Positions 1 to 57,722 are shown, counted from the first letter of the stretch. The stretch: 57,722 nt of DNA from Acidimicrobiia bacterium (GCA_035711995.1 DASTBQ010000110.1:1-57722), one strand, 5' to 3'. The notes: generated by a model from the letters alone, not told the origin. Translations and numbers: made by a program.

Positions 1-74
1 GGTCTCATCGTGTGGAGGCCGGTTACCAGACGGCGGCCCGAGCGCATCGAGCCCCTCTCAAAGCAGATAGACGT

Positions 75-800
75 CTAGAGGGTCAGCCCGTAGGGCAATT
101 CCAACCGGTTCCTGGCCAGGAGTACCGGGTCCGACAGTAGATCTCGGGTTTTTCCATCGGCCACCACCACGCCCTCGTTGACGATCACACTGCGTAGACA
201 CATCTCCAGTGCAAGAGAGAGGTCGTGGGTGACGATCAGCTGGGTCATCTCGAGGGTGAGGAGCCTCGTGATCAGATCCCGCCGTGCGGCGGGGTCGAGC
301 CCTGTAGTCGGCTCGTCGAAGACGAGGATCTCAGGACGCATCGCCAGGACGGTGGCCAGCGACGCTCGCCTCTTCTCACCACCGCTGAGATGATGGGGGG
401 GACGCTCCGCGAGATCGGCAGCGTCTACGTTCTCCAACGCTGTCGCCACGCGCTCATCGAGGTCAGCCCCGGTCAACCCGAGGTTCGCCGGACCGAACGC
501 GACGTCCTCTCCAACAGTCGGCATGAAGAGTTGATCGTTCGGGTCCTGGAACACGAGACCGACACGGCGTCGGATCTCCGCCAGACTTGTGTCGTTCAGT
601 TCCATCCCGGCAATCACCAACGACCCCGCGCTCGCCCTAAGGATCCCGTTCAGATGCAGTGCCAGCGTGGTCTTGCCGGAACCGTTCGGTCCGAGGACCG
701 CCACCCGTTCTCCTTCGCCCACCGTCAGGTCGACACCGCGAAGGGCGACCCGGCCGTCGGGATATGTGAACTCGACATCCTTTAGCTCGATGGTGCTCAT
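75..800 (-). CDS. cbiO: ECF-type cobalt/nickel ABC transporter ATP-binding protein (CbiO/EcfA-like)
   Basis: Walker A GPNGSGKTT, signature LSGGEKRR and Walker B ILVFDEPT are present. Start trimmed to MSTIELKD (ATG 798-800), which overlaps the cbiQ stop as ATGA. The longer ORF-track start (866) would run into cbiQ. Confidence 0.9.
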   Translation of the reverse strand: MSTIELKDVEFTYPDGRVALRGVDLTVGEGERVAVLGPNGSGKTTLALHLNGILRASAGSLVIAGMELNDTSLAEIRRRVGLVFQDPNDQLFMPTVGEDVAFGPANLGLTGADLDERVATALENVDAADLAERPPHHLSGGEKRRASLATVLAMRPEILVFDEPTTGLDPAARRDLITRLLTLEMTQLIVTHDLSLALEMCLRSVIVNEGVVVADGKTRDLLSDPVLLARNRLELPYGLTL

Positions 801-1561
801 CAGTTGACCGTCGCCACCCATGCCACCACCGCAAATAGCCCGACGAGCAGGGCAACAACCGCCCACTGGCCCGGTGTCGCCCGAGGACGCTCCAGTTCCG
901 GCATGACTCCCCGGAAGCCACGTGCGAGCATCGCGGCGTGGACACGCTCGCCTCTTTCGTACGACCTGACGAACAGAGCGCCTGCCGAAGTCGCGATTGG
1001 CCGGGCCTGAGACAACCAGCGCGGGTCATAGCCCCGGGCAGTCATCGCTACCCGCATCCTCCCCAGCTCGTCGGCGATCAGTTCGAGGTAGCGAACCATG
1101 AACATCATGATCGCGGTGAACACTGCCGGAACCCGGAGCACCCCAAGCCCACGCATGATGTCGGCGACCTCGGTTGTGGACGTGAGGATGATCGTCATGG
1201 TGGCGCCGAGCACAGCTTTGACGAGGATGTTCCATGTCGCCCACAACCCGTCTACGGACAGATCCATCCCGAGGACCTCTGTGGTCTCGCCTGTCCCCAC
1301 GAACGGGACGAAGAGCGCGAAGATCACGAACGGGGCTATCGCGGCCAGACGAACGAGGACGAACCGCGGCGGGATGCGGGCGATCGAGATCAGGAAGGTC
1401 GCCACAGCCGCGTAGACCGCGAACGCCCAGACGGAATAGCGCGACGTGACCGCGATGCACGACACCGCTCCCAGCGTGGCGACGATCTTGGCTTCGGGAG
1501 CTAGATGATGGAGCGGAGTGTGCTCATGGATGTACAGGGCGTGGACATGACCTGCGCCCAT
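800..1561 (-). CDS. cbiQ: ECF transporter transmembrane (T) component, CbiQ family
   Basis: 253-aa polytopic membrane protein with a CbiQ-like ARGY...RW/ERGERV region. It sits between cbiM and cbiO and is only 3 nt from the cbiM stop. Confidence 0.85.
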   Translation of the reverse strand: MGAGHVHALYIHEHTPLHHLAPEAKIVATLGAVSCIAVTSRYSVWAFAVYAAVATFLISIARIPPRFVLVRLAAIAPFVIFALFVPFVGTGETTEVLGMDLSVDGLWATWNILVKAVLGATMTIILTSTTEVADIMRGLGVLRVPAVFTAIMMFMVRYLELIADELGRMRVAMTARGYDPRWLSQARPIATSAGALFVRSYERGERVHAAMLARGFRGVMPELERPRATPGQWAVVALLVGLFAVVAWVATVN

Positions 1562-1564
1562 CGC

Positions 1565-2563
1565 TCAGACCGGGGCCGGATCGCCGCGGCGTCGATCCCG
1601 CATCGCGTAGAAGATCCCAAAGGCAACGGCGAGGGTCACCAGCGTCCCCACGATGCCGGCGATCGCCAGGCTGAGTTTCTCGTTCGAGATACCCGACATT
1701 GCGTAGTCAGCGAAGATCGATTCGGCGAGGGAATGGTCGGTTGCTGTGTCGATGAACCCGGTGTCTTCTGCGACTCTCTCGAGCCCATCTGGGTCCGACG
1801 CGGCGAACTGACTGATCACTGCGGCAAACACCAGAGCGACGAGTGTCCCTCCGATGACGAAGGTCCTGGTCTTGGCGAGTTTCTGCTCGCTCAGCCGCCC
1901 ACGGTCGAGGTCCTGGGCGCCATAGACGAGATCGGGCCGGGAAGAGAGCACGGCTCCGACCGCGAGAGCGCTGATGATCCCCTCACCGATACCGATCAAT
2001 GCGTGCACACCGACCATCGATGCGAAGACGGTATCGAAGGGGACGGGCGCGGTAGCACCGAAGAGCCACTCGATCGAGAAGGCGACCGCAGCCATCACCA
2101 CCGACGCCCAGGCGGCAAGAGCGGTGGAACCGATCACACCCCCGCTGTTCGCCGGGAACACCTTCCGAAACAGACGGAAGACGGCGTAGCCCCCATAAGC
2201 GGGGACGATCGCCATGTTCATCACGTTGTACCCGAGGGCGGTCAGACCTCCGTCGGCGAACACCAGGGCCTGGACAACCACGACGATCGTGACCACGACA
2301 GCCCCGACCGAGGGCCCCAACAGAATCGCGGCGAGGGCACCGCCAAGCATGTGACCGGTGGTGCCGGCGGCCACCGGGAAGTTGAACATCTGCGTCGCGA
2401 AGATGAAGGCTGCCGTTATGCCCGCCAAGGGGATGGTCTTGTCGGCCAGCTGATCCTTGGACTGCCGAAGAGCGAATCCGACTATCACGATGGCGATGAT
2501 TGCCGTGACTATCGAAGTCGTGCCGTCGAGAAACCCGTCCGGGGCATGCAGCGCGACAACCAT
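1565..2563 (-). CDS. cbiM: CbiM/NikM-type ECF substrate-capture permease fused to a C-terminal PDGLE domain (a CbiN-like extra TM helix)
   Basis: N-terminus MVVALHAPDGFLDG and FNFPVAAGTTGHMLGG are typical of CbiM. The C-terminal extension contains the SDPDGLERVAEDTGF (PDGLE) motif and a final TM helix. Start set at ATG 2561-2563; the ORF-track start at 2653 would cover the promoter and operator. Confidence 0.85.
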   Translation of the reverse strand: MVVALHAPDGFLDGTTSIVTAIIAIVIVGFALRQSKDQLADKTIPLAGITAAFIFATQMFNFPVAAGTTGHMLGGALAAILLGPSVGAVVVTIVVVVQALVFADGGLTALGYNVMNMAIVPAYGGYAVFRLFRKVFPANSGGVIGSTALAAWASVVMAAVAFSIEWLFGATAPVPFDTVFASMVGVHALIGIGEGIISALAVGAVLSSRPDLVYGAQDLDRGRLSEQKLAKTRTFVIGGTLVALVFAAVISQFAASDPDGLERVAEDTGFIDTATDHSLAESIFADYAMSGISNEKLSLAIAGIVGTLVTLAVAFGIFYAMRDRRRGDPAPV

Positions 2564-2584
2564 GACATTCGACTCTACAAGTAG

Positions 2585-2601
2585 TTGCAAGTGGTTCGCA
2601 A
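2585..2601. promoter_or_regulatory. Nur/Fur-type operator candidate: TTGCAA-N5-TCGCAA inverted repeat in the cbiM / fur-like divergent promoter
   Basis: Read directly from the sequence: TTGCAA (2585-2590), GTGGT, TCGCAA (2596-2601). This matches 11/12 arm positions of the Streptomyces Nur box tTGCaa-N5-ttGCAA. It lies in the 80-bp gap between the two divergent starts. Confidence 0.55.
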
Positions 2602-2643
2602 TTAGATGTTGCTCGCATCTATGACCACTTCTACGATGCGGTC

Positions 2644-3090
2644 GTGGAGGCAACTACCGAACTGAGCGTGGTGCTCAGGGACAACGGATTCCGACTCACC
2701 AGTCCTCGTTGGCTCGTCTGGTCGGTGCTGCGCTCGGCCACAGGCCACCTCACCGCCGATGAGGTGGCGGAACGAGTGAACGCCACCGACCCCACCGTCA
2801 ACATCTCATCCGTATACAGGTCACTGGCTCTCTTCGAAGACCTCGACCTGGTCAGAGAGTCACACCTCGGCATCGACGATTCGGCTCGTTGGGAGATCTC
2901 ACATCCCGACGACCACTTCCACATGGTCTGTGGACGTTGTGGATCCGTCGACCATCACATCGGCGAACTCGTAGACCAGGTCAGATCCCATCTCGCAGAT
3001 CATCACGAATTCACCGCGCAGAACATCGATCTCGTCGTCACAGGTGTCTGCGGCTCGTGCGATGCGAAGTCATCGAGCAAAACCTCATGA
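2644..3090 (+). CDS. Fur-family metalloregulator (Nur/Zur/Fur-like)
   Basis: Winged-helix region with LTSPRWLVWSVL...HLTADEV...ISSVYRSL. Metal-site motifs HPDDHFHMVCGRCG and CGSC are present. GTG start at 2644. The stop overlaps the next gene as ATGA. Confidence 0.85.
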   Translation: MEATTELSVVLRDNGFRLTSPRWLVWSVLRSATGHLTADEVAERVNATDPTVNISSVYRSLALFEDLDLVRESHLGIDDSARWEISHPDDHFHMVCGRCGSVDHHIGELVDQVRSHLADHHEFTAQNIDLVVTGVCGSCDAKSSSKTS

Positions 3091-3962
3091 GCATCTTCAA
3101 TCCGACTCGACCGGCCGAGGCCTTCGACAAGTTTCTCGCGGAAGACGCCCAAACCAGCCGGGAGCAACCGGTGTGGGAGGAGAGCGACGGGGCGATGCCG
3201 GCGCTCTATCTGAGCCACGGTGCGCCGCCCGTCTTCGACGACGCCCATTGGATGAGCCAGCTGTTCGGCTGGTCACAGACGATGCCTAAACCGAAGGCCA
3301 TCCTGATCGTGAGCGCACACTGGGAGTCGGCGCCGTTGAGTCTCTCGTCACCGGAGCCGTCGACGCCCCTGGTCTACGACTTCGGTGGCTTCGCCCCCAT
3401 CTACTACACGATGACCTATCCGACACCGGATGCCTCGGAGCTGACTTCTCGGGTGGCGGCGATGATGCCCGACACCGAGCCGGTCTATCAGCACACCGGT
3501 CGTGGTCTCGACCATGGTGCCTGGGTACCGCTCAAAGTCATGTACCCCTATGCCGACGTCCCGGTCCTGCAGATGAGCATGCCCACCCACGACCCGCATC
3601 GGTTGTTCGACCTGGGGAGGAGGCTTCGGCCTTTGCGCGACGAAGGCGTTCTCGTGATCGGGTCAGGATTCATGACCCATGGTCTGCGACACGCCACAAG
3701 GGAGATGTTCGAGGAGAACCAGGTTCCTGGTTGGTCGGCCGAATTCGACATATGGGTGGCAGAGGCTCTGGCACGGGGCGACCTCGAGACGCTGGCCGAC
3801 TATCACCAGGCGCCCGGGATGCCTTACGCCCATCCCACTGTGGAGCACTTCACGCCCTTGTTCATCGCACTGGGAGCGGCGACCGACCCCGAGGCGGGCC
3901 CGATCACCGTCATCGACGACTTCCAGTTCGGTTTTGCGAAACGGTCTGTCCAATACGCCTGA
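3087..3962 (+). CDS. Class III extradiol ring-cleavage dioxygenase (LigB / YgiD / 4,5-DOPA dioxygenase family)
   Basis: Motifs LYLSHGAPP, ILIVSAHWE, GLDHGAWVPL, VIGSGFMTHG and PTVEHFTPLF. ATG 3087-3089 overlaps the fur-like TGA (3088-3090). The upstream part of ORF 2889-3962 is a frame extension over the fur-like gene. Confidence 0.8.
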   Translation: MSIFNPTRPAEAFDKFLAEDAQTSREQPVWEESDGAMPALYLSHGAPPVFDDAHWMSQLFGWSQTMPKPKAILIVSAHWESAPLSLSSPEPSTPLVYDFGGFAPIYYTMTYPTPDASELTSRVAAMMPDTEPVYQHTGRGLDHGAWVPLKVMYPYADVPVLQMSMPTHDPHRLFDLGRRLRPLRDEGVLVIGSGFMTHGLRHATREMFEENQVPGWSAEFDIWVAEALARGDLETLADYHQAPGMPYAHPTVEHFTPLFIALGAATDPEAGPITVIDDFQFGFAKRSVQYA

Positions 3963-3965
3963 CCG

Positions 3966-4020
3966 ACCGTTCTGTGCGGGTTAGGCCCGACTGTGTCAGC
4001 GTAAACCCGCACAGAACGGT
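3966..4020. terminator. Bidirectional hairpin between convergent genes
   Basis: Perfect 17-bp stem ACCGTTCTGTGCGGGTT / AACCCGCACAGAACGGT with a 21-nt loop. It lies between the dioxygenase stop (3962) and the aminotransferase stop (4025). Confidence 0.6.
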
Positions 4021-4024
4021 TGGA

Positions 4025-5206
4025 TCAGGCGCTGATCAGCCCAACTAGACAACCGTCGAGGATGGCGAGCATCTGATCTATCTCTGCTTCGGTGACGGTC
4101 AGTGCAGGCATGAACCTGAGCGAGTCGGGTCGTGGTGAGTTGAGGAGGAGCCCGTGCTCGAGTGCCGCCGCTACCGTCTCGCCGCCTATCGGGCGACCCA
4201 GGTCGAGAGCCAGCAGCAAGCCACGTCCCCGGACCGATCCGAGACCGTGACGCTGTGACAGCTTCTCGAGCCCGCTGGTCAGGTATCTCCCTTTGGCGAC
4301 CACACCGTCCATGAAACCCTCGCGGCTCAGTTCGTTGAGAACCGCGAGACCGACCGCCGTCATCAGTGGGTTGCCGTTGAACGTCCCACCCTGGTCCCCG
4401 TACTCGAAACAAGATGCCTCTCTGCTGGCCAGCAGAGCCGCGATGGGGACTCCGCCGCCCAGCCCCTTGCCCAGTGTGAGGATGTCAGGCCGGATCCCAG
4501 TGTTCTCGAAGGCAAACAGAGCTCCCGTCCGTCCCATGCCGGTCTGGATCTCGTCGAGGATCAACAGGATGCCGCGCTCGGTGGTCAGGTCGCGAAGACC
4601 CTTCAGGTATTCGTCATCAGCCGGGATCACGCCCGACTCTCCCTGGATCGGCTCGAGCATCACCGCGACCGTGTTGTCCCCGATCGCAGATTCGACGGCG
4701 TCGAGAGCGCCCATCTCCACCTTGGGGAATCCGGGGACCTTCGGCTCGAACAGCTGATCCCACCCAGGTTTACCCGAAGCGGACATCGTGGCAAGGGTCC
4801 GGCCATGAAAACCACCCGCAGTGGTGATGATCTCGTAGGCCCCATTGCGGTGGAGGGCACCCCACTTCCTGGCGAGTTTGATCGCACCCTCGTTTGCCTC
4901 GGCGCCGCTGTTCGTGAAGAAGACCTCGTCCATCCCCGAGACCGCAACGAGTCCATCGGCAAGGTCGAGCATCGGCCGGTTGTAGAAGGCCGGGCTCGGG
5001 CTGATCAGTCGTGATGCCTGGTCCGCGATGGCCTCCACTACCACATCGGGACTGTGCCCGAGACAGTTGACCGCCCAGCCCTGCACGAAGTCGAGGTACT
5101 CACGCCCATCCTCGTCGGTCAACCATGACCCCTTACCGGTCACGAAGACGATCTCGGGACGTCTCGTGATCTCCATCAACGAAGAGAATTGCCCTTTGTC
5201 GGTCAT
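4025..5206 (-). CDS. Class III PLP aminotransferase (acetylornithine/ArgD-like)
   Basis: 393 aa with [50 protein letters not shown] and [10 protein letters not shown] (PLP-Lys region). No other arg genes are nearby, so the physiological substrate is uncertain. Confidence 0.8.
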
Positions 5207-5333
5207 GGAGGCACCTTACGGAGTCGAAACGACCGTGAAGCTGGGCCGACTGCGGCCCCCGCTGAAGCTCCGGACCGGGGAACGGGCCGCCGAATCCAAC
5301 GAGGGACGGCTTTCCCCCGCGGGTGTCCCGTGC

Positions 5334-6230
5334 TCAGGAGGTGCGAGTGATCGCCACCAGGTCGTAGGCCACCGAGTAGCCGGGCTGGTCTGCACGGCAC
5401 GTGAGCTGGGTGGGCTCAGAAGCTCGACGCACCTTCACACTGACCTCCACAACTCCGTTCCCCTGACCGAAGACCACATCGGCGTGGTCGTGATCGGTGC
5501 GGCGATAGTCGATCACAACCAGATCCTCGAACCCGGTGATCCCCGCCTCTTGCCTCAGTAAGAACTCGGCTGCCTGGACCAACCGCGGCTGGATACTCCT
5601 TCCCCGGTGGTGCGCCAGGTCGATGCGGCCCGCCTCGTAGCTCGTGACGAGAGTCTCTGCGTCATCGGGAGCGACACGACCGAAGTAGTCGCCTCGGGGG
5701 AGGACGAGCAGATTCCCCGCGAACCTGTCGCCGCCCAGATGCGAAACCTCCCAGGTCCACCTTGGTCGGATCAGTGACAGCGTTCGATACAGAGGACGAC
5801 CCTGGTCCGCACAGCAGATGTCGTGGCGGCCGTGAGTGCACACGAGATAGAGCGGATGGTCGAGAACCTCCCCGGGACCCACATCCCCATCAGCGAGAGC
5901 GGTGAAGTCGACATCCAATAGGATGGAAGGGTCGGAGAGGTCGGCGGAAGCCAAAGAAGGGCCGACCCCGTTCCCCCCCGAATGCGCCTTGAAGAACACA
6001 AGGTCGCTTCGGGACGATCGATGTCGGATGAGCAGGATGCGAACAGGCCCCGCTCGTCGCTGCAGTTCGCGTGCGATGGCCTCGGGAAACTTGCTGTCGG
6101 TCAAGGCGTCGGGACCCCATGCCCCCGGTTGCTCGATAAGGAGCCAAGACGACACGAGTGATGCAGTGGCATAGAGAGGTTCCTCACGAACCAACGCCTC
6201 CGCGGAGCAACGCCAGTCGTCTCGAGTCAA
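5334..6230 (-). CDS. Sucrase/ferredoxin-like (thioredoxin-fold Fe-S) family protein
   Basis: WLLIEQPGAWG, LVCTHGRHDICCA and SHLGGDRFAGNLLVLP are family hallmarks (Cys/His cluster ligands). The TTG start at 6228-6230 overlaps the upstream TGA as TTGA. No alternative start exists before the conserved N-terminus. Confidence 0.8.
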   Translation of the reverse strand: MTRDDWRCSAEALVREEPLYATASLVSSWLLIEQPGAWGPDALTDSKFPEAIARELQRRAGPVRILLIRHRSSRSDLVFFKAHSGGNGVGPSLASADLSDPSILLDVDFTALADGDVGPGEVLDHPLYLVCTHGRHDICCADQGRPLYRTLSLIRPRWTWEVSHLGGDRFAGNLLVLPRGDYFGRVAPDDAETLVTSYEAGRIDLAHHRGRSIQPRLVQAAEFLLRQEAGITGFEDLVVIDYRRTDHDHADVVFGQGNGVVEVSVKVRRASEPTQLTCRADQPGYSVAYDLVAITRTS

Positions 6231-7417
6231 GTCTCGACCTCGAGCAGCCCCTCTCGAATCAGACGACGCACCAGCACGAGACGACCGGGCTCGCCGAGAC
6301 CGGGCAGATCGGAGACCTTGAAACTATCGCCCTCGCAGATCAACCTCATCGCCGGCTCCACCGAAACGGGCATCCGGAGCTCGCGGTCGCCGAGCATGAC
6401 CGATAGCCGCCCGTCGACGATCTCCAACAGACACACCGAACCCGCGCGACGGACGACCTTGGAGTCGTCGCTGACAGCATCGAGGGAGAGGAGCCGGTGG
6501 ATCTGCCCCCTGAGCAGCGCCTGCCTTGTGGTGAGGACCTTGCGTCGAAGCTTCCGGGCAACAACAGTCGGATCCACAGCGACGATCGAAGCCGCGATCT
6601 GATCGAGACGACTCCGAACGTCATCCACGAATTCATCGTCAGCGACGGTGAATCTCAGGGGAAGCGGCGTCTTCATGACGGGGTCAGACTCGACGATCCG
6701 AACCACCTCTTTCAAGACCGCCGCCCATGTGGTGGAGAGGATCCCAATCGTGATGTGCACCGACTCACTGTCTTGTGTAGCCGCTGAATGGGGGAATCCA
6801 GAGGGGATGTACAGCGAGTCGCCCGGCGCCAGCAAGACGTCGATCACTGCCGGCTGGCTGGGAGGGAGATCGTGACGCTCGTGAACCCACCATCGCTTGG
6901 TTCCGTGGGACTGGAGGACGAACACGTCGTGCTCGTCCTCGTGGGCTCCGAAGCCTTGCGCCCCCGGAGGCGTTACGTACGCATTGGCCTGGACGGGATG
7001 ACCAAGTGCCAGCTCCAGTCCCCGGCAGTAGTCGGCGAGCGGAGCCCAGTAACGATGCATGCTCTGGAAAACGATCGTGGCCCCGTTGACGAACTCGTCG
7101 AAGACGGCCCGGGCGTCGATGACGTCCTTTGTCTCATGAGTACCTGTACGGGTCGTCTTCGTGAATCGGCTACCGGGCAGGACCGCGCCATCTTTGACCA
7201 AACGGAACAGGGGGAGACGCAAACCCATGGTCGAAACGATCAGGTCGACATCGTCGAGGGAGAGAAGATCGTCGAAGCCTTCCTGGTCGTGGCCCTTTCG
7301 GTGGTGGGCATGGGTCGCCCACAACTTCTCGGCGAAGAGGTCGGGGTCACCCACGGCTCGGATGAGAGCTTCCCGACCCTCCTGATGTGCCTTGTCCAAG
7401 ATGCTGTGCAGGATCAA
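6227..7417 (-). CDS. JmjC / cupin-4 family Fe(II)/2-oxoglutarate-dependent oxygenase (ribosomal-oxygenase-like)
   Basis: GFGAHEDEHDVFVLQSHGTKRWWV provides the HxD part of the facial triad, and SVHITIG provides the distal His. It has YcfD/RoxA-like length plus a C-terminal winged-helix-like tail. The putative TTG start overlaps the repeat-gene stop (TTGA). The exact start is uncertain. Confidence 0.8.
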   Translation of the reverse strand: MILHSILDKAHQEGREALIRAVGDPDLFAEKLWATHAHHRKGHDQEGFDDLLSLDDVDLIVSTMGLRLPLFRLVKDGAVLPGSRFTKTTRTGTHETKDVIDARAVFDEFVNGATIVFQSMHRYWAPLADYCRGLELALGHPVQANAYVTPPGAQGFGAHEDEHDVFVLQSHGTKRWWVHERHDLPPSQPAVIDVLLAPGDSLYIPSGFPHSAATQDSESVHITIGILSTTWAAVLKEVVRIVESDPVMKTPLPLRFTVADDEFVDDVRSRLDQIAASIVAVDPTVVARKLRRKVLTTRQALLRGQIHRLLSLDAVSDDSKVVRRAGSVCLLEIVDGRLSVMLGDRELRMPVSVEPAMRLICEGDSFKVSDLPGLGEPGRLVLVRRLIREGLLEVET

Positions 7418-7788
7418 CTGTCCCGGGAGTCGCCGTCGGTGCCGTCGACACCGTCACTGTCGCTCGAGTCGACACCATCACTATCAGTGCTACCCACACC
7501 ATCACTGTCGCTCGAGTCGACACCGTCACTGTCGGTCGAATCGACACCATCACTATCAGTGCTATCCACACCATCACTGTCGCTCGAGTCGACACCATCA
7601 CTGTCGGTCGAATCGACACCATCACTAGCAGTGCTATCCACACCATCACTGTCGGTCGAATCGACACCATCACTATCGGTGCCATCCACGGCGTCGCTGT
7701 CTCCGCGATCCGGCTTGGGCTTGTGCTGGCCAACGGTCTCGATGTCGTCGTCGGAAAGGCTTCCGTTCGTGATCTCGTTATCGGTCAA
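7414..7788 (-). CDS. Acidic tandem-repeat protein: about 30-aa N-terminal segment plus 11-12 copies of DSDGVDS(T/S)
   Basis: A GAGGAG SD lies 6 nt upstream of the TTG start. The repeat period of 24 nt is a multiple of 3. Three codon-variant unit classes all encode the same octapeptide in this frame only, including Ser encoded as TCG versus AGC. No signal peptide or TM segment. Confidence 0.75.
   Translation of the reverse strand: MTDNEITNGSLSDDDIETVGQHKPKPDRGDSDAVDGTDSDGVDSTDSDGVDSTASDGVDSTDSDGVDSSDSDGVDSTDSDGVDSTDSDGVDSSDSDGVGSTDSDGVDSSDSDGVDGTDGDSRDS
7435..7701 (-). repeat. 24-bp tandem repeat array (about 11 units, partly organised as a 72-bp super-repeat) inside the acidic repeat gene
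   Basis: Coding-strand unit classes are GATGGTGTCGACTCGAGCGACAGT, GATGGTGTCGATTCGACCGACAGT and GATGGTGTGGATAGCACTGATAGT, read directly from 7456-7695. Confidence 0.95.
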
Positions 7789-7794
7789 TGGTCA

Positions 7795-7800
7795 CTCCTC
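7795..7800 (-). promoter_or_regulatory. Shine-Dalgarno (GAGGAG) of the repeat-protein gene
   Basis: Minus strand reads ...cgaccGAGGAGtgaccaTTGaccgataac. Confidence 0.7.
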
Positions 7801-7896
7801 GGTCGGGGTCGCTCACCGTACTCGTGTCGTAGTACCCCGCAGCCCGCCTCCCCACCCGCGTCTTTTCCGAGATAGGTTGGAGACAATTGCGAAGGG

Positions 7897-8298
7897 ATGA
7901 CAGTGATCGGATGGGTCGACAACATCGAAAGACTGACCGTGGAGAACGACGACTTCAGGAAAGTCGTGCACACCGGGAAGCACAGCCAGCTCACCGTCAT
8001 GTCGATACCACCCGGTGGAGAGATCGGTTGGGAGGCTCATAATCACCTCGACCAATTCCTGCGTATCGAACAGGGCAAGGGCCGACTCGATCTCGGTACC
8101 AGTGATGACTCGGTCGACGAGAGCCATGAGATCGAGGACGACTGGGCATTGATCGTCCCCGCAGGGACCTGGCACAACGTGGTGAACACGGGCGACGGTG
8201 ACCTCAAGTTGTATTCGATCTACTCACCTCCGGAGCACCCCGACGGAACCGTGCATCGCACCAAGACCGAGGCGGACGCGGACGAACACCATCACTGA
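7897..8298 (+). CDS. Small cupin-2 domain protein with an acidic/His-rich C-terminal tail
   Basis: Cupin motif 1 is GGEIGWEAHNHLDQFLRIEQG and motif 2 is VPAGTWHNVVN. The C-terminus is EADADEHHH. It is transcribed divergently from the repeat operon. Confidence 0.8.
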   Translation: MTVIGWVDNIERLTVENDDFRKVVHTGKHSQLTVMSIPPGGEIGWEAHNHLDQFLRIEQGKGRLDLGTSDDSVDESHEIEDDWALIVPAGTWHNVVNTGDGDLKLYSIYSPPEHPDGTVHRTKTEADADEHHH

Positions 8299-8333
8299 GA
8301 GGACCACTCGAAGGCTGCCGTATGCAGAGAAGG

Positions 8334-8371
8334 GTGCTGGCCGGAATTCTTCGACGGTCCCGGACCAGCAC
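8334..8371. terminator. Hairpin between the cupin gene and the tRNA-Pro 3' end
   Basis: GTGCTGGCCGG ... CCGGACCAGCAC, an 11-bp stem with a 1-nt bulge. Confidence 0.45.
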
Positions 8372-8378
8372 CTGTGAG

Positions 8379-8452
8379 TCGGGACGGCGGGATTTGAACC
8401 CACGACCTCAGCGTCCCGAACGCTGCGCGCTACCAAGCTGCGCCACGTCCCG
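8379..8452 (-). tRNA. tRNA-Pro (anticodon CGG)
   Basis: Hand-folded cloverleaf: CGGGACG-TG-GCGC-AGCTTGGTA-GCGC-G-CAGCG-TTCGGGA-CGCTG-AGGTC-GTGGG-TTCAAAT-CCCGC-CGTCCCG-A. 74 nt. CCA is not encoded. Confidence 0.93.
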
Positions 8453-8590
8453 ATCTGGCAAGGAATTGTACCGACAGGTCTCGGAGACGCCAGATCGGGG
8501 CTCCCGAATTCGGTCGTTGCGCACTCAAAATCGGCTCTTCACTACTGGTAGTTGCCGAGATAGTCTGTCCCGGTCAAGATCGAGGAGCCG

Positions 8591-8899
8591 ATGACCGCTT
8601 ACGACGCACGTCTTCGAATCCAGGGCGAGGAAGCCACGCCAGTATCCGTCGTGGTCGACCTGACCGACAACCACTTGAAGATGATCGTCGGTGAGGAAGA
8701 GGTCGCCGACTGGGCTCGGGATGAGATGCGAATCTCTGCGATGCCAGACGGCTTCCACATCCGGGCCGACGGTGAGGCGATCATCCTCGACGTCACGGAC
8801 GACGCCCACTTCGCACTCGAGCTTGGGCTGCGTAACGCTCATCCGGCACTCCGCCGGCGGATGGCAGCATTGATGCGGTCAGACGAGCCGACCGTTTGA
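8591..8899 (+). CDS. Hypothetical small cytoplasmic protein
   Basis: 102-aa ORF with coding-like GC3 and GAGGAG just upstream of the ATG. I recognise no motif. Confidence 0.5.
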   Translation: MTAYDARLRIQGEEATPVSVVVDLTDNHLKMIVGEEEVADWARDEMRISAMPDGFHIRADGEAIILDVTDDAHFALELGLRNAHPALRRRMAALMRSDEPTV

Positions 8900-9907
8900 T
8901 CAGACCAGCAGTTCGGCTATCTGAACCGCGTTCAGTGCTGCTCCCTTGCGGAGGTTGTCCCCGACCACCCAGAGGTTGATCCCACCCGGCGTCGAAACCG
9001 TGGCCCTCACCCGCCCAACCAGCACCTCATCGCGGCCTGCGCTGTCGAGGGGGGTCGGTGTCGTGTCCTTCCACAAATCGACCCCTGGCGCCGAACTCAG
9101 GACCGACATCGCCTCGTCGGCTGAGATCGGTCTGTCGAAGAGCAGGGTGGCGGCCACACCATGGCCCACAAGTACCGGAACCCGGACACATGTCGGCTCC
9201 ACAGCGAGATCGGGGATGTCGAGGATCTTCCTCGTCTCATTGACCAACTTCATCTCTTCGTCGGTGTATCCCCCCTCGACCTCGTTGCCTGCGAAGGGCA
9301 ACACGTTGAAGGCGATCGGTCTTTCGTAGATGTTTGGCCCCGGATCCACCCAGCCACCGATCATCAGCGAGTCGAGGTCCGACCCGAGCGGGCCCTGCTG
9401 TTCCAGCAACTCGGTGACACCCTGATGACCCGATCCAGACACGGCCTGATACGAGGTCGCCACCATTGAACGGAGACCGGCTGCCTCATGAAGAGGCCCG
9501 GCAGCCATCATCAGCGCCATCGTGGTGCAGTTCGGGTTTGCGACGATCCCTTTGTGACTTGCGGCAGCCCCGTCGTTGACACCGACTACGACGAGGGGCA
9601 CCTCCGGCACCATCCGGAACGCCGAGGAGTTGTCCACCACGACGGCGCCCGCATCGGCGAAACGCGCCGCGTGCTGTTTCGACCTCTCCCCTCCCGCTGA
9701 AAAGAGGGCGAAATCGATGCCGGACGGGTCCATGGTGTCGAGATCCTCCACCATCACTGGTCCGGCGAAGGTGTCGATCGTGGAGCCGGCGGAACGCTTG
9801 GAGGCAGCCAGACGAAGCTCGTCTACTGAGAAAGCGCGCTGCTCCAGAATCGAGAGCATGGTGCGTCCAACCGCACCAGTGGCACCCACCACTGCGACGT
9901 TGGTCAC
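8900..9907 (-). CDS. asd: Aspartate-semialdehyde dehydrogenase
   Basis: [11 protein letters not shown] Rossmann motif and the NPNCTT active-site Cys motif. It is coupled to aspartokinase upstream by a 4-nt overlap. Confidence 0.93.
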
Positions 9908-10884
9908 TTCGAAGTCTCCATCTGAAAGAGTCGAGTATGTAAGAACCGCACCGCGTCCTCAATTTGTTCCGCAGCTACGTGGAGCGAGACGGAGTGCTCG
10001 TCGGATCCGATGATTGCACTGACGATGCCCGCCTCACCGAGACCGATCGTCGCGTCGTTTGCCGTCGGGTTTGCCTCGGCACCCACGACCGTCACGACAC
10101 CGTGATCTCCGGCAGGACGCTGCGCGATGCCCACGAAGTCTCTGACAGGTGCCTCCGGTTTGACCCACGTCCCGCCGTCATCGCTGAACGACGACCTGAC
10201 ATGAACTGAGACATTTTGGTCACGTGCGGTCTCGACTGACTGAGGCATCAGCACTCCGGCTCCGGCCGCGGCGAAGGCCAGCATCTGGTCGTATTCGACC
10301 TCGGAGAGCAGTAGGGCGGCGGGCACGATCTGCGGGTCTGCCGTGAAGACACCAGTCACGTCGGTGAGGATCTCGCAAGCAGCGGCGTCCAAGGTGGCGG
10401 CTAGCGCGACCGCCGTCGTGTCCGACCCGCCCCTACCAAGGGTCGTGATCTCCTTCGAGGTCGGGTCGACGCCCTGGAACCCGGCCACGATCACCACCTT
10501 TCCCTCCGTGATCGACTGTCTGACCCGCTCACCGGTGATCTGGGTGATTCGGGCTCCGCCGTGTGCCGAGTCGGTGAGGATGCCCGCCTGGGAACCTGTG
10601 TAGCTGACTGCCGGGACTCCCCTGTCGTTGAGCGCCATCGCCAGGAGTGCCATCGAGATACGCTCCCCAGCCGTGAGGAGCATGTCCATCTCACGAGGGT
10701 GTGGCGCCTTGCTCACCTCTGCCGCCAGTTGCAGGAGTGAGTTGGTGGTCTGACCCATCGCGGACACCACGACGACAACCTGGTTGCCGTCGTCGCGAGC
10801 CCGGACCACCCGATCAGCCACGGCCCGTATCCGGCTCGGGTCGGCCACCGAGGTGCCCCCATACTTCTGCACGATGATCGGCAT
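9904..10884 (-). CDS. lysC: Aspartate kinase (short form with a single ACT-like regulatory domain)
   Basis: [21 protein letters not shown] and [14 protein letters not shown] are present. Start trimmed to ATG 10882-10884. Only about 75 aa follow the kinase domain. Confidence 0.88.
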
Positions 10885-10967
10885 CCGCACAGTTTGGATC
10901 GTCGGCCAGCTCAATACGAAACACTGTCATCGGATTGAGGCCGCCCCGAGCCTAAAGTCGCGCCGCC

Positions 10968-11759
10968 ATGACCGACCGACGTCAGCGCCAGAAGGAACAA
11001 CGCGCAGCCAAACGCGAGGCAGAGCGCAAGCAGGAGTCTCGCCGCGCATTGTTCCGCACGTTGGGGATGGCACTCCTCTTCGGTCTCGTAGTAGTGCTCA
11101 TCTTCGCCGTCGGAGGTCTGTTCGATGGCGGTTCGGACACCGTGCCGGGATCGTACGAGGACTACAGGAGCCAACCGACTGCATGTGGCGGCGAGGCGCC
11201 TCCCCCTGAGCAGGTGATGACCTTTGACGCACCCGAGCAGCAGGCGGACATCACCGCTGAGAGCACCGTCACTGCCAACATCGTCACGTCCTGTGGCGAA
11301 TTCGTGCTCGACCTGAACACCGCCGAGGCGCCGGAAACCGTCAACTCCTTCGTGTTTCTGGCCAGGGAGGGGTTTTACGACGGTCAGGTGATCCATCGAA
11401 TCGTGGAGAACTATGTCTTCCAGGGTGGTGACCCCGAAGCCGACGGCACCGGCGGGCCCGGATACGTCATCGCCGACGAATTCCCCGACGATCCCGACTT
11501 CGTATATGAGCCCGGTGTCGTGGCGATGGCCAACCGCGGAGCGCGATCGACCGGTTCTCAGTTCTTCGTGGTGACCGGTGACGACGGCCAGTTTCTCACC
11601 AACAACTTCAACGTGCTGGGAACCGTCATCTCCGGCGAGGATTCTATTGGAGCGATCATGGAAGTCCCGACCGGGACGGCACCCGGTTCTGTGGAGCAGA
11701 GCAGACCCCTCGAGACCGTCTACATCGAATCGATAACCATCGACGTAGCCGAATCTTGA
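10968..11759 (+). CDS. Membrane-anchored cyclophilin-type peptidyl-prolyl cis-trans isomerase
   Basis: Basic N-terminus plus a TM helix, then HRIVENYVFQGGDP, GGPGY, VAMANRGARSTGSQFFV. Confidence 0.9.
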   Translation: MTDRRQRQKEQRAAKREAERKQESRRALFRTLGMALLFGLVVVLIFAVGGLFDGGSDTVPGSYEDYRSQPTACGGEAPPPEQVMTFDAPEQQADITAESTVTANIVTSCGEFVLDLNTAEAPETVNSFVFLAREGFYDGQVIHRIVENYVFQGGDPEADGTGGPGYVIADEFPDDPDFVYEPGVVAMANRGARSTGSQFFVVTGDDGQFLTNNFNVLGTVISGEDSIGAIMEVPTGTAPGSVEQSRPLETVYIESITIDVAES

Positions 11760-11791
11760 CGGGCTGACAGGGCATCATCGGCCCTGAGCTG

Positions 11792-12637
11792 ATGACTGTC
11801 GATCTTCACACCCACTCCACCGCCTCCGATGGGTCGGACCCACCGGAACGAATCGTGGAGCTCGCCGCTGAGGCCGGTCTGACGTGCGTCGCTCTCACCG
11901 ACCATGACACCCAGGAAGCTGTGACTGCGGCCGTATCGGCGGCGAGGAGATTCGGTATCGAAGTGATACCGGGTGTCGAGCTATCCCTTGGATACGACGA
12001 AGGCGGAATGCATCTCGTGGTTCTTTGGCTCGAGCCCGGTCCCGGACCGTTGCAGGACCGGCTCCCCGGCCTTCAGGGAGGCCGCGGGGAGCGCAACGAA
12101 CGCATCGTGGCACGGCTCACCGAGCTGGGCATGCCGATCACAATCGAAGAGGTCATGGCCGAGGCCGGTGGAGGCACCGTTGGCCGTCCTCACATCGCCG
12201 CGGTGATGATGCGTCACGGCTACGTGCCCGACATCAACACTGCATTCGAAGTGTGGCTCGGTTCCGGTCTTCCCGCGTACGCGGCACGTGCTCGTCTCGA
12301 TCCCGAGGAGGCGATCGCCCTGGCGCGAGAATCTGGTGCCGTGCCCATCCTGGCCCACCCACATACCCTCGGACTGACGACCGCTCCGGCAATGGCGGAC
12401 ATGCTGACCCGTCTTCGTCGAGCCGGGCTGGTTGGTCTCGAGGCCCATTACTCGAGCTACAGACGACACGAGCGCGCCGGTTACGCCGACCTGGCCCAAC
12501 GTTTCGAGCTGATCCCGTCCGGCGGCAGTGACTACCACGGGACTTACAAGCCAGGCCTCTCTATCGCCACCGGGTACGGCGACCTGACGGTTCCTGTCGA
12601 GGTGGTCGACCGTCTCCGCGAACAAGTCGGCAAGTGA
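11792..12637 (+). CDS. PHP-domain phosphoesterase (TrpH/YciV-like)
   Basis: VDLHTHSTASDG, ALTDHDT, ILAHP, GGSDYHG. Confidence 0.85.
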   Translation: MTVDLHTHSTASDGSDPPERIVELAAEAGLTCVALTDHDTQEAVTAAVSAARRFGIEVIPGVELSLGYDEGGMHLVVLWLEPGPGPLQDRLPGLQGGRGERNERIVARLTELGMPITIEEVMAEAGGGTVGRPHIAAVMMRHGYVPDINTAFEVWLGSGLPAYAARARLDPEEAIALARESGAVPILAHPHTLGLTTAPAMADMLTRLRRAGLVGLEAHYSSYRRHERAGYADLAQRFELIPSGGSDYHGTYKPGLSIATGYGDLTVPVEVVDRLREQVGK

Positions 12638-14163
12638 GCCGTCCGATACGCATGGGGACCGCGGCGGCAGTGGTCGCTGCCAGCATCCTCCTCTCGCGTC
12701 TCCTCGGTCTGATACGCGACGCGCTGATCGCCGGGCTCATCGGAGCCGGCCCCGAGGCCGACCTCTACTTCGACGCCTTCCTGATCCCGGACACACTCAA
12801 CTACTTGCTCGCCGGGGCCTACCTCACCATCACCCTGGTCCCGATCTTGAGCCGGCACCTGGAGAACTCGGATCCGGAACGAGCCAGTCGGGCGTTTACG
12901 TCTGTGTTCCGATTCGTCGCAATCGCAATCCTGGGTCTCACCGCGCTGATGTGGCTGTTCGCCCCACAGCTGATCGAGCTCCTCTTCCCCCAGATCGAAG
13001 ACACGGCGAGACTCACAAATCTGACCCGGCTGGTGTTGCCGGCTCAGGTCTTCCTCGTCGTCGGTGCCCTGCTCATGGCTGTCCAGTACACCCACAAGCG
13101 CTTCCTCTACCCATCGATCGCACCGCTGGTCTACAACCTCGGGATAATCGCCGGTGGTCTGGTCGGCTGGGCCGGCGGAGATCCGTCGCCAGAGTCGTTC
13201 CTGATAGGCGCGGTGGTGGGAGCCGCGGTAGGCAACTTCGGTCTGCAATGGATCGGCGCCAGGAAGACCGGCACTTGGTTCACCAGAACTGACGGCGAGT
13301 CATCCGTGCGTGAGTATCTGGTGCTGGCGATCCCACTGATGGTCGGCCAGTCGGTCGCGGTACTCGACGAGCAGTTCGTCCGCTTCTTCGGACAGGTCGA
13401 GGAAGGGGCCACGGCGGCCCTCACGTTCGCAAGACGTCTCAACATGGTCCCCGTAGGCGTCATCGCGCAGGCGGCAGGTGTCGCCGCTTTTCCGTTCCTG
13501 GCCAGTCTGGCGGCCCGGGGTGCGAACGACGAGTTGGTGGAGACCACGGGGAGGGCGGCGCGAAAGACGCTGTTCGTGGCGGCAGCTGCCACTGCAGGCC
13601 TCGTGGTGCTCGCCAAGCCGGCCGTGACTTTGATCTACGAATACGGCAAGTTCACCAGTGAAGACGCCGACCTGGTTGCCGACCTGCTGACCATCTATGC
13701 CTTCTCGATCCCGGCGTGGGGCATGCATCAACTCTTGGTGCGCCATTTCTATGCGAAGAGGAAGATGTGGACGCCGGTCATCATCGGGACCCTGTTCAGC
13801 CTCGTCGCGATCCCGGTGTGGCTCGGGCTCTACCAATCCATTGGTGTCGAAGGTTTTGCCCTGGCGTCGACGTTGGTGATGATCGGCTATGCCCTCGGCA
13901 TGTTGATCGCCTGGGGCTACGACTCGGGGTGGGCGGCCGTGAGACGTCTGGCACCGGCTTTCGCAAGAGGGATGATCTCGGCCGGTCTCTCCGGGGGGAT
14001 CGGATGGTTCATGGTGAACGGCCTCATCGGCGATGACCCCCTGACTCCGCTCAGCGCACTCTGGATCTCTCTGGTAGGGGGTATCACAACCCTTGCGCTC
14101 TTTCTCGGCTTCTCGGCATTGTTCAGGTCCCCCGAGATGAGAGAGGTGCTTCGGCGACGATGA
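12634..14163 (+). CDS. murJ: Lipid II flippase MurJ/MviN
   Basis: 509-aa polytopic protein. The N-terminal LSRLLGLIRDALIAGLIGAGPEADLYFDAFLIPD is typical of MurJ. It has a 4-nt overlap with the PHP gene. Confidence 0.88.
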   Translation: MSRPIRMGTAAAVVAASILLSRLLGLIRDALIAGLIGAGPEADLYFDAFLIPDTLNYLLAGAYLTITLVPILSRHLENSDPERASRAFTSVFRFVAIAILGLTALMWLFAPQLIELLFPQIEDTARLTNLTRLVLPAQVFLVVGALLMAVQYTHKRFLYPSIAPLVYNLGIIAGGLVGWAGGDPSPESFLIGAVVGAAVGNFGLQWIGARKTGTWFTRTDGESSVREYLVLAIPLMVGQSVAVLDEQFVRFFGQVEEGATAALTFARRLNMVPVGVIAQAAGVAAFPFLASLAARGANDELVETTGRAARKTLFVAAAATAGLVVLAKPAVTLIYEYGKFTSEDADLVADLLTIYAFSIPAWGMHQLLVRHFYAKRKMWTPVIIGTLFSLVAIPVWLGLYQSIGVEGFALASTLVMIGYALGMLIAWGYDSGWAAVRRLAPAFARGMISAGLSGGIGWFMVNGLIGDDPLTPLSALWISLVGGITTLALFLGFSALFRSPEMREVLRRR

Positions 14164-14165
14164 GA

Positions 14166-14372
14166 TCAGTCGCCGGGTCTCACCAGGTCGAGTGGTGGCA
14201 GAGGTCTTTCCGGCTGGACCGCCCTCACCCAGGCCGGTAACTCGTTCCCGCGCTTTCTCTTGCCCTGCCTGATCGCATGCTCCTCGCGGGCGATCTGATC
14301 GAGCACAACAGCAATCACCGCTGCTTCGAATTCGCCCGCACCACCCTTGATCTCGATCGCTCTCTCAGACAT
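14166..14372 (-). CDS. Possible acyl-CoA carboxylase epsilon subunit-like small protein
   Basis: 68 aa with E/A-rich helix AAVIAVVLDQIAREE followed by a basic/Pro-rich tail, resembling AccE/PccE. It overlaps the epimerase stop by 8 nt. Confidence 0.4.
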   Translation of the reverse strand: MSERAIEIKGGAGEFEAAVIAVVLDQIAREEHAIRQGKRKRGNELPAWVRAVQPERPLPPLDLVRPGD

Positions 14373-14811
14373 CGTTCAGCTCCACCAATTCCACAAGAGT
14401 GCCGACCACCTCATCGGGACGCACGAAGACCGACCGGTGACCGCGGGCCCCGATACGGGGCTCGAGGTCGACCAGCTCGACGCCGGTGACGGAGAGATGG
14501 GCCACGGCTTCGTCGATCGATGTGACGGTATAGGCGACATGATGCAGACCTTCACCTATCTTCGACAAGAAACGACCAATCGGGGTTTCAGCCTTCAAAG
14601 GCCGGAGCAGTTGAACGAACGAGGCACCGACCGGGATCATCGCCTGCTCGACTCCCTCCGAATCGACCGTCTCCCGATACAGCGGCTCCACTCGATATCG
14701 GACCCGATAGGTGTCGATCGCGGCGTCGAGATCTGAGACCACGATTCCGACATGATCTAGATTCAACAACTTCACGCCGCTGAGCGTATGCGGCGTCATG
14801 AGCCCTGTCAT
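14365..14811 (-). CDS. Methylmalonyl-CoA epimerase (VOC/glyoxalase fold)
   Basis: LDHVGIVV, GEGLHHVAY and VFVRP...GTLVELVE are present. Alternative starts at 14835 and 14799. Confidence 0.85.
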   Translation of the reverse strand: MTGLMTPHTLSGVKLLNLDHVGIVVSDLDAAIDTYRVRYRVEPLYRETVDSEGVEQAMIPVGASFVQLLRPLKAETPIGRFLSKIGEGLHHVAYTVTSIDEAVAHLSVTGVELVDLEPRIGARGHRSVFVRPDEVVGTLVELVELNDV

Positions 14812-14835
14812 CCGTTGCCCGGTACCATCACACAA

Positions 14836-16020
14836 GTGAGCAACACCGTGATCACCGGCATCGCAAGGACCCCTATCGGCAAGTATGGCGGGGCATTACG
14901 ACCGATGTCCGCAGTCGACCTCGGAGGCGCGGCAGTCTCGGCAGCCGTGACCCGATCCGAACTCGACCCTTCGGTCTTCGACGAAGTCGTGCTCGGGCAC
15001 GTCCTCCAGGCAGGAGCCGGTCAGATCACTTCCAGGCAGGCGGCCGTTGCGGGGGGTCTGCCCATGACCGTCCCTTCACTCACCGTCAACAAGGTCTGTC
15101 TCTCCGGGATGGCAGCGATCGGACTGGCGGCACGCGCCATCGCCCAAGGTGACTCGAAGTTCGTGATGACCGGTGGGATGGAATCGATGTCGAACGCACC
15201 ACACGTCGTCCGCGAGTTGCGCTGGGGGGCGCGCATCGGCGACGTCCCCATGGTCGACGTGATGCAACACGACGGCCTCTTCTGCGCTTTCGACAACTGC
15301 ACGATGGGTGAGTCCTCGGACCGTAAGAACGAACTCCTCGGCATCGACCGTTCCGAACAAGACGCGTGGGCAGCCAGGAGTCACCAACTCGCCGCCGAGG
15401 CGACCGACAACGGTCAGTTCTCAAGCGAGATCGTCCCGGTTTCGGTGCCGCAGAGAGGCGGAGAGCCTGTGGAAGTGACCGTCGACGAGGGGATCCGACC
15501 CGGTTCTACCGCCGAGTCGATGGCGTCACTCCGCCCCGCATTCGCCTCAACGGGGACGATCACCGCGGGCAACGCCTCTCAAATCTCAGATGGGGCAGCC
15601 GCGGTGGTGGTTGCAGATCGCGATGCTGCCGGAGCCGCCGGCGCACCGGTTGTCGCCGAGATCCTCTCGTACGGACAGATCGGAGGGGTCGACGCCACCC
15701 TCCACGAGCGACCCGCAGAAGCCCTTCTGATCGCCTTGAAGAAGGCTGGTCTCGAGCCCGCCGACCTCGACCTGGTCGAGATCAACGAGGCGTTCGCCGC
15801 CGTGGCACTGTGGTCGGCGCGGATGCTCGACATTCCCGAGACCAAGGTCAACGTGAACGGTGGGGCAGTCGCCCTCGGCCACCCGCTCGGGGCCACCGGT
15901 GCGAGGATCGTTGTCACACTCATCAACGCCCTCCGCTATCGAGGTGGTGGCATCGGCGCCGCCACACTCTGCGGCGGTGGCGGTCAAGGCGACGCCATAG
16001 TGCTCAGAGTCGAGGGTTGA
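14836..16020 (+). CDS. Acetyl-CoA C-acetyltransferase (thiolase II)
   Basis: VITGIARTPIGKYGG, NKVCLSGM (active-site Cys), NVNGGAVALGHPLGATG and CGGGGQG. GTG start at 14836. ORF-track start 14788 overlaps the divergent gene. Confidence 0.92.
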   Translation: MSNTVITGIARTPIGKYGGALRPMSAVDLGGAAVSAAVTRSELDPSVFDEVVLGHVLQAGAGQITSRQAAVAGGLPMTVPSLTVNKVCLSGMAAIGLAARAIAQGDSKFVMTGGMESMSNAPHVVRELRWGARIGDVPMVDVMQHDGLFCAFDNCTMGESSDRKNELLGIDRSEQDAWAARSHQLAAEATDNGQFSSEIVPVSVPQRGGEPVEVTVDEGIRPGSTAESMASLRPAFASTGTITAGNASQISDGAAAVVVADRDAAGAAGAPVVAEILSYGQIGGVDATLHERPAEALLIALKKAGLEPADLDLVEINEAFAAVALWSARMLDIPETKVNVNGGAVALGHPLGATGARIVVTLINALRYRGGGIGAATLCGGGGQGDAIVLRVEG

Positions 16021-17012
16021 TGGCCGAGCCAATCGAACGCAACCTCGGTCTCGATCTGGTTCGTGTCACCGAGACTGCAGCACTCGCCGCCGCTCGCTGG
16101 CTGGGTCGCGGCGACAAGGAACGGGTGGACCAGGCGGCCGTCGACGGGATGCGGCTTCATTTGTCGACGATCGAGATCGACGGCCAAGTGATCATCGGGG
16201 AGGGCGAGAAGGACGAGGCCCCGATGCTTTTCAACGGTGAGAGAGTCGGGAACGGGACCGGGATGGTCGTCGATGTCGCCGTCGACCCGGTCGATGGAAC
16301 GACTCTCACTGCGGCGGGGCTGCCCAACGCGATAGCGGTGATCGCCCTCGCTGAGGGCAGAGGGTCGATGTACTCCCCGGGACCGTTCGTCTATATGGAC
16401 AAGATCGCGGTGGGCCCGGAGGCAGCAGGGACAATCGACCTCGAGGCTCCGGTCGGGCACAACCTCGCCCGGGTCGCAAAAGCCAACGGCAAGGAGATGA
16501 ACGACCTGAGGGTCCTGGTGCTCGACAGACCCCGAAACAAGCACTACGTCGATGCCGCCCGTGAGGCGGGTGCGCGGATATCGCTCTTCCGCGACGGTGA
16601 CGTGGCTGCCGCGATCGCCACGGCACAGGAAAGCCACGAAGCCGACATCATGATGGGCATCGGAGGTTCACCGGAGGCTGTGATCGCCGCCTCCGCGCTG
16701 GCTTGCGTCGACGGCGAGATCCAGTGCCGGCTCTGGCCCCGGGACGAGAAGGAGGCTGAGCAGGCGAGAGACATGGGCCGGGATCTCGATCAGGTCTTGA
16801 CGATCAGAGATCTCGTGAACTCCGACAACATCTTCTTCGCGGCAACCGGTGTCACCAACGGCGAGTTCCTCCGGGGTGTCAACTATCGGGGTGACGAACG
16901 GGCAGTCACTCACTCGGTGATCATGCGTTCCAAGACGGGTTCGATCAGGTACATGGATGCCGTCCACAACCTGGAACGTCTCCGTGCGATCTCATCGATC
17001 ACCGTGGACTGA
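16020..17012 (+). CDS. glpX: Fructose-1,6-bisphosphatase class II (GlpX)
   Basis: LVRVTEAAALAAARWLGRGDK..., VDPVDGTT and MGIGGSPE. The ATG overlaps the thiolase TGA. The 15366-16019 part of the ORF is a frame extension over the thiolase. Confidence 0.92.
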   Translation: MAEPIERNLGLDLVRVTETAALAAARWLGRGDKERVDQAAVDGMRLHLSTIEIDGQVIIGEGEKDEAPMLFNGERVGNGTGMVVDVAVDPVDGTTLTAAGLPNAIAVIALAEGRGSMYSPGPFVYMDKIAVGPEAAGTIDLEAPVGHNLARVAKANGKEMNDLRVLVLDRPRNKHYVDAAREAGARISLFRDGDVAAAIATAQESHEADIMMGIGGSPEAVIAASALACVDGEIQCRLWPRDEKEAEQARDMGRDLDQVLTIRDLVNSDNIFFAATGVTNGEFLRGVNYRGDERAVTHSVIMRSKTGSIRYMDAVHNLERLRAISSITVD

Positions 17013-17060
17013 TGGACTGACCTTCGAGTCAACCGGCCTCCCGTTGTGGAATCCGGGGCG

Positions 17061-17759
17061 CTATGCAGGTTCGATAGGAGAGGAGGCGTCGCTGGCTCTG
17101 GCAAAGGCCATGTCGACGGCATCGACCAGGGTCTCTGCGATGGGGACGCCTTCGCCTTCGAGCACCTCGAGATGATGGCTGCCCCCGTGGAACAGGATCG
17201 GCGTGGCGCCGACGTGGCGGGCAGCGGCCACGTCGTCGGGGGTATCGCCGACGACGACCGTCGACTTGCCGGGGATGCCTATATGGCGAAGATGATCCTC
17301 CAGGTATGCGGCCTTGAGACCACCTGTCATCTTCACCATCCCGTCGACACGCAGGAACCGGTCTGCAATCCCGAGACGGGCAACGATCCCGTCCAACCAA
17401 TTCTGGGGAGACATCGAGAGTAGCGACTGGGTCCAACCCCTCCCGTCGAGGAGATCCATCGCCTGCAGAGCATCTGGCGCCAGATCGACGTTCTCGGCTC
17501 GTCTGAAGTACTCGTCGTGGAACGCGGTGTCGAGCCGGAGCCACTCCTCGTCACTGATCTCTCGACCCAACAGTGAGACGTAGAAGTTCCGAACAGGCCG
17601 CGTGTAATGATCGCGGTAGTCGTCGGCCCTGATCGGCCTCGCTCCGAGTGTGGCAATGGAGACGCTCACCGATTCGACGACTATCTGCAGGTCGTCGAGC
17701 AAAGTCCCATTCCAATCCCATACCAGGTGTGTCAACACGAACTCTGAGAATAAGGCCAA
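17061..17759 (-). CDS. HAD-superfamily hydrolase (subfamily IA-like)
   Basis: Motif I is WDWNGTLLDD and motif IV is VVVGDTPDDV. TTG start assumed. Confidence 0.75.
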   Translation of the reverse strand: MALFSEFVLTHLVWDWNGTLLDDLQIVVESVSVSIATLGARPIRADDYRDHYTRPVRNFYVSLLGREISDEEWLRLDTAFHDEYFRRAENVDLAPDALQAMDLLDGRGWTQSLLSMSPQNWLDGIVARLGIADRFLRVDGMVKMTGGLKAAYLEDHLRHIGIPGKSTVVVGDTPDDVAAARHVGATPILFHGGSHHLEVLEGEGVPIAETLVDAVDMAFARASDASSPIEPA

Positions 17760-17867
17760 CAGACCGTCTCTCCCTGATCACCCTCGGTAGGGTGCCACCC
17801 ACTCTGCGAGGAGGAAGAGACGACAAGCGAACCGGCTAACAGAGAAGCAGGTCCTCTGTTCGGCGTC

Positions 17868-18425
17868 TTGCTCGCCTACCAGCGCTGGGCAGATGGTTTC
17901 TCCGAATGGACCGGGAAGATCGCTGCCTGGGCAGTGATACCGACCGTCATCGTCGGCTTCGTGAACGTGATCCTCCGTTACACCGGCGCCATCGTGGGTC
18001 GCCGTCTAACCAGCAACGCGGTCATCGAGGCCCAACTCTGGCTGTATGCGTCGATCTTCCTGCTCGGGTTTGCCTACGTACTGAAGCATCAGATCAACGT
18101 GAGGGTCGACTTCTGGTATGCCAACCAACCGGTGACCCGGCGGGCCTGGATCGACTTCGTAGGCAACTGGATAGCCCTGGTCCCGTTCTGTTTCATCGGG
18201 ATGTGGGTGTCGTTCCCGCAAGCGATGCAGTCGATACGGGTGGGAGAAGTGTCGGCCGACGCCCAGGGTCTGCCTCAAGGCCCGATCAAGCTCCTCCTTG
18301 CAATGTCGTTCCTCTTACTGCTGTTGCAGGCGATTTCAGAGCAGATCAAGCTCTACGCGGTGATCACCGGGCGGGGCGATCTCGTGCATCCCGACACGGT
18401 CCAGGAGCACATCCGGGTCGAATGA
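17868..18425 (+). CDS. TRAP transporter small permease (DctQ family)
   Basis: 185 aa with 4 TM helices, immediately upstream of and overlapping the DctM-type gene. TTG start. Confidence 0.75.
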
Positions 18426-19810
18426 GCCTCGAACTCCTCGCCATCATCATGTTCGCCGTCTTCCTGGTGGTTATCCTGAGCGGCTACCCGGTCGCCTTCT
18501 CGTTCGCAGGCACGGCGATCGTTTTCTTTCTCCTCGGTGTGATCTTCGGCGATTTGGCGTTCCGGGAGCTGAATGTGCTCTTCAGCCAATGGTTCAGGAA
18601 CTCGGTCACAAACTTCACATTCCTGGCCATCCCATTCTTCGTGTTCATGGGGGCTGTCTTCGAGAAGTCCGGTCTGGCCGAGAAGCTCCTCACCACCATC
18701 GGTTACCTGATGGGCCCACTGCGCGGCGGGATGGCGGTGGCAGTTGTCTTCGTCGGGACCTTGCTGGCGGCGGCAACCGGCGTGGTCGCGGCGACCGTGA
18801 TCGTCATGGGAATCCTGGCCCTGCCGGTCATGGTGAAGTACGGCTACGACCACAAGCTGGCATCAGGAGTGATCGTCGCCTCCGGAACCCTGGCCCAGCT
18901 GATCCCACCGAGTCTGGTGTTGATAGTCCTCGCCCAGTTCCTCCCGATTTCTGTCGGCGAGCTGTTCGCAGGGGCTCTGATCCCGGGTGTGATGCTGGCC
19001 GCGATCTTCGCCCTCTATTCCGTTGTGATCGCCTACGTCCGACCGGGCACCGCACCCGCCATCCCCAAAGAAGAACGGAGCATGAGCGCAGGTCAGCTCG
19101 CTGTCGAGGCCTTGAAGGTGGTCGTCCCGCCGCTGGTCCTGGTCTTTGCGGTCCTCGGGTCGATCTTCGCCGGAATCGCGACCGCGTCGGAGGCCGGGGC
19201 GGTCGGCGCCGTGGGTGCGGTGCTCCTCGCCGTCGCCTATCGAACCTTCAACTGGAAGATCATCCTGCAGGCGGCTCGCACAACGGCAGATATCACAGGG
19301 CTGGTGCTCCAGATCCTCTTCGCCTCGACATTCTTCGCATTGGTGTTCAACCAGTTGAACGGTCAGGACCTGATCACCGACTGGCTGCTCGCGATACCGG
19401 GCGACCTCTGGGGTTTCATAATCGCCGCCAACATCATCGTGTTCCTGCTCGGGATCAACCTCGAGTTCCTGGAGATCTCGTTCATCGTGATGCCACTGTT
19501 CGTGCCGGCCGCACTCGAACTCGGGATCACGGGCCCTTTGCTCGTCTGGTTCGCGGTGATGATGGCCATCAACCTCAACATGGCGTTCATCTCACCGCCA
19601 GTTGGGTTCTCGTTGTTCTATCTGCAGTCGGTTGCGCCGCCCGAGGTCACGACAAGTGAGATCCACAGGGGCGCCTTGCCTTTCATGGCTTTGCAGGCAG
19701 TCGGTCTGATCCTGGTCATGATCTTCCCCGAAACCGTCACCTGGCTCGTCGACCAGTTCTTCGGGGACGAACCGCCGCCGATCGACAGCCTGGTGCGCTT
19801 GATCCTGTGA
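18422..19810 (+). CDS. TRAP transporter large permease (DctM family)
   Basis: About 460-aa polytopic protein. Start is [28 protein letters not shown], and its ATG overlaps the DctQ TGA. The 17906-18421 part of the ORF is a frame extension. Confidence 0.88.
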
Positions 19811-19814
19811 AATC

Positions 19815-19845
19815 GAAAGGGCCCCGCCGGCAGCGGGGCCCTTTC
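19815..19845. terminator. Bidirectional rho-independent-type hairpin
   Basis: GAAAGGGCCCCGC-cggca-GCGGGGCCCTTTC, a 13-bp perfect stem between convergent TRAP genes. Confidence 0.75.
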
Positions 19846-19859
19846 TGGGGTCAGCGACT

Positions 19860-21005
19860 TCAGCCTTGTTGGTTGGCGATGAAGTCGAGGTAGGAGGTCT
19901 CGGCGACCGCGAACCACGGCTGCACGAGATCCCGGAATGCACTCCAGTGCTCGTAGATCGAGGCGAAGTCGGCGTTGGCCGCGGCGTTGTCTTCGTTGAT
20001 CTGGTTCGCCGCATCCGCCGCCGCCTGCATGACATCGTCGGGATAGGGAAGAACCTGGACACCGGAGTTGACGATCTCCTGGAAGGCCTCCGGGTTCTGC
20101 GCGTCGTAGCGGGCCATCATCGTGGTGTTGGCCTCGAAGGCGGCCGTCTTGACGATCTCCTGATAGACCTCGGGCAGCTCATCCCACTTCGGAAGTGGGA
20201 TCTGCACTTCGAGTGTGGGCCCCGGCTCCCACCACCCCGGGTGGTAGTAGTACTGGGCGACGTCCTGAAAGCCGAGGACCAGGTCGTCATAGGGGCCAAC
20301 CCACTCGGCGGCGTCGATGGCACCTGTCTGCAGGTTCTGGAAGATCTCACCGCCGGGCAGCACCTGAACGGTGACGCCGAGGGCTGTCATCACCTGACCT
20401 CCCAGACCGGGAATCCTCATCCGCAGACCCTGGAGGTCGGCGAGACCGGTGACTTCGACGTTGAACCATCCCCCCATCTGCACACCGGTGTTGCCGGCGG
20501 GGAACTGGATGGCGTTGAAGCGCTCGGCATAGAACTCCTGCATCAACTCCAGCCCTCCTGCCTCGTAGAGCCATGCGTTGTTCTGCCTGGCGTTGAGGCC
20601 GAAGGGGATCGCGGTGCCGAAGGCGGTGGTCGGGTCGAGGTTGACGTAGTAGTAGGAAGCCGTGTGCCCGCCGTCGATCGAGTTGGTCTCCACGTTCTGG
20701 AGGATCTCCAGGGCAGGAACCACTTCACCCGCAGGTTGGGCAGTGATCATGAATTTGCCACCGGTCATCGCGGCAACACGATCGGCGAATGTGGTTGCTC
20801 CGCCGTAGATAGTGTCGAGTGAAGTGGGCCAACTCGTCGCGATCTCCCACTCGATCTCGGGAAGGCTCTCGTCGCCGGCAGCCTCATCCACATCGGGGTC
20901 GCCTGACGAGCACGCTGCGAGCGCCGCTGCTCCCAACGCGCCCATCGACGCCATCTTCAGGAATTGCCGCCGCTCCATCATCCGGGCGTATTGCTGCTTG
21001 TTCAT
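19860..21005 (-). CDS. TRAP transporter substrate-binding lipoprotein (DctP family) with Tat signal
   Basis: RRQFLK twin-arginine motif plus LAAC lipobox. Mature-domain length is typical of DctP. GGAAGGAGG SD is upstream. Confidence 0.85.
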   Translation of the reverse strand: MNKQQYARMMERRQFLKMASMGALGAAALAACSSGDPDVDEAAGDESLPEIEWEIATSWPTSLDTIYGGATTFADRVAAMTGGKFMITAQPAGEVVPALEILQNVETNSIDGGHTASYYYVNLDPTTAFGTAIPFGLNARQNNAWLYEAGGLELMQEFYAERFNAIQFPAGNTGVQMGGWFNVEVTGLADLQGLRMRIPGLGGQVMTALGVTVQVLPGGEIFQNLQTGAIDAAEWVGPYDDLVLGFQDVAQYYYHPGWWEPGPTLEVQIPLPKWDELPEVYQEIVKTAAFEANTTMMARYDAQNPEAFQEIVNSGVQVLPYPDDVMQAAADAANQINEDNAAANADFASIYEHWSAFRDLVQPWFAVAETSYLDFIANQQG

Positions 21006-21096
21006 GATCCTCCTTCCAAGCAGGGCAAAACCACAGTACGCGGGTGGAGTGTTGTCGTGCCGGATGCAACGGGGGTTTGTCGTCTCCAGGTTGCGG

Positions 21097-21693
21097 TCAG
21101 AGTTCGGATCGGCCGGTGAGAGCCCTGCCCAGGGTCAACTCGTCGGCGTAGTCGAGGTCGCCCCCCACCGGGAGACCGGAGGCGAGACGGGTGACCAGGA
21201 GACCCAAAGGCTTGAACTCCCGAGCGATGTACATCGCAGTCGCATCACCCTCGACAGTCGGGTTCGTCGCGACGATCAACTCACGGATCCCTTCGGGCTC
21301 GAGCCGGCCCCGCAGCTCCTCGAAACGGAGCTGGGCGGGCCCGATGCCGTTGATCGGTGAGAGGGAGCCACCCAGCACGTGATATCTCCCACGGAACTCC
21401 TGGGTCCTTTCCACCACGACGATGTCCTGTGGCCTTTCGACGACACATACGACGCTCTCGTCGCGACGGGTGTCACGACAGATGGCACAGAACTCGCCTG
21501 CTGCGACGTTGTAACACCGTGCGCACAAAGTGACCTGGTCGCGCATGTCGGTGATGGCGGTGGCGAGACGACGGGCGTCGGTCTCCTCGACTGTAAGAAG
21601 GTGGAAGGCAAGTCGTTGCGCCGACTTTCCCCCGATGCCGGGGAGCCGGCTCAGCTCATCGATCAGACGTTGAACGGGACCTTCGAACATCAA
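21097..21693 (-). CDS. recR: Recombination protein RecR
   Basis: [16 protein letters not shown] HhH motif, CxxC...CxxC zinc finger (CARCYN...CAIC) and a Toprim region. Confidence 0.95.
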
Positions 21694-22007
21694 CCGAGGA
21701 GGCCCCCGAGACCACCAGTGAGCCCGCCGAGTTCCTCGTTCGTGGTTCGCACTGCCTCGTCCATGGCATGACGGACGGCTGCAACCACGAGGTCTTCGAG
21801 CATCTCGATGTCGTCGGGGTCGACGACATCGGGGGAGATCTTGATCTCGACCAACTCCGGAGCTCCCGTCACGACCGCGGTGACGACTCCGCCGCCAGCC
21901 GAACCCTGGAAGCGGCGCTCGGCGAGCTCGGCCTGGGTCTTGGCGAGCTGTTCCTGCATCTGCTGCGCCTGTTTCATGATCTGACGCATGTCGGGCTGAC
22001 GATTCAT
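21690..22007 (-). CDS. ybaB: Nucleoid-associated protein YbaB/EbfC
   Basis: [22 protein letters not shown]...[11 protein letters not shown]. Start trimmed to ATG 22005-22007, downstream of the dnaX stop. Confidence 0.92.
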
Positions 22008-22047
22008 GGGAGCAAGGGTACCGGGTAATGGGTGGGCGGTATCGGGA

Positions 22048-23775
22048 CTAGGTGTCCTCGATGACTGTGGCACCGAGTTCTGCCTGGAGAAGGGTGGCGG
22101 GGTCGCGGTCCTGATCGGGGCGTTCCTCGAGCTGGGTGAGGTCGACTCCTTCTTCGTCGTCACCCGAACCGACGTCGGACTTCAGTCTGAACTTGACCTT
22201 CACCGGACCACCGAGAAGATCACTCGCCTTGGCTGCGACGATCGGAGCCACAGCATCGTCCTGTTCCAGCGAGGTGAGGTGGAAGTCGTGGGCCACCTCG
22301 AGGATGATCGTGTTGCCCTCAACCGCACCGGGCACTGCCTCCCTGAAGAATGCCCACCGTCTCGCGCCGAGCAAGTCGCGCAGCCCGCCGAACAGACCAG
22401 GCCACACTTTCTGCAGTTGATCGAAACTGATGTCGATCCTGGGGGCATCCTCGGCAGGAGCCTCTTCACTGATCAACGGTGCAGCCGCCCTTGTCAGCTC
22501 GTCGGTGTCGTTTGCTGCCGGTTGGTCCTGAGCGGGTGATACGGCTGGATTCTCCTCGGGTTCGACTGCCCGAGCCATCGGCACCGGGACAGCAGGCCCC
22601 GGCTTGTCGAGACGTCGCTCCAGACGATCCATCCGCGAGATGAGAGCCGCCGGATCGGTTGCGGTCTCGGGCCGGGTCAGCTTGATGATCGCCAACTCCG
22701 TCATCAGACGCTCTTCGCGTCCCTCACGAAGTCTCACCAGGGCATCGGAGAGGAGATCGACGGCGCGCAAAACATCAGATGAGGTGACCATCTCCGCTGC
22801 CTTCTGCCACGATTCGTAGACCTCGGGCGGTTCGTCAGCGATCTCGGCGAGGTTCGGTGCGTAATGGGCGAGGAACACGCCACGGAAGAAGCCGATGCTC
22901 TCCGATACGAAGCGGCGCAGGTCGACTCCTGACGCCGCCAGCTCGGCGATCAACTCGAGACCGTCGCGAGCATCCTGATTTGCAATTGCTCCGGCGAGTC
23001 GGGCGAATGCCTCGGAATCGGCCAATCCGAGTGCTCGTCGCACTCCGGCAACGTCGGCAGTTCCTGACCCGAGGGCGGCCACCTGTTCGAGAAGGGACAG
23101 TGAGTCGCGGACCGACCCGCCGGCGTGACGGGCTATAGCTATGAGGGCGGTGGGGTCTGTCTCGTAGCTCTCCCGCTCCGCGATGGCACTGAGATAGCCG
23201 GCCAATTCCTCGACCGGGACCGGGTGGAAGTCGAAACGCTGAGTGCGGCTCCGGATCGTGTCGAGCAGTTTGTATGGCTCGGTGGTCGCGAGGACGAAGT
23301 GGACGTGCTCCGGCGGCTCTTCCAACGTCTTCAGAAGGGCGTTGCCCGCAGCCTTCGAGAGCATGTGTGCTTCGTCGAGGACGAATACACGTTTCGACGT
23401 AGCTGCCGAGGCGACAGTCGTGACACTCAGCTTTATGTCACGGATGTCATCGACCGAGTTGTGAGAGGCGGCGTCCAACTCCATGACGTCGAGACTGTTC
23501 CCTTCGGTGATCGAGACACAGCTGCCGCACACGTTGCACGGGGACCCGTCCGCGTTGCGGTTCTCGCAGTTCAGGGCTTTGGCGAGGATGCGAGCGGTGG
23601 TGGTCTTGCCCGTCCCTCTCGGACCGGTGAACAGGTATGCATGGGCGACCCGGCCATCGGCGACCTCCCGCGACAGTGTGGTCGTCACATGCGCCTGACC
23701 GATCACGTCGTCGAAGGTCTGCGGCCGATATCTGCGATAGAGAGCCTGGTATTGCAAGTGACCCCCACCGTACAA
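22048..23775 (-). CDS. dnaX: DNA polymerase III subunit gamma/tau
   Basis: YRRYRPQTFDDVIGQ, GPRGTGKTT, zinc module CxxCxxC (CNVCGSC) and VFVLDEAHML. The exact start is uncertain. Confidence 0.93.
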   Translation of the reverse strand: MYGGGHLQYQALYRRYRPQTFDDVIGQAHVTTTLSREVADGRVAHAYLFTGPRGTGKTTTARILAKALNCENRNADGSPCNVCGSCVSITEGNSLDVMELDAASHNSVDDIRDIKLSVTTVASAATSKRVFVLDEAHMLSKAAGNALLKTLEEPPEHVHFVLATTEPYKLLDTIRSRTQRFDFHPVPVEELAGYLSAIAERESYETDPTALIAIARHAGGSVRDSLSLLEQVAALGSGTADVAGVRRALGLADSEAFARLAGAIANQDARDGLELIAELAASGVDLRRFVSESIGFFRGVFLAHYAPNLAEIADEPPEVYESWQKAAEMVTSSDVLRAVDLLSDALVRLREGREERLMTELAIIKLTRPETATDPAALISRMDRLERRLDKPGPAVPVPMARAVEPEENPAVSPAQDQPAANDTDELTRAAAPLISEEAPAEDAPRIDISFDQLQKVWPGLFGGLRDLLGARRWAFFREAVPGAVEGNTIILEVAHDFHLTSLEQDDAVAPIVAAKASDLLGGPVKVKFRLKSDVGSGDDEEGVDLTQLEERPDQDRDPATLLQAELGATVIEDT

Positions 23776-23852
23776 CCGTGGAGTGACTCATTTCACACCG
23801 AAGCAAAGCGCAAGGTTCATTTATCCACCACACGCGTCGATACTCTTCGACA

Positions 23853-24665
23853 GTGACCCAGTCCCTCGCCGACGACACAACGCTCGATCACGCCCCCACC
23901 ACACCAGCTGTGTGGGCCCGTGGACTGGTTCGGGAGTTCGGAAGGACACGCGCCGTTGACGGGGTCGACCTCGACATCATGCCCGGAGAGTTCTACGGGC
24001 TTCTCGGTCAGAACGGCGCTGGCAAGACCACCACTATCAAATGCATCGTCGGCCTGCTTCGCCCCACGGCAGGCACGGTCGGGATCGCAACATTCGACAC
24101 GTGGAACTCGCCCACCGAGGTGAAGTCTCGAATCGGAGTTCTCCCCGAGGAGTTCAACCTCTATGAGCGTCTCACCGGCGCCGAGCTCCTCGACTTCACG
24201 GCTGCAATGCATGGTCTCGAGCGCGAGGAGGCTATGAAGCGACGAGGCGAATTGCTGGAGATGCTCGACCTGGAAGGCGCCGGATCCAAACTCATCGGCG
24301 ACTACTCCAGGGGAATGCGAAAGAAGGTGGCCCTCGGTGCGGCCATCATCCACCGCCCGCCGGTCCTCTTCCTGGACGAGCCGTTCGAAGGCGTTGACGC
24401 AGTGTCGGCCCGTCTCATCAGGAACCTCCTCCAGCAGGCGGCCGCTGGCGGCACCACGATCGTCTTCTCCTCACACGAGATGCACCTCGTGGAGAAGCTG
24501 TGCACCCGGATCGGGATCATGGTCGATGGCCGACTGACCATCGAAGAGACACCTGAAGGTCTCTGCCGGGTGACCGGCAAGGACAACATAGAAGACGCAT
24601 TCATCGCCGCAGTAGGTGGCGAAGACATCGGTCAACTCTCGTGGTACGAAACCTCGTCGGACTGA
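23853..24665 (+). CDS. ABC transporter ATP-binding protein (ABC-2 exporter type)
   Basis: GQNGAGKTT, YSRGMRKK and LFLDEPFEGVD. GTG start. Confidence 0.9.
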   Translation: MTQSLADDTTLDHAPTTPAVWARGLVREFGRTRAVDGVDLDIMPGEFYGLLGQNGAGKTTTIKCIVGLLRPTAGTVGIATFDTWNSPTEVKSRIGVLPEEFNLYERLTGAELLDFTAAMHGLEREEAMKRRGELLEMLDLEGAGSKLIGDYSRGMRKKVALGAAIIHRPPVLFLDEPFEGVDAVSARLIRNLLQQAAAGGTTIVFSSHEMHLVEKLCTRIGIMVDGRLTIEETPEGLCRVTGKDNIEDAFIAAVGGEDIGQLSWYETSSD

Positions 24666-26236
24666 AGGCTCGGCTCACCTGGAACGGCGTCCGCACCGAC
24701 GCCCAACGACGTTTCGGGTTCCCCGTGGCCACCGTTCTCCTCGGCTGGGCCGGCTGGTGGCTGGCTTCCGGACTCGTAGACGCCGCCGCCACACTCGAAG
24801 CGGAGGCATTGGCAAATTTCCTCGGATGGGCGGCCTTCCTCTTCTTCGCTGGCTGGGTGACGTTGCCTGTGATCATTTTCCCCCTCGACGAGAACCTCGA
24901 CCCCCAGCAGCTCGCGGTGCTGCCCATCACACATCGCCAGATGGTGACGGGCCTTGCAGCTGCCAGCTTCGTTGCGCCGGCGACCATCGTCCCGATCCTG
25001 GTTCTGGGGGCCAACGCCTCGATCCTGTCCGCCGGTTGGTGGATGGTCGTTCCCGCATCGCTGGTGTTCGCGGCACTGCTGGCGGTCGGATCACAGCTCT
25101 TCTCGGCGGCGGTCTCGGCGATCCTGCGCACACGGAGAGGTCGTGACATCGCGACGTTCCTCATCCTCGGGCTGGCCGCTGGATCGTTTTTCGTATACAG
25201 ATCGATATCGGAGACGATCGACGAAACCGGTCTCACCACAGCGGTTCTCGAGAATCCCATCCTCGACTTCTCCTGGCTCCTGCCCCCTGTTGCCGCGCAA
25301 CGCGCCATCATCGAGGCCGCCTCAGGAAACCCGGTCGCCGCAATAGGCCAGCTGACCGCGGCTGTCGTCGGCTTGTTGCTGCTCGCCTTCCTCTGGAAAC
25401 GGCTGCTGGGATGGATGCTCACCACCCCCGCGGAAGGCAGCAAGCCTGCGGCCCGTGCCAGACGAAGCGGATTCACCTCGGGACTCTGGGGTGTCATCCC
25501 CACCCTGGCGCGAAAGGAACTTCGCTTCTACGTACGTGACCCACGTCAGAGACTGGTGTGGACGGGCACCGTGATCTTCGTCGGGCTAGCGGTGGCAGGG
25601 ACGATCATGGGAACGACGGGGCTCTTCGACATCCGTGACAGCGAATGGGCGCCTCTGCTCGCCCCGGTGCTGGTCTTGTTCGTCGGTCTCCCCATCGCGC
25701 TCAACCTCTTCGGCTGGGAGCGCAATGCAGCGAGCTATCTCTTCGTGCTCCCGGCAACTCCCCGGCAACTCCTTGTCGGAAAGAACGTTGCGGTGGCGAC
25801 AGCCCTCGTCATCGAGACCACGATCATGGCTGTGTTTCTCTCGGTGTTCACCGGGTTCTGGGGCTGGACGTGGCTGGTCTTCCCACTCATGATCTCAGCG
25901 ATCGGCTGTCAGCTCGCGGTCGGCAACTTCGTGTCGGTTCTCACCCCGCTCCGCCTGCCCAGAGAAGGGACTGACGTGTTTGCCCAGTCGACCGAGCAGG
26001 GCTGTCTCGCGATAGTCAGCCAGACGATCTCCTTCTTCACGATCGGGCTCCTCCTCGTGATCCCGGCGTCGATCGTGGCGCTCACGGTCTCGTTCAGTCA
26101 GGTGGTCCCGCCCTGGTTCACCGCTTCGGCCGCAATCGTCTGGGGGCTGATCGTCTATTCGATCTCCCTCTGGTTGTCCTCGAAATTGCTTCGTCGCAGG
26201 CTTCCCGAAGTCATGGCCTGGGTACAGGTGGTCTGA
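24641..26236 (+). CDS. Large ABC-2-type transporter permease
   Basis: 531-aa protein with many hydrophobic helices. It overlaps the ATPase gene end by 25 nt. Confidence 0.7.
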   Translation: MVRNLVGLKARLTWNGVRTDAQRRFGFPVATVLLGWAGWWLASGLVDAAATLEAEALANFLGWAAFLFFAGWVTLPVIIFPLDENLDPQQLAVLPITHRQMVTGLAAASFVAPATIVPILVLGANASILSAGWWMVVPASLVFAALLAVGSQLFSAAVSAILRTRRGRDIATFLILGLAAGSFFVYRSISETIDETGLTTAVLENPILDFSWLLPPVAAQRAIIEAASGNPVAAIGQLTAAVVGLLLLAFLWKRLLGWMLTTPAEGSKPAARARRSGFTSGLWGVIPTLARKELRFYVRDPRQRLVWTGTVIFVGLAVAGTIMGTTGLFDIRDSEWAPLLAPVLVLFVGLPIALNLFGWERNAASYLFVLPATPRQLLVGKNVAVATALVIETTIMAVFLSVFTGFWGWTWLVFPLMISAIGCQLAVGNFVSVLTPLRLPREGTDVFAQSTEQGCLAIVSQTISFFTIGLLLVIPASIVALTVSFSQVVPPWFTASAAIVWGLIVYSISLWLSSKLLRRRLPEVMAWVQVV

Positions 26237-26299
26237 CCCTCATCTCCGGATTCCAACCGGCCAATAGGTTCTTAGGGGTCAAAACAGGAGGACCCCGCC

Positions 26300-27049
26300 A
26301 TGACCACCCTCGCCCCCCAAGTCGAAGAAACATGCACTCAGGACATCTGGGACTTCAGTGATCTCCGTGCCCTGTTCATCAACACAACTCTGAAGAAGTC
26401 ACCAGAGATTTCCCATACCCAGGGGGTGATGGACATCTCGATTGAGATCATGCGGCGACAAGGGGTCACCGTGGACACGCTTCGCGCCGTGGACCACGGC
26501 ATAGCTGCCGGCCTCTGGCCAGACATGACCGATCACGGCTGGGAGGAGGACGATTGGCCCGCCATCTTCGAGCGGGTGAAGGCGTCCGACATCCTGGTGA
26601 TCGGCACACTCATCTGGCTCGGTGAGAAGTCATCTCAGTGCACCAAGATCGTCGAGCGTCTGTACAGCAACTCAGGCGACCTCAACGAGGAGGGGCAGTA
26701 CGTCTACTACGGACGGGTAGCGGGTTGCATCGTCACCGGGAACGAAGACGGGTTGAAGCATTGTGCCGCGGGGGTTCTGTTCGGTCTGCAGCACATCGGC
26801 TTCACGATCCCTCCACAGGCGGACGCGGGCTGGATTGGCGAGGCAGGCCCCGGGCCGTCTTATCTGGACGAGGACTCCGGGGGGCCCGAGAACGACTTCA
26901 CCAACCGGCACACGACTTTCCTGACGTGGAACCTGCTCCACATGGCTCGGATTCTCAACGACGCCGGAGGCATCCCCGCCCATGGGAACCAGAGGTCGAA
27001 GTGGGAGGCGGGTTGCAGATTCGACTTCCCCAACCCGGAGCACCGCTAG
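26300..27049 (+). CDS. Flavodoxin-like / NAD(P)H-dependent FMN reductase family protein
   Basis: ALFINTTLKKSP...SHT (FMN phosphate loop-like), ILVIGTLIWLG and GNEDG. AGGAGG SD. Confidence 0.65.
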   Translation: MTTLAPQVEETCTQDIWDFSDLRALFINTTLKKSPEISHTQGVMDISIEIMRRQGVTVDTLRAVDHGIAAGLWPDMTDHGWEEDDWPAIFERVKASDILVIGTLIWLGEKSSQCTKIVERLYSNSGDLNEEGQYVYYGRVAGCIVTGNEDGLKHCAAGVLFGLQHIGFTIPPQADAGWIGEAGPGPSYLDEDSGGPENDFTNRHTTFLTWNLLHMARILNDAGGIPAHGNQRSKWEAGCRFDFPNPEHR

Positions 27050-27157
27050 AACCCGAATGATGGTCGTCTGTGGAAAAACCCTTCTCGGAGACGGGTAGAA
27101 GACATCAAGTCTCGGGGCGGCGTAGGGCGACCGTACCCCCTACGCTGCCTCCCGCCC

Positions 27158-28318
27158 ATGGGAGACAAGGGAGCGACCGCGCTCGATCGCGCACCGGCGG
27201 AGGCTGCCCACTGGACCGAAACCACGACGCGACTCGGTCTCGCGCTGCTGTTCCTCTATCTCTTCCTCGTAGGCGTAAAAGCGCTCGAGACCGGCATCTC
27301 GGCCTTCGGAAATGACTTCGTCGACTCGGTTTTCGGGTCGGTTGCCACTCCCATCGCAGGGCTCGCCGCCGGAATGCTGGCCACCGTCCTGGTGCAGTCG
27401 TCTTCGGTGACCACGGCCACGATCGTCGGGTTGGTCGGGTCGGGGGTGTTGTCCGTCGAGGCGGCAGTACCCATGGTGATGGGAGCAAACATCGGCACCA
27501 CCGTCACCAACACGCTCGCATCGTTGGGCCACGTTCGTCAGGGCGCCTACTTCGAGCGGGCATTCGCCGCCGCGACCATCCACGACTACTTCAACATCAT
27601 CGCGGTCGCAATTCTCCTTCCGCTCGAAGTCTCCACCGGGCTGGTGTCAGGCATCGCGACATGGGCCGCTGACCTCGTGCACGGGATCCTTCCAGAAAGC
27701 GGGACGGGATCGAGCCCGGTCAAGTCGGCCATCGAGGCACCGGTCACACGGATCGAGGAAATGCTCGCTTCACTTGGCTGGGGGTCCCTGCGCGGCGGGA
27801 TCCTGCTCGTACTCGGTCTGATCCTCATCTTCGTCGCCCTGTGGATGATCACCAGGCAGATGAAACAGGTGATGTCGGGACGGATGGAGAACGCCATCAA
27901 TGGGATCCTCAGCAAAGGCGCGGGGATGGGCGCACTGCTGGCAGGTTTGGTCATGACGATGGCGGTTCAGAGCTCGTCGATCACCACCTCCATCCTCGTG
28001 CCCTTGGTCGCTGCCGGTGTCCTCACCCTGCAGAACGCGTTCCCGGTGACCCTCGGTGCCAACGTGGGCACAACAATCACCGCCCTCTTGGCCTCATTCG
28101 CCGCCGACTCGCCTGACGCTCTGGTCATCGCCCTCGCCCACGTCACATTCAATGTGCTCGGCATCCTGATCATCTATCCGTACTGGAGGATCCGAGCAGT
28201 ACCACTCAAGCTCGCCGAGATCACAGCCATCACGGCGACCCGTCACAAGTCGGTCGCGGGTGCCTACGTGATCGGCATATTCGTCATCTTCCCGCTCGCA
28301 ATACTCTTGATCACATAG
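27158..28318 (+). CDS. Na+/phosphate cotransporter family protein (NptA-like)
   Basis: Duplicated VQSSSVTTA / VQSSSITTS motifs and GANIGTT / GANVGTT. Confidence 0.85.
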   Translation: MGDKGATALDRAPAEAAHWTETTTRLGLALLFLYLFLVGVKALETGISAFGNDFVDSVFGSVATPIAGLAAGMLATVLVQSSSVTTATIVGLVGSGVLSVEAAVPMVMGANIGTTVTNTLASLGHVRQGAYFERAFAAATIHDYFNIIAVAILLPLEVSTGLVSGIATWAADLVHGILPESGTGSSPVKSAIEAPVTRIEEMLASLGWGSLRGGILLVLGLILIFVALWMITRQMKQVMSGRMENAINGILSKGAGMGALLAGLVMTMAVQSSSITTSILVPLVAAGVLTLQNAFPVTLGANVGTTITALLASFAADSPDALVIALAHVTFNVLGILIIYPYWRIRAVPLKLAEITAITATRHKSVAGAYVIGIFVIFPLAILLIT

Positions 28319-28325
28319 GAGGGAC

Positions 28326-29018
28326 ATGTTCTCCATATTCAGAGACATAGATCAGTTGGTCACGGTCGAGCAGCAACTGATCGAGATGCTGGCCAGTTGT
28401 CAGGACACCTTCCGTCTGGCAACCGCTGCACTCTTCGGGGAGGAAGACGTGACCGGGGCTGGCCATCAGCTCGACGAGACGGACAAGGACCTGAATCGAA
28501 CCGAACGTGCGATACGTCGGGAGCTGTTGGTCCATGGCACGGTGCGTGGTGCCGAGGTCGACATGGGTCTGATGTTGGCCTACATGTCGGTAGCCAAAGA
28601 CATCGAGAGAATCGGGGACTATTGCAAGAACATCTGGAACCTTGCCCAGATCGGAGTGTCGTTCAAGGACGCCGACGACGTCGTCGAACTGCAAAGTCAT
28701 CGGGAACGAGTTGCTGAGTTGCTCGAGCAGGCGCTGGCGGCGTTCTCCGAGCAAGACGCAGACGCGGTGCATCAGATGATCCCGGCGATCCGGGAAGACC
28801 TACAGAACTACGACGTCCAGATCATCGTGTTCGTGCGCTCCGAGCTGCCCGGGCGTTTCTCCGCCCCACGGGCGTTGTTCTATCGCTATCTGAAACGGAT
28901 CAGTGCCCATCTCTCCAACACGTTGAGTTCGGTGGTGATGCCTGTGGACCGTCTCGACTTCTACAAGGCGTCGAAGGCGGTCGTTGAACCCGAGGGGGGA
29001 ACCGGTACCGACGAGTGA
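28326..29018 (+). CDS. PhoU-domain protein
   Basis: Helical repeats with the ERIGDYCKNI motif, directly downstream of the Na/Pi transporter. Confidence 0.7.
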   Translation: MFSIFRDIDQLVTVEQQLIEMLASCQDTFRLATAALFGEEDVTGAGHQLDETDKDLNRTERAIRRELLVHGTVRGAEVDMGLMLAYMSVAKDIERIGDYCKNIWNLAQIGVSFKDADDVVELQSHRERVAELLEQALAAFSEQDADAVHQMIPAIREDLQNYDVQIIVFVRSELPGRFSAPRALFYRYLKRISAHLSNTLSSVVMPVDRLDFYKASKAVVEPEGGTGTDE

Positions 29019-29160
29019 GCGTGGCGGGCAGGCTCCCCAGAGGGAACCCCTTCGCGCAACGAATCCGCCTTCCAGGAGGACTCTTCAGGCTGTTGACACC
29101 GGACCATCTGGCGGATCCGCCAACGTAGGGGCGTCACGTTTCCGAGTCGTGGCCCGGCGA

Positions 29161-30414
29161 TCAACTGTCTGTTAAGGGCGCGACGGCGGGATGGGTCAAC
29201 GTCTCGACTGTGGGGTAGCTACGCATGTCGCGGAAGAGCCAATAGGCGAGGATGCCGGCGAAGAACACGAGACAACCCGAAGCCAGGAACACGTTTCTCG
29301 TACCAAAAGTCGCCGCAGCGATCCCGGCCAAACCCATCGATGCCACATTCGCGGCCGAGATCAGCGTATTCAGCGCACCACCTACCCGGCCCCGCATCGA
29401 GTCGGAGATGAGTGTCTGACTCAGGGTATTGGCACCTGCCTGCACGGGGCCCACTGAGAGCCCGACGAAGAAGAGAAGGATCATGATGTGCCAGACCGCT
29501 TGTGCGCCGGAGATCGCAGCGATGAAAACGCCGACGGCGAGCAGACCAAAGCTGACGAGGCTCGAAGGCCGGAGTCTGGTGGCGAGCACTGCCACGAATG
29601 TCCCTGAGATGACCAGCCCAATCACCTGACTCGCCTCGACCGCCCCGAGGAACGCCGCGGAGACAGCGAGGTCGTCGATCAGGAACGGGACGAACAGCAC
29701 ATTCACCGCGCCGAGTCCGAACATGGTCACCGAGAGCGACACCAGGACAGCCCGCAGCGGGCGACTTCGGACCATCACCTTGAAGCCGGCTGCCAACTCA
29801 GTTGACACCCTGGTGACTTCGTGTCGCTCCGGCTCTCCAGAAGTTCGGATACGACTGATCAGGAGGAATGATGTGAAGAAGGTCAGCGAGTCGAGGATGA
29901 AGGCGGGGGCGAGGCTGTCACCCATCGCAGCTAGAACTCCGGCGGCACCCGTACCAAGGAGGTTGAACACGATACGGGAAGTCTGTGAAACAGAATTGGC
30001 CGCAAGGAGCCGTTCCTCACCCACTACTGCCGGGAGAAAGGCGGCCCGGGCCGGGTTGAACACAGTGCCGATGGCTGCTTGTGCGAATCCGATCAGATAG
30101 ATGAGCGGGACCATCTCCGCAGACCTGACGAACAGAAACCCCAACACGATGATCGCCCTGAGCAGATCGGAGACGAGCATCGCTCTCTTACGGTCGATCC
30201 TGTCGACGTACACGCCGGCCACGGTCCCGAAGAAAAGGGTGGGCAGTGCTATCGCCACCATCAGACCGGCCAGAGCGACGGTCGATCCGGTGAGACGCTG
30301 GATCAGGATCAGCAGGGTGAAGAAGGTGAGATTGTCACCGAAGTCAGATAGGACCTGGGCACTCCAGAGCAGCCGAAAGTCTCTGATCTTCAGAAGGTCA
30401 CGCAGAACCCTCAA
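29161..30414 (-). CDS. MFS transporter
   Basis: 417 aa with about 12 TM helices. N-terminal FRLLWSAQVLSDFGD is typical of the EntS/MFS_3-like group. It has a 4-nt overlap with the ArsR-type gene. Confidence 0.8.
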   Translation of the reverse strand: MRVLRDLLKIRDFRLLWSAQVLSDFGDNLTFFTLLILIQRLTGSTVALAGLMVAIALPTLFFGTVAGVYVDRIDRKRAMLVSDLLRAIIVLGFLFVRSAEMVPLIYLIGFAQAAIGTVFNPARAAFLPAVVGEERLLAANSVSQTSRIVFNLLGTGAAGVLAAMGDSLAPAFILDSLTFFTSFLLISRIRTSGEPERHEVTRVSTELAAGFKVMVRSRPLRAVLVSLSVTMFGLGAVNVLFVPFLIDDLAVSAAFLGAVEASQVIGLVISGTFVAVLATRLRPSSLVSFGLLAVGVFIAAISGAQAVWHIMILLFFVGLSVGPVQAGANTLSQTLISDSMRGRVGGALNTLISAANVASMGLAGIAAATFGTRNVFLASGCLVFFAGILAYWLFRDMRSYPTVETLTHPAVAPLTDS

Positions 30415-31130
30415 GGCCCGATCTCCCCACCCCCGGCGAGGGGGAAGAACACAACCGTCAGTCCGAATTCGTCGCCGTCCTCCTCGTCACGGGCGTCGAA
30501 TTCCTCCTCGATGAACTTCCCCAGCCGATCAGCGAGATCGAGCGCCTGGTCCCGGGTGATTTTGGCCAAGGAACGTCTGAGCAAGCCGCCGATCTTCTCC
30601 TCCGCCCCCGCCTTGAGACGGCTGAAGTGCTCGGCCAGTGCCTCTTCGGCGTCGACCCGGGCACCGTCGAGGATCACCCCGGCCGTGATCTTTGCGATTT
30701 CGTGAGGCTCATGGTCACCTTGTGCGATGGTTGGCGACGGCTTGAAGCCCTTGGCCGTCACCTGATAGAGCTTCTGCAACATCGCACCGGCCTTGCGTGT
30801 CTCCACCACGCGGATGACGCCGGCCTCTTCCATCATGTTGAAGTGGTAGTAGAGACGGGTGGGTGGGACACCGAGGCTGTCAGCGACATCTCTCACCGCA
30901 CGGGGCTCCTGAAGCAGTCGGAGGATCCGAAAACGAGTCGGGTTGTTCAGGACCTCGAGTACCTCGATGTCATCGATCTCGAGAAACTCGGCCGGCTGTT
31001 TCTCAGGCACCGCAACCGACCGGAGTCTCCACAGGGGTGGCCAATCGCTCTCCGACCCGCACCAGAAAGGCTCCAACGACCAGACGAGGGCGGCGTGCGC
31101 GCCGACGCGGGAGGGGATTGGCGACTGCAA
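30411..31130 (-). CDS. ArsR-family winged-helix transcriptional regulator
   Basis: LEVLNNPTRFRILRLL...VRDVADSLGVPPTRLYYHFNMMEEAGVI. The true start may lie downstream of 31130, because the N-terminal 40 aa look non-conserved. Confidence 0.75.
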   Translation of the reverse strand: MQSPIPSRVGAHAALVWSLEPFWCGSESDWPPLWRLRSVAVPEKQPAEFLEIDDIEVLEVLNNPTRFRILRLLQEPRAVRDVADSLGVPPTRLYYHFNMMEEAGVIRVVETRKAGAMLQKLYQVTAKGFKPSPTIAQGDHEPHEIAKITAGVILDGARVDAEEALAEHFSRLKAGAEEKIGGLLRRSLAKITRDQALDLADRLGKFIEEEFDARDEEDGDEFGLTVVFFPLAGGGEIGP

Positions 31131-31230
31131 TTCGGTGTGCCTGCAAAAAGCGAGCCGTGTGCTCGATGTCCCGATACATGGGTGTCTCCTCTGGGCCCGA
31201 CCTCGGTGTCGGACTCTTGAACCCCACTAT

Positions 31231-31253
31231 ATTCAACTCGTTTGAATGTTCAA
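31231..31253. promoter_or_regulatory. Operator-like overlapping palindromes in an AT-rich divergent region
   Basis: ATTCAA-ctcgt-TTGAAT (31231-31247) overlaps TTGAA-tg-TTCAA (31243-31253). Further TTGAA copies are at 31217, 31258 and 31278. Confidence 0.4.
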
Positions 31254-31318
31254 GCGATTTGAAATACGCCCGGGTTGATTTGAAGGTCCTTCTTTCTGAA
31301 CGCTTAACCTCACCGCCG

Positions 31319-31873
31319 ATGCGACTGGGGATCGACCTGGACGGGGTGGTGGCCAACTTCACCAAGGGTTGGATGGATTTTTACAATCGCGAGTTCGGAA
31401 CAGAATTCGTAGTTGCCGACTCGAAGCGGTGGAACGACCTTGTCGAACTGACCCACTTCGCCAACATCAACGAGTTCTGGAAATGGTCGTCGCGTCTGGA
31501 CGGGCGATCCATCTTCTGGCATCTGGAGCCGTTCCCCGGGGCCGTGGATGCGCTGGATGCGCTGGCCGACGAAGGACATTCGATAGTGATCATCACCACC
31601 AAGCCGAAGTTCGCGGAAGACGACACCCATGAATGGATCGTGCGTCACCAGATCCCGACGTCAGAGATACACATCCTCGAGGACAAGTGGGTTGTCGACT
31701 GCGACGTCTACCTCGACGATGGCCCCCATGTACTCCCCCGACTGGTGGCCAACCGGCCCGCCTCGACCGTGTGCCGGTATGTCCGTCCCTGGAACGAGCC
31801 AGTCGAAGGTGCCATCGACGTCGTCGACTTCGACGATTTCCGCTCCGTAGTAGACCGACTCGCCCACGCTTGA
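31319..31873 (+). CDS. 5'(3')-deoxyribonucleotidase-like HAD phosphatase
   Basis: MRLGIDLDGVVANF (DxDGV motif), IVIITTKP and VYLDDGPH. The 30863-31318 part of the ORF is a frame extension antisense to ArsR. Confidence 0.7.
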   Translation: MRLGIDLDGVVANFTKGWMDFYNREFGTEFVVADSKRWNDLVELTHFANINEFWKWSSRLDGRSIFWHLEPFPGAVDALDALADEGHSIVIITTKPKFAEDDTHEWIVRHQIPTSEIHILEDKWVVDCDVYLDDGPHVLPRLVANRPASTVCRYVRPWNEPVEGAIDVVDFDDFRSVVDRLAHA

Positions 31874-31970
31874 CGCATCTGGCTAGCCTCGCCCAGCGAC
31901 CTCAGCCCTGGGAGCGGGCACGTGAAAGCTGGGGCCGGAGATCGACCCATGGGAAACAAGGAGCAATGAA

Positions 31971-33086
31971 ATGAACCGAAAAGCCCTTTGGGCTTTGGTT
32001 GCGACCCTCGCGTTGGTTGTCGCAGCGTGCGGTGATGGCGATGGTGGAGACGCCACGACGACCACTGCTGAGTCGACGGACACCACCGAGGACATGACCA
32101 CCACTACCGAGGCCGCCACGAGCACGACCGGAGCCGGCGACGAGATAGGCAGCGAAGCCAACCCAATCCAGGTGCTGTTCGTCCCCTCGGTGTCGGCGGA
32201 GGAGATCATCGCCGGTGGAGAGTTGCTCGCCGAGACTCTGAACGCAGAGACAGGTCTGAACTTCGAAGTGTCAGTGCCGACGTCTTATGCGGCGGTCCTC
32301 GAGGAGATGTGCGCCTCGCCGGAGAACACGATGGGATTCATCCCGGCACAGGCCTACGTGCTGGGCAGTGACAAATGTGGCATCGAGGTGTCACTCAAGT
32401 CGCTCCGGTTCGGATACACCGAGTACTGGACCCAGTTCATCGTGGCCCGTGACTCAGATTTCGGGTCTGTAGAGGATTTGAACGGAGCCAGCTGGGCATA
32501 CCCCGACGGCACATCGACCTCTGGTTTCTTGGTGCCGAGCGGCATGTTCGAATCGATGGGCATCGAGCCGGGTGAGGTTTCAGAAGTCGGCAGCCACGAC
32601 GCGGTTGTGCAGGCGGTCTACGACGGCACTGCCGAGTTCGGCACCACCTTCTACTCGCCACCTGTCGACTCCGAGGGCACCACCCTCTGGGACGGAGATC
32701 CCAACAACGGCGACGTGCCCGACGACCTGGTCGACACCTGCGCCCTGGACGCAGAAGGTGAGATCCTCTGCGGTGAGGACCTGTTCCCCCGGGACGCTCG
32801 ACGCAACATCCGGGAAGCGGCGCCAGACGTGATTCAGCAGGTGAGGATCCTGACCCTTTCGGACCCGATCCCCAACGACACGTTGTCATATTCGCCGGAC
32901 TTCCCTGAGGACCTCCAGGAGCAGATCAGCGCGGCGCTCGAGGTGTTCGCCACCGACGACCCGGAGGGGTTCGCCACTGCCTTCGAGGCCTACTCCTGGT
33001 CGGGTGTCGCACCCACGAGTGACGCCGAGTTCGACTCGATTCGAGCCCTGCTGGCGGCCCTCGGCTTCAGCGAAGACGACCTGTAA
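31971..33086 (+). CDS. phnD: Phosphonate/phosphite ABC transporter substrate-binding lipoprotein (PhnD family)
   Basis: Lipobox VVAAC and a T/D/E-rich linker. FVPS...YAAVLEEM...GFIPAQAY and PDGTSTSGFLVP are PhnD-like. AAGGAG SD. Confidence 0.8.
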   Translation: MNRKALWALVATLALVVAACGDGDGGDATTTTAESTDTTEDMTTTTEAATSTTGAGDEIGSEANPIQVLFVPSVSAEEIIAGGELLAETLNAETGLNFEVSVPTSYAAVLEEMCASPENTMGFIPAQAYVLGSDKCGIEVSLKSLRFGYTEYWTQFIVARDSDFGSVEDLNGASWAYPDGTSTSGFLVPSGMFESMGIEPGEVSEVGSHDAVVQAVYDGTAEFGTTFYSPPVDSEGTTLWDGDPNNGDVPDDLVDTCALDAEGEILCGEDLFPRDARRNIREAAPDVIQQVRILTLSDPIPNDTLSYSPDFPEDLQEQISAALEVFATDDPEGFATAFEAYSWSGVAPTSDAEFDSIRALLAALGFSEDDL

Positions 33087-33144
33087 GGGAATATCCGGGG
33101 TGTGGAGCGCCCCGACCGGGCGCTTTACACCCCCGACTACATCG

Positions 33145-33894
33145 ATGCTGAAGGTCGAACACCTCACAAAGGTCTACGACAACGGGACCGTTGCTCTCGA
33201 AGACGTCAGTTTCGAGGTGCCCGACGGACAGTTCCTCGCGGTGATCGGTCTCTCCGGGTCCGGTAAGTCGACGCTTCTCCGCTGTATCAATCGGCTCATC
33301 GATCCCACCGAGGGCCGCATCCTCTGGAACGGTGAGGACATAACCAGCGCCGGACAGGAAGAGCTGAGACGCATCCGGAGGAGGATCGGGATGGTCTTCC
33401 AACACTTCAATCTCGTGGCGAGGTCGAAGGTCGAGACCAACGTCCTCGCCGGGCGGCTCGGATACACCAACCCTGCACTCAGCATTCTCAACCACTTCTC
33501 GCCCGCCGACCACGAGTCCGCCCGCAACGCCCTCGCCCGGGTCGGTCTCGAGGAGAAGCTCGGGTCCCTCGCCTCCGAGCTGTCGGGGGGCCAACAACAG
33601 CGTGTCGGGATCGCACGAGCGCTCGTGCAGAACCCCGAGATCCTCCTCGCTGACGAACCGGTGGCATCACTCGACCCGGTTCTCGCCCACTCGATAATGC
33701 AGCACCTCGAGTCGATCAACGACGACGGGGTGACCGTCGTCTGCTCACTCCACTTTCTCGACTTGGTGCATCGCTACTCGGACCGGGCGATCGCCTTGTT
33801 CGATGGGCATCTCGTCTACGACGGCCCACCTTCCGGCATCGACGACGCCAAGTTCAAGGACATCTACGGACACGAGGCCGAGCGGGTTGGCTGA
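33145..33894 (+). CDS. phnC: Phosphonate ABC transporter ATP-binding protein
   Basis: GLSGSGKSTLLRCINRL, LSGGQQQRVGIARAL and LLADEPVASLDP. ATG at 33145. Confidence 0.9.
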   Translation: MLKVEHLTKVYDNGTVALEDVSFEVPDGQFLAVIGLSGSGKSTLLRCINRLIDPTEGRILWNGEDITSAGQEELRRIRRRIGMVFQHFNLVARSKVETNVLAGRLGYTNPALSILNHFSPADHESARNALARVGLEEKLGSLASELSGGQQQRVGIARALVQNPEILLADEPVASLDPVLAHSIMQHLESINDDGVTVVCSLHFLDLVHRYSDRAIALFDGHLVYDGPPSGIDDAKFKDIYGHEAERVG

Positions 33895-36085
33895 CAACAA
33901 GAAAAAGCCACGTCGCCGACTGTGGCTGGTGCTCGGGATCGTCCTCGGGATCGTCATCTACGCCCTCGCCGTGGACCGGACAGGGGTGAGCCTCGACGAG
34001 ATCACGTCCGAGACCAGACAGGCGCAGCTGGTCCGCATCATCAGGGCGCTGGCCCGTCCAGAACTGGTCACTTACGACTTCGAGGACGACAACACCGATG
34101 TCGACTTCTTCATCCCCTGTGTCGGAGATCCGGCCCCGATCACCGAAGGGCCGGTAACGGTCGACCCCTCCTGCGGCGAGCCCGAGGAGATGGTGACCGT
34201 GACCGGGTCCGGTTTCGACCCGTTCGTCAGTGGCCGGATCCAGTTCATCCCCGACTCTGAGTTCGAAGTGACCCTGCCCCTCGCCGTGTTCGAGGCAGAC
34301 GGAAGCGGGAACTTCACGATCGATGTGGAGCTTCCGGACCGGTTCTCTGACAGTTCGCAGATCCTGCGGGTGCAGGTGCCAAATCGTCTTGGCACCTGGC
34401 GCAATCGTCAGCAGGTGTGGACGGACACCAACGAGAACGGCGTCCGGGATGAGGGGACGATCGGGAGCGACGGGCTGACTGTGAGCGCGGAAGGGATCTC
34501 CACAGACGTCCCCGCCATCGCGCTCCTCGACGCCACCAGCCAGGTAACCGAGTTCGTCACCACAGGCGAGGGGTTCGTGGCGACCGACGGGCCGGCAAAC
34601 GGGACCACGGCTGTACCGATCGAAGAGACCGAAGAAGCCGACATCACCATCACCTCCATCGAAACCGAGGGCGACACCACGGTTGTCAACGTTTCCGGGC
34701 CGGAGGGCTCCAATGTGTCCAGTTGGCGCATCGCGGTCTACGACGGGCTGGCTGGCTCATTCATCGGCACGGCCTACCTCGGGGATCAGATCGAGCTCTC
34801 ACCTCGAGTCTCGGAGCAGGCGACTCTCACCCTCGAGGCGATCGTCGATACCGTCTTCCTGGCATTGGTCGCCACGACCGCTGGTCTGGCAATTGCGCTA
34901 CCCCTGTCTTTCGTGTCGGCACGAAACCTCATGAAGGACGTATCGACGACTGTCGTGGGGCTCGGTCTAGGTCTCATCGCCATCCCGGTGGGCATCGCAC
35001 TCGGGCTCGCCTACATGGACCTGCAGCGATGGGTGCTTTCCGACGTCGGCTCCAACACCTTCTTGCGGATCGCCCTCGTACTCGCCGGAGGTGTCGTGAC
35101 ATTCTTCCTTGCCCGGCAGATCTTCTTCGGTGAAGAGATCAGATCCAACCTGATCCGCACCCTCCGTTCGATAGCAACGATGATCGCACTCGCCCTGGCC
35201 TTGGAAGGCCTGTTCGGTCTGTTGACCGCGGGCGGCGAGGCGTTGGAGCCGGCCTTCGGTGTCCTTGGGTTCGTGCCGGCCCTTTTCGCCACCATCGGTG
35301 AGGTCGGCACGGTGCTGCTCCCGTTCATCATCTCACTGATAGCCGCCGCCATCGTCCTCGGTGTCGCCAGACGCACCGCACATTGGTTGGTGACTCACGA
35401 GAGTGCGGGCATTCGAGCGGTGACCGGTTACACGACCATGGCCATCGCCGGTGCGATCTGGGCGGTGATGATCGGGGCGGTTATCGACTGGCTCTATCAG
35501 ATCGCAAACCCGATGCTCACCGTGGTGCTCCCGGCCATACTCGGTGTGTTGGCCGGACTGGTGATTGCCTACTTCGGCCGACGACAAGGGGAGGTGCGGA
35601 TAGGTCTCACCGTGTATTACGTCGCCCGCACGATCTTCAACACGCTGCGGTCGATCGAGCCTCTGGTGATGGTGATCGTATTTGTCGTGTGGGTCGGGTT
35701 CGGCGAATTCGCCGGAGCGCTGGCCCTGGCACTTCACACTGCTGCCGCACTGGCCAAGCTCTATTCGGAGCAGGTGGAATCGATCTCGGAAGGACCCCTC
35801 GAGGCGGTGCGGGCCACCGGCGCCAACCGTCTCCAGTCGATCGTCTACGCCGTCGCCCCGCAGATCGTCCCTCCATACATCTCGTTCACGATGTATCGCT
35901 GGGACATCAACGTGAGGATGTCGACCATCCTCGGCTTCGCTGGTGGTGGTGGCATCGGCTTCCTGCTCCAGCAGAATGTGGCACTGGGCGACTATCGCGC
36001 CGCTTCAGTCCAGATGCTCGCTATCGCAATCGTCGTGGCCACGATGGACTACTTCTCGTCGAAACTGAGACAACGATTCACATGA
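33887..36085 (+). CDS. phnE: Phosphonate ABC transporter permease PhnE with a large N-terminal extracytoplasmic insertion
   Basis: The C-terminal half has PhnE hallmarks: LPLSFVSARNLM, and EAA-loop EAVRATGANRLQSIVYAVAPQIVPPYISFTMYRWDINVRMSTILGFAGGGGIG. Start assumed at TTG 33887, overlapping the phnC stop. It could instead be a nearby GTG. Confidence 0.8.
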   Translation: MADNKKKPRRRLWLVLGIVLGIVIYALAVDRTGVSLDEITSETRQAQLVRIIRALARPELVTYDFEDDNTDVDFFIPCVGDPAPITEGPVTVDPSCGEPEEMVTVTGSGFDPFVSGRIQFIPDSEFEVTLPLAVFEADGSGNFTIDVELPDRFSDSSQILRVQVPNRLGTWRNRQQVWTDTNENGVRDEGTIGSDGLTVSAEGISTDVPAIALLDATSQVTEFVTTGEGFVATDGPANGTTAVPIEETEEADITITSIETEGDTTVVNVSGPEGSNVSSWRIAVYDGLAGSFIGTAYLGDQIELSPRVSEQATLTLEAIVDTVFLALVATTAGLAIALPLSFVSARNLMKDVSTTVVGLGLGLIAIPVGIALGLAYMDLQRWVLSDVGSNTFLRIALVLAGGVVTFFLARQIFFGEEIRSNLIRTLRSIATMIALALALEGLFGLLTAGGEALEPAFGVLGFVPALFATIGEVGTVLLPFIISLIAAAIVLGVARRTAHWLVTHESAGIRAVTGYTTMAIAGAIWAVMIGAVIDWLYQIANPMLTVVLPAILGVLAGLVIAYFGRRQGEVRIGLTVYYVARTIFNTLRSIEPLVMVIVFVVWVGFGEFAGALALALHTAAALAKLYSEQVESISEGPLEAVRATGANRLQSIVYAVAPQIVPPYISFTMYRWDINVRMSTILGFAGGGGIGFLLQQNVALGDYRAASVQMLAIAIVVATMDYFSSKLRQRFT

Positions 36086-36112
36086 GCTTTCCAATGAGGG
36101 GCGGGAGCGACA

Positions 36113-37114
36113 ATGGGTGAGATGCTGAGACGGACCCGTCAGGAGCGAGAGGATCTGGAGCACCAGCTCCTCGCACCCGCTGCCACCAAGGCTGACCAGA
36201 GCAAGGGACGAACAGAACCCGAGGAGTCAGACGAATTCAGGACGGCATTCGAACGGGACCGTGATCGCATAATCCACTCGAAAGTGTTCCGGAGGCTCAA
36301 ACACAAGACACAGGTGTTCTTGAACCCGGACGGCGACCACTTCGTGACACGTATGACCCACACGATCCACGTGAACCAAGTCGGGCGGGCCATGGCGAGA
36401 GCTCTGGGTCTGAACGAGGACCTGACCGAGGCAATATGTCTCGCACACGATGTGGGACATTCCCCTTTCGGCCACACCGGCGAAGACGCGCTGTCACCAC
36501 TGATCGAGGGAGAGTGGCTTCACTCCTCTCACGGCGTCAGGACGCTCGAGTTGCTCGAGCCGCAGAACCTGAGCCACGAAGTGCTCGACGGGGTGAGGGC
36601 CCACTCTTGGAAGATCGAGCCCCCACCTCAAACGCCCGAGGGCTGGCTTTGCCGGTATGCCGACCGAATCGCTTACCTGACTCACGACGTCTCAGACGCC
36701 CTCAGGGCAGGTGTCCTCGAGTATCACGATCTGCCGGTGAGGGCGTTGACCACCTTCGGGGCGACAGCTCGGGAGTGGATCGGCTCGATGATCACCGCCG
36801 TGATCGAGACGTCTCATCGAAGTGGCGTTGTAGCCATGGACGCCGAGCACCTAGATGTGATGGGCGAGTTGCGTGACTTCATGTTCGAACGGGTGTATCT
36901 GAGCCCGGAGTCGGAGGCTCAGAAGCAGAAAGCCATCCTGATAATCCAGGACTTGGTCGGGTACTACCGATCACACCCCGACCGGGTCCCCGACTCGTAC
37001 ACGGTTACCGACGCCGACTCTCTGACCCGGGCAATCGACTATGTGGCCGGGATGACGGACAGGTTTGCGCTGCACACCCACGATCGGCTGTACCGCCCCA
37101 CCCTCCTCGACTGA
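36113..37114 (+). CDS. dgt: dGTP triphosphohydrolase-like HD-domain protein
   Basis: FERDRDRIIHSKVFRRLKHKTQVF, TRMTHTIHV and AHDVGHSPFGH. Confidence 0.85.
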   Translation: MGEMLRRTRQEREDLEHQLLAPAATKADQSKGRTEPEESDEFRTAFERDRDRIIHSKVFRRLKHKTQVFLNPDGDHFVTRMTHTIHVNQVGRAMARALGLNEDLTEAICLAHDVGHSPFGHTGEDALSPLIEGEWLHSSHGVRTLELLEPQNLSHEVLDGVRAHSWKIEPPPQTPEGWLCRYADRIAYLTHDVSDALRAGVLEYHDLPVRALTTFGATAREWIGSMITAVIETSHRSGVVAMDAEHLDVMGELRDFMFERVYLSPESEAQKQKAILIIQDLVGYYRSHPDRVPDSYTVTDADSLTRAIDYVAGMTDRFALHTHDRLYRPTLLD

Positions 37115-37160
37115 TCGGATTCGGAGCCGGCCCGGCCCGGGCCCTAACCTTTGTCCTCCC

Positions 37161-38048
37161 GTGCTGGCAGTCCACGACCTCCACAAGAGTTTTGGTGACA
37201 TTCGCGCCCTGCAGGGCTGCACATTCACGGTTCGACCCGGCGAGATGCTCGGCTTCCTCGGGCCCAACGGGGCCGGGAAGACCACGGCGATGCGGATCAT
37301 ATTCCGGCTCATCAAGCCCGACACCGGAACGGTGACCTGGAAGGGCACACCGATCAGCGAAGACGACCTGTTGAGGTTCGGCTACATGCCGGAGCAACGC
37401 GGCCTGTACCCGAAGATGCGGGCCGGTGACCACCTGGCCTATCTGGGCCGTCTTCATGGGATGAACAAGGCAGCGGCACGCTCTGCCGCCGAGATGTGGC
37501 TGGCCAGATTCGGACTTGGAGACCGGATGGGAGACCCGGTCGAGTCGCTCTCCCATGGCAACCAGCAACGGGTCCAACTGATCGCTTCCCTGGTCCACGA
37601 TCCAGACCTCCTCGTTCTCGACGAGCCGTTCAGTGGTCTAGACCCGATCGCCGTCGAGACGATGTCCGACGTCTTGCTCGAGCAGGCGGCCGCGGGCAAA
37701 GCCGTTGTCTTCAGCTCTCATCAGCTCGACCTGGTCGAGGATCTCTGTGAGCAGGTGGCGATCGTCAACGCCGGAGTTGTCGTCGTGTCGGGCAATGTCC
37801 AGGATCTGAAGGACGCGGCACCGATGCGTCATCTCGAACTCGAGGTCGACGGGGATGCTTTCGCCCTCCTCGACCAGCTCGAGGGGGTGATCGAGACCAG
37901 TATCAAAGGTGACAGGATCCTGGCGACGATCGACGCTGCAACCGATGTCCGGGGGTTTCTGGCTCGAGCGCAGGAAGCGGGCCAACTGCGCCACTTCGCA
38001 TACACCACACCCTCGCTCTCCGATCTATTCCGGGAGGCGGTGAGATGA
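37161..38048 (+). CDS. ABC transporter ATP-binding protein (ABC-2/NatA-like)
   Basis: GPNGAGKTT, LSHGNQQRV and LVLDEPFSGLDP. GTG start at 37161. Confidence 0.9.
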   Translation: MLAVHDLHKSFGDIRALQGCTFTVRPGEMLGFLGPNGAGKTTAMRIIFRLIKPDTGTVTWKGTPISEDDLLRFGYMPEQRGLYPKMRAGDHLAYLGRLHGMNKAAARSAAEMWLARFGLGDRMGDPVESLSHGNQQRVQLIASLVHDPDLLVLDEPFSGLDPIAVETMSDVLLEQAAAGKAVVFSSHQLDLVEDLCEQVAIVNAGVVVVSGNVQDLKDAAPMRHLELEVDGDAFALLDQLEGVIETSIKGDRILATIDAATDVRGFLARAQEAGQLRHFAYTTPSLSDLFREAVR

Positions 38049-39250
38049 AGGCGCTGTGGCAGGTTGCGCTTCGCGAGATCACCGAGCGTGTCCGCTCCAG
38101 GGCTTACCTGTTCACCACCGTCCTCACCATCCTCATCGTTCTCGGTCTGATCGTCGTTCCCACACTCTTCGGCTCGGAGACCGAAGCGGCGACAGTGGGT
38201 TCCGTTGGAGAGGGCAACGACGAGATAATCGCCACAGCCATCGAATTGGGAAACGCCGACGACGAGCCTGGGGACCCACCGACGATTTCCATCGAGACGG
38301 TCGAGTATCCCGACCGGGACAGTGCAGTCCGCGCCCTGGAAGATGGGGAAGTCGACGCAGTGATGGTCGATTCCGACGAGGTGATAGTCGCGAGCACGAC
38401 GGGGTTCGGCGGAGATTCATTGGTCGGAGGGCTGCAGGCCGCCGCAGGCACCGTTCAGATCCAGGCGGTGGTCGAGGAGCAGGGCCAACAGGCGGCGGAC
38501 ATAATCGCCATCATCACATCCGACCCGCTCGAGGTGACGCCCCTCAGTGGAGGTGACAGTGAGCACAGCGACAGCCGAACCGCCATCGCCTACTTCGGGC
38601 TTCTCCTTCTCTACCTGGCAGTCCTCCTCTACGGCACTTGGATCCTCACCGGGGTGACCGAGGAAAAGTCGAACAGAGTCGTCGAGGTCCTCCTCTCCAG
38701 CATTCGCCCATGGCAGGTGCTCGGCGGCAAGATCCTTGGCATCGGAACATTGGCGATGGCGCAACTCCTCGGCACCGTCCTCGTGGCCATGGTGGCGCTA
38801 CGTGTCACCGGGGCGTTCGATCTCCCCCCGATCGAGGTGACCGCCGTCCTCAACCTCCTGTTGTGGTTCATCATCGGGTTCCTCCTCTACGCCGTTCTCT
38901 TCGGCGCCGCCGGCTCGCTGGTTAGTCGGATGGAGGACGCAAACTCGATCGCGATGCCGATGTCGATGGCCGCTGTCGTGGGCTTCTTCATCTCGATCGC
39001 GACCTTGAGCAACCCCGACGGCACCATTGCCGTGATCGGGACGTTCGTGCCGATCACGGCTCCATTCGTGGTGCCGGTACGAACTGCGCTCCAGGCGATC
39101 CCGGTATGGCAGTACGTCCTGTCGCTCGTGATTTCCGTCGTCACGATCGTGATACTCACCCGGGTGGCCGGACGCATCTATGCAGGTGGTCTTCTCCGAT
39201 ACGGGGGCCGGGTCAAAGTCCGTGAGGCCTGGCGATCCGCCAGCGAATGA
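38045..39250 (+). CDS. ABC-2 type transporter permease (NatB-like)
   Basis: N-terminal TM helix, a roughly 150-aa external loop, then 5 C-terminal TM helices. It has a 4-nt overlap with the ATPase gene. Confidence 0.75.
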   Translation: MKALWQVALREITERVRSRAYLFTTVLTILIVLGLIVVPTLFGSETEAATVGSVGEGNDEIIATAIELGNADDEPGDPPTISIETVEYPDRDSAVRALEDGEVDAVMVDSDEVIVASTTGFGGDSLVGGLQAAAGTVQIQAVVEEQGQQAADIIAIITSDPLEVTPLSGGDSEHSDSRTAIAYFGLLLLYLAVLLYGTWILTGVTEEKSNRVVEVLLSSIRPWQVLGGKILGIGTLAMAQLLGTVLVAMVALRVTGAFDLPPIEVTAVLNLLLWFIIGFLLYAVLFGAAGSLVSRMEDANSIAMPMSMAAVVGFFISIATLSNPDGTIAVIGTFVPITAPFVVPVRTALQAIPVWQYVLSLVISVVTIVILTRVAGRIYAGGLLRYGGRVKVREAWRSASE

Positions 39251-40056
39251 GCTACGAGCACCTCGAGATCGAAAAGGACGGGCATGTCGCCACTCTGTGG
39301 CTGAATCGCCCCGAGAAGCTGAATGCACTGTCGGAGGACATGTGGCGCGACATCCCGATGGCGATGGCCGAGGTCGACGCCGACGACGACCTCAGGGTCT
39401 TGATCCTCGCCGGCCGTGGGAAGGCGTTCACGGTTGGGATCGACGTCAATCTGCTTGCCTCGATCCAACCGACCGGACCTTCCCCGGCGACCGGCAACCT
39501 CCATATCTATCGAGAGATAAAGAGGCTTCAGAAAACCGTCTCGTCGTTCGCCGAGACGGCGAAACCCGTGATTGCGGCTATTCACGGATATTGCCTTGGC
39601 GCCGGTGCGAACTTCATCTCCGCGTGCGACATCAGACTGGCTTCGGCGGACGCGATCTTCTCGATCAGGGAGACCAGGATGGGATTGGTCGCCGATATCG
39701 GCGCATTACAACGTCTTCCCGGGGTCGTCGGCAGCGGAGTCACGGCTGAGATGGCGTTGACGGGAGCCGACTACCCGGCGGAGTGGGCGTTGCAGAAGGG
39801 TCTCGTAACACGTGTGTTCGAAGACCATGAGAGTCTGCTCAACGGGGCTCGTGAGCTGGCCGGGCAGATCGCCGCCAACTCACCCCTGGTCACCCAGGGG
39901 ATCAAACGTATCCTCCAGGCAAACGACGGCCGCACCATCGATCAGGCCCTCGACTACATGGCGCAGTGGAACTCTTCGTTCCTGGTTTCAAACGATCTGA
40001 TTGAGGCGATGAACGCGTTCATAGAGAAACGGGACCCCGACTTCACCGGGACGTGA
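39247..40056 (+). CDS. Enoyl-CoA hydratase/isomerase (crotonase) family protein
   Basis: LNRPEKLNAL, GRGKAFTVGID and IAAIHGYCLGAGANF. Confidence 0.85.
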   Translation: MSYEHLEIEKDGHVATLWLNRPEKLNALSEDMWRDIPMAMAEVDADDDLRVLILAGRGKAFTVGIDVNLLASIQPTGPSPATGNLHIYREIKRLQKTVSSFAETAKPVIAAIHGYCLGAGANFISACDIRLASADAIFSIRETRMGLVADIGALQRLPGVVGSGVTAEMALTGADYPAEWALQKGLVTRVFEDHESLLNGARELAGQIAANSPLVTQGIKRILQANDGRTIDQALDYMAQWNSSFLVSNDLIEAMNAFIEKRDPDFTGT

Positions 40057-40377
40057 CCTCACGTCGAGACTGCACGTCCTTACCAAAGCGGACATCCTGC
40101 AGGGTCGACGAGATGGACCGGATCCAACCTCAGCGCCGGTCCTGTCGGAACAGGGTGCGCACCGCGGAGTTCTTCCACAGATTTCCGAACTGATCCACTG
40201 ACGCTTCTTGCCGATGAGAAGCGCCGGCCTCTCCACCGGAGCCCCGCTACCGAAGGCAATCCGTGTTTCAGTCGTACGGTTCCTTTCCTGGGTTGGTTCT
40301 ATCGCAGCTCCGTTCCGCCACCGTTACGAGATCTGGAAACATCGTTCCGTAACGGAGATCGGCAACAATCTGGGTGA

Positions 40378-41766
40378 ATGAGTGACTTCGACGCCACAGT
40401 CGTCGGCGCAGGGCCAAATGGTCTGGCTGCGGCGATCGAGTTGGCGCGCAACGGCCGCAAGACCCTCCTCATCGAGGCAGCCGACAACGTGGGGGGAGGG
40501 GCACGTACCGACGAACTGACCCTCCCAGGGTTTCGCCACGACATCTGCTCTGCGATCCACCCCTCGGGTGTGGTCTCTCCCTTCTTCGAGGAGATTGGGC
40601 TAGAGATCGACTGGGTGCAGCCCCCGATTCCTTTCAGCCATCCCCTCGACGGCGGGGAGGTCTCTGTCCTGCGACGAAGCGTGGACGACACCGCTGCCGG
40701 CCTCGGTGCCGACGCCGGCTCCTACAGGAACCTGATGGGGCCGATAGTGGAGAATATCGACGACTACGTCGACACCGCCCTCAGACCGGTGACCGTTATC
40801 CCCCAGCACTTCTCTGCATTCCTGCGTCTCGGCATCATCGGGGGGATGCCGGTCTCGATGCTGTCTCGTCGCTTCGAGACGAGAAGGGGACAGGCCTTGT
40901 TGTCAGGTATAGCCGCTCATGCGATCGCGCCCTTCTCGGGTCTGGCCACATCTGCGGTGGGACTGATGCTGGGGGCGATAGCGCACAGCCACGGCTGGCC
41001 CCTCGCCCGCGGAGGCTCGGATGCGATCGCGATCGCCCTGGCAAAACGCTTCGAGGATCTGGGCGGGAAACTCGAATTGGGGCGAACCGTCGAGTCTGTC
41101 GACGACCTCCCCGCGGGCAAGGTGTTCCTCGACGTGATGCCTCCTGCGGCGTTTCGGATCGCGAAGAGCCGGATCTCCGCGGCCAAGGCGCGTCGGTTGT
41201 CGCGCTGGAAGCCGGGTCCGGGGGTTTTCAAGATCGACTGGGCATTGGACGGGCCAATCCCGTGGGCTGACCCCCTGAGCAGCCAGGCCGCCACCGTGCA
41301 CCTCGGTGGACGCTATGCCGAGGTGGCTTCGGCCGAACGTGCCGTATCCAAAGGCGAACATCCCAGACGACCATTCGTCCTCCTCGCCCAGCAGTCGCTT
41401 TTCGACGACGCCCGGGCACCCGTTGGGAAACACACGGCTTGGGGCTACTGCCACGTCCCCAACGGTTCCACTGTTGACATGACCGACGCGATCGAGAGCC
41501 AGATCGAGAGATTCGCCCCCGGATTCAGAGACCTCGTCCTGGGGAGGTCCACCCGCGGTTCGGTCGAGTTCCAGACGTACAACACCAACTACATCGGTGG
41601 TGACATCAGCGGTGGTCAATACGGATTGAAGAAGGTCCTTCAGATCGGGGCGAAGTCTCCTTACTCACTGGGTGGAGACGTCTATCTGTGCTCTTCGGCC
41701 ACGCCACCAGGCGCCGGTGTCCACGGTATGTGCGGTTACCACGCCGTTCGGGCGGCTCTGGCCTAG
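40378..41766 (+). CDS. FAD-dependent oxidoreductase, phytoene desaturase (CrtI)-like family
   Basis: VVGAGPNGLAAAIELARNGRKTLLIEA dinucleotide-binding motif and the C-terminal GGDVYLCSSATPPGAGVHG motif. Confidence 0.75.
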   Translation: MSDFDATVVGAGPNGLAAAIELARNGRKTLLIEAADNVGGGARTDELTLPGFRHDICSAIHPSGVVSPFFEEIGLEIDWVQPPIPFSHPLDGGEVSVLRRSVDDTAAGLGADAGSYRNLMGPIVENIDDYVDTALRPVTVIPQHFSAFLRLGIIGGMPVSMLSRRFETRRGQALLSGIAAHAIAPFSGLATSAVGLMLGAIAHSHGWPLARGGSDAIAIALAKRFEDLGGKLELGRTVESVDDLPAGKVFLDVMPPAAFRIAKSRISAAKARRLSRWKPGPGVFKIDWALDGPIPWADPLSSQAATVHLGGRYAEVASAERAVSKGEHPRRPFVLLAQQSLFDDARAPVGKHTAWGYCHVPNGSTVDMTDAIESQIERFAPGFRDLVLGRSTRGSVEFQTYNTNYIGGDISGGQYGLKKVLQIGAKSPYSLGGDVYLCSSATPPGAGVHGMCGYHAVRAALA

Positions 41767-41940
41767 ACGCCAAATAACGTTCTGGGCGTGAAACCGCCGT
41801 TTATCCGGCTGTTTCTACGCCCAGAACCGATATCGCAGAGCCGTCGACCTAGGAACACGATGCAGACTGGGCACTTCTCCGTCATCGGATCGGGGACGAA
41901 CACGGTGCTTTCGAGTTGGCCGGTCGTGCGGGGTCCCTAG

Positions 41941-42163
41941 CCGAGTCCCAGGCAGACCCCCTTGGACCAGGAGGCGATCGACATCGCGAGACGGTCGGGA
42001 TACCGGCATCATCAGGCTGCCTTGCTGAACCATCTCGCCGATCTCGAGCACAAGACCGGGAACGCCGACCGAGCCGAAGGCCCTCACCGAAGCCGTGACC
42101 ATCTTCGCCGACATTGCCGCTGCCGACTGGGAACCCGAGGTCTGGCTCCTCCGCGAGTGGTGA
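41941..42163 (+). pseudogene. Frameshifted C-terminal remnant of a TPR-type regulator
   Basis: Frame A reads DQEAIDIARRSGYRHHQAALLNHLADLEHKTGNADRA. Frame A+1 continues KALTEAVTIFADIAAADWEPEVWLLREW*. There is no N-terminal part and no plausible start or RBS. Confidence 0.35.
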
Positions 42164-42203
42164 CCGTCCACATCTGGGGCTTATACACCGCCGGTCTCCG
42201 GCG

Positions 42204-43250
42204 TTATGCGCCCAGCACGGTTTCTCGGAGACGGTCCACAGGTATTGCGTGTGCGGTCCGTCCCTTCAGGCCGGTGGTCGTCTCGGCGGCGCACAAGGCG
42301 TTGAGGATCGACTCCTCGGTGGCATCGGCGACAGCGTGGAACAATCCGTCCATCTCCTTGTTGGGCAGGGTTTCCAGTGTCCACGGCTCACCGTCGGCGG
42401 GTAGATGGTTTCCGGTCGCGAACACGAGGAAGATGTCGCCCGAGGAGTCGTGCCCGTACCCCCCAACCCTTCCGAGACCAACGGAGATGCGTTTGGCCAG
42501 CCGATGGCACTGGACCGGAAGCAACGGTGCATCGGTGCCCGTGATCACGATTATCGAGCCGCCCTTCGGCGGCTCATCCCACGGTGAGGGCACTTCGTCG
42601 GTCCCGATCAGATTTCCCACCGCGACCCCGTCGACACGCAAGTCGCTCCGGCGGCCATAGTTGGCTTGAACGAGAACACCGAGCGTGTGCTCACCCACGA
42701 CTCTCGACGAGGTCCCGATCCCGCCCTTGAACTCGTGACAAACCATCCCGGTACCACCACCAACAGCCCCCTCGGCGACCGGTCCATCAGCGGCCGAGTC
42801 GAAAGCAGCCCGGGCATGCTTCTCGGTGAGCGGGAACGAGTTGACATCACTCAGCCAACCGTCCCAGGTCTCTCCGACGACCGGCAGATGGAAAGCCTGA
42901 TCGACACCTGACTCCACCCCCGCCTTGACCAAGAAATCCCGGACCAATCCCACCTGATGGGTGTTGGTGATTGCGATGGGTGACCCGAGGAGACCCGTCT
43001 CCTCGATCCAGGGAAGACCTGTCATCTCCCCGTTACCGCTGAAGTTGTGCCACGCAGCGTACGAGTAGTCGGTCCAGATCTCCCCGTCTCTAGGGACGAT
43101 CATGGTCACACCCGTCCTCGCCACGGTTGGCTCATCACGTATCAAGGTCGAGTGGCCCACCCTGACCCCGGGCACATCCGTGATTGCATTGTGCCGACCT
43201 GTCGGCAACACCCCTATCTCGATCCCCAGATCGCGCAAGCGTGGTCTCAA
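42204..43250 (-). CDS. Peptidase family S58/P1 (DmpA-like L-aminopeptidase)
   Basis: NAITDVPGVRVGH, ARTGVT and GGGTGMVCHEFKGGIGTSS. Confidence 0.8.
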   Translation of the reverse strand: MRPRLRDLGIEIGVLPTGRHNAITDVPGVRVGHSTLIRDEPTVARTGVTMIVPRDGEIWTDYSYAAWHNFSGNGEMTGLPWIEETGLLGSPIAITNTHQVGLVRDFLVKAGVESGVDQAFHLPVVGETWDGWLSDVNSFPLTEKHARAAFDSAADGPVAEGAVGGGTGMVCHEFKGGIGTSSRVVGEHTLGVLVQANYGRRSDLRVDGVAVGNLIGTDEVPSPWDEPPKGGSIIVITGTDAPLLPVQCHRLAKRISVGLGRVGGYGHDSSGDIFLVFATGNHLPADGEPWTLETLPNKEMDGLFHAVADATEESILNALCAAETTTGLKGRTAHAIPVDRLRETVLGA

Positions 43251-43313
43251 AGCAGAGGCACGCTACATCCCGAGTACCGTGCCGCGCAGCATGGGGCCGC
43301 AGCCGGTTTCTCG

Positions 43314-44618
43314 ATGAGCACGTTGTTCACCAGAGGCTCCGGCTTGCCCCTCGTCGAGCGAGCCCACGGATGCTGGATCACCGACCGCGACGGCAAGCAG
43401 TATCTGGATGGGGCATCCGGTGCGTTGGTAGTGAACATCGGACACGACGACTCCAGGGTCACGTCGGCCATCCGCGGTCAACTCGACGCGGTGTCTTACG
43501 TACACCCAACGGCGTTCGACTCCGACGTGGTCGCTGTGTACAGCGAGGCACTTGCTGCTCGACTCCCCATGGATAACCCTTCGATATACCCGGTGTCGGG
43601 AGGCTCCGAGGCGGTGGAGACTGCACTGAAGGCGGCGCGTGCTTTTCATCTCGCCAATGGGGAACCGGAGAGGACCATCGTGATCGGGCGCGAGCTGTCC
43701 TACCACGGCAACACGATCGGCGCCCTCGACGTGTCGGGCCGTGAGGCGCTGCGCGAGCCCTATCTTCCCTGGCTTGGCAACGCCGGCAGGGTGCCGGGTG
43801 TCCTCGAGTACAGGTGCCCCAACCCCGCCCACCCCGATCGCTGCGGTCGTTGGCACGCCACAATGCTCGACGCCGAGATCGAAAAGCTGGGGCCCGAACG
43901 CGTCGCTGCGTTCATCGCCGAGCCCGTTGGCGGGGCTGCGAGCGGGGCGGCCCTGCCTCCGGCGGAGTATTGGGATGAGGTCAGCTCGGTCTGCCGGCGC
44001 CATGGAGTGCTGGTGATCGTCGACGAAGTGATGACCGGATTCGGGCGGACAGGGGCTTGGTTCGCTTCAGAGCACTTCGAACTTCAACCCGACATCATGA
44101 CCATGGCGAAGGGGGCGTCGGGCGGCTACTGGCCTCTGGGGGTGACCGCGTTCTCCGAGCAGGTGACGGCCGCGCTCACCGGAGCAGGTTTCATCCACGG
44201 TTTCACCTACTCGCATCACATCGTCGGCGCCGCCGCCGGCTCCGCTGTGATAAAGCGCATGGACCAGTTGGGTCTGGTCGAGAGGGCCAGGAAGATGGGA
44301 CCGATACTCGAAGACGCCCTGGCCAGAGCTACCTCGGCTAATCCGCACGTCGGCGACATCAGAGGCATCGGGCTTCTCTGGGCCATCGAACTGGTAGCGG
44401 ACCGGGGTACGAAGACACCGTTCCCGGCGAGTGATCGTGTCGCGCTCCGGCTCACCAAACTCGCCCGCGACAACGGGCTGCTGGTGTATCCATCGACGGG
44501 CAGCGCCGGCGGTGGTGCCGGTGACCTGGTGATGATCGGGCCGCCTCTCATCGTCCGCGAGGATGACATCGAGACACTTGCTGACCGGCTACACAGCGCT
44601 TTGGAGGGTATGGCTTGA
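43314..44618 (+). CDS. Class III PLP aminotransferase (omega-aminotransferase-like)
   Basis: YLDGASGALVVNIGH, PVSGGSEAVETALK, VIVDEVMTGFGRTG and TMAKGASGGY. ATG at 43314. Confidence 0.85.
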   Translation: MSTLFTRGSGLPLVERAHGCWITDRDGKQYLDGASGALVVNIGHDDSRVTSAIRGQLDAVSYVHPTAFDSDVVAVYSEALAARLPMDNPSIYPVSGGSEAVETALKAARAFHLANGEPERTIVIGRELSYHGNTIGALDVSGREALREPYLPWLGNAGRVPGVLEYRCPNPAHPDRCGRWHATMLDAEIEKLGPERVAAFIAEPVGGAASGAALPPAEYWDEVSSVCRRHGVLVIVDEVMTGFGRTGAWFASEHFELQPDIMTMAKGASGGYWPLGVTAFSEQVTAALTGAGFIHGFTYSHHIVGAAAGSAVIKRMDQLGLVERARKMGPILEDALARATSANPHVGDIRGIGLLWAIELVADRGTKTPFPASDRVALRLTKLARDNGLLVYPSTGSAGGGAGDLVMIGPPLIVREDDIETLADRLHSALEGMA

Positions 44619-45670
44619 GTTTGACTGCGATTTGGTCCGACGGCGCCCTGGCCCATGACCCGGAGGGGGAGGTCTGGATCGGGGTTCGAATAGATGGAGA
44701 CGAGACCCCGGAACGGGGCGAGGTGTTGGGTCGGGTGATCGAAGACCTCGGAGTCGAGGTCGTTGTTCCGATCGAGCACGGAGATGGCCCGATCGTCGCA
44801 ATACACGATTCCGGGATGCTCGAATATCTGCGGACCGCATACGACGAATGGGTGGCCGCGGGCTTTCCCGAAGACCCGGGCCAGGATCGGGTCGTGGCCT
44901 ACGCGTTCCGTCACCCAGGTGCGTTTGGCCATGTGGCCAATCGTCTTCCCCGGAGCCGCACCGCCATGGCCGGTGTCTACTGCATGGACACCTGCACGGT
45001 GATCGGACCCAACTCGTACCGGGGCATTCGATTCGCGGTCGACGCCGCATTGACCGCAGCAGACCTGGTGCTCAGCGGGAAGGGTCATGCATACGCAGCG
45101 GTGAGACCTCCGGGCCATCACGCCGGAACCGACTACTTCGGGGGCTCGTGCTACTTGAACAACGCCGCGATCGCAGCCAACTACCTGGCGAACGAGACCG
45201 GGTCTCGCGTCGGCATAGTCGACATCGACGCCCACCACGGCAATGGGACTCAGCAGATCTTCTACGAACGAGACGATGTCTTGTACACGTCGGTCCACGT
45301 CGACCCCGCCCAGGGATGGTTTCCGCACTGGTGTGGGTTCGCTGAGGAGAAAGGCACCGGAAGGGGTATTGGCCACAACCACAACTTTCCCCTCGCACCA
45401 GGGATCGGGGACGATGGCTACGTCGCTGCGGTGGCCGAGGCAGCAGAACTCGTCGATTCCTCGGGCGCCGAGGTCCTCATCGTTTCGTTGGGTGTGGACG
45501 CCGGAGTATCCGACCCCGAGTCGCCACTCGCCGTCTCCACCGAGGGGTTCGGCGGCGCCGCCGAGGTCTTGGCAGGACTGGAAAGACCCACTGTCCTCGT
45601 GCAAGAAGGGGGATACCACCTCGCGGCGTTGCATCGAGACCTGACGGCTATCTTGACCCGATTCTCCTGA
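44615..45670 (+). CDS. Histone deacetylase-family amidohydrolase (acetylpolyamine/AcuC-like)
   Basis: RPPGHHA, YLNNAA, DIDAHHGNGTQ and EGGY. The TTG start overlaps the upstream TGA. Confidence 0.85.
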   Translation: MSLTAIWSDGALAHDPEGEVWIGVRIDGDETPERGEVLGRVIEDLGVEVVVPIEHGDGPIVAIHDSGMLEYLRTAYDEWVAAGFPEDPGQDRVVAYAFRHPGAFGHVANRLPRSRTAMAGVYCMDTCTVIGPNSYRGIRFAVDAALTAADLVLSGKGHAYAAVRPPGHHAGTDYFGGSCYLNNAAIAANYLANETGSRVGIVDIDAHHGNGTQQIFYERDDVLYTSVHVDPAQGWFPHWCGFAEEKGTGRGIGHNHNFPLAPGIGDDGYVAAVAEAAELVDSSGAEVLIVSLGVDAGVSDPESPLAVSTEGFGGAAEVLAGLERPTVLVQEGGYHLAALHRDLTAILTRFS

Positions 45671-45686
45671 CCCTGACGGAACATCG

Positions 45687-47492
45687 ATGACTGACAAGCC
45701 GTGGCTCGGTCGTGACGACGTTGGCGGGGTGGCGAGTCAGCCACGCCCCGACCTGCAGCCACCTCCCCATTGGCGTCTCGACGCCGTATTCGCGACGGAA
45801 CGACCACATCATCCCGCGGTTTCGCCTGACGGGACAAAGGTGGCGTTCATCCTCTCCGCCTCAGGGACCAGCGATGTCTACGTCATCGACATCGCGATTG
45901 GTAGTCAGGCGAAACGGCTCTCCACCGACCGTTCGCTCACCAATTACTGGGAAGACGCCACATCGAAGTGGAGTCCCGACGGGGCTCGACTCGCATACAG
46001 GTCAGGTGACGACGTGTTGGTGGTCTCTGCTGATGGAGGACCTCCAACCAGGATCCCCGACGTTGGGCTCGGGGCGTGGCTAGACGACGAAAGGCTCGTG
46101 ATCACCGTCGATCGGGATCGCACCACCAGGCTCGCCGTGGTGACCGTGGCCGATCCTTGGCCTCAGCCGTTCGGTCCTCGTGGGGGGGACGTCGGTCAGG
46201 TCCAAATCGCCGGAGAAGGCCTCGTGGTTGCCACGTTCTGGCCCAGGGATGACTTCAGCAGGTCGGACATAGTGATCGCTGAGCCGAGTGGTGACTGGCA
46301 CACCCTGGTGGGTCATCCCGACAGAAGGGCGTTGGATGCCGCTGTCCACGGAAACAAGGTCGCCTATGTCCTCGAAGACGGAGATTGGCGCGCCATGTAC
46401 TTGACCGACCTCGCCGGCAGCGATCACCGATTGCTCGCCAAGGAAGACGCCGATTTCGGCGAGCTCTCCTGGTCTCCCGATGGGAGAGCCCTGGCGGCGA
46501 CCCGTACCAGACATGGACAGGCCGACCTGGTCACCGTCGCCGACAGCGGAGCAGTCGAGACAGTGGCCACCGGGGGCTTCTGGCAGACCCCGCAGTGGGC
46601 GAACGATCGGCTGGTCGCCATCGAGGAGAGTCACGCCCTCCCCCCTCGCCTCGTCGCCGTGGGGGGCGGCCAGTTCGTCACGCTCTACGACGGAGCACCG
46701 GCGGCGGTCGCCCGTGCCCCACATCGGCCGTTCTCGAGAGTCATCATCACTGGACCCGGTGGTCTCGAGTTCGAAGGGTTTCTGTACCAACCGGATGAGG
46801 TCTCGGGACCGGTCCCGGCCGTGGTCTATCCGCACGGTGGTCCAACTTCTGTCTTTGGTGACGAGTGGGACGGCCACGCCCAGTACTTCATAGACAAGGG
46901 GTACGCCTGGCTCGCCATCAACTTCAGAGGGTCGACCACTTACGGACTGACGTTCGAGCGGTCAAACCACGACGACTGGGGTGTCGGCGATACCGGCGAT
47001 TGCATCGCCGCCGGGCGCTATCTACAAAGTCTCGACTGGGTCGACGACAACCGCATCGGGATCTTCGGGGCGAGTTACGGGAGCTATATGGCGCTCGCCT
47101 CGCTGGTCCACCCCGACAACCCATTCGCATGTGGCGTCGCCAAGTACGGGGACTGCAACATCCTCACATCGTGGGCACAAGGCGACCGTGGTGGGGTCGA
47201 CGACCTGGAGCGAATGATGGGCCATCCCTCGCAGCACCGAGAGGCCTATCTGAAGGGCTCCCCCATCCACGTCGTCGACAATCTGGATCGGCCGATCCTC
47301 ATCGCACACGGGGAGAAGGACGCAAGGGTCAACGTGAAGCAGTCTGAGGAGCTGGTCGCCGAGTTGGCACGTCTTGGCAAGCAATATGAGTACGTCACCT
47401 ACCCCGACGAAGCCCACGGATTTGCCCGCCGTGAGTCCCAGATCGACTTCTACCAGAGGTTGGAGCGGTTCTTCGACTGGTATTTGATGTAG
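45687..47492 (+). CDS. S9 family serine peptidase with an N-terminal TolB-like beta-propeller
   Basis: Propeller repeats (PDG...A), nucleophile GASYGSYM, GEKDARV (Asp) and DEAHGF (His). Confidence 0.88.
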   Translation: MTDKPWLGRDDVGGVASQPRPDLQPPPHWRLDAVFATERPHHPAVSPDGTKVAFILSASGTSDVYVIDIAIGSQAKRLSTDRSLTNYWEDATSKWSPDGARLAYRSGDDVLVVSADGGPPTRIPDVGLGAWLDDERLVITVDRDRTTRLAVVTVADPWPQPFGPRGGDVGQVQIAGEGLVVATFWPRDDFSRSDIVIAEPSGDWHTLVGHPDRRALDAAVHGNKVAYVLEDGDWRAMYLTDLAGSDHRLLAKEDADFGELSWSPDGRALAATRTRHGQADLVTVADSGAVETVATGGFWQTPQWANDRLVAIEESHALPPRLVAVGGGQFVTLYDGAPAAVARAPHRPFSRVIITGPGGLEFEGFLYQPDEVSGPVPAVVYPHGGPTSVFGDEWDGHAQYFIDKGYAWLAINFRGSTTYGLTFERSNHDDWGVGDTGDCIAAGRYLQSLDWVDDNRIGIFGASYGSYMALASLVHPDNPFACGVAKYGDCNILTSWAQGDRGGVDDLERMMGHPSQHREAYLKGSPIHVVDNLDRPILIAHGEKDARVNVKQSEELVAELARLGKQYEYVTYPDEAHGFARRESQIDFYQRLERFFDWYLM

Positions 47493-47539
47493 GTCTTCCG
47501 ACCCCTCAAGCCGTCAGGCCGGATTGCCGATTCCTGGCC

Positions 47540-47809
47540 GTGATGACAGCCTCCGCCGCCATGCAGACCTGGGCCGTCAAGCCCCTTGGCAAAGTGATCC
47601 GTGTCGCTCTCGCCTCGTTCGGGATGATCCTCGCCACCATGGTTCTGACCGGCGCCGCGTTCGTGGACACCGGTTCGTGGGCGCTGGTCTTGGTGGGTGT
47701 GGCGATTGCGGCCACCTCGGTGAGAGCCGCCCATGAGATGACGGTGACCCGTCTTGTTGCCCTCGCCGCCTCCCTATTGGCGACCCCGCTCACCCTGCAG
47801 ATCTTCTAG
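47540..47809 (+). CDS. Small hydrophobic membrane protein (hypothetical)
   Basis: 89 aa with 3 predicted TM helices and high GC3. It is followed by a strong terminator. The RBS is weak. Confidence 0.5.
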   Translation: MMTASAAMQTWAVKPLGKVIRVALASFGMILATMVLTGAAFVDTGSWALVLVGVAIAATSVRAAHEMTVTRLVALAASLLATPLTLQIF

Positions 47810-47837
47810 AAGCAGCGGCTCCGCTAAGGAACCCGCG

Positions 47838-47877
47838 ATCGAAAACGGCCACCGGCTTACGGTGGCCGTTTTTCGAT
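47838..47877 (+). terminator. Rho-independent terminator
   Basis: ATCGAAAACGGCCACCG-gctta-CGGTGGCCGTTTTTCGAT followed by TTTG. Confidence 0.8.
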
Positions 47878-48074
47878 TTGTCGGAGCAGTGTGGCCGACA
47901 GGCTGCCGGTCATGGCCCATTTCCCCGGAGGCCAATCTCCGGCTCGAGCATCCCAGCCCCCGGGCTCCGGACCGGACAACGCCGGTCCGCCCGGGCTTCC
48001 GCCCCGCCCAAGCAACTACCCAGTCTGGCCCTCGTAGGGGACATTCCCCATATACAGCCGGGGCGCGATGGGAC

Positions 48075-49337
48075 ATGATTGACGACACTAAGGGGGACTT
48101 CAGGGCAACCACTCCGTCCCTCGAAGCGACAATGGGGACCTCACCTGGAGGGCTGCGTAGCGGCCCTCCAGGCCCGTATCTGGGGCTAGACCACATGGAT
48201 TCAGCTAGCTTCCGCCACATGCTGAAGGGGAGTTTCACTCACCGGGGCAGTCCCGAGCTCGAATCCACCCTTCGACGGATGGTCGTCGTCTTCAGGTTCC
48301 TGGGATGGATCTGGATGATGCTCCTCGTCGTCGTCACGGTGATCGCAGAACCCCCACCACGGCTCTGGATCGTCTATGCCACCGTCGCCTTGGCCACCTC
48401 ATGGTCACTGCTCACCTGGTATATGGCCAGGAATCATCCGAAAGGTCTGGCCAGTGGCGGTTGGTTCGCCCTGGACAGCCTCGTGATGCTGGCAATCGGG
48501 GCCGCATCGGTCGCTGCCGGGGCCGATGAGTTGTTCCACGGCGGGCTTCCGCTCTCCTACGTATTCGTGGGCGCCCTGTGGGGCGGACTCCCCGGTTCCC
48601 TGATCGCAGCCGTTCTCCTCGCCGCCGAACAGTTCGCGGTGCACGTCATCGCCGACCTGGGAGCGGTGCGGGCCGCAGGCAGCATCATCTTCTTCATCGT
48701 TGCCGCAATAGTCGGTTGGACCTTCGACCGGCTCCGTGACTACGACATCGCCCGGCAACGGGCCGAAGGAGAGTTGGCAGCAGAGAGAGAGGCCGTCGCC
48801 GCCCACGAGGCCAGGGTGATGCTCGTGACCAAGCTTCACGATTCGGTGCTGCAGACTTTCCACGCGATACGCATGGGTGCCGACGACCCGGCCCAATCCC
48901 GCTATCTGGCCCGTCGTCAGGAGCGGGAGTTACGTCGCAACATCGAAGAGTGGAGGTCTCAATACCACCGGAGCTTCCGAGCTGCGTTGCTGGCTGTTCG
49001 CGATGACGTGGAGGACATCCACCGTGTCGAGATCGAAGCGGTGATCAGGGACGATGCCGAGCTGACACCTGAGCTCGAAGCCGGGATCGAGGCCGCCCGG
49101 GAGGCTCTCACCAATGCGGTGAAGCACTCTCATGCCCAGCGCATATCGATGTTCTCCGAGGTGGCCGAGGGCACCGCGACGATTCACATCCGGGACAATG
49201 GGACCGGGATCAATGGTGCAGATGTGAGCAGGCTCTCGGGAAAACTCAATCAGAGAGTCGAAAGCGTCGGTGGATTGGTGGCAGTGGACAGTGGCGCACT
49301 GGATGGCACCGAGGTCAAGATCACGGTAGGAAACTGA
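48075..49337 (+). CDS. Sensor histidine kinase (HisKA_3 / NarL-partner class) with a polytopic N-terminal sensor
   Basis: H-box KLHDSVLQTF, N-box EALTNAVKHS and G-box IRDNGTGI. The start is uncertain (48075, or a downstream ATG). The sequence upstream of 48075 contains the terminator. Confidence 0.8.
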   Translation: MIDDTKGDFRATTPSLEATMGTSPGGLRSGPPGPYLGLDHMDSASFRHMLKGSFTHRGSPELESTLRRMVVVFRFLGWIWMMLLVVVTVIAEPPPRLWIVYATVALATSWSLLTWYMARNHPKGLASGGWFALDSLVMLAIGAASVAAGADELFHGGLPLSYVFVGALWGGLPGSLIAAVLLAAEQFAVHVIADLGAVRAAGSIIFFIVAAIVGWTFDRLRDYDIARQRAEGELAAEREAVAAHEARVMLVTKLHDSVLQTFHAIRMGADDPAQSRYLARRQERELRRNIEEWRSQYHRSFRAALLAVRDDVEDIHRVEIEAVIRDDAELTPELEAGIEAAREALTNAVKHSHAQRISMFSEVAEGTATIHIRDNGTGINGADVSRLSGKLNQRVESVGGLVAVDSGALDGTEVKITVGN

Positions 49338-49979
49338 GTGACACGCCGGATCTATCTGGTGGACGATCACGACGTGGTTCGCGCCGGTATGAAAGCGGTG
49401 CTCGACGACACCTTCGACATAGTCGGCGAGGCTGGTGACATCGACGCTGCGGTCGCTGGCATCCTCGAGACGAAACCCGAGATGGTCGTCCTGGACGTGA
49501 AACTGCCCAGTGGGGGCGGAGCGGACGTCATCGAGCGGGTGAGGCGATCACTGCCGGAGGTCAAGTTCATGGCTCTCACCGTCTCCTCGTCCCGCGACGA
49601 TGTGGTCAAGATGATGCAGGCCGGTGTCGACGGGTATGTCACCAAGACGACGTTGGCCGACCAGTTACCCGACCTCATCGATAGGACCCTCGACGGGCAA
49701 CGACCTGTGACCGCCGACGTGGCAGCCTTCATGCTCGACATCGACGAAGACATCGACGCCACATCGACGATCGAGAGACTCACCCCTAGGGAGCGAGAGG
49801 TGGTCAATCTGATCGCCCGTGGCTATTCGTACCGGGAGACGGCGGCGCGCCTCAGCATCTCGGTCAAGACCCTGGAGAGCCACATGGGGAACATCTTCGA
49901 GAAGCTGTCGGTGGCTAGCCGTCACGAACTGGCGGCGCTCGCCTACGAAGAAGGTTATGTAGACAGGCCCGACCCTTGA
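49338..49979 (+). CDS. NarL/LuxR-family response regulator
   Basis: IYLVDDH, VVLDVKLP and the LTPREREV...GYSYRETAARLSISVKTLESH HTH. GTG start adjacent to the HK stop. Confidence 0.92.
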   Translation: MTRRIYLVDDHDVVRAGMKAVLDDTFDIVGEAGDIDAAVAGILETKPEMVVLDVKLPSGGGADVIERVRRSLPEVKFMALTVSSSRDDVVKMMQAGVDGYVTKTTLADQLPDLIDRTLDGQRPVTADVAAFMLDIDEDIDATSTIERLTPREREVVNLIARGYSYRETAARLSISVKTLESHMGNIFEKLSVASRHELAALAYEEGYVDRPDP

Positions 49980-49989
49980 ATGTGATTGG

Positions 49990-50652
49990 TCATTCGGCGA
50001 CGAACCGATACCCCATCCCGCGCAGGGTCTCGATCGATCCCTCGCCCAGCTTCTTCCGGAGATAACCGACGTAGACGTCCACGACATTCGAGCCCGGATC
50101 GAAGTCATATCCCCAAACCCGTGACAGCAATTGCTCGCGCGACAAGACATGACCCGCATGCTCCATGAGCGTCGCTGCCAACGAGAACTCCCGAGCCGAA
50201 AGACTGACTTCCACCCCACCCACCTCTGCGCGACGAGTACGGAGGTCGAGGGTGACATCGCCCCTTTTGACCAGGTTGCCGTCGACGGTGGGAACATCGC
50301 GAAGACGTACCCGAACTCGAGCCAGGATCTCCTGGAACGAGAATGGCTTCGTCACGTAGTCGTCGGCTCCCCCCTCCAGCCCGGCGACCTTGTCTTGAAC
50401 GCTCTTCCTCGCGGTGAGGATTATCACCGGCAGCCGATCACCTCGTTCCCTGACCGAGGCGAGAACGTCGGCCCCATCGCGCCCCGGTAGTCCGAGGTCG
50501 AGGATCATGAGGTCGAAGAAGTCGTCCCGTGCCACGTCGGTTGCCTTGATCCCGTCTTCGACCACCATCGTCGTGAACCCCTCGGCGCGCAGACCCTTCT
50601 CCAGGAATGAAGCGATGCCTGGCTCGTCCTCCACGATCAGGATCCGGCTCAC
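49990..50652 (-). CDS. OmpR/PhoB-family response regulator
   Basis: ILIVEDE, LMILDLGLPG and the winged-helix region VDVYVGYLRKKL...TLRGMGYRF. The GTG start overlaps the HK stop (GTGA). Confidence 0.93.
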   Translation of the reverse strand: MSRILIVEDEPGIASFLEKGLRAEGFTTMVVEDGIKATDVARDDFFDLMILDLGLPGRDGADVLASVRERGDRLPVIILTARKSVQDKVAGLEGGADDYVTKPFSFQEILARVRVRLRDVPTVDGNLVKRGDVTLDLRTRRAEVGGVEVSLSAREFSLAATLMEHAGHVLSREQLLSRVWGYDFDPGSNVVDVYVGYLRKKLGEGSIETLRGMGYRFVAE

Positions 50653-52109
50653 TGCTTCTCCGACGGTCGTGACGGGATAGTGATCGTGAAGACGTTTCCA
50701 CCGTCTGACGATGCGTCGACGCCGACATTGCCTCCATGCGCCTCGGCGATGGCCGCCGTGATCGCGAGACCTAGACCCGCCCCGTCGGTCTTGTGGCGAC
50801 TCGAGCCGACGCGGGCAAACCTGTCGAAGATGCGATCGCGCAGCTCTGCTGGGATCGGCTCCCCCTCATCGGCGACCCACATGCTGACGTTGCCTCGCCA
50901 GTTCAGCTTGCTGCCGATCCTCACCGGGGTGTCCGCCGGGCTGTGCTCGGCGGCATTGCGGATGAGGTTCATCATCGCCTGATTCAGTCTATGACGGTCC
51001 GCCTCGATGACCACGTGGTCGGCCCGCTCCACCTGCCAGTCGCGCTTGTCCAATGTGCGCGCTTTGGCGGCGAGATCGGTGGTGAACTCGCCGAGGTCGA
51101 TTGGAGCGGGCTGGAGGAAGTCTGGCTGTTCCGCTTTGGCCAGGTCCAAGAGGTCGTCAACGATTCGAGACATCCGATCTAGCTCGTCGGTGACGAGTGC
51201 GATAGTGCTCGCACGTTCCGCAGGGTCATCACCCATGACCTCCAGGTTTCCCCGGATGATGGTGATCGGCGTCCGCAGTTCGTGGCCGGCATCGTCGATG
51301 AACCTCCGCTGTGAAGCGAAGCCCTCATCGAGACGATCGAGCATGGCGTTGAAGGTTCGTCCTAGTTCTGCGATTTCGTCGTCGCCTTCCACATCGATCC
51401 GACTATGCAGATCTGTATCGCTTATCGATCGCGCGGTCTCGATGAGCTCGGTCAGAGGTTTGAGGATCCGTCCCGCTGCAATCCAGGCAGCGACCGAAGC
51501 AAGAAGGAATATCGACCCGTACACGATCGCTCCGAGCCGAACCACGTCACCCACCGCGGCGAACCTGTCCTCCATGAGCACCGCCACCACGAAAACGCCG
51601 GATTCTCGATCACTCCCCACCAGGGGCACTGCGAGATAGTGGATCTCCCCGAAGTCAGGATCGTCCACCCTGCCCCTCCTGCTCTCCTCGAGGGTGGCCC
51701 AAGACGAGGCGACCTCCGTGGTCGCGATAGCGGCACCTCTGACATCGGTCTTATAGACAGTGCCGTTCACGAAGGTGATCAGGCCTTCTCCCTCGAGAGG
51801 GACATTTCTGGCCAGAAATGTGTCGAAAATCGCGGATACGTCCCTACCGAACGGCTCCCCGGTGACCGGATCGATCCCACCCACCAGCTGCTCCAGCTCA
51901 TCGACCTCCTGGTTCAACGCCGACTCGGCATCGGACTCGACCTGCGCCAAGAGAAAGGTTCGCTGCAACAGGAGCGCTGCGACGAGAGAGATACCGAGCA
52001 ACGCCACATACCAGCCGAGGATCCGCACCCGCACCGAGGCGGATCGGACCCGACTGGTTGATCGTTCCTCGGGCGCCGACACCACCGTGGCGCCGTCTGT
52101 GTCCATCAT
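50649..52109 (-). CDS. Sensor histidine kinase (2 TM, HAMP, HisKA, HATPase_c)
   Basis: RRFIDDAGHELRTP H-box, NLIRNAAEHS, ADEGEPIP and GAGLGLAI. Confidence 0.9.
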   Translation of the reverse strand: MMDTDGATVVSAPEERSTSRVRSASVRVRILGWYVALLGISLVAALLLQRTFLLAQVESDAESALNQEVDELEQLVGGIDPVTGEPFGRDVSAIFDTFLARNVPLEGEGLITFVNGTVYKTDVRGAAIATTEVASSWATLEESRRGRVDDPDFGEIHYLAVPLVGSDRESGVFVVAVLMEDRFAAVGDVVRLGAIVYGSIFLLASVAAWIAAGRILKPLTELIETARSISDTDLHSRIDVEGDDEIAELGRTFNAMLDRLDEGFASQRRFIDDAGHELRTPITIIRGNLEVMGDDPAERASTIALVTDELDRMSRIVDDLLDLAKAEQPDFLQPAPIDLGEFTTDLAAKARTLDKRDWQVERADHVVIEADRHRLNQAMMNLIRNAAEHSPADTPVRIGSKLNWRGNVSMWVADEGEPIPAELRDRIFDRFARVGSSRHKTDGAGLGLAITAAIAEAHGGNVGVDASSDGGNVFTITIPSRPSEKQ

Positions 52110-52169
52110 CAGAGGTTAAGTAGATAGTGGTACCGGGACGGCATCGGCCTCCGTCCCGGACGATTCGGA

Positions 52170-52628
52170 TCAGCTGTCGAGGGAATCCACAGAACCGGTT
52201 GAGTCGACCGAGTCTGCCGGGCTGTCATCGGGCGACGCGTCGTCGACAGGGGGTGGCGGATCCGCGGGCGAGTCACTTGTTTCAGGGCTGTCCGTCGCCA
52301 TCGGGCTATCGGCATCGTCAGGCGAGTCATCCGCCCCTGTCGTCGCCACTGTCGCCTGTGTCGTTTCGGTGATATCAGCGCTTGCCAGAGGCGAGTCGAG
52401 AGAGTCTCCTGGATCAATGGTCGGTGATGGGACGATCTGAAAGTTCGACTCGTTCCCGGACAGTTGAGAAGTGACGTTTGCGGAACGCGTGTCGTCCAAC
52501 TCGATCGGTGGAGGGCTGCCCGCCTGGCTGGTCGGGCTGGCCACCGCCAGGCCACCGACGCCCAGGGCCGCCACCGTGGCCACGCTGGCCACGACTTTCC
52601 AATTGCGTGCTTGTTCTTTCGTCTGCAT
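52170..52628 (-). CDS. Secreted or anchored acidic D/S/P-rich low-complexity protein
   Basis: AAGGAG SD 5 nt upstream of the ATG. N-terminal signal/anchor is WKVVASVATVAALGVGGLAVA. The C-terminal half is DSP/DDS-rich and ends in SVDSTGSVDSLDS. Confidence 0.65.
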   Translation of the reverse strand: MQTKEQARNWKVVASVATVAALGVGGLAVASPTSQAGSPPPIELDDTRSANVTSQLSGNESNFQIVPSPTIDPGDSLDSPLASADITETTQATVATTGADDSPDDADSPMATDSPETSDSPADPPPPVDDASPDDSPADSVDSTGSVDSLDS

Positions 52629-52654
52629 GGTCGCTCCTTCTCTGCTAAATCGAC

Positions 52655-53917
52655 CTATTGATTGAATCCTCGGTCCGACCCGTGAGAACGGGCTGAGATG
52701 GCTGTGAGACTCTTCTCATCGAGCCGGTCGGCGCTTCCGATCCACTGTTCCGCGATGTCGATGCGGCTCTTCGTCTCCGACACCCAATCGTCACTCTGGA
52801 CGCGAAACGGTCCCGTGGCCAGGCCCAAGACCACCGCAGCTACGGCCAGACGGAGCTCGACCGGATCTACAGAGTTGTCCCAGATCTGGTTGAGCGAGTG
52901 TGCGATCTCAACTGTTCGCCGTGGTGATCTAGATGACGGCGCGAGGAGGTGGAGGTGACCGAGCATGGTCGCCGGGTCCGCGACTGGGCTTCCCCAGCCG
53001 TACCCGTCAACATCGATCAAACCCAGACGGCCATCCGAGACTGCGACGACCTGCGCTTCGTGGAAGTCCCCGTGTATCGGGACCAGAGCATCCACGACAC
53101 GTCCCCGTATCGCCTCGACCATGTAGCCGAGACGTCGGGCTTCCTCCGGAACGAGGTGCCTCAGAAGATCGACGACACGCTCCAGATGGTCGATGGGAGA
53201 ACCGCTCATCCACCCTGAAGGTGGCTCCGGGAGACTCGTTAGGAGTCTCGCGATTTCCTGAGCCTGTGGAAGGACCTGACCGTCGCTGCGCAACGCACGT
53301 CGCAGGTCGGGTCCAGAAAGGGCCTGCAGCGCCAAGATTCCCAGATCAGCATCGAAGCCAAGACTGTCAGGGACTCTCATGTGATCGGTGAGAAGACGGT
53401 GCCGTCTGTGAAGTGCTTCGACCCGGTCGGGACGGACGACCTTCAGAAAGATTGAGGCCGCATCGGCTTCGACTTCGACGACTCCGCGTCGACCGGGGCG
53501 ATACGAGCGAAGACGGCATCGTCTCACGCCACCGTGGTGGCCGAGGCCGGCGAGGAGGCGGCTAACGGCGCTTCGATCGAGGGCCGAACTCAGACCCGGC
53601 AGATGTGGGTCGTCGGGCACCACCCACATCTCCACTGTGGAGTCGACGCTTTCGACCGCGAAAGTCCCGGTGGCCCTCCCCCCGACGACCGCAACGATGT
53701 CCCGCTGGCCGTGCAGGGGGCCACCATCCCCGAACACTCGATACCTGACGGTGACCTGGTGGCCCGGTATCCAGTTGGCCTCGATTCGAGCCCACGAGAG
53801 AATGCCCGTGCCGAAGTGGGCGTAGAACGCAGCCAGGGGGCCCGGGAGGGTCTGGCCCATCACTTCGGAAAACCCGCTGAGCACGTCGTCGACTACCAGA
53901 TGACCCGTCGTGTGCAT
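52655..53917 (-). CDS. APH/maltokinase-like phosphotransferase
   Basis: Catalytic loop IHGDFHEAQV (Gln in place of the APH Asn, as in maltokinase-type enzymes) and LIDVDGYG. Start trimmed to ATG 53915-53917. Confidence 0.65.
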   Translation of the reverse strand: MHTTGHLVVDDVLSGFSEVMGQTLPGPLAAFYAHFGTGILSWARIEANWIPGHQVTVRYRVFGDGGPLHGQRDIVAVVGGRATGTFAVESVDSTVEMWVVPDDPHLPGLSSALDRSAVSRLLAGLGHHGGVRRCRLRSYRPGRRGVVEVEADAASIFLKVVRPDRVEALHRRHRLLTDHMRVPDSLGFDADLGILALQALSGPDLRRALRSDGQVLPQAQEIARLLTSLPEPPSGWMSGSPIDHLERVVDLLRHLVPEEARRLGYMVEAIRGRVVDALVPIHGDFHEAQVVAVSDGRLGLIDVDGYGWGSPVADPATMLGHLHLLAPSSRSPRRTVEIAHSLNQIWDNSVDPVELRLAVAAVVLGLATGPFRVQSDDWVSETKSRIDIAEQWIGSADRLDEKSLTAISARSHGSDRGFNQ

Positions 53918-53995
53918 GGGATCAGCCTCGTCTTGTCCCGTGAGTGGAAGATGAGAGCCGGATGAGAGTTCTCTCACGTCCGTCCCGGCAAGACT

Positions 53996-55141
53996 GTGGC
54001 CGTGGTCATCGTCTTCTGGGTTGCCCTCCTCGTACTCGCATTCGCACTTGCCCACATCGTTGCCGCCTGGGTCTATGCGAACGGTCTCTATAGGGACGTG
54101 TTGAAGGTGGGACCGAGGGTTGTGGCGCCGGGCGTCTGGGTTCGCTCCGTGGGCGCGGGCCGCATCACTCTCGAGGCCGAGGTCCCGCGTCAGGACATCG
54201 GGCATCCGGGGACACTGGGTCTTTCGTGGGGAGACGGCCGCGCCATGGTTGGCGATGTCGTAGCAGCCGATACGAGGACGATCGTGAGGACCTATTCACC
54301 GACAACCGACACGCTGCCACCGGTGTGCGATGGCCCCCTCGCCGACTGTGAACCCGTGTTCCTGGACGGCTACGTCTTCGTCGACCCGTCCGAGGTCGAT
54401 CTGGACTTCGTCGAGACTACTTACGAGACCCCACTGGGATCTCAGAGGGGGTGGCTCATTCCCGGACGCGACCCAACCAGGTGGGCCATTCATTGTCACG
54501 GCTGGCGGGCCGAGCGACGCGAACTGGTCAGACTCCTCCGACCTTTCGCCGCCGATGGACGCACCTCATTAGTGATCGAGTACCGCAACGACCCAGGCGG
54601 ACCCACCGACCCGACTGGCCGGTACCGGTTTGGGGTGACCGAGTGGGAGGACCTCGAAGCCGCCGTCCGGCGTGCCATGGATGATGGGGCCGAGGACCTG
54701 ATCCTGACTGGCTGTAGCACGGGGGGCGCGCTGGTGATGGCTTTCTTGGAGAGGTCGGACCTGGCGGACAGTGTCTCCGGAGTGGTTCTCGACGCCCCGA
54801 ACATCGTGCTTGCCGACACCTTTCGCCTCGCTCTGCTCGAAACGAAAGGCAGCCGTCTTCTCAAAGAGACAGCCCTGGTGATCGCCGGCATGCGGTGGGG
54901 GATCGACTGGGACACCACCAACTACGTCGGCCGGGGGCGTGAGATCCTCAAAGTGCCAACCCTTGTCTTCCACGGCACATCGGACCAAACCGTGCCTATC
55001 TCGGGGAGCCGACGGCTCCAATCCGAGATGCCTGAGATGGTCGACCTCATCGAGACCCCGGCGGCGGGGCACGTCCTCAGTTGGAACGTCGATCCCGCAC
55101 GCTATGAGGGGTACATCACCCGATTCCTGGAGCGTCTCTAG
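53996..55141 (+). CDS. Membrane-anchored alpha/beta hydrolase
   Basis: N-terminal TM helix, nucleophile elbow GCSTGG, HGTSDQTVP (Asp) and AAGHVLS (His). GTG start. Confidence 0.7.
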   Translation: MAVVIVFWVALLVLAFALAHIVAAWVYANGLYRDVLKVGPRVVAPGVWVRSVGAGRITLEAEVPRQDIGHPGTLGLSWGDGRAMVGDVVAADTRTIVRTYSPTTDTLPPVCDGPLADCEPVFLDGYVFVDPSEVDLDFVETTYETPLGSQRGWLIPGRDPTRWAIHCHGWRAERRELVRLLRPFAADGRTSLVIEYRNDPGGPTDPTGRYRFGVTEWEDLEAAVRRAMDDGAEDLILTGCSTGGALVMAFLERSDLADSVSGVVLDAPNIVLADTFRLALLETKGSRLLKETALVIAGMRWGIDWDTTNYVGRGREILKVPTLVFHGTSDQTVPISGSRRLQSEMPEMVDLIETPAAGHVLSWNVDPARYEGYITRFLERL

Positions 55142-56139
55142 AACTGGACGGCTGCCGCCGCCCAGTGGAAACCAGCTCCGAACGCGGTGAGCACAACGAG
55201 GTCCCCGGGAGCGATCCGGCCCTCGTCGACCGCTTCCCACATGGCGAGGGGGACAGTGGCCGAACCGGTGTTCCCGTATTCGGTGATATTCACGTACACC
55301 TGTTCTTCGCTCAGCTCCAGCCTCTTGCGAACAGCTTCGATGATCCTGAGGTTGGCCTGATGCGGGATCACAAGACGCACCTCCGAGAGGGATCTTCCGA
55401 CCTTGTCGACCACGCTCACCGCAGCCTCGGACATTCGGGTCACCGCCTCGACGAAGATGCGCCGACCGTCCATCACCAGTCTGTTGTAGTCACCACTGGC
55501 CAGCGAGTCGGCGTTGAATGGGTTGCGGGTCCCACCTGCCGCCAGAGTGAGGATCTCAGCTGCCGAACCGTCGGTTCCAGAGACGACACCGAGGACCTCG
55601 GCTCTCCCTCCCTCAGGCGCCAGTACCACGGCACCCGCCCCATCTCCGAAGAGCACAGCCGTTGACCTGTCCTTCATCGAGATCATCCTCGAGATGAGTT
55701 CGACTCCGATCACGAGAATGTGCTTCGGCTCGACGAGTAGCCGCGATCTGGCAACGTCGAGTGCCTGGACGAACCCAGCGCAACCGCTCCCGCCGAGATC
55801 GTACGTGGGTATGAAGCGACATCCGAGCTGATGCTGGACGAGCGCCGCAGTGTCGGGTGTCATCATCTCGGGCGTGTCGGTGGCCAGGATTATCTCGTCG
55901 ATGTCGCCCGGTTCCAGACCGGAGTCGACGAGAGCCGACCGCGAAGCAGCGACGGCCAATGTCATAGTCGTCTCGTCTTCGGAGGCGAAGCGGCGGCGTT
56001 TGATACCTGTCCGCTGGGTGATCCACTCATCGGAGGTGTCGATCAGAAGTGCCCACTCCTCGTTGCTCACGATACGCTCGGGGACGTATCCGCCGAACCC
56101 GAGAATGCTGGCGCCGGGGGCAGGTGGGTTGGGACTCAC
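55138..56139 (-). CDS. fabH: 3-oxoacyl-ACP synthase III (KAS III, FabH)
   Basis: SDEWITQRTGIKRR, GGSGCAGF (Cys), IPHQANLRI (His) and YGNTGSATVP (Asn). The GTG start overlaps the upstream stop (GTGA). Confidence 0.88.
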   Translation of the reverse strand: MSPNPPAPGASILGFGGYVPERIVSNEEWALLIDTSDEWITQRTGIKRRRFASEDETTMTLAVAASRSALVDSGLEPGDIDEIILATDTPEMMTPDTAALVQHQLGCRFIPTYDLGGSGCAGFVQALDVARSRLLVEPKHILVIGVELISRMISMKDRSTAVLFGDGAGAVVLAPEGGRAEVLGVVSGTDGSAAEILTLAAGGTRNPFNADSLASGDYNRLVMDGRRIFVEAVTRMSEAAVSVVDKVGRSLSEVRLVIPHQANLRIIEAVRKRLELSEEQVYVNITEYGNTGSATVPLAMWEAVDEGRIAPGDLVVLTAFGAGFHWAAAAVQF

Positions 56140-57722
56140 GACCTGGGGACCTGTCTGACCTCGATGCGCTGGCCGAGATCGAACACGGCCCCGGCGAGCT
56201 CCCGGACCTGTTCTGGGGTGATCTCGTCGACTATCGAGTAGGCATCGGCGATTTCGCTCACTGGCTGATCGGGATACAAGTGTGCCGTGATCAGCGCGGT
56301 GGCGAGAAGACGGTTGTCCACCAACTCGAGCTCGTCTCGCAGTTGCTCGACTGCGGTGCCAAATTCGGCCTGGGATGGACCGTCGATCTGCAACGACTCG
56401 ATGTCGGCCACGATCTCCGTCGAGATCTGCTCCAGTCCGGAAGGGTCGCCCGAGGAGACGATCGAAGCCTCGGCGAAGGCGTCGGGGTCGCGCTGCAAGT
56501 CGATCGAAGCCGATATCGAGTAGGTGGCCGACAGGTCCTCTCGGATCCGCTCACGCAGCCTGGCGGTGACGATCAGTTCGACGACTTGCGCCGTGACCCG
56601 GTCCACGAGCGTGGCTTCGAACTCGTTGGTGAAGAACATCCCTATCTGGCCCTGATCGCCGGCTCCCGCTTCGACGGTCACGGTCTGAACCGTCCTGGGC
56701 GGGAGGGGCTGGTGATCCAAGAACCCACCGTCTCCGATTCCACCCGGGAGTGTCCCGATGTATCTGGCGGCTAGATCAGCCATCTCGGCTGTGTCGAAGT
56801 CGCCTACGAAGGCGAATGCCAGTTTCGACGCGTCACCGAACCGCTCGGTGAAGAGTCGCTCGGCTACTGCGACGTCGAAGTCGGATAGCTGTTCCGAATC
56901 GGGGATCACGAAGTAGCGGGGATCATCTCCGTAGTAGGCGCCAGATACGGCCTCCTCGAAGAGGAGATCGGGTAGGTCTCGGCGGGAGGCATTGAGAGTC
57001 CTCATCTCGTCCAGGACTGCGTCGACAGCTGAGGGGTCGAAGCGGGGTCGGGTGAGGGTGAGATGGAGCAGTTGGAAAAGCGTCTCGACGTCTTGAGAGG
57101 AGGAATCGACCTCGAGTCCCTGTCTGGTCTCGGTTATGAAGGGAGAGACACCGACTATCCGACCCGCCAGTGCCCGTCGCAATGACGGGACGTCGTGATC
57201 CCCCACCCCGCTCCTGCCCACGATCTCGGACATCAGGAAGGCTTCGGGGAGATCGCCCAAGTCCACCAGGGAAGTGCCACCGAAGCCCTCCACCAACCCA
57301 AAGACTGCTTCGGTGGCGATGTTCGACTCCCAGAGATAGACGATTGCTCCGTTCCCGAACTGGAGCGTTGTGAATCCGAACCTGGGGTCCACCGAGGTCC
57401 GCTCTGGAAGGATGGGGTGGGGAGAAGCCATCAACTCGGTCTCCACGGGATCGGCATCGGGACGGTCCTCGAGTTGCACTTCGGGTAGGCCGGCGAGGAC
57501 TTCGAGGACTCGCTCCGGACCTGGAATCTCGATACCCGGGTCGTCAGGGCCAAGGGTGAGGACCACGGGTGGGCGCCCGACGATGTCCCACAACGCCATC
57601 TCGACGTCCTCGGAAGTCAGTCTGGCGAGGATCCCCGACTCCACGTCGAAGCGTTGCCCGGGATTCATCAGATTCGTTCCGGTGAGATGAAAGGCCACGA
57701 TCTGGTCGGTGAATTGAAGGTC
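56136..57722 (-). CDS. M16 (pitrilysin/insulinase) family peptidase, C-terminal part; 5' end lies outside the window
   Basis: M16_C-like repeats are present. The reading frame is open from 57698 to the window edge (DLQFTDQI upstream of the GTG), so the gene is truncated by the window. Confidence 0.7.
   Translation of the reverse strand, partial: DLQFTDQIVAFHLTGTNLMNPGQRFDVESGILARLTSEDVEMALWDIVGRPPVVLTLGPDDPGIEIPGPERVLEVLAGLPEVQLEDRPDADPVETELMASPHPILPERTSVDPRFGFTTLQFGNGAIVYLWESNIATEAVFGLVEGFGGTSLVDLGDLPEAFLMSEIVGRSGVGDHDVPSLRRALAGRIVGVSPFITETRQGLEVDSSSQDVETLFQLLHLTLTRPRFDPSAVDAVLDEMRTLNASRRDLPDLLFEEAVSGAYYGDDPRYFVIPDSEQLSDFDVAVAERLFTERFGDASKLAFAFVGDFDTAEMADLAARYIGTLPGGIGDGGFLDHQPLPPRTVQTVTVEAGAGDQGQIGMFFTNEFEATLVDRVTAQVVELIVTARLRERIREDLSATYSISASIDLQRDPDAFAEASIVSSGDPSGLEQISTEIVADIESLQIDGPSQAEFGTAVEQLRDELELVDNRLLATALITAHLYPDQPVSEIADAYSIVDEITPEQVRELAGAVFDLGQRIEVRQVPRS

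Follow-up and report, generated by a model that had tools for sequence, protein, structure and literature searches.

What does a small protein built largely of acidic octapeptide repeats do when its gene runs directly into that of a JmjC-type oxygenase? The question arises from the window, a 57,722-nucleotide stretch of DNA from an Acidimicrobiia bacterium (GCA_035711995.1 DASTBQ010000110.1:1-57722), in which genes for the repeat protein (REP), a JmjC_2 oxygenase (JmjC) and a Suc_Fer-like protein lie in series on the minus strand, each junction overlapping as TTGA (Table 1). The original prediction held that REP is the dedicated substrate of the oxygenase, and the sequence features that it listed were all found where it had placed them.

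Table 1. Features of the locus, in positions of the window
Feature	Position	Strand	Description
REP	7414-7788 (stop included)	-	124-aa ORF, TTG start, acidic small protein
JmjC_2 / ribosomal-oxygenase-type Fe(II)/2OG oxygenase	6227-7417	-	396 aa; Pfam, PDB profile search, Foldseek
Suc_Fer-like (thioredoxin-like ferredoxin family) protein	5334-6230	-	298 aa; Pfam PF06999
Shine-Dalgarno-like GAGGAG	7795-7800	-	6 nt before REP TTG; read from sequence
REP N-terminal motif LSDDDIET, residues 11-18	7735-7758	-	candidate recognition (leader) sequence
REP repeat array, 11 x DSDGVDS[TS] + terminal DGDSRDS	7417-7701	-	candidate multi-copy core
TTGA overlap, REP stop / JmjC start	7414-7417	-	putative translational coupling
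TTGA overlap, JmjC stop / Suc_Fer-like start	6227-6230	-	read from sequence

The three proteins and their locus

REP begins with a non-repeat N terminus of 29 amino acids, MTDNEITNGSLSDDDIETVGQHKPKPDRG, which is followed by the octapeptides, some of them variant, and the terminal unit. At the DNA level, Tandem Repeats Finder detected a repeat with a period of 24 at 7444-7680 (9.8 copies, score 269) and, over the same positions, a 72-nt super-unit (3.3 copies, 95% match, score 411). The protein has a net charge of -37 and a pI of about 4 and is predicted to be disordered; its one His and two Arg all lie outside the regular repeat units. REP matched no Pfam or NCBIfam family, and a Pfam search with REP and five homologues yielded no family at E values up to 10, with HMMER filters dropping most matches above ~0.1. 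The thrombospondin type-3 and DxDxDG calcium repeat profiles in Pfam also failed to match REP, leaving the suggested resemblance of its repeats to thrombospondin-type Ca loops without support from that database. As a short, low-complexity gene that has no family model and is annotated only as hypothetical, REP is easily overlooked.

The oxygenase matched PF08007 (JmjC_2) with 82.6 bits against a gathering cut-off of 22 (E 2.3e-23). In a profile search of the PDB, NO66 was the best match (1.5e-20), followed by MINA53 and YcfD. JmjC aligns with the NO66 motif pHyDdieaFVLQleGrKlW, which we take to supply residues of the iron triad and, 15 residues past the first His, the 2OG Lys. Of 66 homologues compared, at least 95% keep each of the corresponding Fe ligands H159, D161, and H210, and also K174, the predicted 2OG-binding Lys. 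Identity to NO66, MINA53, and YcfD is only about 18-20%, and the whole-length Foldseek matches to these proteins (E 1.8e-12 to 4.5e-6, TM 0.3-0.44) were obtained with a low-confidence model (pLDDT 57.6). The final portion of JmjC, a domain of about 90 amino acids, contains conserved residues (R324, R345, P350, V381-L382, R385-L386, and E389-G390) and is modeled, mostly with high confidence (block pLDDT 72-92), as beta-beta-beta(-beta)-alpha-alpha. In Foldseek this domain weakly resembled three RiPP recognition elements, those of PqqD, ThcOx, and McbB (E 0.4-1.2, with probabilities no higher than 0.8); Pfam showed no PqqD hit in it, and the PDB profile search gave it no hit at all.

The third protein matched PF06999 with 69.3 bits against a cut-off of 34.9. 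Its residues C8, C131, H136, C139, C140, H164, D168, and C278 are conserved, as are the motifs CTHGRHDICC and HLGGDRFAGN. The AlphaFold2 models, built from alignments of 19-20 sequences, were mediocre: pLDDT was 58 for JmjC and 68 for the Suc_Fer-like protein, for which Foldseek gave no significant match and no solved homologue was found.

A scan of 4900-8500 for promoters and terminators revealed no signal exceeding shuffled expectation. Rfam and tRNA scans of the whole window detected a tRNA-Pro alone, with no riboswitch or leader RNA, and IdeR, Zur, Fur, and Nur boxes upstream of REP in 62 loci matched no better than background. The downstream class III aminotransferase gene (ArgD), which had been thought a possible part of the locus, was rejected as a member: the protein scores as an acetylornithine transaminase equivalog, a housekeeping enzyme, and a homologue could not be detected in the regions flanking 80 genome loci. 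Of the relatives found, L086, the closest, is the only one in which ArgD recurs.

Conservation of the gene pair in Actinomycetota

To survey the neighborhoods of JmjC homologues, we used 80 genomes (36-72% identity), in which 73 loci were testable. An acidic small ORF carrying the leader motif lies directly upstream of JmjC in 64 of these 73 when the motif is applied strictly. The nine failures were mostly variant motifs or masked DNA, and inspection raised the count to about 71/73. No ORF with both a leader and an acidic tail was found in any of 263 control regions (73 opposite-strand, 60 far-upstream, and 65 + 65 downstream). Reciprocally, all six REP-like proteins that we looked up (6/6) are encoded directly upstream of a PF08007 gene. 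Carriers include Acidimicrobiia, Nocardioides, Pseudonocardia, Amycolatopsis, Rhodococcus, Mycobacterium, Salinispora, and Leifsonia. A neighborhood check had been proposed on whether the repeat ORF is missing beside orthologous oxygenases; it is present, and the linkage survives. REP, JmjC and, usually, the Suc_Fer-like gene form a cassette kept across many Actinomycetota, which supports a functional link among the three.

The Suc_Fer-like gene lies downstream of JmjC in most of the 80 genome loci, or roughly 80% of loci, and is missing from about a fifth, including Salinispora, one Leifsonia, and a Rhodococcus MAG. Since it is found in only this proportion of loci, it is an accessory member of the cassette. 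All-against-all ORF clustering of the 80 loci found no fourth conserved gene, only clade-local synteny. The REP, JmjC, and Suc_Fer families are the only ones shared, and neither a leader protease nor an exporter is conserved among these loci.

REP ranges from 53 to 142 amino acids across loci. An anchored alignment of 63 distinct sequences, together with MAFFT alignments, gave the leader consensus L-x-D-[DE]-[DE]-[IM]-x-[TS], and this N-terminal motif is the only strictly conserved part of the protein. Judged from the sequences, REP is under purifying selection at the codon level: entropy within the motif is 1.03 at third positions versus 0.46 at first and 0.45 at second positions. The repeat unit differs in sequence and period from clade to clade, and the tails are always acidic with small residues. 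Asp constitutes at least 13% of each tail and is the sole residue present in all of them (68/68); Val and Ser/Thr are not conserved among the repeat units of the clades. The closest relative found (L086/P0251) has about 4-5 repeat units versus 11-12 here, and copy-number changes between relatives are always in frame. Precursor genes of RiPPs are characteristically short and adjoin the gene of the enzyme that modifies them, and their products pair a conserved leader with a variable core; the RiPP-like layout originally proposed, here with a repeated core, is borne out.

Thirty loci have an in-frame overlap at the equivalent of the REP/JmjC junction, and CTGA is its usual form. The JmjC frame of many Acidimicrobiia lacks a canonical start codon and opens with a CTG that overlaps the REP stop, so that JmjC synthesis appears to depend on REP translation. 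Other clades have gaps of up to about 100 nt and a JmjC with its own start codon, and still keep REP. The canonical 4-nt overlap between JmjC and the Suc_Fer-like gene is conserved in 42/66 loci. Under translational coupling, REP would be made first and the enzyme by reinitiation. The JmjC N terminus could also have arisen through programmed -1 frameshifting; as no slippery heptamer was seen at the REP end in the sequences inspected, reinitiation is the preferred explanation.

Possible roles of the repeat protein

The cassette combines gene linkage, a leader/core architecture, intact catalytic residues, and an accessory Fe-S gene. We lean, by a little, toward a RiPP-like arrangement in which the ribosome makes REP as a dedicated substrate for the neighboring JmjC, and the most likely output of the cassette would be a hydroxylated polyanionic small protein. 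The motif L-x-D-[DE]-[DE]-I-x-T would act as a leader, probably bound by the conserved, Arg-rich C-terminal domain of JmjC, which looks winged-helix- or RiPP-recognition-element-like. The Fe(II)/2-oxoglutarate center (H159, D161, H210, and K174) would then hydroxylate residues in the acidic tail. Asp, Val, and Thr had been named as targets. No residue but Asp recurs in the tails of every clade, which makes it the only plausible shared target in the repeats, and conversion to 3-hydroxy-Asp would be the likeliest reaction. The product had been predicted to be either a modified polyanionic protein or a processed peptide; because no protease or exporter is conserved, an intracellular, multiply hydroxylated protein is likelier than a processed, secreted peptide. 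Metal (Fe/Ca/Mg) binding would be the most obvious consequence. The Suc_Fer-like protein may be an accessory redox partner that re-reduces the oxygenase iron after uncoupled turnover, or may carry out a second oxidation.

Several observations favor REP as the substrate: the near-universal adjacency, its absence from controls, and the reciprocal result; the lack of any other gene conserved around the pair; the combination of a conserved leader with a hypervariable core that is always acidic and always contains Asp; the retention of the Fe/2OG residues; and the 4-nt overlaps at both junctions. The solved proteins nearest to JmjC (NO66, MINA53, and YcfD) hydroxylate other proteins, and hydroxylation of RiPPs by JmjC enzymes has been proven for curacozole (CzlI) and biphenomycin (BipG). 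The weak recognition-element matches of the C-terminal domain point the same way, as do the fusions of such elements to PF08007 domains noted in passing in PMC12710340.

Related JmjC genes in Streptomycetaceae (30-34% identity) sit in clearer RiPP contexts, which also favors this reading. The gene of the S. clavuligerus relative is preceded by one for a 48-aa peptide with the leader SLEPDEIEVI, and an S9 peptidase and an ABC transporter are encoded nearby. A Kitasatospora relative has a peptide with SLDPADIVVV, and two other relatives follow thiopeptide/TOMM-type or rSAM-SPASM-like genes. Only the distant S. clavuligerus relative has this peptidase and transporter.

Other observations argue against REP as the substrate. 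Known substrates of the ribosomal-oxygenase family are basic ribosomal proteins, not polyanions, and JmjC itself is not basic overall (median pI 6.1); charge complementarity between REP and JmjC did not discriminate. The recognition-element matches have E values of only 0.4-1.2, with no PqqD hit in Pfam and no PDB sequence hit for the domain, and the full JmjC model is poor. Unlike classical RiPPs, the cassette lacks a leader protease and exporter. The modified site could also be the conserved motif and not the repeats, and the near-1:1 coupling could equally mean a stoichiometric complex.

This last possibility underlies what we regard as the strongest, if unlikely, competitor, in which REP works together with the oxygenase but is not modified by it. 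As a polyanion, REP might buffer Fe(II) or other divalent metals, or serve as a chaperone loading them into the enzyme; alternatively, it might inhibit JmjC as a pseudo-substrate, or mimic RNA and so present a basic (e.g., ribosomal) protein to a ribosomal-oxygenase-type hydroxylase. All solved relatives act on ribosomal proteins, tight translational coupling suits such a complex, and REP is extremely acidic, predicted to be disordered, and poorly constrained in its repeats save for charge. However, a mere polyanion would have no need of an N-terminal motif that is fixed in position and retained by the actinobacterial lineages sampled. Moreover, Streptomycetaceae pair a similar enzyme and leader with non-repeat Pro/Asp-rich cores, which, with the peptidase and ABC transporter nearby, looks like substrate logic.

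We give little credence to the idea that JmjC modifies a single site within the N-terminal motif (an Asp, Ile, or Thr), much as FIH does on a conserved ankyrin motif, with the acidic repeats left unhydroxylated as a separate module for metal binding or hydration. For FIH and similar protein hydroxylases, recognition and modification both fall within a conserved sequence context; REP has no strictly conserved stretch besides the motif, and the repeats vary freely in sequence and period among clades. Against this, a conserved leader with a variable core is the usual RiPP pattern, and identical units multiplied to different extents in near relatives are typical of multi-core substrates.

It is very improbable that REP is mainly a regulatory upstream ORF, a functionless peptide whose Asp-rich, ribosome-destabilizing nascent chain tunes JmjC reinitiation in response to a cue such as Mg2+ or Asp-tRNA supply. 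Acidic nascent chains do destabilize ribosomes, as in the mgtL paradigm, and the CTG-started JmjC of many Acidimicrobiia seems to need REP translation. But REP is long, has a conserved peptide motif, and appears to be under codon-level purifying selection; it is retained where the gap is wide and JmjC has its own start; and attenuator peptides normally have no N-terminal motif conserved phylum-wide. That the repeat ORF is no gene at all, only a tandem DNA repeat open by chance upstream of a stand-alone oxygenase, would fit a repeat region open in several frames on both strands and a GC content of 0.574 at 7501-8000, the lowest in the first 14 kb, but is already effectively refuted by the retention of frame and motif in about 71/73 genomes despite wholly different repeat DNA and units, the in-frame copy-number changes, the Shine-Dalgarno-like site before the start, and the empty controls.

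If REP is the substrate, a fuller scheme can be drawn, which we put forward as possible but doubtful: the cassette would represent a class of small proteins, spread throughout Actinomycetota and so far unrecognized, that are made on ribosomes and then poly-hydroxylated. JmjC, an enzyme akin to NO66, would bind the acidic leader via its recognition-element-like domain and hydroxylate many core Asp residues, yielding poly(3-hydroxy-Asp), and the dedicated thioredoxin-like Fe-S protein would supply electrons or perform a second oxidation. The modified protein would chelate metals inside the cell, as a gene-encoded, non-secreted metallophore or metal buffer, and many genomes would make the enzyme only by reinitiation at CUG after REP translation.

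To our knowledge, the only role established for bacterial JmjC enzymes of the ribosomal-oxygenase type is the hydroxylation of ribosomal proteins. The range of this family would be broadened by a clade that has its own encoded, non-ribosomal substrate, and its two or three genes would offer a simple model of how a protein is hydroxylated processively or at many sites. Poly-hydroxy-Asp in a protein would add a new type of metal ligand to biology, and the association with a Suc_Fer-like protein could reveal how bacteria keep 2OG oxygenases reduced without ascorbate. As the cassette occurs in culturable Salinispora, Leifsonia, Amycolatopsis, Pseudonocardia, and Nocardioides, these ideas are directly testable.

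Relationship to known systems

In the literature, we found no account of a JmjC enzyme with a repeat precursor, of a Suc_Fer protein with a cupin, or of a hydroxy-Asp RiPP of this architecture; nor did we find a report of an Apd1/Aim32-type protein paired with a JmjC enzyme. The Suc_Fer-like protein belongs to the same Pfam family, PF06999, as the Apd1/Aim32 [2Fe-2S] ferredoxins. Relative to the Apd1 cluster ligand pattern, which we take to be Cys-x8-Cys plus H-x-G-G-H, it has the Cys-x8-Cys (C131...C140) and H-x-G-G, but Asp replaces the second His (H164-L-G-G-D168). It also differs in its extra conserved C8, C139, and C278 and in a C-terminal beta-rich domain.

CzlI (curacozole, Phe to Tyr) and BipG (biphenomycin, Orn hydroxylase) are JmjC-type RiPP tailoring hydroxylases whose activity depends on sequences flanking the core (PMC11575548, PMC12707348). 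Like JmjC, they are Fe(II)/2OG enzymes encoded beside a ribosomal precursor peptide. However, they perform tailoring steps at one site of a short core, in multi-enzyme clusters with a protease and exporter, and the nearest structure to CzlI is YxbC, not NO66. Our cassette, by comparison, conserves JmjC alone as an enzyme, lacks a conserved protease or exporter, and has tandem acidic repeats as its core.

A passing remark in the description of RRE-Finder v2 (PMC12710340) notes RiPP-recognition-element folds fused to PF08007 domains, with the closest bacterial homologues in RiPP-like contexts; those cited are lanthipeptide/prochlorosin, epimerase, and 2OG-macrocyclase systems. The C-terminal domain of JmjC has the same order of secondary structure as the element in that remark, and gives the weak PqqD, ThcOx, and McbB matches. 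The passages on these fusions mention neither a family of precursors nor a repeat protein or Suc_Fer partner. The SmaO/SmaX cascade (Asp to 3-hydroxy-Asp to aminomalonate) provides a RiPP precedent (PMC12186529), in which an Fe/2OG enzyme beta-hydroxylates Asp in a peptide and a second iron enzyme, whose gene lies alongside, acts next. It is an analogy only: the partner there is an HD-domain enzyme, not a Suc_Fer-like protein, and the abstract on the cascade mentions no repeat substrate.

With NO66, MINA53, and YcfD/RoxA, JmjC shares PF08007, the HxD...H triad, and the Lys at +15 from the first His. Their three-domain build (JmjC, helical dimerization, and C-terminal winged-helix domains) may be shared as well, as the Foldseek alignment spans the whole length, although the model has the low confidence noted above. 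The gene for the E. coli enzyme is not known to be linked to that of its substrate, whereas JmjC adjoins, and is translationally coupled to, a dedicated acidic small protein. The likely substrate would also differ, being a polyanion whose regular repeat units contain no His or Arg, the residues that the known enzymes target. The genomic context points to REP rather than a ribosomal protein as the substrate of this JmjC enzyme.

Association of the repeat protein and oxygenase genes

The original prediction had described three consecutive minus-strand ORFs in 5334-7800, and a sequence check found them exactly as described: an acidic repeat protein (REP), a JmjC_2 oxygenase (JmjC), and a Suc_Fer-like protein (Suc_Fer). 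GAGGAG lies 6 nt ahead of the REP TTG, the REP TGA overlaps the JmjC TTG, and the JmjC TGA overlaps the Suc_Fer TTG. By protein matches, the window falls in Acidimicrobiia.

Features of the cassette and its neighbors (window coordinates)
Feature	Position	Strand	Description
REP	7414-7788	-	124 aa, TTG start
JmjC	6227-7417	-	396 aa
Suc_Fer	5334-6230	-	298 aa
tRNA-Pro(CGG)	8378-8452	-	cassette neighbor
Cupin_2 protein	7897-8298	+	cassette neighbor; 133 aa, divergently transcribed
FUR-family regulator	2644-3090	+	cassette neighbor
LigB-type dioxygenase	2889-3962	+	cassette neighbor

Using a JmjC alignment, we scanned one genome per GTDB species and recovered 80 JmjC loci at 36-72% identity from Acidimicrobiia, Egibacteraceae/Euzebyales, Nocardioides, Pseudonocardia, Amycolatopsis, Rhodococcus, and Mycobacterium. 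REP-type ORFs were defined as those that end at or just before JmjC, carry the N-terminal pattern [LIVM]-x-[DENG]-[DEN]-D-[IML]-x-[TS], and have an acidic tail no shorter than 35 aa. Whether a repeat ORF precedes orthologous oxygenases had been posed as a check on the prediction. An ORF with both the strict motif and the acidic tail was present upstream of JmjC in 64 of the 73 loci with enough upstream DNA, and an identical search found none in control regions (73 opposite-strand, 60 far-upstream, and 65 + 65 downstream). In seven of the nine misses, acidic repeats come after a motif that deviates slightly (e.g., SLSDDEIRT, RLEDQDIKT, and GLKDEDIEA). At locus L005 the repeats are there, broken by masked N runs (L032 is likewise masked), and no REP candidate was found upstream of JmjC at L048. 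In a reciprocal look-up, the genes for all six REP-like proteins from a protein search were each followed immediately by a PF08007 gene (Salinispora vitiensis, Leifsonia sp. AG29, Leifsonia poae, a Rhodococcus MAG, a soil actinobacterial MAG, and the closest relative of the window that we found), with Suc_Fer following in three of the six.

A Suc_Fer-like gene is directly downstream in most of the 80 loci. All-against-all clustering of every ORF in these loci revealed no further family beyond local clades and no conserved protease, transporter, or regulator around the cassette. The aminotransferase 127 nt downstream (ArgD), which had been considered a possible part of the locus, was rejected as a member: its score of 618 bits against NF002985 (cut-off 568) marks it as an acetylornithine transaminase equivalog, and neither its homologues nor those of the window's other neighbors were detected in the flanks of the 80 loci. 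Based on the neighborhood, control, reciprocal, and clustering results, the cassette unit is REP plus JmjC, Suc_Fer is a frequent accessory (about 80% of loci), and ArgD is a bystander. In the proposed three-gene system, REP and JmjC are obligately linked and Suc_Fer is accessory.

The closest relative found, L086, also has Cupin_2, ArgD, LigB, and a FUR gene. Among loci without Suc_Fer, a glyoxalase/VOC-family gene follows JmjC in the Rhodococcus MAG (L083-L085) and, judged from sequence, at L032; in Leifsonia sp. AG29 (L082), such a gene adjoins JmjC on the opposite strand. Its presence may be coincidental, or it may serve as an alternative accessory.

Conserved leader and variable tail of REP

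REP consists of a unique 29-aa N terminus followed by 11 DSDGVDS[TS] octapeptides and a terminal DGDSRDS. It is 31% Asp, with a net charge of -37 and a pI of about 4, lacks Cys and aromatic residues, and almost lacks hydrophobic residues. Tandem Repeats Finder reported a 24-nt period (9.8 copies) and a 72-nt super-unit with 95% identity, a sign of recent amplification. Copy number changes in frame even among close relatives, as the window contains 11-12 octapeptides (7444-7680) and the syntenic L086 contains 4-5 units (8001-8207). The repeat region (7444-7680) has many T-ending codons and the lowest GC of the first 14 kb (0.574).

The REP leader/core architecture recurs across the family. The N-terminal motif has the consensus L-x-D-[DE]-[DE]-[IM]-x-[TS]; among 63 distinct sequences, L is present in 61, I in 55, and T in 61, counts that are bounded by what the selection pattern allowed. 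The motif is also prominent in unbiased MAFFT alignments. Within it, the third codon position is about twice as variable as the first and second (entropy 1.03 vs 0.46 and 0.45), an observation that is only supportive because the ORFs were picked by that motif.

The tails change completely from clade to clade: Acidimicrobiia have DSDGVDST or DTDGVDTT octapeptides; Nocardioides and Egibacteraceae have hexapeptides of the DADGTD type; other Acidimicrobiales-type MAGs have pentapeptides (DDTGD or DDAGA); and Mycobacteriales, Micromonosporales, Pseudonocardiales, and Microbacteriaceae have 20-28-aa units, for example GEGPADGGSNPEGHDGGADGTA. Only Asp occurs in all 68/68 tails, at 13% or more. One rival reading is that REP stays unmodified and acts as a chaperone for metal or protein, or as a pseudo-substrate; a second is that a single modification occurs within the conserved N-terminal motif.

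Profile searching across 1.84 billion representative proteins yielded 94 clusters, almost all 35-170 aa in length. No Pfam or NCBIfam model matches REP, and its database homologues are named "hypothetical protein," except for the Leifsonia poae homologue P0277, whose NCBI name, "BatC protein," is probably a low-complexity mis-annotation.

The oxygenase and the Suc_Fer-like protein

JmjC matches PF08007 (JmjC_2, 82.6 bits), and a sequence-profile search of solved structures ranks NO66 first (E 1.5e-20), followed by MINA53 and YcfD. The Fe and 2OG site is intact: H159, D161, H210, K174, and a QANAY motif are kept in at least 95% of 66 homologues, and K174 lies +15 from the first His, as does the 2OG-binding Lys of NO66. 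Since these residues are conserved, JmjC appears to be a catalytically competent, 2OG-dependent enzyme.

The AlphaFold2 model of JmjC is poor overall (pLDDT 58), with the last ~90 residues mostly of high confidence (block pLDDT 72-92). With this model, Foldseek aligned the whole chain to NO66, MINA53, and YcfD. For the C-terminal part, the best non-oxygenase matches include the RiPP recognition elements PqqD, ThcOx, and McbB, none of the three significant (E 0.4-1.2); sequence-level tests of PqqD homology were negative. This domain holds the other conserved block of the family, the Arg-rich LGDRxLxxP ... RxVLxRRLxREGxL. A recent survey (PMC12710340) describes genuine recognition-element folds fused to PF08007 domains and places the closest bacterial homologues of the JmjC proteins concerned in RiPP-like contexts.

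In the Acidimicrobiia clade, the conserved JmjC N terminus (L-T-L-H-S ... AL-x-R-C-V-G-D-P) begins at the codon overlapping the REP stop. The overlap is TTGA in the window (7414-7417), giving a canonical TTG, and CTGA in 23 of 30 loci with an in-frame overlap. In 10 of these loci, the JmjC frame contains no ATG, GTG, or TTG until past VGDP, the first canonical start being 21-60 codons in. L003 adds another such case (73 codons in), where the NCBI gene call loses about 73 conserved residues. Loci noted for a CTG at the REP stop with no canonical start over the next 21-73 codons were L003, L004, L007, L009, L010, L012, L017, L018, L021, L025, L027, and L030. JmjC synthesis in those genomes seems to need CUG reinitiation after REP termination, or a frame change; this would give a low JmjC level strictly dependent on REP translation. 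A third rival reading takes REP as a regulatory upstream ORF.

Suc_Fer matches PF06999 (69.3 bits), with C8, C131, H136, C139, C140, H164, D168, and C278 conserved. These residues form a Cys-x8-Cys motif and H-L-G-G-D (window 5736-5750, residues 164-168), where the yeast [2Fe-2S] proteins Apd1 and Aim32 carry H-x-G-G-H. This motif and the additional conserved cysteines (positions 8, 139, and 278) suggest that cluster ligation is unusual. Neither sequence nor fold searches turned up a solved homologue.

Proposed modification and relation to known RiPP hydroxylases

In the reading we prefer, in which the REP tail is the substrate, the C-terminal domain of JmjC would bind the REP leader while the catalytic domain hydroxylates the tail repeatedly. 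The likeliest target would be Asp, giving 3-hydroxy-Asp, because no other residue is common to all tails. The hydroxylated product would remain in the cell. Suc_Fer could give electrons that rescue oxidized enzyme iron or, by analogy with SmaO/SmaX, perform a follow-up oxidation.

Full-text literature searches found no description of a REP-JmjC(-Suc_Fer) cassette. It is tentative, and less likely than not, that the product is a poly-hydroxy-Asp protein encoded by a gene and thereby the first of a new class. The general principle is already known: JmjC enzymes can hydroxylate ribosomal peptides and may be fused to recognition elements. CzlI (curacozole) and BipG (biphenomycin) are experimentally proven RiPP hydroxylases (PMC11575548, PMC12707348).

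JmjC homologues at 30-34% identity are found on Streptomycetaceae megaplasmids in more conventional RiPP settings. In Streptomyces sp. W1SF4, the oxygenase follows genes annotated as "TOMM precursor leader peptide-binding protein" and "thiopeptide-type bacteriocin biosynthesis protein," and in Streptantibioticus it follows an ORF resembling an rSAM-SPASM protein. In S. clavuligerus (L087, NZ_CP065235.1, 3161-3307), an annotated 48-aa peptide, MDDKKTSLEPDEIEVIPPVSTPDFVIADNDPSDPPIAIADPDPFDPVI, ends 4 nt ahead of the oxygenase ORF, with an S9 peptidase and an ABC transporter nearby; a Kitasatospora plasmid (L089, about 2518-2733) also encodes an upstream peptide. Their leaders, SLEPDEIEVI and SLDPADIVVV, respectively, resemble SLSDDDIETV of the window, and the oxygenases have the C-terminal GKLVLVRRLMQEGLL block in common. 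The two peptides, which are short, non-repeat, and Asp/Pro-rich, look like an uncharacterized RiPP family related to the window cassette.
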